Source of the DNA: Tubulanus polymorphus
Taxonomy: Eukaryota; Animalia; Nemertea
Length of the DNA: 64,000 nt
Reading direction: 5' to 3'
Assembly (NCBI RefSeq): GCF_964204645.1
Contig: NC_134034.1
Coordinates: 3,737,814-3,801,813, forward strand
Shown: one piece after another, positions 1-64,000 of the stretch
Layout: each line of letters begins with the position of its first letter
How positions within the stretch are numbered: position 1 is the first letter of the stretch
Translations under genes and position numbers: made by a program
The notes under the pieces: model-generated
Databases searched by the model: none
What the model saw: the letters and a program-made list of their open reading frames with translations, nothing else
What the model was told of the DNA's origin: nothing

Positions 1-1403
1 GTTTCAACAATATAAACGACGGCTGCGCACAAAGTTACGATGACATCATAGATTTATATACGTACATATTTCAACACATATAGCTAGTAGATAGTTCCAG
101 ATCCTTACTGTAAAACCTCAAGGTATGTAAAGCATATTTAAAACATCTCTATCAAAATAACTGGTTTCGTTTCTGTATAAACATGTACGATTTTTAATCG
201 TTAGAAAGGCTAGGTTTCGTTGAGTCTGTCCTGGGCCGGTTCCACAGTCGCAACGATTTACAATAAGACCAGGCATGGCTTGTGTTTTAGACTTAAAAAC
301 GTCTACAATCCTAGGTGATCAGTTTAGTCCACTAATTGGAGTCTCTTCTCAATATGAAGCTGGGATGAAGCTGGGGTGATAGATAGGCTTTCATCAACAT
401 AAGAGGCTCATCAGAGTATAGGGTCAATTAGTACTACACGTACATCGGAAATTTATTAAACAATAATTTTTTGAAATCTAAATATTCAATCCAGGATTGA
501 AATTTTTCCAACTAGTCTCGGGTACCGTTCTGGTATAGACCAGGGCCCTCGTAGTTCTGGCATCTTTGGGCTTGCAAGCTGGCCTCTGGTTCCACTATTC
601 AAAATGTCCCTCTATATAGGCTAGCTGAACGTGAATTCAGAGGAAAATCTGTCACAAATAAGTGTTTCTAACAATTTTTGATTTTGAAACTAGTCTAGAA
701 ACTGGGTCAGGACTTCGGATCCGGGTGCGTCTTGAAATATCACAGGAAATTACCGCTATCTATTTCGAGGGACTGCGTAAATTAATTTCTATGACTTCAA
801 TCAGCCTATGTGATGGTCTAGGGCTGTAAAAACTGTGGTACCCCAGCGATTTGTGCACACACTGAAGCTAGCTGCGTCAACATAGAAGTTATAACGATAT
901 AATTCAACTCCGCGCAACTGGAGCCCAATCTATAGATTTCTCTTTATACCCAACACACCGATAACCGCTGCAGCTGTTGTCGCAGTCTTATTGAACCTCG
1001 CGTGCCAGTGATGTATACATTTCACCGTGCAACACGTGTTATATATAACCCCGTGTCTCCGAGACTGTAATCTAGACTTCTAATACGTATACAGTCGACA
1101 TGGCGCGTCATATTGGCCGTCAAGTGAGAGGAATGGCGGAAAGAGGTATCTGTGGCAGTGGAAGAGATGTTGAGTGGTTAACTGATCAGTTGGCCATTAT
1201 CACGCGTGAACCTGTGACATTTCACTCTGCAGTTAGCCGCTTTTGTAACACCCGACGGCCAAAATGACGCGCTCTGACTGATTTGTGGATTTTTGGTGGT
1301 GGATGAACGAACTAAATTTTAGTAAATAATGTACATTACGCGTTTAAGGGGTCTTGTGTGAGTCGACGTGAACTACGTCATCAATATTGGCGTTTTAAGA
1401 TAA

Positions 1404-1714
1404 CAATGTGGAACCCGCAACACCAGCTGTTCCACCAGATGGCGCGACGAGCAGTAGGTCTTCCGTTGTCAAAATTAGACTCCCGATCCATCATATACCA
1501 TAACAGCACCCACCAAATATACAAGACTTTGATTCCTCATATCAGATTCGGATATAGTCTTCGTAAATAATTGATTAATTTAAGAGAGAAGTTCATTCAG
1601 ATTAAATTGAAATGTAGAAGAAATCGAATGCGGACGACTAGCAAAGTTGGCGGATCCTCGCCTGCCATAAGTAGAATCCTCGATTGCCACAGTAACGCTG
1701 CGGGTACCCCATTG
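1404..1714. mobile_element. MITE-like element, CAATG(G/T)GG...CCCCATTG family (relatives at 7733-8168 and 28548-28860)
   Basis: Ends CAATGTGGAACC / GGTACCCCATTG; interior is the reverse-complement homolog of 28548-28860 (GGATCCTCGCCTGCCA, CCTCGATTGCCAC, CCAGATGGCGC). No clear TSD. Confidence 0.6.
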
Positions 1715-1981
1715 TCAGTTTTGGCGTTTATTTTGTAATCAATACATTTCATAACTCGTATCTATTTTGGGATAAATTTTGATAATCATTTTTGAGAGAA
1801 TGTGCACTCAATTTAGCATCGAGGCTAGAGCGGTTGCCGGTCAATTCAATTCGATTCAATTATCGATAGACAAATCCAAAATATCTTCATTCATGCTGAA
1901 ATTAATATTATATTGGTTATTGTTGACGATATTAAGCCACACGGCATCAATAAACTTTCAAGTTAGTTTTTTTGTTTCTAG

Positions 1982-7711
<5,730 letters not shown>

Positions 7712-7732
7712 TGTAGTGAAAAACGCTTTCAG

Positions 7733-8168
7733 CAATGGGGAACCATAACACCAGCCATGCCTGATACTAGATTGCGTGAATAACAGTCATTTTTAGGATT
7801 TTTGAAATTTAAACAGGATTTCTAAACTGTCTACTCTAAACATCAATATAATTCATTATGATATTATCAAACCAGCCTTGAAAAAGATATAAGATGCACC
7901 TTTTCAATAGTTTGCAGTAGTTGATTTCCAATTGCACATTTGTGACACCTAGTGGATCCCCACTCACAAGTGAAATCCTCTATTGCCGCTGTGATTAATG
8001 ACCTCCCCTTCGCTAGTGACACCTGGTGGATCCTCACTGTCTTGTCACAATCAAATTCCTCTATTAACGCAGTAGTTGATGTCTTACCGTCTACGGTGGT
8101 GACACCTGGTGACACTTGCCACAAAAGGAATCATTTATTGCCACAGCATTGTTATAGGTTCCCCATTG
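7733..8168. mobile_element. MITE-like element just downstream of the stop codon of the first gene
   Basis: TIR CAATGGGGAACC / GGTTCCCCATTG; internal GTGACACCTGGTGGATCC repeats also seen near 28600, 30160, 37430 and 37850. Confidence 0.7.
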
Positions 8169-9789
8169 AACAAAACATGATTACCGTACCTGGAGTAGTT
8201 ACTGACTCCAAAGAGACCATCCTCGGTTCTAGTGTTCAGATACAAACGTCAAAATTTTAATTTTTTTTGGGCGGGAAGGGGGTTGGGTTCATAGATGGTG
8301 ATAGCACAGCGCTATGTTCAGTCGGTTGAAGATCTCAAATAGGTTTTGAGCTAAACCATTACTACATCCTCGACGGAGATGTCGAATCACCTTTTACTTA
8401 CAGCAGCAGTAGCTGGTACGAATAGCACAGCCATAATAGCGTATATACTTATTCATCTTATTCATAATCCATACATACAATATGATAATTCCCGAATACA
8501 TGCGTTACATGCAATTCTATTTTCAAGGGATGGAGTACTGTAACCAACAGGCCGTAGTAAAAAACATAAGCGCATGGGCCCAAACTTTGCCAATAGTTGG
8601 GATCCAGTTCCACACAGTTGTTGGCAAAGTTTGACTAGCTTCTTAAACGGGAACCGAGAACTGCTGGATCCTTGCGCTTGATGTGATCATACAAAGAGAT
8701 CATTCCAGAAATCGAGAAATTTCTAATTAAAAATTATGTACAGCAGAAAAACCCCCCAAAAAATTCCGTTTCACAAATGAAATATATTTCTCTCAAGGAA
8801 TATTCTCACGAGGCGGGATCGTCTATGTTTATATGATGCACGACCGAATTCCACAGTTCTGAATTACGTAGATTAAATTCAAATTGAAACAATTCGAATA
8901 GAATTTAACTCCAAAGAGAGGATTAACTCGGGACTGTGGTGGAAACAGGGGCCGTTTCATAGAAATACATCGTACATATTATATTAGATAGTCGTACACA
9001 ATTCTGATGATGATGGCGATGCTTAAACGGTTTTTTGAAACGGTCCCCGTGTGTACATATTCAAGAATGTAAATATATAACGTCGTTTTAACGCAGCTTC
9101 TTTTTTTGTCATTTTTTCCAAACGTTTTTCCTCCGCTGATAGATCCATTGTACGTGACGTCATAATATATGTATGCGTAGTTTATACGTTATAGTTTTTA
9201 CGCGACAATAATCCAGATGATTTTGACGCATTTTGGGGATTAGGGCTCAGTCACAAAAAGATTAAATCTCAATCGATTCAAGATTATCGAAGATATGAAA
9301 TCGATTCGTTAGTTGAAGCTGGCCCCGCCATCTCTCATCTATTTATTGTCCGTATATATGACGTCGATCACGTGATGGAATCACTACAATGGGTGTACAG
9401 GTTTCACGGGTGTATACAGAGAGACGCGAGTGATATTTCATTTTTTTTTTGTAAAAATACGTATAATTGCTACAGTCGGTCGCGTCTAATGTATTTTTAT
9501 CGTCGATTCTAAAATTGAGAAATAAAGGGAAATAAAAGTCTCAAGTTAAACGAAAAAGAGTTTAATTCTTATCTCGCTTCGAAAGGTATCGTCTAAATCT
9601 CACCCCAGAGAAGCACATATCTATTGGCGGCGGCACACGCTAGATGGCGCGACTACGTGTGAAGTCGATTTTTCTATGGTATACCAATTAAGATGTAATA
9701 CACAAAAATATACGCAAGAAAACGATGATTGCGTGGGTCCGGACTACCGACCCTCCAAACCCGTAGTCTGTCCCTGTGTTACAAGAAAT

Positions 9790-10366
9790 ATATCTCTATT
9801 TACCATTTTTTCAAATAACTAGATGCCCTTGTTTCCATAGTTACTGAAAATTTTGATTTTAACAAAGTAGGACCGGTTGAATTGTCAAATTTCTTGATAT
9901 AAATATGCAAACATGATACTCTAGAAAACGTGTTTTGGAAGTTTGACTCGCAACTACTTAAAAACTAATACGGATAATTGAAAACGGTAAAAGGTATATA
10001 GGACCACATATAGATGGCTATTGATCCTGAAAATTTCAAAAATGTAGATTAAAATTTGTAAGAATTACGAACTTTTGAATGAGATGAGCAATAATTCAAG
10101 TTGAATTATCGGGAAGACGATATCAATGTTTATAACTTCACCAGTGCGCATTGTTGCATTAACTTAACAAATGAGTGATATCATAAAAAAGTTTATTATC
10201 AGCCGAGTTCATCGATATTTTAACTTTGTTTCTATCTTAATCAAATCCAGAGATATGAACGAAATAAAAAAATTAAACCGGAGAAAAATAGGGACAAAAA
10301 TTTCAACAATGCTGACCCGGCGGGTACCCAAAAAAATGGCGCCTGGAAACTGTAAAAAGGCTTATT
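9790..10366 (+). mobile_element. Arm of an unclassified DNA-transposon-like repeat ending ...GGAAACTGTAAAAAGGCTTATT
   Basis: ~10115-10366 is the reverse complement of 33614-33865; the terminus resembles that of the long-TIR element at 24440-26204. The 5' boundary is approximate. Confidence 0.6.
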
Positions 10367-10806
10367 GAAATGCACCTTAATCTAACACCGTAAGCCAGTG
10401 GACGGTCTAAGCTATACTAAACCGTACTACTATCATGCGCAGTTTCTATCACGCATCAAGTTGATGATACCCACAACGGCCGTCAGGTGGGAATCATGGC
10501 AAAATACATGGTGAATTACTCTCAGGGGTACACATATTTCGATGATCTATACGAAGCCAAGTTGAAATTCTTGAGCGAGAAAATGATGAAGATTGTGGCA
10601 ATTCTATCATGTTGCCGAATCGATTGAGAATACATGCAACTACATCACCTGATCTTAGATTATTACTTTAGTTTGGAAATTACCTGGTATGCAATGTATA
10701 GTTTGACGTACTACGTGTATAGAGTAGACCAAACGTGCTGCGCCGGAGGCAGATAGACAGATAAGCTGTTTTCGCGTTATACGACCAAGTATGGCTGCTT
10801 GAATAT

Positions 10807-11898
10807 ATGATGAACAGCACCGCGTCAATATCAACCACGTCTTTGATCGCTGACCAGTGTCAAATCTGGCTGAGGCAGCCGTATCGATGGGATTATAAAT
10901 TCAGCGTATTTATCTATCTTTTCCTCTACGGACCTGTATCATTCTGCGGAATTCTTCTCAACAGTTTTACCATTTACGTATTGATTAGTTTGAAAAGTAA
11001 GGAAAGCTACTATCTCATAAACGCGCTCGCGTCTTCCGATCTCATGTACTCCTTAACCGTGTTCATACTGTATCCCCTGAGAACGATCCACGTCTATATC
11101 GCTGTAGGTCGTGTTGTATTCCATATGGATGACTGGCATTTCGGTTGGGAATACATCTACGTATTCAGGGCGTTATTCTATATGCTGCAATGTATTCGGA
11201 ACTGGGTCGTCATGTTGATCAGCATCGAACGATTCGTCATTGTTGTTTTCCCTTTACAATCGCGGAGGTTTTGGACGAGAAAAGTTGTCAATTCTGCGCT
11301 AGGATTCATCAACGTCGTATCTTTCGCATTTTACTTGCCATATTTTTTCCCTAAAACGAGATTTGGAGCCTTTTTCTGCAAAGATAGCCGCCTTTATACG
11401 GTTATGCGATTTGAACTGCTCAAATATTACACTAAAACTTCAATTCTCTTCAATTGGGAATATACAATGTCCGATTTTATTGGAACAACTTTTACGATTA
11501 TCATCCCTATGTTTTCACTGATATTCCTAAACTCGATTTTGATTTTAGTTTTACTTTTTCAGAGGATACGTCGTTCCAAAATTAGTGACACGACGACTCG
11601 GTCCTCGAACGAATTCAGAGTTCTGCGCATGGCTTTATTATTGGTTTTGATATTTTTCACCTGCGAATCCTTTATTTTTTTGGAGAAAGCCTCTTCACAG
11701 TTTGTCAAGTCGTTAGGGTATGAGTTTTTGCCGATGATTGGATGGACAAATGGGAGGTTTGCAAGCACCCTCGTTTACAGAAAGATAGCCATTGGAATGA
11801 CAGTCGTTGACTCGTGCGCTAATTTCTTTGCGTATTGTTCCACGAATGATAAATTTAGACAAAAAGCCCGAAAAATCCTAACTTGCGTTGAGCGGTGA
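10807..11898 (+). CDS. Intronless class A (rhodopsin-family) GPCR, FMRFamide/peptide-receptor-like
   Basis: 363-aa ORF with seven hydrophobic segments; GILLN (TM1), LASSD (TM2), ISIERF (DRY equivalent), IIPM (TM5), FFTCE (TM6), DSCANFFAY + FR (TM7/helix 8); N-terminal NST sequon. Confidence 0.92.
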   Translation: MMNSTASISTTSLIADQCQIWLRQPYRWDYKFSVFIYLFLYGPVSFCGILLNSFTIYVLISLKSKESYYLINALASSDLMYSLTVFILYPLRTIHVYIAVGRVVFHMDDWHFGWEYIYVFRALFYMLQCIRNWVVMLISIERFVIVVFPLQSRRFWTRKVVNSALGFINVVSFAFYLPYFFPKTRFGAFFCKDSRLYTVMRFELLKYYTKTSILFNWEYTMSDFIGTTFTIIIPMFSLIFLNSILILVLLFQRIRRSKISDTTTRSSNEFRVLRMALLLVLIFFTCESFIFLEKASSQFVKSLGYEFLPMIGWTNGRFASTLVYRKIAIGMTVVDSCANFFAYCSTNDKFRQKARKILTCVER

Positions 11899-12731
11899 GC
11901 GTCTTCGTAGGAACTCGCAGTCAGTTTACCTATTTTCGTGATCAATCCCCATTTCTCTATGATGTACGGGCATACTTTCCAGAATAATCAGCGTTATGGC
12001 GCCTGGAAACTGTAAAAAGGCTTATTCAAGTCATCATTTATTACACGTTACTTCCGTGTTGTTGAAAATCTTGCGAGTCCTGGACCAAACCCCAATGAAC
12101 AATGTGATCTGTGTGCTGGCCACAAATGCACACAGATCACACTACACTACCCATTACACACTCCAGTACCCACAGCTTTCATATATCCATCCAAATATTT
12201 AGTGGCTTTCTTCCTGGGTATGATATTAAACCAGTGAACTGAGTCGGTCCTGGTCCATTGATAATCCCATGAAATTGTATAAACCTCACGTCGTGCTGGC
12301 GATATCTCATGCCAGGACTGTTTGGTATCGATGCTTGTTTCGATGTTGGCTGAAAAATCTTTCATTTGGTATCATATTATAGTTTATCATAATGCTTTAT
12401 GTCCCGTACTATTTGTACGAGTATGAATAAACTATCGATTCGTCACTTTTGGTCAGGGGCCCTATGGAGCCAAATTCCAAAGCTGTCGGTTTACTGGACT
12501 GCGCAGTTTATTTTCGACGATATCTAGGCAGACATTTCTCAATAAAAGAACTCATTATGGACCATGAACGTGTTTTATATCAAAGAAATGAATAGGGGGA
12601 TCGTCGGATTTTAAATCGTACCGGGTGTTTCGTTTGACGATTTCGTACTAAGCTAGTGTCTTTATAGGAAATTGCTATCAGAAAAAGCCGTCAAATCATC
12701 GTATTACTGAGGGTTTCTACTGAGGACCCTA

Positions 12732-12908
12732 CAGTCAATCCCGATATACCGCCCACATCAGTGCAGAGGGATTTTGGCGGTAGGCCTATAGAGAGTATGG
12801 TGGTATATCGAGGTTGTTTTACTAAGTTTGTATAGAGATGCACATTGAGAAAACCTGGCAGTAGGCAGGGGTGGTGGTATATGGGAGGGTGGTATCGAGG
12901 GTTGACTG
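12732..12908. mobile_element. Tc1/mariner-type MITE, TA TSD
   Basis: TA-CAGTCAATCCCGATATACC ... GGTATCGAGGGTTGACTG-TA; related to 16758-16885. Confidence 0.75.
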
Positions 12909-13296
12909 TATTTGAACTTACAAAAAAGCGTAGAAAATAATTGTCATTAAAAAAAAAACGATGCTCAAGTTCTTTGAATGACATTCAGTAAGGCTGCTGG
13001 AACTTCATCGATATGCGGGAGAGTTCACTCGAACCACCAGAACCCTCCCAAGATCCTCGGGCCTAGGTAAAAGGAGTTTCTTTTATCAGCGCGTACGTGA
13101 TTTCAGATAAACGCGTGTCACACACTGAATGCACTGAGACAGGCGAGTGGCGCCTCTGCAATGTGCTCAAACGTGGATGCGGTAAGCGAGTACACGTGCA
13201 CCGTGTGGCGGAATTTATGGTTTTTTTCGGAAATAATCGATGCGCAGTTTGTAACGTGTGAGCGATACTACTAAATCTACTACTGAGTTTGTAGCG

Positions 13297-16200
13297 ATGT
13301 CGCTGAAATTATTGCTCATCTTTGCAGCGATCCCTCTTGTTTTTCGAGGTAATCAACCAATTTTGTCATCGACACTACGCGCTTTTATTTATTTAGGCTG
13401 AAGAAGATAAGAAGCCAGAACGGCGGCGGGCAGAAGGGACGCGCGTCTGAAAATAAAACTTTTTCTTAGACCTCTACTAACTATAGCTATGGTAGGCCCA
13501 TGGCATAATACTATATAATCATAAGTTTGGCCTAGCTAGGGCTATTCTTTTATAGCGGGACCCACACGAGTATGCCTAGGCCTAGGCCCAATATGCATAA
13601 TTAAGCTACCGGTAATCCTAAATAAAGCGTCGCAGGGAATTCATTTTTACAAATTCAAATTCAAAATAACTTTATTGATCCTTAATGTTCAACGTATACA
13701 TCATTGGATTGACATTTTCAATAAAGTGGAGAGGACAAACAAGAGACATGGAGAATAGAAAAAAAAACAAAAATAATAATGGAGCAGTTTAGAAGGAAAT
13801 TTTAACATAATTAATGTAACAGAGAATAGGCTATAAACATATATACAGTATCATGAATGGAGTAGGATAAGAGTATTAGACATTTATTAACTACATCCTA
13901 TATATAAACTTACAATGAATATATACATATACATACACATACACACATACAAATATACATAAATATACGTATACATCCACATACACATATATACACACAC
14001 ATACATGTGTATCAATATAGTCCAGTCAACCCAGAGTAAAGCGGTATCTCGTGTTTAATTAGAGTTGTGACGAAAGGTAGCTAGATCATTTACCAGGTTA
14101 CATACAACTTTGCCTATTTCAGAATCATTGTTATAATTAGAGAAGAGGAGGGCGAATTGTTCATCAGGGTTTAGGGTTGAGAAAGAAGGGATAATATCAT
14201 TGATGTTGGTGAGATGTTTAGTACGGATTGTTGAGAGAGCAGTGCAGTCGAGAAGGAAATGTTTTTCGTCCTCAATTTGATTTGAGTTGCAAAGCTTACA
14301 GGTCCAGCGCTGGCTAACCTAAGCGGGTTGGCTGTTCTGGCTGTGAGACTGTGGACTCGCCCTCGTACACAGTACACACAGCCTGTTTGTTGGTTCTCAT
14401 TGGTTTCCCAATCAATAATTTTCACAAAATCGGAAATTCCCGCATAACTAAGTACCGGTAGGCCTCTAACTTAGTACAGTTAGAAAACTGAGCCCGTATG
14501 CTGATTGTTAAATTCATTTGAATAAGCTGAAGTCAATTTCGAATCAACCTGTTCATGATCAGTACAAAAGTACATAGGCCTAACTTTATCGCTGTACCAG
14601 TGCTATCATATTTGCTTTTCCGTCAGACTTTTGTCGAGTTTTGAGTTAGATCATGGACTCTAAAATTATTTAGAGTCCATGGTTGAATATATCCCATTCC
14701 CAGGGTCCTGACGAGATGATACAAGATGATATTGAGATATAACATATTTTTAGATCATTCGATATTAAAAAATTATTGCACATATTCTTTTATAATTGAA
14801 ACCAAAAAGCGAACATTGTCATGATATAAAACGCGTTTCTAAATCCATGAATAGGCCTATTAACAAACGAACGCAAAGAGTTTACGATGTTTAAGATGTT
14901 GAATACACAGTTCAGATAAAGCATATTTCTAGGTATAATGATAGGTATGATAATTTAAATCAAACAGTTTTCTACGAATTAGTTTGCTTTAGGCCTAATT
15001 CATCACATCAAAGCAACAATTCGATGAATAGTTTATAAGTGATACACTTATAATGATAACCACCCTCAAACGTGGTGAACGGATAATAAGATAAAAACCC
15101 GTTATCTACAAATTAAAAGAATTTAAAAAACAAGAAATTCTTTTATTCGAACAATATAAAATATATAAAATACAGGACGTTTCGATCTCACCCTACAGAT
15201 CATGGTCAGGTGTGTGACCTGACGATGATATCTACGTTTTTAAATTCTTTTGAGTTGTAGACAGTGGGTTTATATCTTCTTTGACACATTAGTCTCTCAT
15301 TATCATTAAATCAATTTAAATCAATCGTACCGTACGATTGTATATCAACATCAGATCTGGCTTTTTTAGTTGTTTTCCCGGTTGGGGCAAGGTAAATGTA
15401 GGCTTAACCCAAATCTATCCTCACCTGCCGGGAGTCAAAAATGCTAGGCCTAAATCTCCGAGGAGATTTCACCTGCATTGTGTTCCTATTTTATTTTATA
15501 TGACTACGACCAAATCGACAAGAACGGTGTTCTTGTTTACACTGTTTTTCAGGCGTAGGCCAAAAAAAAATCAGTCAGCATTGCCAAGTTCAAGAATTCA
15601 TATCCAGGATATAATCAAATAAGAAAAATACATATTGTGGTATCTTTTCATTTCAATCAACTCGAAGCGTTAAGGAGCAGGGCTTCCATAGCAATGTGAT
15701 GTGTACCGTACGGTGCTGTGCACTCCCACCAGGTGGGGATAGTGCCTTCAGTCCCTATGTATGTCTTAAGTTAAATTCAATCGGAATGGTTAAATTCAAT
15801 TGGAATGCTAGCTTTGCTAAAAATACCTTCATGGACTTAGATAGCCTAACTTTCCGACGATTTATTCATCTACCGATCTTTGCCAGTATGTTTTTACCAT
15901 GATGTGTATGACCCGATCAATAAAATTTGATTTGATAAGATTTCGTATTTAGCAATGGACGAGCAGGCCCGTGCCGAGCTTTTGGATGGGCAGTTCTACT
16001 TCTCTACCGTGAATAGGAGCCCTTTCCTAAGACAGGACAGATCTTAAATAACCTATCGATAAGCCTAAACTCAAACAATAAAACCTGAGCACATCATTTG
16101 AGAATGGATAAGGCCTACTTATCATCGTGTTTCCAAAAAAAACATGAAAATCGGTAAAAATTTCGAAAAATCTTGGGTGGTTGTGGTATCTCGGGGACGA

Positions 16201-17245
16201 CTGATCGTTGGTGAATATTCTTTGAGAGGGTGGTTCCATTTTACACGAAATCTAACATCTTTTTTTCTGTGGACCGTTTTCAGGGTGTGACGCTATAAAA
16301 GTGAGCGAGTGTTACAAATGCAGCTCGTTCGCCGCTGGTGAAGAGGTTTGCGAATCTGGTTCGCTCGACGACTTGTCGCAGTTCGTCACGCAATGCAATT
16401 CGACCGCCCAGAAATGCGCGAAACTCGTGCAAATGTACCACACCAGCCTGACTACCAGTAAGTTTACACTTTAATCTATCTCCGATAAACTCTTGAGAGG
16501 TCATTTAATTAGTATGACGATTAAAGCGAAATATATCTACACGTACAAATAAATTCGATATTAAGCACACGTAAATTGCCGAATCTATAAGCGTTTTCAT
16601 AACAGTTAAAAACGTGCACTGATTTTCTAAATCATATCCATTTTTTGTTGCATCAAAGCTCTGAATTTGAAAGGATTTCCATCAGCCAAAAATAAATAAG
16701 TTTGCCGAAACCTCATGAAAGTTTTGTATTACTTGTCAAATGTTACTGGAGCTAGTACAGTCTACCCCCGATATACGGCCGCCATACGCTAGAATACCAC
16801 CAAAATGTGGGCCACATCTATACCGCCAAAATGTGGGCCACATCTATACCGCCAAAATGTGGGGCGGTATATCGGGGGTTGACTGTACTAGCGCCAGTAA
16901 CATTTTTGGACTGTTTTTCGTTATCATGGCGGGATTCTCTCTACATCATCGTCATAACACGGATTAATAGTGTTTTATCAATCGTGTATCGTCGTTTTAT
17001 TATCCTCAGCTTGCTTCATCTTTTTTCTTGTTTCTGTTTCAGCGGTTTCGGGAGTGGTTAGAATGTGTACGACGGACACGTCCGACAATGGTTGTCACAG
17101 GGCGTCGGTCGGTTCGACCGGTCAGTCCAGTCAACGCTGCCTCTGCGACGACGCCAACAACTGTAACTCCGCGTCCGTCGTCACTATGACGACCGTCGCT
17201 ATGCTTTTGACGTCGCTCGTATCGTTCGTTTCGATTGGTTCATAA
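13297..17245 (+). CDS. GPI-anchored Ly6/uPAR three-finger protein (quiver/sleepless-like), 142 aa; exons 13297-13348, 16284-16457, 17043-17245
   Basis: Signal peptide MSLKLLLIFAAIPLVFRGCDA; 10 Cys in the pattern CYKC...C...C...CAK...RMC...C...CLC....CN; hydrophobic GPI-signal tail VAMLLTSLVSFVSIGS; two phase-1 introns with canonical sites. Confidence 0.9.
13652..14030 (-). mobile_element. Probable LINE 3' end remnant
   Basis: On the minus strand an AT/TG-rich UTR-like tract, AATAAA, then a (TTTGAA)n tail at ~13652-13665. Confidence 0.4.
15053..15280. mobile_element. Penelope-like (pseudo-LTR-derived) foldback element with a mutated hammerhead motif
   Basis: Homologous to 20611-20821; minus strand reads ACAC-CTGACCA-T-GATCTGTAGGGTGAGATC-GAAACGTC (core G8 changed to C). 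Confidence 0.7.
16758..16885. mobile_element. Tc1/mariner-type MITE with internal 26-bp tandem repeats
   Basis: TA-CAGTCTACCCCCGATATAC ... GTATATCGGGGGTTGACTG-TA; CCGCCAAAATGTGGGCCACATCTATA repeated. Confidence 0.8.
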
Positions 17246-17519
17246 TCGAAGCTTCCGGTTCAGCCGTAGATTTATTAACATTTTCGAAATTTGAACGTAC
17301 ATTTTGGTTTTGAAGTTGAACAACTCGGGACTGTAGAACTAGGGGCTTAATCCGGATCAGTCAGGACCAATGGAATTAATCCTGTTCGTGATAAATCCGA
17401 ATTACGGTAAAACCAGCTTAATCCGGATTAGCGGGGATGCAATATTGTGACATGAATAATATCTCGATCCATTTGATCAACATCCGGATGAAGCTGATCC
17501 GGATTGAGCGGGTTTGACT

Positions 17520-17815
17520 TGTTCCACAGTTCTGAGTTAGAATTAACTCTGAGCTAAAGTTAGTTCATTTTCAATGAGTTAACCCAGAGTCAAATCTTAA
17601 CTCTCCGGACCCAGTTCCACAGCTGGATCCAGTTCCACAGTTCTGAGTTAAGATTTAACTCTGAGTTAACTAATCAAAAATGAATCTACTTTTACTCAGA
17701 GTTTAATTCTTATTCACAACTGTGAAACTGGGTTAAGATTTGACTCACGAGTTAAATGAACTGATTCTAACTTGGGGTTGATTAAACTCTAACTCACAAC
17801 TGTGGGACCGGGTCC
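17520..17815. mobile_element. Cluster of palindromic Harbinger-like MITEs (GTTCCACAGTTCTGAGTTA...TAACTC...AACTGTGG.ACC)
   Basis: Several nested or tandem inverted repeats sharing CCAGTTCCACAGTT termini. Confidence 0.6.
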
Positions 17816-18269
17816 CGGAGTCTAACTGGTCTAGTGGTTTCAGGTCGCCGTTTAACCATGCAGGGACCATTCATTCATTACGTACGCACAAAATCTGGAA
17901 TTTTTTATAACCCACCTTCAACGCAAATCGGCCATGGACATTGAATATCACAGTGCGCTTACCCGTCCCAGTCCCCGAGCGCTTCACGTAATAAATGAAT
18001 AGCTCCGCGCGTAGTGTACAGCTATTGCATGTTTAATGGAATGCGTGAATTGATGCGTAGTTTAGTTTATGATTTGTATCTTTGCCGAAAATTCCAAAAA
18101 TGATTAGTACTAAAAATAAACTTTCGAAATTCGATGAATTCCAATACATATTTATACGTATTGTATAAAGTTGTTGTTCGTTGTATTTGATGTACGTATA
18201 ATCTTTTCAATAAATTTATTTTAATTTGAAAATTCGAAAAATTATTCGGTTGTTCGTCTAGGCTTTGAC

Positions 18270-18430
18270 ATTTTCTGCACCCGCTACCCAGACAATCCCA
18301 CGGAACCCTCTTATCCCCGGACCTGCTACACCGCCCCAAGACAATCTGCAGACGGAACCCTCTTTCCGGGACAGTCTGCACCGACCCAGACAATCCGCGG
18401 CCTGAACCTACCGCCCCGGACAATCTGTAC
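18270..18430. repeat. Degenerate short tandem repeat (C.GACAATC.GCAC.G..CC units)
   Basis: About five imperfect copies containing GACAATC/GACAGTC and GGAACCCTCT. Confidence 0.6.
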
Positions 18431-18596
18431 CGACAACGTCTAGTCGACCAGTCACTCGGTCTGTCGTCCAGCCATTCAGTTTATCGATCGAGTCGTACAG
18501 TGGCCCAGTCACTCGATCATCCAGTTATCCAGCCGCCAGCTAGTTCACCAGTCAGATGCGCGTATACTCCGTAGGGCAGGGTGGATGGATATAATA

Positions 18597-19447
18597 CAGT
18601 CAAAGCTCGTTATACTGCCATCCGTCAACTTAGAGGACTGCTACATCAACCCGAGAAAAACTACAATGAACTATCGGACTAATTACACATAGAAAATGAC
18701 CAAACAATATAAAAATGCACAGAATGATCTTCAACCTTGTAATATAGCTATTTCCAAAATTTCGATGTATTGAATTAGGCAGCCAAGAAAATTCACCCCA
18801 ATCAGTCGCTTGCCGGTTCGGACTGGTTGGAAGATCGTTTGAATGAACCGGAACCGAATTTACCAATTACGTACTTCGATTTATACAAACAATTCTGTTA
18901 ACTCGACCGCCGATCACACGACTATATCTGTACCGGTACTTCGATTTCCGATTTCAAAATCAAACCCCCTGTTCCGCTCCCGGCAGGTGTGGCTGGTCTA
19001 TAAGGGACACCAAATCAAAAAATCAAACGAAATTTGCCAACCAAATAAATACCACCAAATTTAGTTCATTTGGTATCTATTTGTATGTAAATTAGCTCTC
19101 GTTATATCACCTCTTACCATCCGTCATAATGCCAACGAAATCCTAGAACATAAAACTCATGGTAAAAGCATTCGTTATACCGCCAACGATCTTTCATCAA
19201 TGGCGTCGTTTTCAGTCTTTTGGTTAATAATCGATACATGTGGACGGCAGTATCACACGTCTACTCCGTCATTTTTTTTCTATTATCTAAATGAAATGAG
19301 CTAAGATCATTCTTAAATTAAGATCAACTTATGTCTAAATCTGGATTTGGTTGCTAGTCATGTTGTGTATACTCTCCCAATTGTCATTTCGTTATACCGC
19401 CAAAATCCTGTAGGTTCCAGGACTGACGTTGTAACGAGCTTCGGCTG
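18597..19447. mobile_element. ~850-bp non-autonomous Tc1/mariner-type element, TA TSD
   Basis: TA-CAGTCAAAGCTCGTTATA ... TGTAACGAGCTTCGGCTG-TA; no transposase ORF. Confidence 0.7.
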
Positions 19448-20610
19448 TATGTAATCAAATCACATATTTTCCGAGACAAATTTTGTCCCGGAACTGCTTG
19501 TAACCGGATTCTAAACTTTGGCCCAAACAGTGACGGTGGGATATCGCGGCAACCGCGACGTATCATTCAGAAGACTCGATCGCTCAGTCCGGTCGTGTCA
19601 TAGAGACTCAAGTCCGTGGCGCTAATCATCGAGAACGATTCAATTCATATCGAAAGTTTTCAATAGGGATCACAGGTTATCGAGGTTATTCGAGTATTCA
19701 CAGCGACGCATATCGTTATGGATTATGACCACGTATACGAAATGTACTAGACGTGTGCGTGTGTGTCACCCTGGTCAGGCTGTGGTTGTTCGCCGTTACG
19801 AGCGGTTCGTCGCCGCTGATTCTGCAGGATTCTATATTATATTGTAAGTTGAAATTATATTTGGTCGGTTTAATTCGAAAATGTACACAATGCGCATTTT
19901 CGTCAATTATTGTTGATATTCGTTACACTAAATTTCTTGGTTCAGATAGACGTAGCAAATGCTAGATATTCGTGTCCGACCTTAATCGGTTCGACAATTG
20001 TTTAAACTGAAATATCATACTTATCGAAGACTCGGAATGATGCTGTGTCTAGCAAAGATTTATTGATTTACTCGCATACCAGGTGCGATCTCGGCTATTT
20101 CCAGTCTTGTGTTTGTTTGTTGAGTGTTTGAACTCCGCCGAATGACCGAATCGCCGAATTCAGTTGAAATTCGATTAAATACATTGATTAATGAAATTTA
20201 CTGATGGGACATTTTTACCGCTATTGTGAATATATATTTCTCGGTTTAAAACGTATTGGTGAATTCATCGTTCGCGGTTTCGAATATCTTATTATCCATG
20301 AATAAATATTAGTGTGGCCAGCTTAATTTAATCTTAATTTAGGGTACTTTAATCTTAAAATCACGGAATTACTAAGACTGGACTTATTACCGCTAGCAGC
20401 AAAACAACACGAATTTAGTGTTATCTGGCCGTCAATCATGACACGTCGTATCTAGTTTTAAAAGACGGATCGTCCTTCTATCTCGATAGCAAATTTATAT
20501 TTTGCATTTACTTGGCTACAAATTAATTAAAAAGTCTATGTCTTGATCGAATTCGGTGATTCGACGTAGTTCAAACGCCGTGGTATTATATCTACACTGA
20601 TATCTACACT

Positions 20611-20821
20611 AATAAGATAAAATCCCACTATTTACAGATTAAAAGAATTTAAAAACCGGAATTTATTTATTCAATCAAAAATATATAAAAGACACGACGT
20701 TTCGATCTCACCCTAGAGCTCTTCGTCAGGTGTGGTCAGGTTTTTAAATTCTTTTAATCTGTAAATAGTGGGATTTTATCTTATTATCCGTTCACCACGT
20801 TTGAGAGTGGTTATCGTTCTA
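20611..20821. mobile_element. Penelope-like foldback element with 13-bp TSD
   Basis: ~47-bp perfect inverted repeat (20611-20657 / ~20739-20785); TGATATCTACACT at 20598-20610 and 20822-20834; contains a hammerhead motif. Confidence 0.8.
20692..20733 (-). ncRNA. Minimal type I hammerhead ribozyme motif
   Basis: Minus strand: ACAC-CUGACGA-A-GAGCUC(UAGGGU)GAGAUC-GAAA-CG-UC-GUGU; stem I ACAC/GUGU, stem II 5 of 6 pairs, vestigial palindromic stem III, GUC cleavage triplet. Confidence 0.75.
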
Positions 20822-21980
20822 TGATATCTACACTGTTGACAATTTTGTATTTTTCCCTGTACGTTGTGATGATTTATTTTTTACAGAAATCCGTCGTAAC
20901 AGGATTTAATGTTGTGTCAGTCCAAATACTACGACACGAGTTGAAATATGGATCGGGAATCGTGCCGGCGCGGCCAATGCACGAATGGATTGCGCGAATT
21001 GTAAGTATATACCAATTTCATTAGATTCAGAATTATTTGGTGGTTTTATGCTGCATTACGAAATGTAGTATTTTTTTTCTGCAAACCGTTTTACAAAACC
21101 CACTCCAAACTCGAATATATATTTGGACCTAGACCGATTTTCATAGAATGCTATGAACTTTTACCCGGGGCTAACTGACTTGAAAATGAATTGAGCTAGC
21201 GCCACAGGTAAAAGTTAATACCAGTAATTCACGTTCGACTTAGAGCCTCGATATATCTAGAAAATTGTGGAGTTAATATTGATAATCAAATGCAAACGGT
21301 TCGAATTTATTTCTCCGCATTCGGTCATAATTCTTACTTGAAAGTATTTGATTTGAACCGTGCTAGGTGTGACCGGAGGTCACAGCATTCGTTTCGTTAG
21401 TATAGGCGGACTGTGACTTCCGGCTGGGTGACGACAGTGGGTTAACATAGTGACTCATATTCCATCTAACTGGCTTTGAATTACTAGTTTATTATATCAA
21501 AAACCAGTTTTTATGATGCAACACAATTACATAATACTGTATGGCGGGTACATGAAGATAATTAAAGGCATATAAATACATAATATACCAAAGGTGATTG
21601 AAAGCCTTTTCACACAGATTTATGACATACATGGCATATATCTATGTGGTCATCACACTGCACATAGTTAGATTACCCCTTCATCAGTTGAAGACGGGTA
21701 TTAAAGGCTTTCCTAAGAACAGTAGAAAGATTGTATGATTTACTAGTACTGGAAATTAAGTGGATGAATTTTTCTTTGTTCGGTTTTTTCCAGTAAGTTC
21801 TTGGAATATAGCTTTGTCTTAAGCCAGAGTATGCAGGACGGATTAAGGCAAAATGATATTCGTCCTCAATTTTATTCAGATTACAACATCTGCAAATACG
21901 ATTATCATATGGTATCTTGGGTCTGGCCCAGCGTCCAGTTTCGACTAATAGATCATCATGACTAGAACATCTAAACCTTA

Positions 21981-22628
21981 AGGAGGGCGTAGGTCGGCCT
22001 TGCGACGGCTTGCGACTCACTGCGACGCGACTCACTGCGACCGCCAGCGACGATCGCGTCGTAACGACTCACTGACCTACGCTACCTCGCGACTGCCAGC
22101 GACGCCAGTCGCAATGAGTCGCACATGTTCTACTTTCTGCGACGCGACGCGACCGTCGCAACCGACCTGCGTGCTGTTGCGACTGGCAGCAACTAGTCGC
22201 AGACTACCGCATCGCAATCGACTTGCGCGGCCACTTGTGACGCAACGCGACGATCGCGTCGCATCGCAAGGCCGACCTACGCCCGCCTTAAGGCGGGCGT
22301 AGGTCGGCCTTTCTACGGCTTGCGACTCACTGCGACGCGACTCACTGCGACCACCTGCGACGATCGCGTCGCAGCGACTCACCGACCTACGCTACCTTGC
22401 GACTGCCAGCGACGGGTTGCGACTGCTCGCGACGCCAGTCGCAATGAGTCGCACATGTTCTACTTTCTGCGACGCGACGTGACAGTCGCAACCGACCTGC
22501 GTGCTGTTGCAACTGGCAGCAACTAGTCGCACACAGTAGCTGACGACTGCATCGCAACCGACTTGCGCGGCCACTTGTGACGCAACTCGACGATCGCGTC
22601 GCGTCGCAAGGCCGACCTACGCCCGGCT
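21981..22628. mobile_element. Head-to-tail dimer of the GC-rich palindromic MITE (21981-22288 + 22291-22628), TTA TSD
   Basis: Both units match 6691-7028 in reverse; removing the dimer and one TTA restores the host LINE frame KDVRIRIVRFRCSSHD. Confidence 0.88.
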
Positions 22629-23264
22629 TTACAATCCTTATACGTACATCCTTGGGTAAACCTAGATATGATTCATAAATTACTCCCTTCTTAAATTCAC
22701 GAAAATATTTGGCTTAAGATGAGTTTTTTTTAAAAAGTATGCCATTGCTGCTTGAACTGATCAAGCATTCTAACCTCGACTGAGCGCAAGAACCGCTTTC
22801 CATTGTCTAACCAGAATTGGCTATATCCTAGACCATTCAATAGATTTCTAACTAAAGAAGCCCAATTAATAACACGGTGATCGCGTATGATATCATCTAA
22901 CATTTGATTGTACATCAGCTTAGTTTCTTGGGTTTAGTTTTAATCATATTAAGCCAGTATTTCACAATTAACATTCTTTGCTGAATAAATATTGGATATT
23001 GACCAATTTCACTTAACACAAAATTATCAGGTGTTTTTAATCAGGAGTTTTTAACTCCCAAGATGTATTCATAAAATTTGAGAGGGATTCCCTCCAGTTT
23101 TCTGTAGCTTGAAGCCCAATATTTGGCAGCCATAAGTTAAAACATGTATTGCCAGGCTGTTATAGAATTTAATGGCTAGCCTGGGTGTATCTCTTGGATA
23201 CTGTGGGAGGTATTTTCTGAAGTTATAGTACCCGGTATATATGCTGATACTCCCCGAGACGCAG

Positions 23265-23402
23265 GGGCCGGTTGCATAGTCATGGCTTAGACATAAGACA
23301 GGTCTAAGACCAACTTAGTTCTATAGCCAATCTAACAACTTAAGACTGGTCTTAAGATTTAAGACCACTTTTTGACTTAAGTCACGACTGTGCAACTGGC
23401 CC
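23265..23402. mobile_element. 138-bp PIF/Harbinger-type MITE, CAG TSD
   Basis: GGGCCGGTTGCATAG ... CTGTGCAACTGGCCC flanked by CAG; same family and length as 4268-4405; further partial copies near 232-300 and 31727-32025. Confidence 0.85.
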
Positions 23403-24439
23403 CAGGATTGTTGATAGTTACATCATGTTTTCCATTGAAATTGAATTCCATACCTAAGTATGTAAAGCAAATTACACTTTTTTATTACTTGTCCGTCGAT
23501 CCTCAGGACAAAATATCTTACATTCTTGACTGCTTTTCTAAAGACGACAGTTTTCGTTTTTTTCATAATTAATTCCGATATGCATTACATGACAGTAATC
23601 TAAAATATTATCAAGGGCACCTCAAAAATATTATCAAGGGCACCTCCTTTTGGCGTCTCGGCGAGTATAACCGCATCATCAGCATATAACAATGATAAGA
23701 GTTTGAATGTACCTCAGTCAATTCCATCATAATCATTGCTTTAAAATGCTCTTCCATATCATTGATAAACAGATTAAGAAGAAGAGGAGATATACACTCT
23801 CCCTGTCTTACTCCAATGTGACATACAAAATACTCAGTCAAATCGTTATGCTGCTTTACGCACGATTTCGTTGTTCTATACATGGAGTGCATTATTCTAA
23901 GGATTTTAGATAAACCATAAAAACCATAAACCCTACTTTGGAGTTGGTTCATCAGAGTTGACCGGTCAACTAAGTCAATAGCTTTAGAAAAATCTAGGAA
24001 AGCAGCACAGACTTTGTTACCATACTAATAAAAAGATTTTACAATTTAATTTAGGACAAACATTTGGTCTATAGTGCTGCATGATGGTCTAAAACCTGCT
24101 TGCGATTCGGAAAGGACTGGAAAAGCCTCGCACCAGGAAGATAATCTTGTATCCAATATGGTTGAAAACAACTTTCCAAAATCAATGACTACTTAGTGGA
24201 TATAATGGGGATATTTAGAGACAAATTGAAACGGCGGACGGCCCCGGGTTCCTGGAGGTCCCGGTCGAAGGTAAAGAATTTATGTTTTTGACATTTAGGA
24301 GGGTCCTATCGATCCCTGAATTTCATGATCATCAAAAACCATCGGAAACATCCTAATTTAGCCCAAGGAAGCGCATTGGACCGTCTAGAAGTCATGTGAA
24401 AATGATGGCACCTTAAAAAGTGAAACAAAATAATAGATA

Positions 24440-26204
24440 ATAAACCATTTTACAGTTGGTAGCCGCCATTTTGTTAGGGTACTTTTGTCCCGTATTGTTG
24501 GGTCATTTTTTTCTCTTTTTTAAAAACTATCCGTGATGTGTATTGTATCATATTTCATCTGTCCATGGATGGATTTTGACAACTTCAGCAACATTCAAAC
24601 CGCGTGAATCTCTAGTTTTCAGTTATGTTAAAATCATTTCTCAAATTTACAACAATGCGACATGAGAGTGATATAAAAATCGGTGGTCAGTTTTTGCCGT
24701 GCGCATAGAAATCCAGGGTACTGAACTTTGAAGTTCGTTATTTTCAGAAATAATTTTCTAAAAAATCCAAACATTTCAAGCACTGTGCGCATAAACGCCC
24801 CCTTTCAGGTGAACTTTGAAATTTTAAGATATCTTGCCTAGTTTTTTTCCTATGGCACGTTAACTGCAGCGCGTGTATTGTCATTCCGAGATTCGGCGCT
24901 GTTTTCTTTGCGTGTATTTCAGTATATGGGCGTTATTTCTTCATTTTCACTACACTTGTCTCTACGGAAAATGGTTTTAATTGTTGGTACGAGTATCAGG
25001 TTTAAATATCACGTCGTTTATGCAATATAATAGATCGGGGACATTAGAGATGTTGGGGTTTAAGGGATTTTTCTGACCAGTTTTAGCAGCGAGACTGAGC
25101 GGCATTTTGATCACGCATTCGAAGTTGCGCGCGGGAAGAGAATATATGGGCCTATATTGAGATGGAAGAAGAAAAGAAATATAGCACTCAAAATCGAGTA
25201 TGATGACCATTTAAATCAGTAGTCTATCAATAAATTTACATAAAAATCTACTGAAATTAGATGGATGGAGAAGTGGTCAAAAAGCTGGACAAATGGGGTG
25301 GGGCAAATATTCAGCTATTTTCTATGAATACTTTCTATTGAGTACACTCAAGATTGATTAGATTGGGAAGAAAATATAGGAAAACGTTTTCTTGTTTTGG
25401 TGGTGAAATATCAAGTATCAAGTTCGAATGCCAGACGCAGATGATAAAAAGTAAAAAGTGACATCTACCATCACAAAAACGCAAGAAGTGTGTGGATTGC
25501 ATTTACAACAAAAGAGTGATATTTTGGGTTTTCTTGGGTGCATGTACGTAAGCCTCTGCCTGCCGTAAAAGCGGTTACCATTACAGCCATTACGAACTAG
25601 CGCCGGAGAACGGAATACAGTATTAATGCCGTAATATTTAAACCTGATACTCGTACCAACAATTAAAACCATTTTCCGTAGAGACAAGTGTAGTGAAAAT
25701 GAAGAAATAACACCCATATACTGAAATACACGCAAAGAAAACAGCGCCAAATCTCGGAATGACAATACACGCGCTGCAGTTAAAGAGCCATAGGAAAAAA
25801 ACGAGGCAAGATATCTTAAAATTTCAAAGTTCACATAAAAGGGGGCGTTTATGCGCACAGTGCTTGAAATGTTTGGATTTTTTAGAAAATTATTTCTGAA
25901 AATAACGAACTTCAAAGTTCAGTACCCTGGATTTCTATGCGCAAGGAAAAAACTGACCACCGATTTTTATATCGCTCTCATGTCGCATTGTTGTAAATTT
26001 GAGAAATGATTTTTTACATAACTGAAAACTAGAGATTCACGCGGTTTGAATGTTGCTGAAGTTGTCAAAATCCATCCATGGACAGATGAAATATGATACA
26101 ATACACATCACGGATAGTTTTTAAAAAAGAGAAAAAAATGACCCAACAATACGGGACAAAAGTACCCTAACAAAATGGCGGCTAGCAACTGTAAAATGGT
26201 TTAT
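24440..26204. mobile_element. Non-autonomous DNA transposon with ~570-bp terminal inverted repeats
   Basis: 24440-25009 is the near-perfect reverse complement of 25634-26204; termini ATAAACCATTTTACAGTTG; 624-bp spacer without a recognisable transposase. Confidence 0.9.
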
Positions 26205-26569
26205 CATAATCGAGATAGTAAGGTCGGACGAAAAAAACCAAACAAAACTAAATGAAAACGATTTCCATGTATTCGTGCGATGTTTCAGTTCGAATTATGA
26301 ACACGGTCAGTCTGGTAATATCTGCCTTGTGGTGGCGGTGTCCCAGTGCATTTTCACCGTCCACTTAACGGTATCGTGACTTAATCCTTTTATCTAGAAG
26401 TCCAGAAAAAAATACGTCGTCGTATCACCACTGAAATCATGTTATACATTCGTTCCGAACGAAACCAGTTCCGAGGATTCAATCTTACGATATAGGCAGG
26501 TGCTAAAGAAATTAGATAAATCGGTATCTATAATATGGAGCCAGACCTAGTAAATGTGATAGAAGGCGC

Positions 26570-27380
26570 GACGTGCGTGACGTTATGTGTCTATGTGACC
26601 AAATCGCCCGTGTGTGATGTGCCCATGCGTGACCAAACCTACCTGTGTGTGACCAAACCTGTCCATGTATGACATAACCTACCCGTGCGTGACGTTATGC
26701 GTCCATGCGAGACATAATGCGTCCATGCGTGACATTATGTACCCGTACGTGACCAAACCTGCCCATGCATGACCAAACATACCCAAACCTAGCCGTGCAT
26801 GACGTTATGTACCCATGCGTGACCAAACCTGCCCATGCGTGACCAAACCTGCCCATGCGTGACCAAACCTGCTCATGCATGACCAAACCTACCCGTGCGT
26901 GACCAAGCCTACCCGTGCGTGACGTTATGTGGCCATGTGTGACCAAACCTGCCCATGCATGACCAAACCTACCCGTGCGTGACCAAACATGCCCATGCGT
27001 GACCAAACCTACCCGTGCGTGACGTTATGTGGCCATGCGTGACTAAACCTGCCCATGCATGACCAAACCTACCCGTGCGTGGCCAAACCTACCCGTGCGT
27101 GACGTTATATGTCCGTGCGTGACCAAACCTACCCGTGCGTGACGTTGTGCCCATGTGTGACCAAACCTGCCCATGCGTGACCAAACCTGCCCATGCATGA
27201 CCAAACCTACCCGTGCGTGACCAAACCTACCCGTACGTGACCATACCTACCCGTGCGTGACTAAACCTACCCGTGCGTGACGTTATGTGTCCGTGCGTGA
27301 CCAAACCTACTCTTGCGTGACCAAACCTACCCATGCGTGAATGACGTTATATGCTCGAACGCGACTAAACCTGCCCATGT
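26570..27380. repeat. ~20-bp minisatellite, ~40 units, two variant types (GTGACCAAACCT.CCC.TGC and GTGACGTTATGT..CC.TGC)
   Basis: Directly visible 20-nt periodicity. Confidence 0.95.
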
Positions 27381-27807
27381 GGGGATGAGATTTGCTCATG
27401 TGCGACGGACAACTGAAACAGTTGCACCTGAGCCCAGTGAAAGAATGGCAAATCTATGCATATATCATGACTCCGAGTTTTAGGACTCGCAACCGCCTTT
27501 AGCTTGAATGCCCTATTTATTTTGTAGAGTGAAGTAGTAAGGATGATACTGTAAGGGGTTGAATTACTAATGATGCGTTAGTCGTAAAAACTTAAAAAAT
27601 GCGGAACGACAGGGTTTGTAAGTATGAATCCAATTCAATATCTGTAAATTAGGTCAAGATATTTCTAAAACTTATCATAAAAATCTCGAATTAATGAGTT
27701 ATAATTATGATATTCAACGAGGCTGAATTGAGGTCGAAGTCTCACCTCAGAATAAGTAGATTATGCGAAGGCTGGAGGTAGCCTGATACTGTTACTGATC
27801 GACAATC

Positions 27808-28339
27808 AACCATTTTACAGTTGCTAGCCGCCATTTTGTCAGGGTATCTTGTCCTGTATTGTCGGGTCATTTTTTTCTCTACCTCTCGAGACAAGAATAG
27901 TGAAAAATTAAAAGAAACGCCCATAAACACATAGAAAACAGCGCCGGCACGATATCTTCACAATTAAAAGTTCACTTGATAGGGGCGTTATTGTGCACAA
28001 TTCCTGAAATGTTTGAATTTATGGAAAAATATTTCTAAAAATTACGAACTTCAAACTTGAGTACCCTAAATTAGATCGCACGCAGCAAAAATTGGCCACA
28101 GTTTTTTTTTATATCGCTCTCACGTCGTATCGTTGCGAATTTGCCAAATGAATTTCACATACCAGAAAACTAGAGATTCACACGGTTTGGATTTTACTAA
28201 AACTGTCGTAATCCATCTACAGACCAATGAAATACGATAAAACACGCTTCACAAATGGATTTAAAAAAAGAGAAAAAATGACCCAGCGATACAGGATAAA
28301 GTACCCTAACAAAATAGCGGCTAGCAACTGTAAAATGGT
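27808..28339. mobile_element. Internally deleted, diverged relative of the 570-bp-TIR element
   Basis: Ends AACCATTTTACAGTTGCTAGCCGCCATTTTG / AATAGCGGCTAGCAACTGTAAAATGGT; interior aligns with parts of 25700-26200. Confidence 0.8.
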
Positions 28340-28547
28340 ATATTCCGACAATTTTCGATGAGCTGGGATCGATGGGCATTTGTTGATGGATGGGCTGATT
28401 GCTTCCGTAGATGACCCTAATAGAAAGTGTCTTGGATCGAAGGGCTAGGTATTTACCTGCTTAACCCTTATATACGGGACCGAGGGACTGGGTGATAATT
28501 ACCCTTATATAAAAGTTTCCATCAACCTCAACAATTTAAAATCGTCG

Positions 28548-28860
28548 CAATGGGGTAACGGCACCGCTTCAGTGGCAATCGAGGAGTCCACGTATGGCAG
28601 GCAAGGATCCGCCAGGTGTCACTAGTGGTAACTCGGTTACCGCACTTCAATTTCTTCTACATTTCAATGAAATTCGGGTCAACTTTTTTCATTAGTAAAT
28701 CAATTTCTAACAAAACTGTACCATACACTTATTGGGAACGTTAATCTTGCCCAATTCGACAACGTTTCCATTTGGGAGCCTAAAAATCCTGATCAAAGCT
28801 CATAAAAATGAACTACAGAGTGTATAGTAGCGCCATCTGGTTTGTGCCGATACCCCATTG
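28548..28860. mobile_element. MITE with CAATGGGGTA(A/T)CGGCAC TIRs
   Basis: CAATGGGGTAACGGCAC ... GTGCCGATACCCCATTG; homolog of 1404-1714. Confidence 0.75.
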
Positions 28861-30759
28861 TCCTCAAGTATATCCAATTAAACCCTCACTATCGAACCAT
28901 ATTGATCTATTTTGGAGTATAACCTAGTATTGACCTATAACGCCTCCTAAGAACGACCATGAATAACATGTATATAGCGTCATAAAATATGGCGGAATTT
29001 TGTCTTCAAATTGAGTTAGATCTGTTTTGATCGTTTCAGGGGGCGTTGTGACCATGAAAAAGGACGGCAGCGAAACAGCAGACTTTTGTCGAAGTAACGA
29101 AGGACGTAATTGTGAATGAAATAGAATATGAAAAATATTATTTAGAATATCGCTGCTAGTGTTATCTTTCAATTCATGTTGGACGTCAGTGTTTAGTTCT
29201 TTAAGGAAATTCTGAAGTGATGTGGTCATAGAACGTAATGAACGAATCATGTTTGAAACCTAACCATCTTCAAGATACAAGTTCCGAGGTGAAGTGCGAA
29301 TCGAAACTACTTGCACGGCGAGACCCCCGAAAAGGCGGTTATGAGGGATAAAATTAAGGGATAAGATTACTGCTACAGTAAAAAGTGACTGCTACACGAT
29401 GGTTTAATTGATGCGTCATAATATTTGAATTAATGTAGAATCTATCAATCTCTTGCCTGAACATTGAACCCACTTCAAACAGACGATATCACCAATCATT
29501 GTGATTAATGAATGTCCACACTTCACAAGTGTTTAGGGATTCACCCGAGATATTAACAAGTAATACCGATAAATTAGACGGTGTTCCGAGTTCGCTGAAT
29601 CGACGGACCACTGAATTTCTGAAAAGCTGGATGGCTGAATTTTATCATATTCTTATCAGTGTTTCCCCAATTTCACTCATTTAGTCAAATCATTGTAGAA
29701 TGAACAATATGATAATATCGGTGGCTCCATATTTGATGACAGTAGAGCATTTAAAGCAAGATTAAAGTATTATATTAGTATTCGAATTTGGAATCGCAAG
29801 CGGTTCAGGACCGACAAACGAGAGTTATTTTTTTACACCCACCAGCCAACAATTTCATTTCAATGAGGACTCCGTGCCACCAGCTATCCCACTAGACGGC
29901 GTGCGTATCAGTGCGACAACCCTATCAAAATCTAGAACTTTCATCTAGATTATTAGCCTCCCTCATCACTAATTAGGCAAATCCCTCTGATAAACTCGGA
30001 TGAACTTTAGGTTCATGTAAAGGGTGAACTTTACTGATCGCCTATCAATTTGATTATGATCGCCATCCAAGAGAATTTAAGAAATTATTGATAGCTTTTA
30101 ATTGAATTTGAGAACAAATCCGAGAGTGGTAGTCTGAATGCCTGAATACACACTAGCGAGCCTGGTGGATCCTCGATTGCCACAGTCGAACATAGAGTCC
30201 TCATTGATACCTGGCAGATAACGCAACAAACGATAAAACTTGGGCATTCAATTGTGCCAATATGTTATTTTGATTTTTACTGACACTGGTAAATTCCCCT
30301 CGTTTAAAAAGAAGGGAGTATAAAAAGAATTTCTGAACGACTACAAAACCCGAAGCACCGGTGATGATCGCCGTTACCGTTGTCCGCAAGCTACTACGTC
30401 AGTTACTGTAGTCCTACTGAAATTTTCCGACATTTCTTATTGCCTGGTTTAAATACGGGCGCAATTTGGGAGATTTCTTTTGAGTAAAAATCACATGTAT
30501 TTAACGTATTCTACTAAAGAAAAAAAATGATTCAGCAAAATTGGATGAAATTCAGCTATTCAGTGATTCATCGATTTAATGAAGTTCGAACACCAGGCAT
30601 TAAATATTCAATCAGCACACTTTTCAAAAACTGATCTTAACACAATAAATGGTGAGTGTCTGACGGTGTGGTTCCGAGTTACAGATTGATATCTATTCTA
30701 AACAGAGGACCCTCGTTATCGCAAACTCATTAGGCCACGCTAAATAATAGCTTAAACGC

Positions 30760-30960
30760 GAAAAATTCCGAAAAATTTCCAGAAAAATAAAGTCGCAAAT
30801 AAATTGGAAGCAAAAATTTAGTCGCTAAAAAATTGTTTCGAAAAAAATGAATTCGCAGAAAAATCGTTTCAAAAAAATTAAGTCGCAGGAAAATCGGGAG
30901 CAAAGAAATCATGTCGCAGATACATTGTTTCCACAAAATAAAGTCGCAGAAAAATTTGAA
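30760..30960. repeat. Degenerate ~30-bp tandem repeat (AAAAT.AAGTCGCAG core)
   Basis: About six copies of A-rich units containing GTCGC. Confidence 0.75.
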
Positions 30961-31449
30961 TAAGGCTTCTTGTTTCTCCCTTGGGCTGGAGGTAAAAATA
31001 AAAACCTGTCGCCCACGTCGTTTCTACAAACAGAGCTGATGAGAAACGAGGGTAATTGATTTCTTTGCGTGACCTAAGTTTTGCCACATATACTATCAAT
31101 GAATGGATCAAGTGAGAAATTAATATCTTCATTCATATCTTAAGATGTTTTTTTTTAAATATTCACGAATGTTATGAATCTTTCGTCTCGCATCCGATAT
31201 TTGATGGTTTAGTCTCTGATAATTTAGCGGTTTACAACGAAGTAGCTTTTAATCGTACATGAATGTAAAAACTTTCTTCAGTCTATTGAATCTGATAAAT
31301 CGTTCGACCTGTCTTAACTCGAATCCTTTCAAGTCAAATTAGCACCTGACACCGCCGAACATAAATCATCAAACCGTTAAAATATATGATTAAAATCAAA
31401 TCCCATTGCTAAATTCCAAATATCGGGTATGATGGCCACCCAGCGCCCA

Positions 31450-31547
31450 CCAGTCTATATTTAGCCAATCAGATGCGTGGCATTCATAGAGCTAATTGCC
31501 GGTTAAAACAATGCTATTATCTGATTGGCTAGATATATAGACTGGTT
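31450..31547. repeat. Small foldback with mirrored CCAAT motifs
   Basis: ACCAGTCTATATTTAGCCAATCAGAT ... ATCTGATTGGCTAGATATATAGACTGGT. Confidence 0.6.
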
Positions 31548-31624
31548 AGCCGCTGAGCGGTAACCTGTCCGCCCAAGAATTATTTTGCAATGTAAAGGAC
31601 CAATGAATTAGGGTAAGCGAGGAT

Positions 31625-32027
31625 CACAGTTCACAGTTGTACTCGAGGTGAGATTGAATCTTCTGTACTTGAGTTTGCTACAACGAGGGTCAATCTGTTT
31701 AACTAACACTTAGTTTCCTAAACAACGGGGGCCAGTTGCACAGTCGTGACTTAATGTCTAAAACTGATCTTAAATCTTAAGACTGGTCTTAAGTTGTTAA
31801 ATTGATAGTCACAATTGTATTCGAGGTGAGATTAAATCGTCTGCACTTGAGTTTTCTGTTTAACTAAGCCTAAACCTAACCTAAACTAAGTTTCCTAAAT
31901 AACGGAGGGGGGGGGGGCAGTTGCACAGTCGTGACCTAAAGTCCAAAACTGATCTTAAATATCAAGACTGGTCTTAAAAGGTTAGATTGGCTACAGAACT
32001 AAGCCATGACAATGCAACCGGACCCAG
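31625..32027. repeat. Local tandem duplication (~180-bp unit) including the end of a Harbinger-type MITE
   Basis: TCACA.TTGTA.TCGAGGTGAGATT...GTTTCCTAAA.AACGG...CAGTTGCACAGTCGTGAC occurs twice. Confidence 0.75.
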
Positions 32028-32048
32028 ATATTCAAATTGTCTACTCAC

Positions 32049-32522
32049 CGGCTGATGTGAGAGTAGCTTCTTGGATTAGCTTTTCCTCGAGATGTAAAAT
32101 CCAAGCTTAGACAGAACTCAGCTCACATGAGTCAAACATCGGAACGGGCTGTTCTAATCAGCGCAATGATGCAATCAGGTCCTGGTGAATCGAGGAAGGT
32201 CGGGAATCGAGTGATCACGCATTGGAAGTACTGAAAAAGAAGAAGGTCCTATCTGAAAAAGCAACCAAATGTTGAATAAGACTAATATGCCTATTGACGT
32301 TCGTTATATCCAGTCATTCACAACTAACGGTTTCGCTTAAATCCGTAACTAATTGAAGTTACACATTCAGGAGGAAGTTGAAATGTCTGCTCACCGTGAT
32401 TCATGTGACGTGTAGAGCTTCATGGATTGATTTGGGATATACTGACTCCTCTGTCCAGTTGTTCGTTAGGTCATGACGATCCGGCAACAATCAAGTCCCG
32501 AGGAATTGCGAAAAGAGATCAT
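32049..32522 (-). ncRNA. Two candidate spliced exons without an ORF (32395-32522 and 32049-32230/32252); lncRNA, UTR or pseudogene
   Basis: Strong acceptors (ttttccag, ccttcttctttttcag) and donors (CG|gtgagc, CCG|gtgagt); stops in all frames. Confidence 0.35.
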
Positions 32523-33613
32523 CTGGAAAATAGAAATGAAAACTTCCAATTACCCCGGTTGACTGGAAGCAGGTTAGACCATCGCGTGTTCCCGAGGACG
32601 TTCTATTTCTTGTTTGAATATTCGATACCTACGGAAGTACATGTGTATTCGCCGCTGTCGCTTTAGATTGTGCGCTCTAGCGGGCTTCGCATATATCTGT
32701 TTGTACACTGAATTCGGCCAGTGTTAAGAATTAAACCTCAAATTGGTGCAATACCGATCGAACGTTTTTCAATGCCCACAGAAGAGGACACAATATCAGG
32801 AAAGGATTCAATGTATAGGCTATACTGGTTTTGTCATAACGCGGTTGAATGAACAGTGTAATATACAGGGACACCGGCACCAATGGTTAGACGATACCTT
32901 ACGGTACATTTCAAAACGTCACTATACGAATACGTGTGTTTCAAATCTATGAAGTGGATATCACAGATAATCTACCAGTCGTCGCTATATGATATTTCCA
33001 ATCTCAGAACAATTTGCAATACAAAGTTGAAATAATCAAATTCTGTCAAACGCGATTTTTAGAACTATCTGCAATAACCTATCAAATTATCTGATGGTTA
33101 TTCGCGAATTCCCGGCCCAAGACAACTTTGCTAAATTGGAGATACTTAGGAGTTTATTACTTAAGAGACTGAACATATTTCGCTTAATTCTTGGGAGTAA
33201 TCATTTGACAAATGGTCGTCTGTTAATAATAGTTTAGTTGAAGTGTCAACGTTATCACCATTTTCCTCACAATTTTCGAGGTCAAATACACTACAATTCT
33301 AGTTAATCGGTGTTGAATACTTATTTTAAGGCCAGATTCAGATCTGTACCATTCTAAAAACCACTGAGGGTATGGTTTAGCATCTGTTTGGCTAAATATA
33401 CAGCCCTAGACTGGTGGCCGCTAAGCAGCAACTTGTCCGCCCAATAAATCTTGGGCCGTATAGAACACTGAAGGAAGTGTTGGCTTGAGCTTCGGTGGGA
33501 GGTAACCAAACCGAAGATGAGTACATCTAGCCATAGCTGTATCTGGCGTGAACAAATAACTCGTCGCGTCATCTATGCACAAATGAGTAGTCACTATTCG
33601 ATAGGTGAACAAT

Positions 33614-33865
33614 AATAAGCCTTTTTACAGTTTCCAGGCGCCATTTTTGGGTACCCGCCGGGTCCGCATTGTTGAATTTTTTGTCCCCATTTTTCCCCCG
33701 TTTTATTGTCTTATTTCGTTCATATCTCTGCATTAGATTAAGATAGAAACGAAGTAAAAGTAGCGATGAACTCAGCTGATAATTATCGTTTTTTATGATA
33801 TCACTCATTCATAAATTTAATGCAACAGTGCGCGCTGGTGAAGTTATAAACATTGATATCGTCTT
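33614..33865 (-). mobile_element. Second copy of the repeat end at 10115-10366
   Basis: AATAAGCCTTTTTACAGTTTCCAGGCGCCATTTTTGGGTACCCGCCGGGTC... is the reverse complement of 10315-10366 and similarity continues ~250 bp. Confidence 0.8.
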
Positions 33866-34519
33866 GGATCTCACTACAGCTTTATCACTAACACCAGATT
33901 CAAGTAGTTTCGACGACATCTTTTGGCGAGATGTTGGAGACAAATTTTGTAGTTACCGTATTGTATCTGGAGGACAGTGTATTTTTTCATGAAAACCCTA
34001 AAATCACACTATTCATATCATGAAAACCCCGGTGATAACACTTAACTTGAGAGCTTGGGCTACAGGCTGATCTTATGACCAATACATTTGTTAGAAAAAA
34101 ATTAATCAATACTTTTACCGACGGAAATTTTACGTTATAAACAAGGGAATTATTGAAGTTGACAAAAAGCTCCAGAATTTGTTTAAAATGCGATCTAGCG
34201 CGAACGAGTTACCGGTACTGTTTATTTTCTGGTGTAATTTAGGTGAAAAACGGAGTCACCTCCTTCTTTGAGAACCGTAGTGTCAGTTATTTACAACATA
34301 CTATACTACTGGAGGGATCTATATACATCTAAAACTAATTTGATAAATTGAGACGATCACGAATACGATTTTATTTACAATCCAACCATTTCCATGGTAT
34401 ATGGAGGCCAGTGATGTGTATCATTATCTCGCCCCCTGGTGGTGGTTCATACGAGCTCTCAGTAGACGGCAGTATACGAAGCACCTCGAACCGGCCACTC
34501 TCAGGACTGGGTGAAGTCA

Positions 34520-36681
34520 CCTCCAAGGTGTACATTTTCTGCGACATTTCTTGGAGCCTTTTTCCTCGACGAAGATTCAAGATCCATTGACCCCTCGTTT
34601 TTTGATGCGATCTTGTGATAAAACCACAAGCCTGCCTAAAAGGTCGACAAGACGGGAATATTCCAATCCAGTTGAAATATGGGTGATTGAATGCGAGTGA
34701 CCGTCTAAATTAAAACTACAAAACAGTGTTATTTTCTGCTTCATTTTATCTTTTTTTTTAAATTCATTTCATACCGTCTAAATCAAAACTTCAAAGAGGT
34801 TATTTTCAACTGCATTTTGTTTTCTTCAAATTCATTTCAAATAATTGTTTTGTGTGGACAAAATTTTCCAAAAAAGTTAGCGCAGCAACTACATGAAGGG
34901 GTTTTTTTCTTCTTCGTTTGGACAGCATCTTCCCATAACTGCAAAGCAACAATCAAGGTTGGTGGACATAAACCAATATGTACCTGGTCGGTTTCTGCAC
35001 TTGCATCCTATTCCTCTCTTCCCAATGCGACTTTCTAAAGATAAGGACAAGACAGCAATGGTTAATGGTGTCTTCTAAATCATGCTAAATCATGCTAGTT
35101 CCGTAAATGTGTTATCCTGTTTATTTTAAATTGTAATTTTCTACTCTGTAAAATTAATTGTCCTTTTTTCCTTTATTGCATTATATACTTGTATGTTTTA
35201 CTGTAAAACTTTTAAGTTGTAATAAAGTATTTAATTGAATTGAATTGGTTAAAACTATGTTTCAGCTTCTGCTGTGTTTTGTTAAGACTAAATCTACGAA
35301 TTGTCTAATGGCACGAGGGCAATCTTGAGGGAATAAAACCAAAAAAAGCGATTTAAATCTGGAGCTGCGGCCCGCGGAACATCTGAACTCAATGCGGTTG
35401 TGATCCAATAAACACTGTAAGACTAACTCAACCGATCCCTAAAAGGCGACCTTCTGGGAGTCAAATTGAAAACCGCTACGGAAATCTGGAAGGGATCAGA
35501 TCTAAGAACCGCTCTATCTGAGTACGGTCGCTGCTTGCCCCTAAAACACCTTTTGAGCTGAACAATTCTGATAAATTACCTTCATTTGCTGCCATAGCTC
35601 CAACGACCATAAACAAGGCCAAGGTAATGAACAGAGTTTTAGTAAACATTCTGAACAGATACAATTTATATCAGTTTATATACAACGAAATAGGCGAATA
35701 TTCCACAGGGACAGGCGCGCACACAAGTGGAACTGAAAGGACCCACACAACTGTGGAACTGGATCAAGACAAATTAAACTCGCACAGCTGTGGAACTGGA
35801 TCCACAGTCAAATCAAACAGACACAATTCAAACTGGATCCAGATCCAATTAGACCGACACAACTGTGGAACTGATTCCAAGCTCATATCAAACCCACACA
35901 GCTGTAGAACTGGATCCAGATTAAACTGAGACAAGTGTGGAACTGAATTCAGAGTCAGACTAAGCTCACAGAATGGCTAATATTGACCAATAGTCAAATC
36001 GCTGGTTTTCCGGTGAACCGTCGAATATGCACTTGCGTTGGAAATGAACCAATTTAGAATTTTGAAACTTTCGCGTTTGGTTCCGATATCGAAAAAGAGG
36101 GTCACCATATTCGGTGGTTCACGATGTAACAATCTAATCGATTCCCCATATTCGACGGGTGTTTGCCCATGTATATTCGACGGTTTGCCACAAAAGGGGC
36201 AAATCATATTCAGCAATTAATTTTAGCCCGAGTCAGGGGCGGATTTAGGGTGTGTTCTCGGGGGTCAGGTCCCCTGCCATCCCATTGAGATCGCCCTCTT
36301 CGACAGGACAAATATCGTTAAATCATGCAAACTTGACGCTCATCCTTTCGGGGTTTGCATCTTTTATGATGTATTTCTTCACAAATATATCAATACCGAG
36401 GGCTGGGCCCCGCTAGTGGCCTTTGACATCGTTGCTTTATTGAGAAATGCATTTTCTTTTCTCCATTTGGCCTTACCTGTTTCCTAAATCCACCCCCTGC
36501 AAGTCATTAAGAATTAGCGGTCTGATTCATACCGGGTTAGCACGGATACAACTTTAAAAGATCGCAATAGTGGCGGTATTTATGCATATTCGATGGTTCA
36601 CCTGAGAGCCAGCAAAATGTTCGAACCTACTGAAGAACGTACTTACCTTAGCATGTACTGCAGACGAGACTTGCGAACAAT
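34520..36681 (-). CDS. Small secreted-peptide precursor gene (possibly pseudogene): 5' non-coding exon ~36647-36681, signal-peptide exon 35580-35650, probable last exon starting 34635 or 34631
   Basis: TATA-like (TATAAAA, TATTTATA) and TCATT initiator-like motifs at ~36680-36717; donor AAG|gtaagt; exon ttcag|A-ATG encodes MFTKTLFITLALFMVVGAMAANE then G|gtaatt; AATAAA at ~34370. Last-exon frame is uncertain. Confidence 0.5.
34895..35247 (+). mobile_element. LINE 3' end remnant with (ATTGA)n tail
   Basis: AT-rich UTR-like tract, AATAAA, then ATTGAATTGAATTG; same tail type as the insert at 55983-56222. Confidence 0.45.
35720..35970. repeat. ~35-bp tandem array built on the MITE-terminus motif ACA(A/G)CTGTGGAACTGGATCC
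   Basis: About seven copies; the core is the reverse complement of GGATCCAGTTCCACAG seen at ~8600 and ~17625. Confidence 0.75.
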
Positions 36682-38077
36682 GATATTACGCATTAACAGT
36701 ATAAATACGTTTTTATAGATTTTCAACAAACCAAAGTCATTAATATGCGTAGATGTTATGAAATGATTTGCGAAATCAAGTAAAATATTCAACCGATTTA
36801 ATGTAGATTCAATACGCCAGCAGGTCGTACGATATTCAGATCAGATATTTGAAGTTTTTATTTCTGAACGAAGTTGGGTGACAAATATATTATCTAACGA
36901 ATCATTGGCCAATTCCTTTATTACCAACGATAACTAAGAATAAACTAAGAGAATATTACTGGAGGTGGACTTCATAGGTCGTTTACAACCGGATTCGGCA
37001 GCCCGCACAATAATGTGGGATACGACCTCAGATATTGTATCTACGCAATCGACGACGAAGGACATGGAAACGAATTTTTTATCGGCGCCTTTACATTGAA
37101 AAACCCGCGGTAACCCCGGGTGTATCTAGTATTGAGGTGCATTTTAGAATGAATTGATATGAAAATATGTTATGTAATATAAATGCTATCATACATTACA
37201 ATAGAAATCTATCCGTGCATTTGATTGTGAGGAATTTCACTCATTTCCCATCTTTCGAAAATAAGACATTAAGATTCAAAGACATGATAAAGCTAGAACT
37301 TCGAAATCTCATTCATGGAGAAATCGATAATTCATTTCCATCGACTATTGTGGCAATTGAAATCCTACCTGTGGCAAGCGAGGATTCACCGGGATATCGA
37401 CTACTGTAGAAATACTAGCAGTGGCTATTGAGGAACCACCAGGTGTCGCTAGTTTTCAATTGGGTGAACTCCGCAAAACTATTTGAATTTGAATATATTC
37501 AATACCCTTGATATTTTGAAAAACCCTATGGTCCAATTGGCTAAATTTATTAAAATCGGCTCAGATGTATAAATCCCTCCAATCCCTCCTGTAAATATTA
37601 ACGTTTTTATTCTTTAAATGTTTGTCACTTTAGGGTTGTTTTTGTAGATATTTGTTTATGTATATATGTATGAAAAATATTTTTCCTCCATATACCATGG
37701 AAATGGTTGGAGTGTAAAATAAAATCGTAAATCGTTAGTGAAGTAGAACATCAACTAGTGTGGCAATGGCGAGTCGACCTGTGTAAAGTGAGGATTCACA
37801 AGGACATCGACTACTGCAGCAATACAGGATTCTCCTTGTGGCGAGTGATGATACACCAGGTGTCGCTAATGTACAATATGACATTCAATCAGTACATTTT
37901 AGAAACGAGGATACTGAAGCTACAGTAAAAAATTTTCACTACTAATTTGAATGAGCTAAAGCCGGGTATTGCACATGATTATTCTCACCACTGCGCGCTG
38001 CGGATAGATGGAATAAATCATTTTGGTCGGACTTGCTTCTCCGTTGTGGTTGCTTGGCTTCTGTTACCATATCGGTC

Positions 38078-38453
<376 letters not shown>

Positions 38454-40125
38454 AATTCAGGTTCAAATGAACTCTGAAAAACTGAACGCTTTCAAAACGG
38501 CAAATAAACACTTTTTGCTTTTGAAAATTGAAATTTAATATATGTATATATAATACATATTTGTAAGGGATAGTCAAAATAAATCAAATCTAGTCTACCG
38601 ATCGAGAGAGAAAGTCCGTATTTTAAGGTAAAACATGTACCAGACTATAAAAATGAATACTTTATGTTGCATTCTATCTAAGACCGCATACTCCAAAACG
38701 ATCTTCATCTAAAAACGACCAGGTTATTTTTCGGCCACCTCAGTAAAATGCTAATTGATAAAAGATTGTCTAGATAGGCACCGTCTAATAATACACATTG
38801 ATTGCTTTAGTTCACTGCGGATTTCCAACACTCGACATCAAAGTAGAGCTATTGTAGTTCACGATGCGGCATTATCTCTCATTTAGCATCGCGCTTCTTT
38901 CCTTAAATAAATGATGAATGAATGAATGAATGAATTCCCAAATATGAACATGAGTATAAACATTTTTGTTTATTTTACGTATCAATTGAAAATTTACATT
39001 TGAGGAGGTTACGTATTTGATTCTATTGCAATCATCATCTAATAATATCCGCTTCCATTTATCGCTATCGATTATTTCGCTAGGGTATCGACGTTATGAT
39101 ATCGTATATGAATGCAGTATTCTAATTTTTAAGTCGAAATAAGGCCCAAAGTCGAACAGACATAGATATCAATATTCCGTAAACTCATGGAACGTTTTTT
39201 CTTAAATTACCGTGTCAAGACTCACTGTTGCTTGATTTTCGGCAACGTTGGTCATTGGGGATAGGAATCTGATTGAGCTAGCTGGGGTATCCGTGCGTGT
39301 GACCGTTTTTAACCAAAAACCCCTTTCAATTCTAAGCTGTCTTGGAAACGGGGATGAGTGATTCCTGTGGCTTCAATTGACAGAAAAAAGGTTTCTGCCT
39401 ATACTTCAACAGCGAAATTAATGGTGTGTTCTCTGTTCCTCGCATACAGACTTTTATGCGACATATTTTTCGATTCATCCGAATCCGAGTTCAGAACTGG
39501 CAACTCCAAATAATCATTACAATATATTCCAGTATTACGTAGTTCACATTCAAATGGAATCCGAACGTATGGAATTCTTTTTACGTTCTAAAACGGCAAA
39601 TATTTTATACATATTTCACTCAAAACTATGTAATCATATGACTTGAATTAGAATTATTTCATTAATACTCTATTCGCCATGAAAAGCAATACACACATTG
39701 TCGATTTTAATGTTATACGTAATGATGTGAAGCCATGCTCCCTTAGTTTGATAGCCATCTATCTGGCTGAGATGTAAGCTTAATCATCGACAGCCCCTAT
39801 GGTGCACGGATGATTCAGTCGGGGTAAATTTTGAAAATGCATAAACAGAATTTGTGCTTCGAAAAAAATCAAGTTTATTACACAAGTAATTTTACTTAAG
39901 GCAATTTCGTTTAAGAAGTTATGGATGGGTATTTCAACAAAATCCCACTAGATAATGGGACTGAGTGGATTGATAAGATATATAAACTATCATATGGTAT
40001 TATCGGTATCAGCAGTGAAGAGCAAACTCGAGATAAATTTTGTCTGACATGGGCTGCGAAGTGATCTTCGAGTCAACAGTGATCTTCGAGTCAACAGTGT
40101 CACTGCTTTTCGATCTTGTCCAAGA

Positions 40126-40310
40126 TCAAGATAAAATGGTGACTAGGAAAGATGTGTCTACGATTCCAAACGATGACATTTCAATCAATAATGTAGTTTC
40201 ATTTGCTGCTTTAGCTCCAACGACCATAAACAAGGCCAATGTTATGAACAGAGTTTTATTAAACATTCTGAAATGAAATAATCTATATCAGTTTATACAA
40301 TGAGTATGTA
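40126..40310 (-). pseudogene. Paralogous signal-peptide exon that has lost its splice donor
   Basis: MFNKTLFITLALFMVVGAKAANE matches 35580-35649 and upstream intron sequence is also shared, but GAAG|gt is replaced by GAAACT and the frame stops 22 codons later. Confidence 0.6.
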
Positions 40311-41518
40311 AAATGCAAAATAAAGTCGTAATTTCTATATTAAATATAGCTGCATAGCAGCGATAACGGGTTTCTGCCTAACCGGTTCATATATCGCACT
40401 GGGAAGCGTCATCGAAATAATTATACAGTTCATAACATATGACTTATTTCCAAGAAGCGCAACCTGGGTCAACAATATGCTAGATATATGGATCCAGCTA
40501 CATGCAAGGGCTACCACGTAAAAAGTATCGATGTACCAAAATGGCTTAACCGAAGATATGGTTGTTTCAAAGTCTCCTGGTGGCAGTTGCATGAACTAGT
40601 TTGTCGCACATGCTCTCCTTGCGCGTTTTGATCCATATTTTCGTTACTACAAACGGTAGGTTGGTCTACTTTTATGCATCAATTTGTTAAGTGGGGAATT
40701 TGTATTCAGAAATAAACAACGATTTTTAGAAAAAGTTTTTTTTTGTTTTCATTTATTAGTGACAGTTTACATATTATACATATGTTTGAACTATAACAAC
40801 TTTGAAAACGACCTTAACAACGTATATTCAATGAACATTAATTTACTTTAATCACAAAGAGGGAATTATAGGAAACAAAATTATTGCATTGTCGGGATTC
40901 GAACACGATGTGGCATCGATGTCTTTGAAGCGATTAAGATAATGTTGAAAACATCTGCCAAACGGAAGATGGTACAAAATGGCGGCGATAAATGAAACAA
41001 AAACAGGAAATGGCGGATCGGGACTTATATCACTCCGGTAAATTTTAGGCTTTTCGGGGTGCACTTTTATCAATGGATGACGATTCTTTGCGTTATTCTT
41101 GTTACTGTTAAGACCCGGTAATTATGTGGGATTAATTCATAATAGATTACTATACGCAAATTCTAAATGGTCAGGCGCTGAGTTGTTGTTGTTCGTCCTT
41201 CGGAGTCGAAGATGACCAAACTTCAGTTTCAGCCTCTGTGTGTTCTCTGATGGCTGATGAGACCGATTTTGGCTCTTAAGCCCCGACCGCAGTCTGGACA
41301 TCTGTGCTGCACGGAAGCTGGATCGGGAGCAGCCTTTTTGAGGGTACGTTTCCGCATTGCCTCGTCGACCCGCCTGATTTCAGAGGTCATGGCTCCCTGG
41401 TGGATCAAGCTTTTGAAGCTGGCTTTTGGAGTTTTTAAAATTCAGAGTTTTTGAACAATATACCATATCTTCATATATGTTAAAATGAACACTCTACGTA
41501 CTTCAAAATGGGAACAAC

Positions 41519-41724
41519 GCCCTCGGTAGCTCAGTTGGATAAGACGTGCTGCGGTAGTATCCATTTAATATCCGTGCTGAGTGACAAGCGGGTTCGAGTC
41601 CTGCTGACTGCTTACAGTGTGCGGGTAGCACTTCGAAGGCCGTCCTGTCGTGATGTTAAATGAAAAATCTAGGGTTAGTCTTGGGAAACCAAGATCTGAA
41701 CGACGTAGGGGCAAACAAACAAAC
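41519..41724 (+). mobile_element. tRNA-derived SINE (left-arm copy)
   Basis: A box TAGCTCAGTTGG, B box GGTTCGAGTCC, no pairing acceptor stem, (AAAC)n tail. Confidence 0.75.
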
Positions 41725-42370
41725 TATGGCCTCCAATTTTACAAGGTTAACACACAAACAATATATACCATACGTCATGCATGACAAAACGAAAACTCTT
41801 CCTCAAAAACTGCATCTTTTAGAAAGTGAACATCTATCTTGGAGGGATCATGAATGAAGGAATGAACAAACGAACGAACAAACTCTCTCTTGGCAGGTTG
41901 AACCTAATGGCAGGCAAAGTATTTTTCTCGCTTGCCAGGGTTTCAAAGCTCACGCCAACAGAAACCTTTGCCGCATTAGCCTTCGTTCGTCTATTTCACT
42001 TCCCAATATATTTATATTTTTGGACAGACAGGTTCCCGCTCAAAAGGCACGTTTCCAATCCAGCAATGAATATTTGCCTTGTTATGTCGACAATCTCTAG
42101 GTGTTACCGCACTTCCTTTCGCGGCAAAGCTGCGCAATATTATCGACTTGGTCCGGTACATTAGGATTGGGTGTCCGTGCAATCTTGGCGTCATCCGCCA
42201 GGTTCGATTCCCAGCCGAATAATCGGCAGATACGACAAAAATCACGGAAAGTCACGGAAAGTTCGCAGTACACCAGCGCTCAACAGCAAGCAAAACATTA
42301 TCACTGGTGCATAGGTCTCGAATAAATGTAAATGGAATATTTATTTCGGCTTTTACATTATTTGTTTCGT

Positions 42371-43794
42371 CTAGTCATCGCACTGTTTTATTATTGGATT
42401 TACACAAACAGCCTGTATCTTACAACCAAGTCTGCCGTTACATTTACCAGATACTACGCATGTATTCTGGTCGGATTTCATTGCTGTCAATGAATAGGAA
42501 TCATCCTGCTGCCATCTGAAAAATTAAACATTCAAGATATTTGGATCGATTTGTTTGGAAATCGAAAGTATTATAAGTGAAATATTTGGTAAGCATATAT
42601 TAAGATATATTTTGGTATATTACGAGATCATTCTGAATCAGGGGACTCGGAGGCGTTTTCATATAGCTGCATCGAGCTTACGTAGCACCGGGAAAAGGAG
42701 ATGGTTCTAAATGGATTAAGTTAAATCTATCGACGAGGAGTGGTCGACCGATTCGACAGTCATCGAGTGGAGGAGAATGATATAAATACTCACGGGTTAT
42801 CTAAGCCGCAAGAACTGACGACGAAACCGTCGGGACATGTGATAGTCGGTGTTCTGGAATAGTCAGTCGTTTGGACAACGTGATAGAGAGTTTCACACGT
42901 GGCGATTGCCTGGAAAAGAAAACTATCCGTGAATGTATATCTATCTGAGTAAAGAAATACTACACTAGGTCTCCCATCTAGACCTATCACTGAAGTATTT
43001 ACTTGAACATGTATTTACTTGTACGCAACGTTTCGTATACACACACGCACAAACGCATATTGCGTGCAACACAAGTTGAATATGTAAGTACCTTGACTGG
43101 AGGTCTATTCAAGCTATGATTCACTCTACACATATTGTATCCGATCACTATGTTCGCATCGCAATCCATTTCCGAGGAGCAACTGCATCGGACGACGAAA
43201 GAACCTTCCGGACACGTGACCTCACTGATGGCGTCATCAGCAGTCGAAGTTTCTGGCCCAGTCTTTTCGACTATTACACCAAGCACGTCGCTCACGAACA
43301 GGATTGCTCAAATGAAAATGAGAAAATGTTTAATCGCTGTTTATAAAAGGCTCTATATTATTATCTTAAGAAACTGGCTACGTACCGGTACGTAATTCTT
43401 TTGAATCATTACTCGAAATTATTGCGTTAATATAACGGTTTAAGGCCACCCCCATCCCAATAAGATCGTAGTGTGGCATCTTATGTTAGTAAATAAAGTA
43501 GATAAAGAAACTATGACAGTAATGGAAAGAAGTTGAGGCAGTTTTAGGAGCTATTGTGTAGGTATAACCAGTCCGGCAATCCTCGCACAGCAGGTTTGTT
43601 ATCATGATGACATCATAAACTCTTTTTATGATGTTTTATGATAACCTTCAGATTATTGTTCAGTAGCGATTTGAACGGACTATACTGCTGCGCAGTCTGA
43701 GTGCCACCTGCCGTTCAAATCACCCGCCAGGAGAGATAACATTAAGTCTGCATGATCTATACATACCAATTATTATTCCGACAAGAAGTTTCAT
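42371..43794 (-). CDS. Secreted Cys-rich protein, 167 aa, two PCSK9-C-terminal/resistin-like modules (left copy); coding exons 43767-43794, 43092-43306, 42794-42909, 42371-42515; upstream exon ending at 44829
   Basis: Canonical splice sites, phases 1,0,2; signal peptide MKLLVGIIIAILFVSDVLG; VTCPEGSFVVRCSC...MCRVNHSLNRPPVKAIATC and ITCPDGFVVSSCG...NTC...CKIQAVC; 13 Cys; AATAAA downstream. Confidence 0.8.
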
Positions 43795-46700
43795 CTGAAA
43801 AGAACGTAAAACAATATAAGGACTAAATCACGATTGATAAATCACTCCCCGTGTCTCGCTCTCAAGATTCTGGACCCCTTTTGTAGAAAGAACCGGCATT
43901 CTTGAAATTCCGATTCTCCCGCTAATGGTCTACCAATTTTGGCATGGAGCAAGCGACCCAGCGTCACGACCGTTCACTACCGTTTTTGATTACGAGATAA
44001 TTCAGCTCATGATTCACTGATGTAATTTTGAAAACTGATTTGCTAAACTAACTTTTCCTTCCAACCCTCCTGTCATGACGCGTTATGATTAACTCACTCC
44101 TCGGTTATCATCGTTGAGAGAGCAGCTATTCCCCGTGAATTACCAACGGGCGTATACAACAACAGAAACTTTGGAAAACTAACAACAATCATTTTTCACA
44201 AAACTCTAGCGAGTATTACCGTTATTGACTAAAAATGCCCCGCGTGGCGCTCGACGGGTTGAGGGCGTTTAAAAATCTGTATTTGATACGCTTAATAGAT
44301 AATGATAAAACGTGTAATCGAGTAGACCATGACCTTGGTAGCTTTTGGAACTGCGATACATAGACCGCTGGCAAATTCAACGACACCGCAATTGAATGAA
44401 AAAAATATATAGAAAATAAAACTTTAAAGCAGCAAAATTGGTTATCAAATAGAGGGGATTTAGAAATTGATGGATTGCAAATCGTCGTGGATTTCCTGGA
44501 CTCGGTTCCATCACGGCGTCGCAGTTGGGCCCCGGTCGTTTGCGCTCGAACGCAACTACGAAAAGTATGTCAGCTTACTGTAGGCCGGAGTAGAACATGG
44601 GCAAAACTAGCCAGATACGGCTCGCGATGGTTCGTTAGACGTCGGGTATGATGAGCCGGTTATATTATGTCGAACGAATATAACGGCTACTGCTGGCCTA
44701 CTATAATGAGTAGTTAATATCGGATATAAGATATTTTTCTTGAATGAACTTATCTAATACACTCTTTAATTGAAATCTAACTTAGAAAGAACCGTTTATC
44801 TGGGCCTCAAAGAGCTCGAACTACTCACCGTGTGTTCGCTGGTTTCTCGCGTCTGCGGCAGTATGACCGTGACAATACAATTCATACGGTGGTACATCTC
44901 TTAAATTGTTAAAATTGTTTAAACAGCCCGCACACCAAGCATTTTATTATGTGGATTTTGGAAAATATCGAGTGTTTTCTGTCTGGACTGTTAAACATCT
45001 GCCGCCAATTATCATATTACATATAGGCCTATACGTAATCGATATTCACGTGAAATAAATGATTTAACAATTTCTAGCCGCCATTTTCTCAGGGTATTAT
45101 GTTTTCATTTCTCATAATAATTTCTCAAATTTGCAAATCTCAATGAGACGAGAATATGAAATTAAACATAGTATATTGTCACGAATCGTGTTTTGTGGGG
45201 TTTACTGTAGGGGGCGCAGCTGAGCTCAACTAAACCACTGACAAGTAGCTGATACACCTAGTTTCGTTGATGATGATATTTAGGTAAAATCTCGAAAACA
45301 TACTGACGTATGACTAGGTATTCTCCTATTCTATATTTACATTATCTACGGATATACATTATATGCACAGAATAAAGTTAATTCGATGGTTGTCGGACCG
45401 AAAACACTAAATTCAAAATACAACCGATAAAAGTGGAATGATGTGGTTCATTATTTTTTTTTTTGGCGCAAAATATAAGACTGTCTACAATTCTGCTGAT
45501 ATCAAAATGATGGATAACGCGAAGATTATGGATATACATACGAATCAGCGGGGTCAATTTTTCGACACAAGACGGCGATCTATTTTGTTTTCATTTCAAA
45601 TTTGCAATAATTCGATATGCGAGTGGTGTAATGTAACCTTTCTAGCACCCACAGAGAAACACAATGGATAATTTGCAGGTTGGTAGTAAAGCAGAAGTTG
45701 GTAGCTAGGGGTCAGATCGGTAGTGAGAATGTGTGATCTGTGTGCATTTTTGGCCAGCACACAGATCACGACAATCATTAGTCAATTTGGCAGGTTATAT
45801 TTTGCTAATGCGCAAGAAAAATAGCGCAGCGATAGCAATTCATGTTAACGCTATTTTGCCACTGCGGCATTATTACTGATTAGCTAATCTAGAAAATAAA
45901 GGAAAGTGTGGAGAATAGTGCGGAGTTATTCAGCAATTTTCAAGCGTAGCAAGTTTTCACTAGAACACCGAGGCTCGCGGAATGCTTTTGATAAGCCCAA
46001 TTTCAATCGTGAGAAGCATAAAGTTATTTCGACGAAAACATAGAAACTCAGGAACAAATATGAATATGTTTAATTCCGGATACATTGTTTTCGGAAATCA
46101 TGTTGCTCGTATGAGAAACGGGGAAACGATCGAAAAGATATTTCCGTCTCCTATTTTCAAGTTTCCCTGTGTCGTGTGCGTTGGGTCATGGGCTCTAAAA
46201 CGATCAGAGCAGTAATACAGGCACCATCAATATGCAGTCTGGAACCACCAACATGCAGACATTCACCATTTTCTTAACATAAAATGTTGTCGGTTCAGTT
46301 GCGGCGGCGAAAACTTGGTGACGAAAATGTATCGATATCTAATTAGCTACAAACGTTTGATGTTGAAATTTATAATGAAACGTTGAACACCAAAAACAGT
46401 GTATTATTGTATTATGAAAATGTTTTTTGCTTTGTATTTCATTTCTATTTCAAGAACAGGGGCCAGTTGCTCAACAGTTGGTTAAAGATAACTGGTGAAT
46501 GAATACCATTGTAAGACGCATAGTGTCATTGACTGTAGAAAACTCAGATGAATGTAGACCTTATTTACTGACGTTATATGTTAAATTCCACACGCGCTTT
46601 ATTGCCATATTGACCGCCACCAACCGCGCAAAACTATTGCAAATTTGAGAAATGAATATGAGAAATGAAAACAAAATTACCATAATATAATGGCGGCTAG

Positions 46701-46842
46701 CAACTGGTAAATGATTTATTTAACATGAATATCGAATACTGTAATGATAAATGACGGCAGATGTTTAACAGTCCAGACAGAAAACACTCGATAATTCAAT
46801 GTCATTTAGGTGCAATTCTCGCTCCAAATGAACAACAAAATC

Positions 46843-47024
46843 CACTTAAAATAAAATGTATGTAAAACTTGATAATAGATCGCGTGATCTAGTTGATACG
46901 TTCATGGTATAAGCGTTTGTGTGTGCTTAGCGCTCCCACGCACACGTGGAGGCCTTGTGTAGTGTGTTAAACAGCCCGCACGCGATCGATTATCAAGGCT
47001 TTACATTACATTTTATTTTAAGTG
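46843..47024. repeat. Inverted repeat (~45-bp arms) inside the spacer of the large inverted duplication
   Basis: CACTTAAAATAAAATGTATGTAAAACTTGATAATAGATCGCGTG ... CACGCGATCGATTATCAAGGCTTTACATTACATTTTATTTTAAGTG. Confidence 0.75.
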
Positions 47025-49455
47025 TAAAAGTACAAAACATGTAGACCCTCGAATCATATTGTTTCAATCTGATACAATTTCGATGATTTCATGCATTCAG
47101 AATAAGACTAACATTGAGAAAACTATTTACATTTCACGAACAAAATGCACGGGACAGGATACAATGCATTTAACAGGAAAAAGTAATATATTTTAGAACT
47201 GGCTCCGAACGTCCGTTTTATGTGTTACAGCATGACCGCCAAAATTCTCAATATTGTAATTGTTGTTTCGAAACTCCATTAATGGTGACGTAGTTGGTGA
47301 CTCACACAATAAATAACACAGTATTTGCCGATGTATAAAAGCTTTATTGTGAAAACTTTAATTTGCAGTATCAAAAATTCGCGGTTGGTGGCGGTCAATA
47401 TAGCAATAAAACGCGTGTGGAATTTAACATATAACGTCAGTAAATAAGGTCTACATTCATCTGAGTTTTCTACAGTCAATGACACTATGCGTCTTACAAT
47501 GGTATTTATTCACCGGTTATCTTTAACCAACTGTTGAGCAACTGGTCCCTGTTCTTGAAATAGAAATGAAATACAAAGCAATAAACATTTTCATAATACA
47601 ATAATACACTGTTTTTGGTGTTCAACGTTTCATTATAAATTTCACCATCAAACATTGGTAGCTAATTAGATATCGATACATTTTCGTCCCCAAGTTTTCG
47701 CCGCCGCAACTGAACCGACAACATTTTATGTTAAGAAAATGGTGAATGTCTGCAGGTTGGTGGTTACATGATCACACATTCTCACTACCGATCTGACCCC
47801 TAGCTACCAACTTCTGCTTTACTACCAACCTTCCAATTATCCATTGCGTTTCTCTGTGGGTGCTAGAAAGGTTACATTACATCACTCGCATATCGAATTA
47901 TTGCAAATTTGAGAATTGAATATGAGAAATGAAAACAAAATAGATCGCCGTCTTGTGTCGAAAAATTGACCCCGCTGATTCGTATGTATTTCCATAATCT
48001 TCGCGTTATCCATCATTTTGATATTAGCATAATTGTAGACAGTGTTATCAGTAAACCCCACAAAACACGATTCGTGACAATATACTACGTTTAATTTTAT
48101 TTTCTCGTCTCATTGAGATTTGAAAATTTGAGAAATGATTATGAGAAATGAAAAGAAAATACCCTAAGGAAATGGCGGCTAGAAATTGTTAAACCATTTA
48201 TTTCACGTGAATATCGATTACGTATATGTGTAATATTATAATTGGCGGCAGATGTTTAACAGTCCAGACAGAAAACACTCGATATTTTCCAAAATCCACA
48301 TAATAAAATGCTTGGTTTGCGGGCTGTTTAAACAATTTAAACGATTTAAGAGATGTATCAACGTATGAATTGTATTGTCACGGTCATACTGCCGCAGACG
48401 CGAGAAACCAGCGAACACACGGTGAGTAGTTCGAGCTCTTTGAGGCCCAGATTAACGGGACTTTCTAAGTTAGATTTCCATTGAAGAGTGTATTAGATAA
48501 GTTCATTCGAGAAAAATATCTTATATCCGATATTAACTACTCATAAGTAGGCTAGTAGCCGTTATATCCGTTCGACATAAAATAACCGGCTCATCATACC
48601 CGACGTCTAACGAACAATCGCGAGCCGTATCTGGCTAGTTTTGCCCATGTTCTACTCCGGCCTACAGTAAGCTGACATACTTTTCGTAGTTGCATTCGAG
48701 CGCAACCGACCTGGGCCCAGCTGCGACGCCGTGATGGAACCGAGTCCAGGAAATCCACGACGATTTGCAATCCATTAATTTCTAATTCCCCTCTATTTGA
48801 TAACCAATTTTGCTGCTTTAAAGTTTTGTTTTCTATATATTTTTTTCATTCAATTGCGGTGTCGTTGAATTTACCAGCGGTCTATGTATCGCAGTTCCAA
48901 AAGCTACCAACGTCATGGTCTACTCGATTACACGTTTTATCATAATCTATTAAGCGTATCAAATACAGATTTTTAAACGCCCTCAACCCGTCGAGCGCCA
49001 CGCGGGGCATTTTTAGTCAATAACGGTAATACTCGCTAGAGTTTTGTGAAAAATAATTGTTGTTAGTTTTCCAAAGTTTCTGTTGTTGTATACGTCCGTT
49101 GGTAATTCACGGGGAATAGCTGCTCTCTCAACGATGATAACCGAGGAGTGAGTTAATCATAACTCGTCATGACAGGAGGGTTGGAAGGAAAAGTTAGTTT
49201 AGCAAATCAGTTTTCAAAATTATTTTACATCAGTGAATCATGAGCTAAATTATTTCGTAATCAAAAACGGTAGTGAACGGTCGTGACGCTGGGTCGCTTG
49301 CTCCATGCCAAATTTGGTAGACCATTAGCGGGAGAATCGGAATTTTAAGAATGCCGGTTCTTTCTACAAAAGGGGTCCAGAATCTTGAGAGCGAGACACG
49401 GGAATTGATTTATCAATCGTGATTTAGTCCTAATATTGTTTTACGTTCTTTTCAG

Positions 49456-50868
49456 ATGAAACTTCTTGTCGGAATAATAATTGGTATGTATAGATCATGC
49501 AGACTAAATGTTATCTCTCCTGGCGGGTGATTTGAACGGCAGGTGACACTAAGACTGCGCGGCAGTATAGTCCGTTTAAATCGCTACTGAACAATAATCT
49601 GAAGGTTTTGCGCTGTAAAAAAGAGTTTATGATGTCATCATGATAACAAACCTGCTGTGCGAGGATTGCCGGACTGGTTATACCTACACAATAGCTCCTC
49701 AAACTGCATCAACTTCTTTCCATTAATAACTGTCATAGTTTCTTTATCTACTTTATTTACTAACATAAGATGCCACACTACGATCTTATTGGGATGGGGG
49801 TGGCCTTAAACCGTCATATTAACGCAATAATTTCGAGTAATGATTCAAAAGAATTACGTACCGGTACGTAGCCAGTTTCTTAAGATAATAATATAGAGCC
49901 TTTTATAAACAGCGATTAAACATTTTCTCATTTTCATTTGAGCAATCCTGTTCGTGAGCGACGTGATTGGTGTAATAGTCGAAAAGACTGGGCCAGAAAC
50001 TTCGACTGCTGATGACGCCATCAGTGAGGTCACGTGTCCGGAAGGTTCTTTCGTCGTCCGATGCAGTTGCTCCTCGGAAATCGATTGCGATGCGAACATA
50101 GTGATCGGATACAATATGTGTAGAGTGAATCATAGCTTTGATAGACCTCCAGTCAAGGTACTTACATATTCAACTTGTGTTGCACGCAATATGCGTTTGT
50201 GCGTGTGTGTATACGAAACGTTGCGTACAAGTAAATACATGTTCAAGTAAATACTTGAGTGATGGGTCTAGATGGGAGACCTAGTGTAGTATTTTGTTAC
50301 TTAGATAGATATACATTCACGGATAGTTTTCTTTTCCAGGCAATCGCCACGTGTGAAACTCTCTATCACGTTGTCCAAACGACTGACTATTCCAGAACAC
50401 CGACTATCACATGTCCCGACGGTTTCGTCGTCAGTTCTTGCGGCTTAGATAACCCGTGAGTATTCATATCATTCTCCTCCACTCGATGACTGTCGAATCG
50501 GTCGACCACTCCTCGTCGATAGATTTGACTTAATCCATTTAGAACCATCTCCTTTTCCCGGTGCTACGTAAGCTCGATGCAGCTATATGAAAACGTCTCC
50601 GAGTCCCCTGATTCAGAATGATCTCGTAATATACCAAAATATATCTTAATATATGCTTACCAAATATTTCACTTATAGTACTTTTGATTTCCCACAAATC
50701 GATCCCAATATCTTGAATGTTTAATTTTTCAGATGGCAGCAGGATGATTCCTATTCATTGACAGCAATGAAATCCGACAAGAATACATGCGTAGTATCTG
50801 GTAAATGTAACGGCAGACTTGGTTGTAAGATACAGGCTGTTTGTGTAAATCCAAAAATATTACAGTGA
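49456..50868 (+). CDS. Secreted Cys-rich protein, 164 aa, two PCSK9-C-terminal/resistin-like modules (right copy); coding exons 49456-49483, 49943-50157, 50340-50455, 50733-50868; upstream exon ending at 48421
   Basis: Same structure as the left copy; 12 Cys; ends VCVNPKILQ-TGA. Confidence 0.8.
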
Positions 50869-51340
50869 GATGACAAGACGAAACAAATAATGTAAAAGCC
50901 GAAATAAATATTCCATTTACATTTATTCGAGACCTATGCACCAGTGATAATGTTTTGCTTGCTGTTGAGCGCTGGTGTACTGCGAACTTTCCGTTATTTT
51001 TGTCGTATCTGCCGATTATTCGGCTGGGATTCGAACCTGGCGGATGACGCCAAGATTGCACGGACACCCAATCCTAATGTACCGGACCAAGTCGATAATA
51101 TTGTGCAGCTTTGCCGCGAAAGAAACACGGATGCACCTAGAGATTGTCGACATAACAAGGCAAATATTCATTGCTCGATTGGAAACGTGCCTTTTGAGCG
51201 GGAACCTGTTATATAAATATATTGGGAAGTGAAATAGACGAACGAAGGCTAATGCGGCAAAGGTTTCTTTCTGTTGGCGTGAGCTTTGAAACCCTGGCAA
51301 GCGAGAAAAATACTTTGCCTGCCATTAGGTTCCCTTTCTA

Positions 51341-54300
51341 GTTTCAGTTTCAGTTTAGTTCATTCACTCCACAAGTTATAATAACATTGCACAGAGCACA
51401 AAAGTAGCGCATAGATTACAGCATATTACAAAAAATATAATGATATTGTTAATAATAATTATATTTATAATAATAACAATTATGATTATAGTAAAAATAA
51501 TAATAATAGTGATAGCAGTAATATAATACTTATAATAATAATAATTATAATTATAATGAAATTATAATGCAAAAGATGAGGCGGAATTGTAGTATCGAGA
51601 TCCGATAATTATACACTATATTAGGTAAATGATTTGATACCTTTTTTAATGAATATCGCCAGATTGAGCAAAGTTTTACCTCTCGAACAGAAAAGGTTAT
51701 GTAAGGTATTTTCATTGGGATGTCGCCAGTAGTAACTAGGTATAAATTTGTTTCTCAGGCTTTGAAAAAAGGGACATACTAAAAGAAAATGGAATTCGTC
51801 TCCAGTTGCTGCCAAATGAAATTTCTGACAAATTCTATGCTTTCGCTCAATCTGGCGATATCTACCGATTTCAATAGGTAACTTATGGTTCGAGCATCTG
51901 AATCGACACAAGGCTAGGCGGAGACTGGGGGGTAATTTGGTCAGGTACTCTTCGAATTTAAAACAGTTTTTAAAACGCTTGTAGGTTAAGCAAATTTGGT
52001 GTTTCGTTGACCTTGGAGTACCAGCGTTGTGCTTACTGATCCATGAGCCTCTGTTTCAAAATACTATAAAGATAATTAGCACTGGGTACAGATTGAGTTT
52101 CCCTAGCGTGGCCGAGACCATTTTTTACAAGAATATTTTTAACATTAAGAATCCAAGCGTTACCCCGACCGCCGTGGTGCGTTTGATAGATATATTTGTA
52201 CATAAAAGAAGAGAAATGTTCAGTCTGATTTATCAATTTTGTCCAAAATTTAACGATTCTCAATTTAACATAAATCTCTAAAGGATAGCGCCCAAGCTCA
52301 CCGTAAATGAATACACTAGACGTAGACCTTTTCAATCTGAGTAAATATTTAAAAAATTGTAGCTGAACACGCTCGAGTACCTGTGTGTTCTCATATCCCC
52401 AAATTTCACAGCCAAACAGCAATATAGGTAATACCATACTATCATAAAGTTTCAAGGTCAGATCTAGGTCTAATGAATGTTCACTTGAATTTTTTAATAC
52501 AAAAAATACCGCTTTCATAGCTTGTTCCGAAAGAGTTTTACGACATTGTGTGAACGATCCAGTGTATGAAAAGAGAACACCCAGGTACTTGAATTTATCA
52601 ACTATTTCTAATTTGTGACCATTAATGTAAAATTCTGGTAAGATTCTTAATCTTCTTTTCGAGAAGATGATGACCTTTGTCTTGTCATTATTAATTGAAA
52701 GTTTCCATTCTTGGCAATATTCACAGAGATTATCTATAAGTTTTTGGAGTCCCTCGGGCGAATCACTTAATAAAACCGTGTCATCTGCATACATGAGAAT
52801 TAAAAGTTGGAACCATGGCACATTGTTAGGTCCGAAAAAATTTAGGGTTGGACTATTTCGTTCTAATAGATAGCTTTCCAGGTCGTTTAAAAAGATAGAA
52901 AATAATATAGGAGACAGATTTTCACCTTGTCTTACCCCTAAATAGCTATCAAAAAAATCTGACATTTTATTATCGGAAAAAACACATGAGTTGATACCTT
53001 GATACATTTTATGTATAACGTTAAGTACTTTGCCAGTGACACCACTGTTAATTAGTTTGTGCCACAAGGCCTTTCTCCAGATAGAGTCGAAGGCTTTTTT
53101 ATAATCTATGAAAATACAATAGAGTTTTTGATTGTTGTTTAGGAAGGTGTCGACTAGAGCCTTGAGGGTAAATACGTGGTCCATAATGCTATGATTCTTC
53201 CTGAAACCGGCCTGGTTCTGTAGCAAAAGATTGTTAATTTCTAAGTACTCGGTAAATTCTTTCGTTGATAATACTAGTGAATAGTTTGCCAATATTGCTT
53301 AAAAGGGTGATTCCCCTATAATTATCGGGGTCCTTTTCGCTACCTTTTTGTTTAAAGAAAGGGACAATGATGCCTTTCAGCCATGACTCTGGAATAGTGC
53401 CTGTATCGAGAGCATTATTAAAAAGGTTTACTAATAAAGGTAGTAGTGATTCTTCGGCACTTTTGAGGAACTCATTCGGTATCCCATCGATACCACAGGC
53501 CTTGAAATTTTTTTGCTTTTTAATGCATTTTGAGATTTCTTCCCTAGAGAACGGTTGATTCAAAGGGCCATGGTCAAAGTTACTACCTATAAATTCATCA
53601 ACGTTATTTAATAGAGGTTCGTTTCCGTTTAAAACTGGGCTTTCATTCATAGATTTGAAATGTTGGAAGAGATCGGAGTTCGGAACTTTGCACGAATTGT
53701 TATCTGATTTTTTGAATAGTTTCCAAAATGTATGAGGGTCAGAGTTTGATAGTTGTCTAATTTTCCTGCTAAATTCTTGCCTTTTGTCGTTTTTCCATTT
53801 GTTAATAGTTTTTTTTATATTTACGAAAGGCACGATTCATTTCAAAATGATTATTTCTAGTGCGCAGGCTTAGGTACAAACGTTTGGCACGGCGATAGTC
53901 AGACCTCGCTAGTCTAACTGTTACGTTGTTAGTGGCTTTAACGGCTGACCGCGGTTTGGATTTACGTTTCAAAACCCGCTTACCCATGACGTTACCAGCT
54001 GTGGTTAACGATATATTACAAAGCCTGTCGTTGGCCTCGTTTGCATTTAATGTGTTGTTTGCGAGACATTCACTGATACTATTGAGAAGAGGCATTTCCC
54101 TTTCTAAGGACTGAACAAATTGATCCTTCAGATCTGGCTTCCAATTAACTTTCTCTTGACAGTTTTCACTGGCGTCCACAGAGGCCAGGTCTGGAATTTC
54201 GATCTTAAAACTGAACTCTGCAATTAGACCACTGTGGACGTCAGAGAAAAGCTTTTCGAATTCTAAAACCTGGAACAGTCTTACAGAACTGATCAAATGA

Positions 54301-55299
54301 GGGGATGCGATCATGTAATCTACTATATGTTTAATTTCGCCTTTATGACACGTATAGTCACCGGTCAATCGATCGGGAGCTATCCTGCCGTTCAAAATAA
54401 TAATACTATAGTTTTTACACAGTTCTACTAAACGGGACCAATAGTTATTCACCGAGAGATCTTTAGTTTTGCGTCTTAATATGTCATAACTGGAAAGCAC
54501 CTGTTCACAAGTATAGGTTTCTAAAAGAAGCTCGTTGTCAAGGTCTGATCCAACAGTTAGATCCAATGTAGTTTTCTGGTGAGTTGTAGTCTAAGGGTGC
54601 TCCGGTATAGGCGTTAAAGTCACCGCATAATAATAAAAAGGATTCTGTTCTATTAAATTTTTCGAGAATATCGATATTTAATGCATTAAAGCAGTCTACT
54701 CCGCCAAATTTACTGGTTTCTGGTGGTAAGTATACAGCCCCTATTTGTAGATTTTTATCTTTGTCAATTATATGCTTGTCTACAAGTAGCCATAATACAT
54801 AATTACAAGAACTTTTGATAATAGTTACATGAGGAGCTAAAATATTGCTTTTCGCAATCGCTATGCCACCGGACCGGAATGAAGATAGTTTCTCACGATT
54901 TTTTAAGAATACAGTATACCCCAAATTGTTGAAGAAGTTCTTAGCCCAGGCCTCATCTGTATCGTTAAGCTTCGTTTCGGTCAGGATTATTATGTCATGT
55001 GATTTAATCAGCGATTGAAACTCGGGAATATGTTCTTTGCTTTTTAAGCCGCATACATTTATAGTTAATGTCGATAACTTAGTCGAAATATGCTCTGTGG
55101 TCTCCTGTTATGCCTCAACCGAGGGGGGAGCTTCACGATTAGCTTCGGTAGGGATGAATTGGTCCGCGTTCATGTCTAATACCACGCGCGCTTCTTCCAA
55201 GGCTGCGCCCACGTTTACAGTTTCGTCCGATGCAATGCGTGGCCGTTTCGGCTCGGGTTTCCTAGACGTGCGCTTGGCCGTTTGTCTAGAGGGCAAGTC
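51341..55299 (-). mobile_element. 5'-truncated RTE-X-like LINE: ORF1 tail, frameshifted ORF2 (AP endonuclease + RT + C-terminal Cys/His motif), (AACTGA)n tail
   Basis: EN motifs SGGIAI, VYLPP, GDFNA, VDYM, SDVH; RT motifs NYRGITLL, FIDYKKAFD, GVRQGENLSP, MYADD, YLG; C-terminal FRCSNH.L.IEIGRY...GDEFHFLLVCP; TCTA at both junctions. LINE identity is firm, clade is tentative. Confidence 0.92.
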
Positions 55300-55386
55300 T
55301 CTAAGAGATGCAGTTTTTGAGGAAGAGTTTTCGTTTTGTCATGCATGGCGTATGGTATATAAAGGAAGCAAGGAGGCAAGAAGCAA

Positions 55387-55581
55387 AGTTTGTTTGTTTG
55401 CCCCTATTTAATAGATTAACCCTATTACATTTTTCATTTAACCTCACGACAGGACGGCCTACGAAGTGTTACCCGAACACTGTGTACGCAGTCAGCAGGA
55501 CTCGAACCCGCTTGTCACTCAGCACGGCCGGATAAATGGATACTACCGCATCACGCCTTATCCAACTGAGCTACCGAGGGC
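55387..55581 (-). mobile_element. tRNA-derived SINE (right-arm copy)
   Basis: Reverse-complement homolog of 41519-41724 with A and B boxes intact. Confidence 0.75.
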
Positions 55582-55607
55582 GCTGTTCCCAGTTTGAAGT
55601 ACGTAGA

Positions 55608-58600
55608 TAATGATAATTCAAAATGGCGGCACTGATAGATTGTTTGTCGGGTCGCTCTACAAACTCGGACCATTTTTAGTATAGCTTTGGTCAGGCGAAG
55701 TGATTGAAAATGGATATAAAACGACCATTAACCGTTGTATGTTTCGGCACGAGATTTTCAGAGGAGGATATATTGAGTAAGCTTGGAGAAAACACAAAGC
55801 ATGTTCGAGCCATTCAGTTTTTGAAGAATGGTGAGTGCAGAATTACTTTTAACAATTTGGAAGCTATGGAAAACTACATTACAAGTGGTATAAAGATCAG
55901 AGATCGTCAAATTAAAGCGTGCAAAGTTGACGAATTAATTGATATAACGAACATAACTATTAAAGACGCGCCGGTTGAGCTTTAGGACATCTCACAGATA
56001 AGAAACTACATGGTCCTATTGGGGAATACATCTCTAAATTATTATCTCTCTTTGAAATAGACTCTGATAATAATTAACACGAAACTGCTTTTATTCTTGT
56101 TATATTAATGTAAAATGTTTATGTTTTGTAAATACTATTTGTAAATATCACTCTGTGCACCTCGACCCGAAAGGGTGTAAGCAGTACAATAAAGAGTTTA
56201 TTGAATTGAATTGAATTGAATTGTTCATTGTTAATCAGCTACAAAAGTATGGCAACGTAGTAACCGGTTCACTGCGAAGAGGCGAAATTAAAGACACCGA
56301 AATTTTTAATGGATCTATCTATGCGAAACTGTCAAACGTAAAAAAACATTATACCCGTGGAGACTAAGTTTGGAAGATTTGAAGTAAGACTTTTTTGCGA
56401 CAATAACAAAACACAGTGCAAACATTGCGGTGACACTGATCACCCGTATTTCAGATGTTTACTGAAAACTAGAAAACTTTGTTTCAAGTGTAAATCAGCT
56501 GATCATATGGCTTATGATTGTCCGTACGGCATAATTTGTTATCATTGTCGTGAAGATGGTCACAAAAAATCTGAATGCCCAAAAATTCGAAAAATTCAAA
56601 AACGATTGAATTACGATATAGACGAAAATAGTATCAGTGATCACCAGTCAGACACAATTCAAAACTCAGCGCGAGTTGAATTTACAACAACGCCTCTTGT
56701 TGTTGACAATCCGACCGCGGATTACCTGATCATAGGAGACTCTAACTGCAGGCGCCTTATATTCACTGACCTGCCCAGTAGTATTCATGTTGACAGTTTG
56801 CCAGGTGCAACCGCTCATGGTATTGATCAACAATTACTCAAGCTTAACCCGAAATTAGACAGTAGCCTAGTAAAACGTGTTATTTGTCATCTAGGAACAA
56901 ATGACATTTCTTTAAACAAGGACGATAACGATCAAACTATTCTCGACTTATCCAAAGCTACAAATACACTACTTACTAGATTTCCAAATTCTGAAATTCA
57001 TGTATCCAGTATCCTCCCCCGAAGAGGACGGAGCAAGACAATAATGGCACTTAATGAATCGGCAACGGCCGTCAATAACTATTTACAAAAACTGTGTAAT
57101 AGCGACGAAAGACTATTTTATATCGACAATGATGAAAAGTTCCGCCCTAACCAAGCTGGTGTTACACGAGCCCTCTTCGATTCCATGGATAAGAGTGGAG
57201 TTCATTTAGGAATAGACGGAGCCAAAGAACTGACAGCCACATTTCTGAATGCATTTGCTTTACCGTCGGGTAGAAACAAGAAAAGATCTCATAGTCAGAC
57301 GTCACCTGCTATCATCAGTCCTAGTTGTAGCCAACTGACTAAAAAGGACAGGATTATTTCTGGTGACTCACCTGTTACTGCAGTTTGAAGTGCATTCTTA
57401 TCCATCAATCTATGACTAACAATCCATCTTCATCTTATAATTGTCAGTACTTTGATGAAAATAACTTTGAATTCGATAAAAGTCAATTTTCAATTTGCAC
57501 TTTTAATATCCGAAGTTGCAACAAAAATTTTGATTCTTTCACTGACTACATCAATTGTATAAAATCCGATTTTTCTATCATAGGACTTACTGAGACTTGG
57601 AGTAATGATAATGCCCATAACAATAATCTTTATAAACTACCTGGCTACAATAGTATTTTTAAAAGCCGCTCGAATTATGTAAAGGGTGATGGCGTTGCCC
57701 TTTATTTCAAAGATGATTACGAATCTATAATACGCCCAGATCTTTCTGGTAAGAATGAGGTATTTGAATCTCTCTTTCTTGAAATTATTTGTAAGAGTAA
57801 AAAGAATAAGATTATTGGTATTATATACAGACCTCCGGGGCTAAGTATATCTACTTTTTAGTTGAATTTAATTTACTATTAGACAAGCTAAATAGGGAAA
57901 GAAAAGATTGTTATTTGATTGGTGATTTTAACATTGATTTACTTCAATCAGAAGTTCATAAGCCTACTGAATCATTTCTAGATAATCTGATAGCTTCATC
58001 CTTTTACCCACTTATTGATAAACCAACCAGGGTGACTAATAATTCATGTAGCCTAATTGACAATATTTTTTGTAATAATGTTGAAAATGTATTTAATTCG
58101 GGCATATTATGTACAGATATTTCTGATCATTTTCCAATTTTCACAATGTGTGATCAACGTAAACGTGTCTGCAATAATTGTACTTACTCAACTAGAAACT
58201 TTAGTGATCATAATATTGATAGATTCTATAGGAGCTTAATAGCGTGTGATTGGTCGGCTATTTATAATGAAAATGACCCACAAAGGTCGTATACTGTATT
58301 TATTTCTAAATTTACTCATTTATATGATACATGCTTTCCATTTATCAAACGCATGAACGCAAAAACCAATAAGTCTAAACCCTGGTTAACTACGGGCTTG
58401 TTAAACTCTATTAAATATAAAAATCACTTATATAGAAAACACTTTATAATTCAGATATTGCTTTTAAATCCCGTTATTCAGAATATAAGCGATTTTTATC
58501 ACGTTTATTAAAAGCTGTTGAAAAAGGTTACTATGATACTCAGTTATTTGGTGTAAAGAATGATATGAAAGCTACGTGGAAAATCTTAAAAACAGTTATT

Positions 58601-60596
58601 GGAAGTAACTCCGTCAAAGAACAACTACCAGCTTCCTTTAAGCTAAACAACGTAACTGTCAGTGGAAGTTTAAACATTGAACATGAGTTTAATACTTTTT
58701 TGTTAATATCGGACATCGTTTAGCAAATATGATCCCCGAGTCTGAAAAACATTTCAGCTTTTATTTAAATCGTCCTAATAATGAAAACTTCTTTTTCTTC
58801 CCAACAAACTCGCTAGAAATTGATGAAATAGTAAATAAATTCTCTGGAAATAAAGGTATTGGCATTGACGGGATCTCTATGAAAATAGTTAAAAGAATTA
58901 TTGATGTTATAAAATATCCACTTACTCATATATTCAACAATAGCCTTCATTCTGGAGTGGTCCCTGCTGAACTCAAAATTGCTCGGGTGTGCCCTCTGTA
59001 TAAAAAGGGTGAATGCGATTCCTTTGACAATTATCGACCCTTATCTATTTTACCATGTTTTTCTACGATACTAGAAAAACTCGTTCATAAACGTTTAGTC
59101 GCTTTTTGTGATAAATTTGAAATTATTGATCATAACCAATTTGGATTTAGGAAAAATTACTCAACATTAATGGCATTAACTCGTATATCTGATGAAATAG
59201 CAGCCAATATTGACGAAAGAAAAACAACGATTGGAATATTTTTGGATTTGTCTAAAGCTTTCGACACAGTAAATCACCGTATTCTTTTGGATAAACTTAA
59301 TCATTATGGTATTAAAGGCACAGCACTTAATTGGTTTCAAAATTACTTAGAAGGTCGCAAGCAAATAGTCCAGATTAAAGATACTAATTCTACCGCTTTA
59401 GATATTGATATTGGAGTACCACAGGGCTCCATTTTAGGTCCATTACTATTTATACTATACATAAACGACTGTACTCGTGCATCTGATATCCTAAAGTTAA
59501 TTTTATTTGCTGATGACACGAATGCTTTCTATAGTGATCATCTCGTTGACCGCCTGATAAAAACGATCAATACTGAACTTTCGAAACTAGTTGTTTGGTT
59601 TTGTGCCAACAAGTTATCAATTAATATTAGTAAAACTTATTATATTATATTTAGTAAAACTTTTGTTGGTAATACAAAGATTTATATCGATGATCGTAAA
59701 ATTAAACGTGTCCACACTACCAATTTTTTGGGGGTTTTAATAGATGAAAAACTGTCATGGGATGATCACATAAAATCTGTATGTAAAAAAGTGTCACGTT
59801 GTGTTGGCGTTCTTCATCGTGTTAAACACAAGTTGTCTTCCAATTCTTTACGTACTTTGTATTTATCCTTAATAGACCCATATCTTCAGTATTGTAACAT
59901 TGTTTGGGGAAGAACTTCTGATAATAAACTGCATCCATTAACAATTCTACAAAAACGTGCTGTCCGTTTGGTCAGCAAATCCCATTATTTAGAACACACT
60001 GATCCAATTTTTGCTCGGTTAAATATACTTGAAATTAAGAATATTAACAAACTCCAACTAGCTATTTTTTTACATAAATTCGTCAATTCAAAATTGCCTA
60101 GGACCTTTCACAACTATTGGAACTTCAATTATCAAATTCATAGTAAACCTACGCGTAATAGATTTAGAATTAGATTGCCTTATTTCAGAACTGTAACTAG
60201 AAAATCTTCTGTCAAAATATCCGGTCCCCTATTATGGAATACTCTATCTGAATCAATTCAAACTATTCAAAGCGAACCTGCCTTTAAGCGTACCTACATG
60301 AAATCATTATTCAACACTTTGTAAATTTTCATTCTATACAAACCTATGTTAATGTGTAATATGTGAAACTTTTTTTCTTTTCTTTTCGCCTGTTAATTAC
60401 TTGTGTGCATGATGTGTGAGTGTGATGAATGTGGTGTGGATGCTTCTGGGTGATACGGCTTAGATAGACTGTTTCAGTCTCTCCGTGTAGCCCCATTATC
60501 CTGTTACATTTTTTTTCGTCTAATCATACTTATTATATCGTTCAATAATGTAACATCGTAATGAAAATAAATTTCAATTTCAATTTCAATTTCAAT
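55608..60596 (+). mobile_element. Apparently full-length CR1/L2-group (Crack/Daphne-like) LINE, disabled; ORF1 ~55710-57388 (RRM-like + 3 CCHC + SGNH esterase), ORF2 ~57385-60324 (EN + RT), (TTTCAA)n tail
   Basis: EN motifs FNIRS, LTETW, IYRPP, GDFNID, IDNIF, SDHFP; RT motifs LDLSKAFD, GVPQGSILGP, FADD; stop at 57859 and frameshifts near 58445 and 58700; TAGA at 55604-55607 and 60597-60600; empty site visible in the left arm (~41490). Confidence 0.95.
55983..56222 (+). mobile_element. Short LINE 3' fragment nested in ORF1 of the CR1/L2-group element
   Basis: Interrupts ...DAPVEL / LFIVNQLQKYGNV...; ends AATAAA + (ATTGA)n. Confidence 0.75.
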
Positions 60597-61484
60597 TAGA
60601 GTGTTCATTTTAACATATATGAAGATATGGTATATTGTTCAAAAACTCTAAATCGAATTTTGAGTTATTCACATTCAAGATGGCTGACTGGAGGACATAT
60701 TGATGGATTCTGATTGTTTCCATCTTACAGCGTTTTTGAAGTGCAGCCGCCCTTTTTATGTCACTCGAACGGAGTATGCATAACAGCTAATGGTCAAAGT
60801 TGCATTCAAGATAGCTGACTAGTGGTCCTTGTGAATTTTTTCAAACTAGCGGATTGTAACCGGTGGATAAATACTATAGTGTTGATGAACTTGTCGTCAC
60901 TGTGTCAACTATTCACTGTTTAATTACTCTAGCCAACTTTTAAACAACTGGCCCAATCGATGACCTTGAAACTCATAAAATCCGGAGACAGCACGGCGTG
61001 CACGTCGTGCTATCCACAAGAATAGACTGGTACTTAGACTGACACGTCCAGACTGTTTTAAACCGATAAGGCGATGATGACTATTCACGTGGATGTTGTA
61101 TTTAGTTAATGAGAATTTGGGAAAAGAAGACACACATTTTTAAAAAATCAATTCCTGTTTACTCAAAAATGTCCCGCCTATACCTCCCCGGCAGAGATTC
61201 GAATCTGGATGGCATCGTTACACTTAGCCACAGCACGAACCCCTGCCACACTGCGGCACTAATCAGATTGGCTCGTTGTATAATCGCTGAGGTAGATTTC
61301 GCAGAACAACTATAAGTGGGAAAACCCGGGCTAAAATAAAACGGGATATCTGATTGGCTAATAATGACATCATCTAAGCTGCGCACACGGTCTAGTGTGG
61401 TAGGGTTTCGTACCGTCGCAATCTCGATGCCTTCGGGTTCGAATCCCTGTAGGGGGAGGATGCGCCTACACATGTATAGCTGAT

Positions 61485-64000
61485 CTAGTTAGTCAGCGTC
61501 AAAGTGCGAAATGCTTCCATGTATTTGTTTTTAACGCGACAGACGTATTGTGAATCCCAGCCGGTCGCGTCAGCTGCTGTCGGCGACTCGATCACCAAAC
61601 GAGCCATAATCGATGTTTTGTGACGAGATGTGACTACCCTCTTGTTACCCGTAGATGTTATCTCGGCGGATTCTTTTTCGGGGTCGCTCAAATCGCGTAT
61701 ACTTTGTGTCTTGTAGAAACGGATTTCTGGAAGCGGATATCCGGTGGCATCGCAGTTCAATGTAACCTAAAACAATCAAGAAAAACAAAAAAGATACAGT
61801 AAAAAAAAACGGAACAGGAACCAGTTCACCGCTGTTTGGCAGCTCGAGATGTGTAGTCTCTAAGAATCAAGAAGTTAACAGTTTCTAGGCGCCGCTTTTT
61901 GGTGGTCCCTCGAGATCGCGATTGTTGCGATGATTTTCGAGGGCCCGTTTCAAAATTGCGCCTAAAACGCCTTTTGTCATTGATCCTAGAAAGGGAGTGA
62001 CTCATTGTTATTCATTTGATTGGTAGAATGGTAGATTTCGTTTGATTTAATCTTGAATAGGGGTCCCTCGCAAACCCAACACAACTGCCGGGAGCTGCCA
62101 GCGCTTTTGAAATCACAGAATTTTTCGTTTCAATCGAATTACTTAATTGTTTGTTATTAGCGCCTCTACGTTTTACGCGATAGATTCACATGTGGACTGC
62201 GAAGGAGTCCAGAATTAGCATTTCGCAGGGGCCAAAAGAATAACAAATATAACGGATTATCAGAAACAATGTTGATATGTATTACCTCTTTCTCGCTAGT
62301 TGCATTGTACACCGTCTCATGCATTTCGTCGTCTGAAATGAATTTAATCGGTTCGAACTGCGCGAACTTGATCGCTTTCGATTGAATCGGGTGTCGATAG
62401 CCGACATCTAACTTCCACTGATCCTCGAAAATCGCCGACTGGCGTCCATCCACTCTAAAATAGGATATGAGATAATTATCCGAGCGAACCGTCGAAATTG
62501 GTTTCACGAATTCACCATTACTGCCCGTCAATAAAATGAAAGGACTCGGATAAGCCACGGTGAATACAAAGACTGTGGTTTTCTCTTTCTGGCTTATAGG
62601 TACCACACCAAACTTCTCCAAAGCGTCCGTTTTAGACTGCCATAGATTCTGGTACAACGCGGCTGTATATAACATAACGTTTCTGATCATTCCAAAATCG
62701 CTTCTCTTGGTGACGAAAGAACACGTCGCCCTGTCAATATGAACTACATCGCCGACGCCCAAAGTAAGGTAAGATGTTGATGCGCAGTATTCACCCATAT
62801 TTTCATCTGATGCTTTCAGTTTCACGACTATGCTCGACTCGTAGGTCAGATCGTCGATCCATTTATTGTACGTTCCGTTATTGCCGATCGAATTCGGTTT
62901 GTGATGGTCCGTTTTCCGACCGTCGTTTGTGGCGAATCTGTACCAGGTGTTAGCAGCACCCACGATGCCTCTGCTCGCTTTACTGCGTGAGAATTGCGGG
63001 GCCGCATCGGTGACATCGAACGTCAAGCGTCGCCGCAACGTCACCGTGCCATCGACTGAATCTTCCAGCAATATCGTCTCCGGAGATCCGGTAGCTGTAC
63101 CCAACGGAACATCGCGCAGGATTACTTCTTCACCGGGAGTTATGATAATATGAATGGTGTATCGTCGGCAGCCGGTCAGAAACATCATCAAGCGGTATTC
63201 ACCTAGTTTTTCTAGTGTTTCGGGGGCTGATTCGACTGTTAACCGCGCTGTAGTCGACGAGCCTGAAGTTTGTAGGGATATTTTACCGTATCCATCATCA
63301 TCGCCAGCATCTGGAAATATGAATTCAGAGATCATCGCAACGACAGATTCAGACTCATATTTCATGACACTAGATGTTTCAAACCTACTGAAAATTCAAC
63401 GAATACGCAAAGGGCAGGGGAGAGTTGCCAGAAATTTAGGGAAAAAGTACCCGTTTGCAAATATAACTGTAGTCATATCTATTACAAATCTAATGCAGAA
63501 TCTTTCCCTTGGGACTGAAGAACATTTTTATAGGGCCAAACTGTGATTTTGTAAGGGCTCGAAGAATCGTTATATCGGTTTTTGCTTTAGAACTGCCCTT
63601 CTGGGTTTTCGGCCCCTCCTCCAACATTCAAATGCTAGGTACGGCCCTGAACTACTTTTCTTTCTTCGCGTTATTGCTACCACAATTTCGTAAGTTATAG
63701 TGATGAACAGGACACCGGGTGATGTTGTTAATGATTGCAACGTTTGAAATTTGGTATACGTAGAAATGGAATAATTTACCCGTAATGATGATTGGTGCAT
63801 CTTGTTCGATAAACCGAACGTACCAGTGCATTATTAACTCCAGGTTTGTATCAGTGGTTACTGATATGACGAACGGTTTTCGTGCTTCGTACTCTGAAAC
63901 TTCAACTCGCCGAATCCAACCGAGATTATCCGAACACTGATCGCCCCGTACGTCTGCCCAAACACCAGACGACACGATACACGCCTGTTACAATTCATAC
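61485..64000 (-). CDS. 3' part of an Ig-superfamily gene (terminal I-set-like domain, no TM seen); exons 61485-61766, 62286-63387, and a frameshifted upstream exon ~63452 to >64000
   Basis: SEKE|VTLNCDATGYPLPEIRFYK...ARLVIESPT...QYVCRVKNKY is an Ig I-set pattern; phase-0 junction GAG|gtaata...ttag|GTT; ~1.1-kb open exon containing GEYC; the upstream part does not stay in one frame. Confidence 0.65.

Follow-up and report, generated by a model that had tools for sequence, protein, structure and literature searches.

Do two small genes lying head to head in the genome of the nemertean Tubulanus polymorphus encode secreted proteins whose only domains are modules of the type seen in the PCSK9 C-terminal domain (CHRD) and in resistin, and what might such proteins do? 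PCSK9 is a human cholesterol regulator and resistin a hormone. The PCSK9 tail and resistin are medically important and usually discussed as vertebrate features, yet little is understood of how they evolved or of what they do biochemically in general.

Gene models within the inverted duplication

We rebuilt from the sequence two intact genes in divergent orientation at 42371-50868 of the window, that is, of the whole 64,000-nt stretch of DNA that was analyzed, and both ends of this interval are exactly the stop codons of the left and the right gene. A repeat search of the window placed them inside the arms of an inverted duplication, with the minus-strand gene in the left arm (~41900-46628; repeat pairs I1-I14) and the plus-strand gene in the right arm (~47380-51332). 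The arms are 94-100% complementary and flank a unique spacer of 751 nt (46629-47379, delimited by the repeat search and bridged into both arms by DNA contigs) at the centre of the palindrome, bearing out the arrangement described in the first-pass annotation. We read the locus as an inverted duplication of recent origin that carries two divergently transcribed paralogs.

Exon 1 of the right gene (49456-49483, plus strand) supplies the ATG and the first 9 signal-peptide residues and ends in a phase-1 donor. Exon 2 (49943-50157) encodes the end of the signal peptide, a conserved lead-in (G-P..S...DDA.S) and module 1 through its fifth Cys; exon 3 (50340-50455) encodes the last strand and sixth Cys of module 1 and the start of module 2 (C-P-D-G...C-G), and exon 4 (50733-50868) the remainder of module 2, with four Cys and an I-Q-A-V-C motif, followed by the stop. 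The equivalents of exons 1 and 2 are fused in one ORF, comprising leader and module 1, in the paralog L009. The left gene is read from the minus strand, with exon 1 at 43767-43794 (signal-peptide start), exon 2 at 43092-43306 (module 1), exon 3 at 42794-42909 and exon 4 at 42371-42515, where the stop lies three codons past that of the right copy and a 13th Cys is added. These four-exon models give products of 164 aa (right) and 167 aa (left), all introns are GT..AG with pyrimidine-rich acceptors, and each copy keeps its reading frame, 8 of 8 splice sites (upstream intron included) and the 12 scaffold Cys.

Both genes are present in RefSeq, the right one as LOC141912242 and the left one as LOC141912308, each labelled "uncharacterized". 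The right 164-aa model is identical to residues 24-187 of XP_074659566.1 (P0122), and residues 56-167 of the left model are identical to XP_074659653.1 (P0084), a truncated 112-aa RefSeq model that begins at Met56 in exon 2. The splice joins of the rebuilt and RefSeq models agree exactly and the stop codons are shared. The coding sequence of the right RefSeq model starts in an additional upstream exon (48353-48421, plus strand) with an in-frame ATG, encoding 23 aa before a GTGAGT donor; the left counterpart (44829-44897, minus strand) differs by one residue and has the same donor. Each gene may thus have a fifth coding exon; alternatively, the upstream exon may belong to the 5'UTR, as is probably the case for the right copy. 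The earlier models of four coding exons and 167 and 164 aa therefore stand, except that they overlooked the upstream exon with its in-frame ATG, and the genes, noted earlier as missed by the ORF track, are not absent from public annotation, where both lack a name and the left one has a truncated model.

Pfam searches of the full RefSeq product of the right gene found no Peptidase_S8 domain, and a six-frame search of the genome found none on contig C10, its matches being confined to C1, C3, C5 and C6. Together with the agreement of the RefSeq stops, this upholds the view that the genes stand alone and are not pieces of a larger subtilase gene. The protein has no protease domain, prodomain or third module.

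Fold and homology of the modules

Both proteins start with M-K and ~17 hydrophobic residues (mean Kyte-Doolittle 2.3), and the right and left copies contain 12 and 13 Cys, six per module, as expected from the earlier reading of a signal peptide followed by two Cys modules. The mature part of ~145 residues is predicted to form two six-stranded, disulfide-rich beta-sandwich modules. We modelled the mature protein (P0122:43-187) with AlphaFold2 at a pLDDT of 94.1 and a pTM of 0.87, and the model is all-beta except for a four-residue C-terminal helical turn, the mature protein opening directly with a beta strand. The top PDB matches were all PCSK9 C-terminal domains (Z 16.6, rmsd 2.0-2.3 Å), with 126-131 residues superposed at 21-22% identity and model residues 1-145 lying on PCSK9 456-607 (M1+M2). 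The structure prediction thus returned the two-module match, and in the predicted model modules 1 and 2 pack together like PCSK9 M1 and M2. Resistin and RELMβ matched module 2 at Z 6.7-7.4, and the next unrelated folds scored Z 3-4. The paralog P0006 gave an equivalent fold and structure-search outcome, and an ESM Atlas shape search gave a TM of 0.80 to the PCSK9 cluster.

At the level of sequence, the connection runs through intermediate relatives. An exon-2 profile matched P0001 at E 2.8e-29 (HMMER), a protein that carries Pfam PCSK9_C3 at 1.3e-17 and PCSK9_C1 at 2e-16; across P0001, P0005 and others these two domains were found at E 1e-17 to 1e-34. The family profile (A4) aligned with the bridge modules (A6) in hhalign at 99.3% and E 2.6e-20, and the bridge profile in turn matched human PCSK9 459-527 (M1) at E 6e-11. 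PCSK9_C3 was present in 37 of 112 HMMER relatives at a threshold of E 1e-3.

Direct searches stayed below significance. PCSK9_C3 matched two stretches of P0122 at 14.8-16 bits (E 0.014-0.033), under the 26.7-bit cut-off, and Resistin matched it at 11.4 bits (E 0.5), under the 25-bit cut-off, where the curated Pfam gathering cut-offs are 26.7 / 31.3 bits for the PCSK9_C1 / PCSK9_C3 families and 25 bits for Resistin. The best Resistin score in 15 family members was E 0.012. Paralogs P0006 and P0012 had no Pfam match at E 0.01, and the six exon translations searched singly had none even at E 10; introns split the modules. A phmmer search of exon 2 against the PDB returned resistin only, at E ~3 through the C-P-E-G..V..C-S-C motif, and the family profile found nothing significant there, the top match being PLP1 APCbeta at E 0.54. 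The profile check was accordingly divided, with direct Pfam scores below cut-off and a significant two-step chain to PCSK9 M1. We conclude that the modules share true homology with those of the PCSK9 CHRD and, at a greater distance, with the head of resistin/RELM; it is very probable that the window proteins are, in structure and descent, of the CHRD/resistin module type.

A divergent family and the putative role of the pair

Module exons were found at 42 or more loci in the Tubulanus polymorphus genome, mostly in tandem arrays, of which there are several, which answers the earlier question of family size. All 13 paralogs inspected were intact, with at least 12 Cys and six Cys per module retained. 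The dN/dS ratio was 0.25-0.7 in old paralog pairs and ~1 or higher in young pairs. Among other Lophotrochozoa, comparable two-module proteins are present in a second nemertean species, a brachiopod, a bryozoan and a chiton, and the partner domains of relatives include PAN, WSC, C-type lectin, EGF, fn3, chitin-binding and GH10. A word-index protein search with the exon-2 ORF found no homolog, the index being too insensitive for this family; the same search gave 2 matches for P0006 and 5 for the family alignment. No contigs encoding P0006 or P0084 were found once the records of this genome were left out. The PCSK9_C3 HMM had no match in the six-frame genome, an uninformative result, since the controls were silent too. 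Our literature searches on stand-alone CHRD/resistin-like proteins in invertebrates yielded nothing relevant. To call this an undescribed system, as the first-pass annotation did, overstates the case; the genes represent a divergent family, without a name so far, within a known domain.

The best overall explanation, to which we assign a probability of roughly 0.78, is that the genes encode duplicated secreted two-module homologs acting as extracellular binding proteins. The proteins would be exported and would act as non-enzymatic extracellular binders, with a rigid disulfide-locked scaffold carrying a variable surface. Four observations lead to this view: the conservation of 12 of 12 Cys, a high dN/dS, the extracellular partner domains of relatives, and a fold with known binding roles, namely in the PCSK9 CHRD, resistin/RELM and the APCbeta domains of perforin-like proteins. 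Counted against this explanation were the dS of 0 between the copies, which also fits relaxed constraint, the shifted stop, odd 13th Cys and truncated RefSeq model of the left copy, the sub-threshold Pfam scores of the window protein, the acidity of the mature pair, and the lack of any sequence of the locus in the one candidate RNA run. As the most likely specific role we tentatively propose a part in recognition or defence within secretions, for example mucus, the proboscis or body fluid, and the proteins may include ligands or antimicrobial, mucus or venom effectors. A cationic antimicrobial or membrane-attack mechanism was rejected for this pair on account of the acidic pI of its mature proteins (4.9); most paralogs have a pI of 8.2-9.3. 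The idea of a homo-oligomer in which further chains would take the place of the third module was set aside as too speculative.

Instead of a working pair, one or both copies could be young, silent or decaying, so that the family would be real but the pair non-functional, an outcome that we regard as unlikely. It would account for coding differences that are non-synonymous in 9 of 9 cases (dN 0.023, dS 0), for an exon divergence of 1.8% that is close to the intron divergence of 3.1%, and for a left copy that has lost the ancestral stop position, gained an unpaired Cys and is represented in RefSeq merely by a 112-aa truncation; moreover, the single candidate RNA run lacked sequence of the locus, and three DNA-like runs contained no splice joints. 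However, the frames, splice sites and scaffold Cys are intact in both copies, and dN/dS is also near 1 in another intact young pair, as fits a diversifying secreted family. The 5' exon of the right RefSeq model, with its canonical donor, would also be easier to explain through transcript evidence than through ab initio prediction. It is less probable still that the palindrome is an assembly artefact in which two haplotypes were joined head to head, leaving one gene per haploid genome. Allelic divergence in marine invertebrates does span the 2-3% seen between the arms, and Logan contigs merge both variants into mosaics, so that alleles and copies are indistinguishable there. Against this, short-read DNA contigs link the unique spacer to the right arm in two samples, and a joint in X1 from 46606 to 47403 on opposite strands is consistent with the spacer-to-left-arm junction; other contigs at the junctions are X1 record 1 (46764-47441) and records of X2 and X3 (47319-47524). 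The left arm also has two additional insertions of ~270 nt and ~500 nt, and word depth in X1 was 44-54 in the arms and 37 in the spacer contig, the direction expected for two copies, although this is a weak measure. A 30-letter insert in one contig joint was not found in the window sequence.

Least probable, and only barely credible, is convergence, by which an unrelated family would have arrived at a generic small disulfide-rich beta sandwich. Small Cys-rich beta folds are recurrent, and no direct sequence search of Pfam or the PDB, whether with the window protein, single exons or the family profile, reached significance. Yet the two-step sequence chain is significant, PCSK9_C3, PCSK9_C1 and Resistin are the sole sub-threshold Pfam families for the window family, and a Z of 16.6 stands against 3-4 for unrelated folds, with both modules matched in the mutual orientation of M1 and M2.

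These results show that in a protostome the PCSK9-tail/resistin module occurs on its own, as a predicted secreted protein with two modules and no protease, and they reveal a large, rapidly diversifying family that is unrecognised by current domain libraries and unnamed in public annotation. Its members offer a small system (~15 kDa, six predicted disulfides) for asking what the module binds and may be a new class of protein in nemertean secretions. As Pfam already records both the domain and its presence in other invertebrate proteins, the advance is incremental and does not amount to a new category. A more speculative proposal, improbable when its three parts are taken jointly, is that free two-module CHRD/resistin-fold proteins form a class of secreted effectors or recognition proteins that is old, extends across Lophotrochozoa and is massively expanded in nemerteans (at least 42 loci); that the PCSK9 tail and vertebrate resistins could have been recruited from such a stand-alone state; and that they could be a new protein of ribbon-worm defensive mucus or proboscis secretion binding microbial or prey surface molecules. 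Traits cited for the nemertean expansion are charge-switching paralogs and the dN/dS near 1 in young pairs.

Comparison with known systems

The window proteins share with the PCSK9 CHRD (Pfam PCSK9_C1/C2/C3) a homologous module, the fold and M1-M2 packing, six Cys per module, C-P-x-G-x-x-V-x-x-C at the module start and A-I-A-x-C at the end. Unlike PCSK9, they lack the prodomain and the subtilase domain, and they have two modules in place of the three that pack with pseudo-threefold symmetry in the CHRD, with nothing matching M3. The PCSK9 CHRD is His-rich, whereas the window protein has 2 His in 145 residues; the window modules have an early C-x-C and a single terminal Cys, whereas PCSK9 has a terminal C-C. 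They also differ in falling below the Pfam cut-off and in being stand-alone protostome proteins of 15-16 kDa from a family of dozens of genes. Resistin/RELM proteins (FIZZ; PF06954; PDB 1rgx, 1rfx, 1rh7) are likewise small, secreted and Cys-rich, their head fold matches module 2 over ~60 residues, and resistin clusters were second and third nearest by language-model features (0.77-0.78), which serves as a lead only. In contrast, the window proteins have no N-terminal coiled-coil tail, which in resistin drives trimer/hexamer assembly, carry two tandem modules per chain where resistin has one trimerising head, and are missing the 10-Cys signature.

The direct HMMER relatives are multidomain PCSK9_C proteins of invertebrates and protists, which share the D-D-A-x-S lead-in before the first Cys and gave an Atlas shape match of TM 0.81. 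Examples include mollusc proteins with GH10, CBM_4_9 and PCSK9_C1, and PAN-, WSC- or lectin-linked forms. These relatives have enzymatic or adhesive domains attached and often three to seven modules, whereas the window proteins are made of just the two modules and have diverged too far for Pfam to recognise them. The APCbeta domain of apicomplexan perforin-like proteins (5ouo, 6d7a, 7pln) resembles them in its beta-rich repeated modules (Foldseek E 1e-3) and was the top, non-significant PDB sequence match of the family profile; however, the structures match only weakly (Z 5.3-6.1, rmsd 5.5 Å), and APCbeta has three repeats set on a MACPF pore-forming domain.

Divergent gene pair in an inverted duplication

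Script splicing of the window yielded 2 intact genes, each with 4 coding exons. The plus-strand gene, here the right copy, comprises exons at 49456-49483, 49943-50157, 50340-50455, and 50733-50868 and encodes 164 aa, and its minus-strand paralog, the left copy, comprises exons at 43794-43767, 43306-43092, 42909-42794, and 42515-42371 and encodes 167 aa. Every intron in both copies has GT..AG boundaries and a pyrimidine-rich acceptor, the genes are divergent with both 5' ends facing the spacer, and the span 42371-50868 ends exactly at the 2 stop codons. The exhaustive HMMER search, along with cluster look-ups, surfaced RefSeq counterparts for both genes. XP_074659566.1 (P0122, LOC141912242, 187 aa) reproduces the right model letter for letter with 23 preceding residues, and XP_074659653.1 (P0084, LOC141912308, 112 aa) equals residues 56-167 of the left model. 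An independent annotation therefore places the same joins between exons 2, 3, and 4 and, in the right copy, between exons 1 and 2. The first-pass annotation had proposed 2 intact 4-coding-exon genes of 167 and 164 aa, and the rebuilt models with their concordant RefSeq joins bear this out.

The 23 additional residues are encoded by an upstream exon (48353-48421, plus strand) that is also present in the left copy (44897-44829, minus strand). Each version of the exon has an in-frame ATG and a GTGAGT donor and is joined to the acceptor immediately ahead of the leader ATG (at 49456 in the right copy). The RefSeq coding sequence of the right copy begins in this exon, giving a 187-aa product with an internal signal peptide. 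Because the paralog products and models begin at an M-K-F/L-L-V leader, and paralog L009 carries leader and module 1 within one ORF, the downstream ATG (49456) is the likelier start of the right copy. The leader consists of M-K followed by about 17 hydrophobic residues and precedes a mature protein of about 145 aa (15.7 kDa) that has a pI of 4.9 and one N-glycosylation sequon. The right copy has 12 Cys and the left copy 13, the stop of the right copy being replaced by Cys in the left, which adds 3 residues and an unpaired 13th Cys.

The pair lies in an inverted duplication (41900-51332) that the repeat search of the window resolved into 14 collinear inverted-repeat blocks, 91-100% complementary and mostly 94-98%, around a unique spacer of 751 nt (46629-47379); the left arm is approximately 0.8 kb longer than the right because of 2 insertions. 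The sequencing runs matching the locus are DNA-like, with k-mer contigs covering introns and showing no splice joints. These contigs merge the 2 arm variants, bridge the spacer-to-right-arm junction in 2 samples, and in run X1 include the opposite-strand joint expected for the spacer-to-left-arm junction. The junction-bridging contigs and the large indels between the arms argue against a foldback or haplotig artefact and support the duplication proposed from the sequence.

Several segments of the arms and introns (46600-46756, 47385-47541, 48641-48797, and 49112-49425) have contig word depths 10-300x those of neighbouring sequence in the DNA runs and are short high-copy repeats, probably MITE-like. 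Contigs of the DNA runs X1 and X3 also join 49489 to 51020 with 30 foreign letters between, a 30-mer absent from the window; this joint could reflect a degenerate third copy or a deletion allele that has lost exons 2-4. The right arm is bordered by retrotransposon ORFs at 51621-53292 (minus strand), 56357-57388 (plus strand), and 58729-60324 (plus strand), 2 of them reverse transcriptases (RVT_1, E 1e-31 to 1e-33) and 1 a zinc-knuckle and GDSL-esterase ORF1-like protein. Elsewhere in the window, an intronless 363-aa ORF (10807-11898, plus strand) encodes a 7TM receptor domain of the rhodopsin family (Pfam 7tm_1, E 7e-11).

Homology to the PCSK9 C-terminal domain

The exons searched singly against Pfam gave no match, and exon searches against PDB sequences returned resistin as the sole match, at E ~3. 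With the whole RefSeq product, Pfam gave sub-threshold PCSK9_C3 (16 bits, E 0.014, both modules) and Resistin (E 0.5) and nothing else. A profile (A2) built by translating 17 paralogous exon-2 sequences of the genome, searched against 1.84 billion representatives, matched 113 proteins, and a Pfam scan of the matches at E ≤ 1e-3 identified PCSK9_C3 in 37/112, PCSK9_C1 in 25/112, and Resistin in 2/112. The 2-module family alignment matched canonical-looking bridge modules, relatives linking the family to PCSK9, with an hhalign probability of 99.3% (E 2.6e-20), and the bridge-module profile in turn matched residues 459-527 of human PCSK9 (E 6e-11). The proposed profile relationship is thus below cut-off for direct Pfam comparison with PCSK9_C3 and Resistin, whereas the profile chain to human PCSK9 is significant.

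Structure prediction pointed the same way. The AlphaFold2 model of the mature protein (P0122:43-187, 23-sequence alignment) had a pLDDT of 94.1 and a pTM of 0.87, and in a PDB structure search with this model the top 29 entries were all PCSK9, with resistin and RELMβ next. The best 22 PCSK9 entries aligned over 120-132 residues with Z 14.8-16.6, rmsd 2.0-2.5 Å, and 21-24% identity, residues 1-145 of the model aligning with PCSK9 456-607, that is, modules M1 and M2 of its Cys/His-rich domain (CHRD). Module 2 of the model matched resistin and RELMβ at Z 6.7-7.4, and the model matched APCbeta, the membrane-binding domain of apicomplexan perforin-like proteins, in PLP1 at Z 5-6, with unrelated folds scoring no higher than Z 4. 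The paralog P0006 (57% identical) gave the same structural picture, and the PCSK9 cluster ranked first in an ESM Atlas shape search (TM 0.80). The profile search, the chain to human PCSK9, and the predicted structure agree, so the original reading of a stand-alone, 2-module, protease-free member of the PCSK9/resistin fold is correct: the window proteins are disulfide-rich, non-enzymatic, signal-peptide-bearing 2-module homologs of the PCSK9 CHRD.

Family expansion and possible role

Tubulanus polymorphus is a palaeonemertean, and its 268-Mb genome has 17 places that match exon 2; a profile search raised this number to at least 42, which group into arrays on contigs C10, C1, C6, C8, and C11. 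Two further intact family genes, both on the minus strand, lie 3-11 kb past the end of the window (1721-2960 of place L018, G000:C10:3801814-3811813, and 4897-6180 of place L023), one of them being RefSeq LOC141912243 (P0012); the window pair therefore belongs to a 4-gene local cluster. Tandem arrays of module-1-like exons of the same superfamily were located at C6:6025603-6064876 (10 exons), C8:12142494-12171422 (7), C11:12461503-12480449 (5), and C1:31261071-31274889 (4). In all 13 inspected paralogs, the 3 exons of the mature protein are retained, the frames are open, and 12 or more Cys are present. The dN/dS ratio was 0.25-0.7 among older paralogs and 0.96 in 1 young pair; for the window pair, dN is 0.023 and dS 0, leaving the ratio undefined. 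The window copies (42371-43794 and 49456-50868) diverge by 1.8% in exons and 3.1% in introns, with 9/9 coding differences non-synonymous. Positions that distinguish the copies include 49966, 50082, 50139-50140, 50779, and 50855-50868.

The closest out-paralog, L019 (G000:C10:3459000-3468999; 1653-2000, 3587-3760, and 4237-6007), has an exon 2 without the hydrophobic leader. The same strand carries, further upstream, a galactose-binding-like exon of the F5/8 type C (Pfam E 1e-6), together with a ShKT-like Cys-rich piece that has no Pfam match, and L019 may be a lectin-fused family member.

Same-size 2-module relatives, all labelled 'uncharacterized', were identified across Lophotrochozoa in Lineus longissimus (Nemertea), Lingula anatina (Brachiopoda), Watersipora subatra (Bryozoa), and Liolophura sinensis (Mollusca), and unnamed ones in marine metatranscriptomes. 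In longer relatives, the modules adjoin PAN, WSC, C-type lectin, EGF, fn3, somatomedin-B, and chitin-binding domains, and in mollusc relatives, GH10 xylanase-like enzymes.

The window proteins would be exported and then bind something extracellular, with a conserved scaffold presenting a fast-changing surface. The PCSK9 CHRD binds protein partners, resistin/RELM proteins bind membranes and receptors, and APCbeta binds membranes. Recognition or defence within secretions would be in keeping with these binding roles of the fold, with the relatives' extracellular partner domains, which are often related to carbohydrates or adhesion, and with the tandem-array expansion and high dN/dS. In mature form the window pair is acidic (pI 4.9), unlike most paralogs, which have a pI of 8.2-9.3 (LOC141912102 is one of the basic ones), and a direct cationic attack on membranes is therefore unlikely for this pair.

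Comparison with known systems

Both the module and its presence in non-convertase invertebrate proteins are already known from Pfam, and both genes are in RefSeq. New are the placement within the CHRD/resistin superfamily of a family that is unnamed and invisible to Pfam, the minimal stand-alone 2-module architecture, and the scale of the expansion in a nemertean; full-text literature searches returned no description of such stand-alone proteins. Peptidase_S8 had no Pfam match in the RefSeq product or anywhere on contig C10, in line with the protease-free reading and contrary to exons of a larger subtilase gene. Membership of the resistin family is ruled out by the lack of a coiled-coil tail and of the resistin Cys signature and by the score below the Pfam cut-off. 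Unlike the CHRD of PCSK9, the window proteins are not His-rich, and they have 2 modules, whereas that domain has 3.
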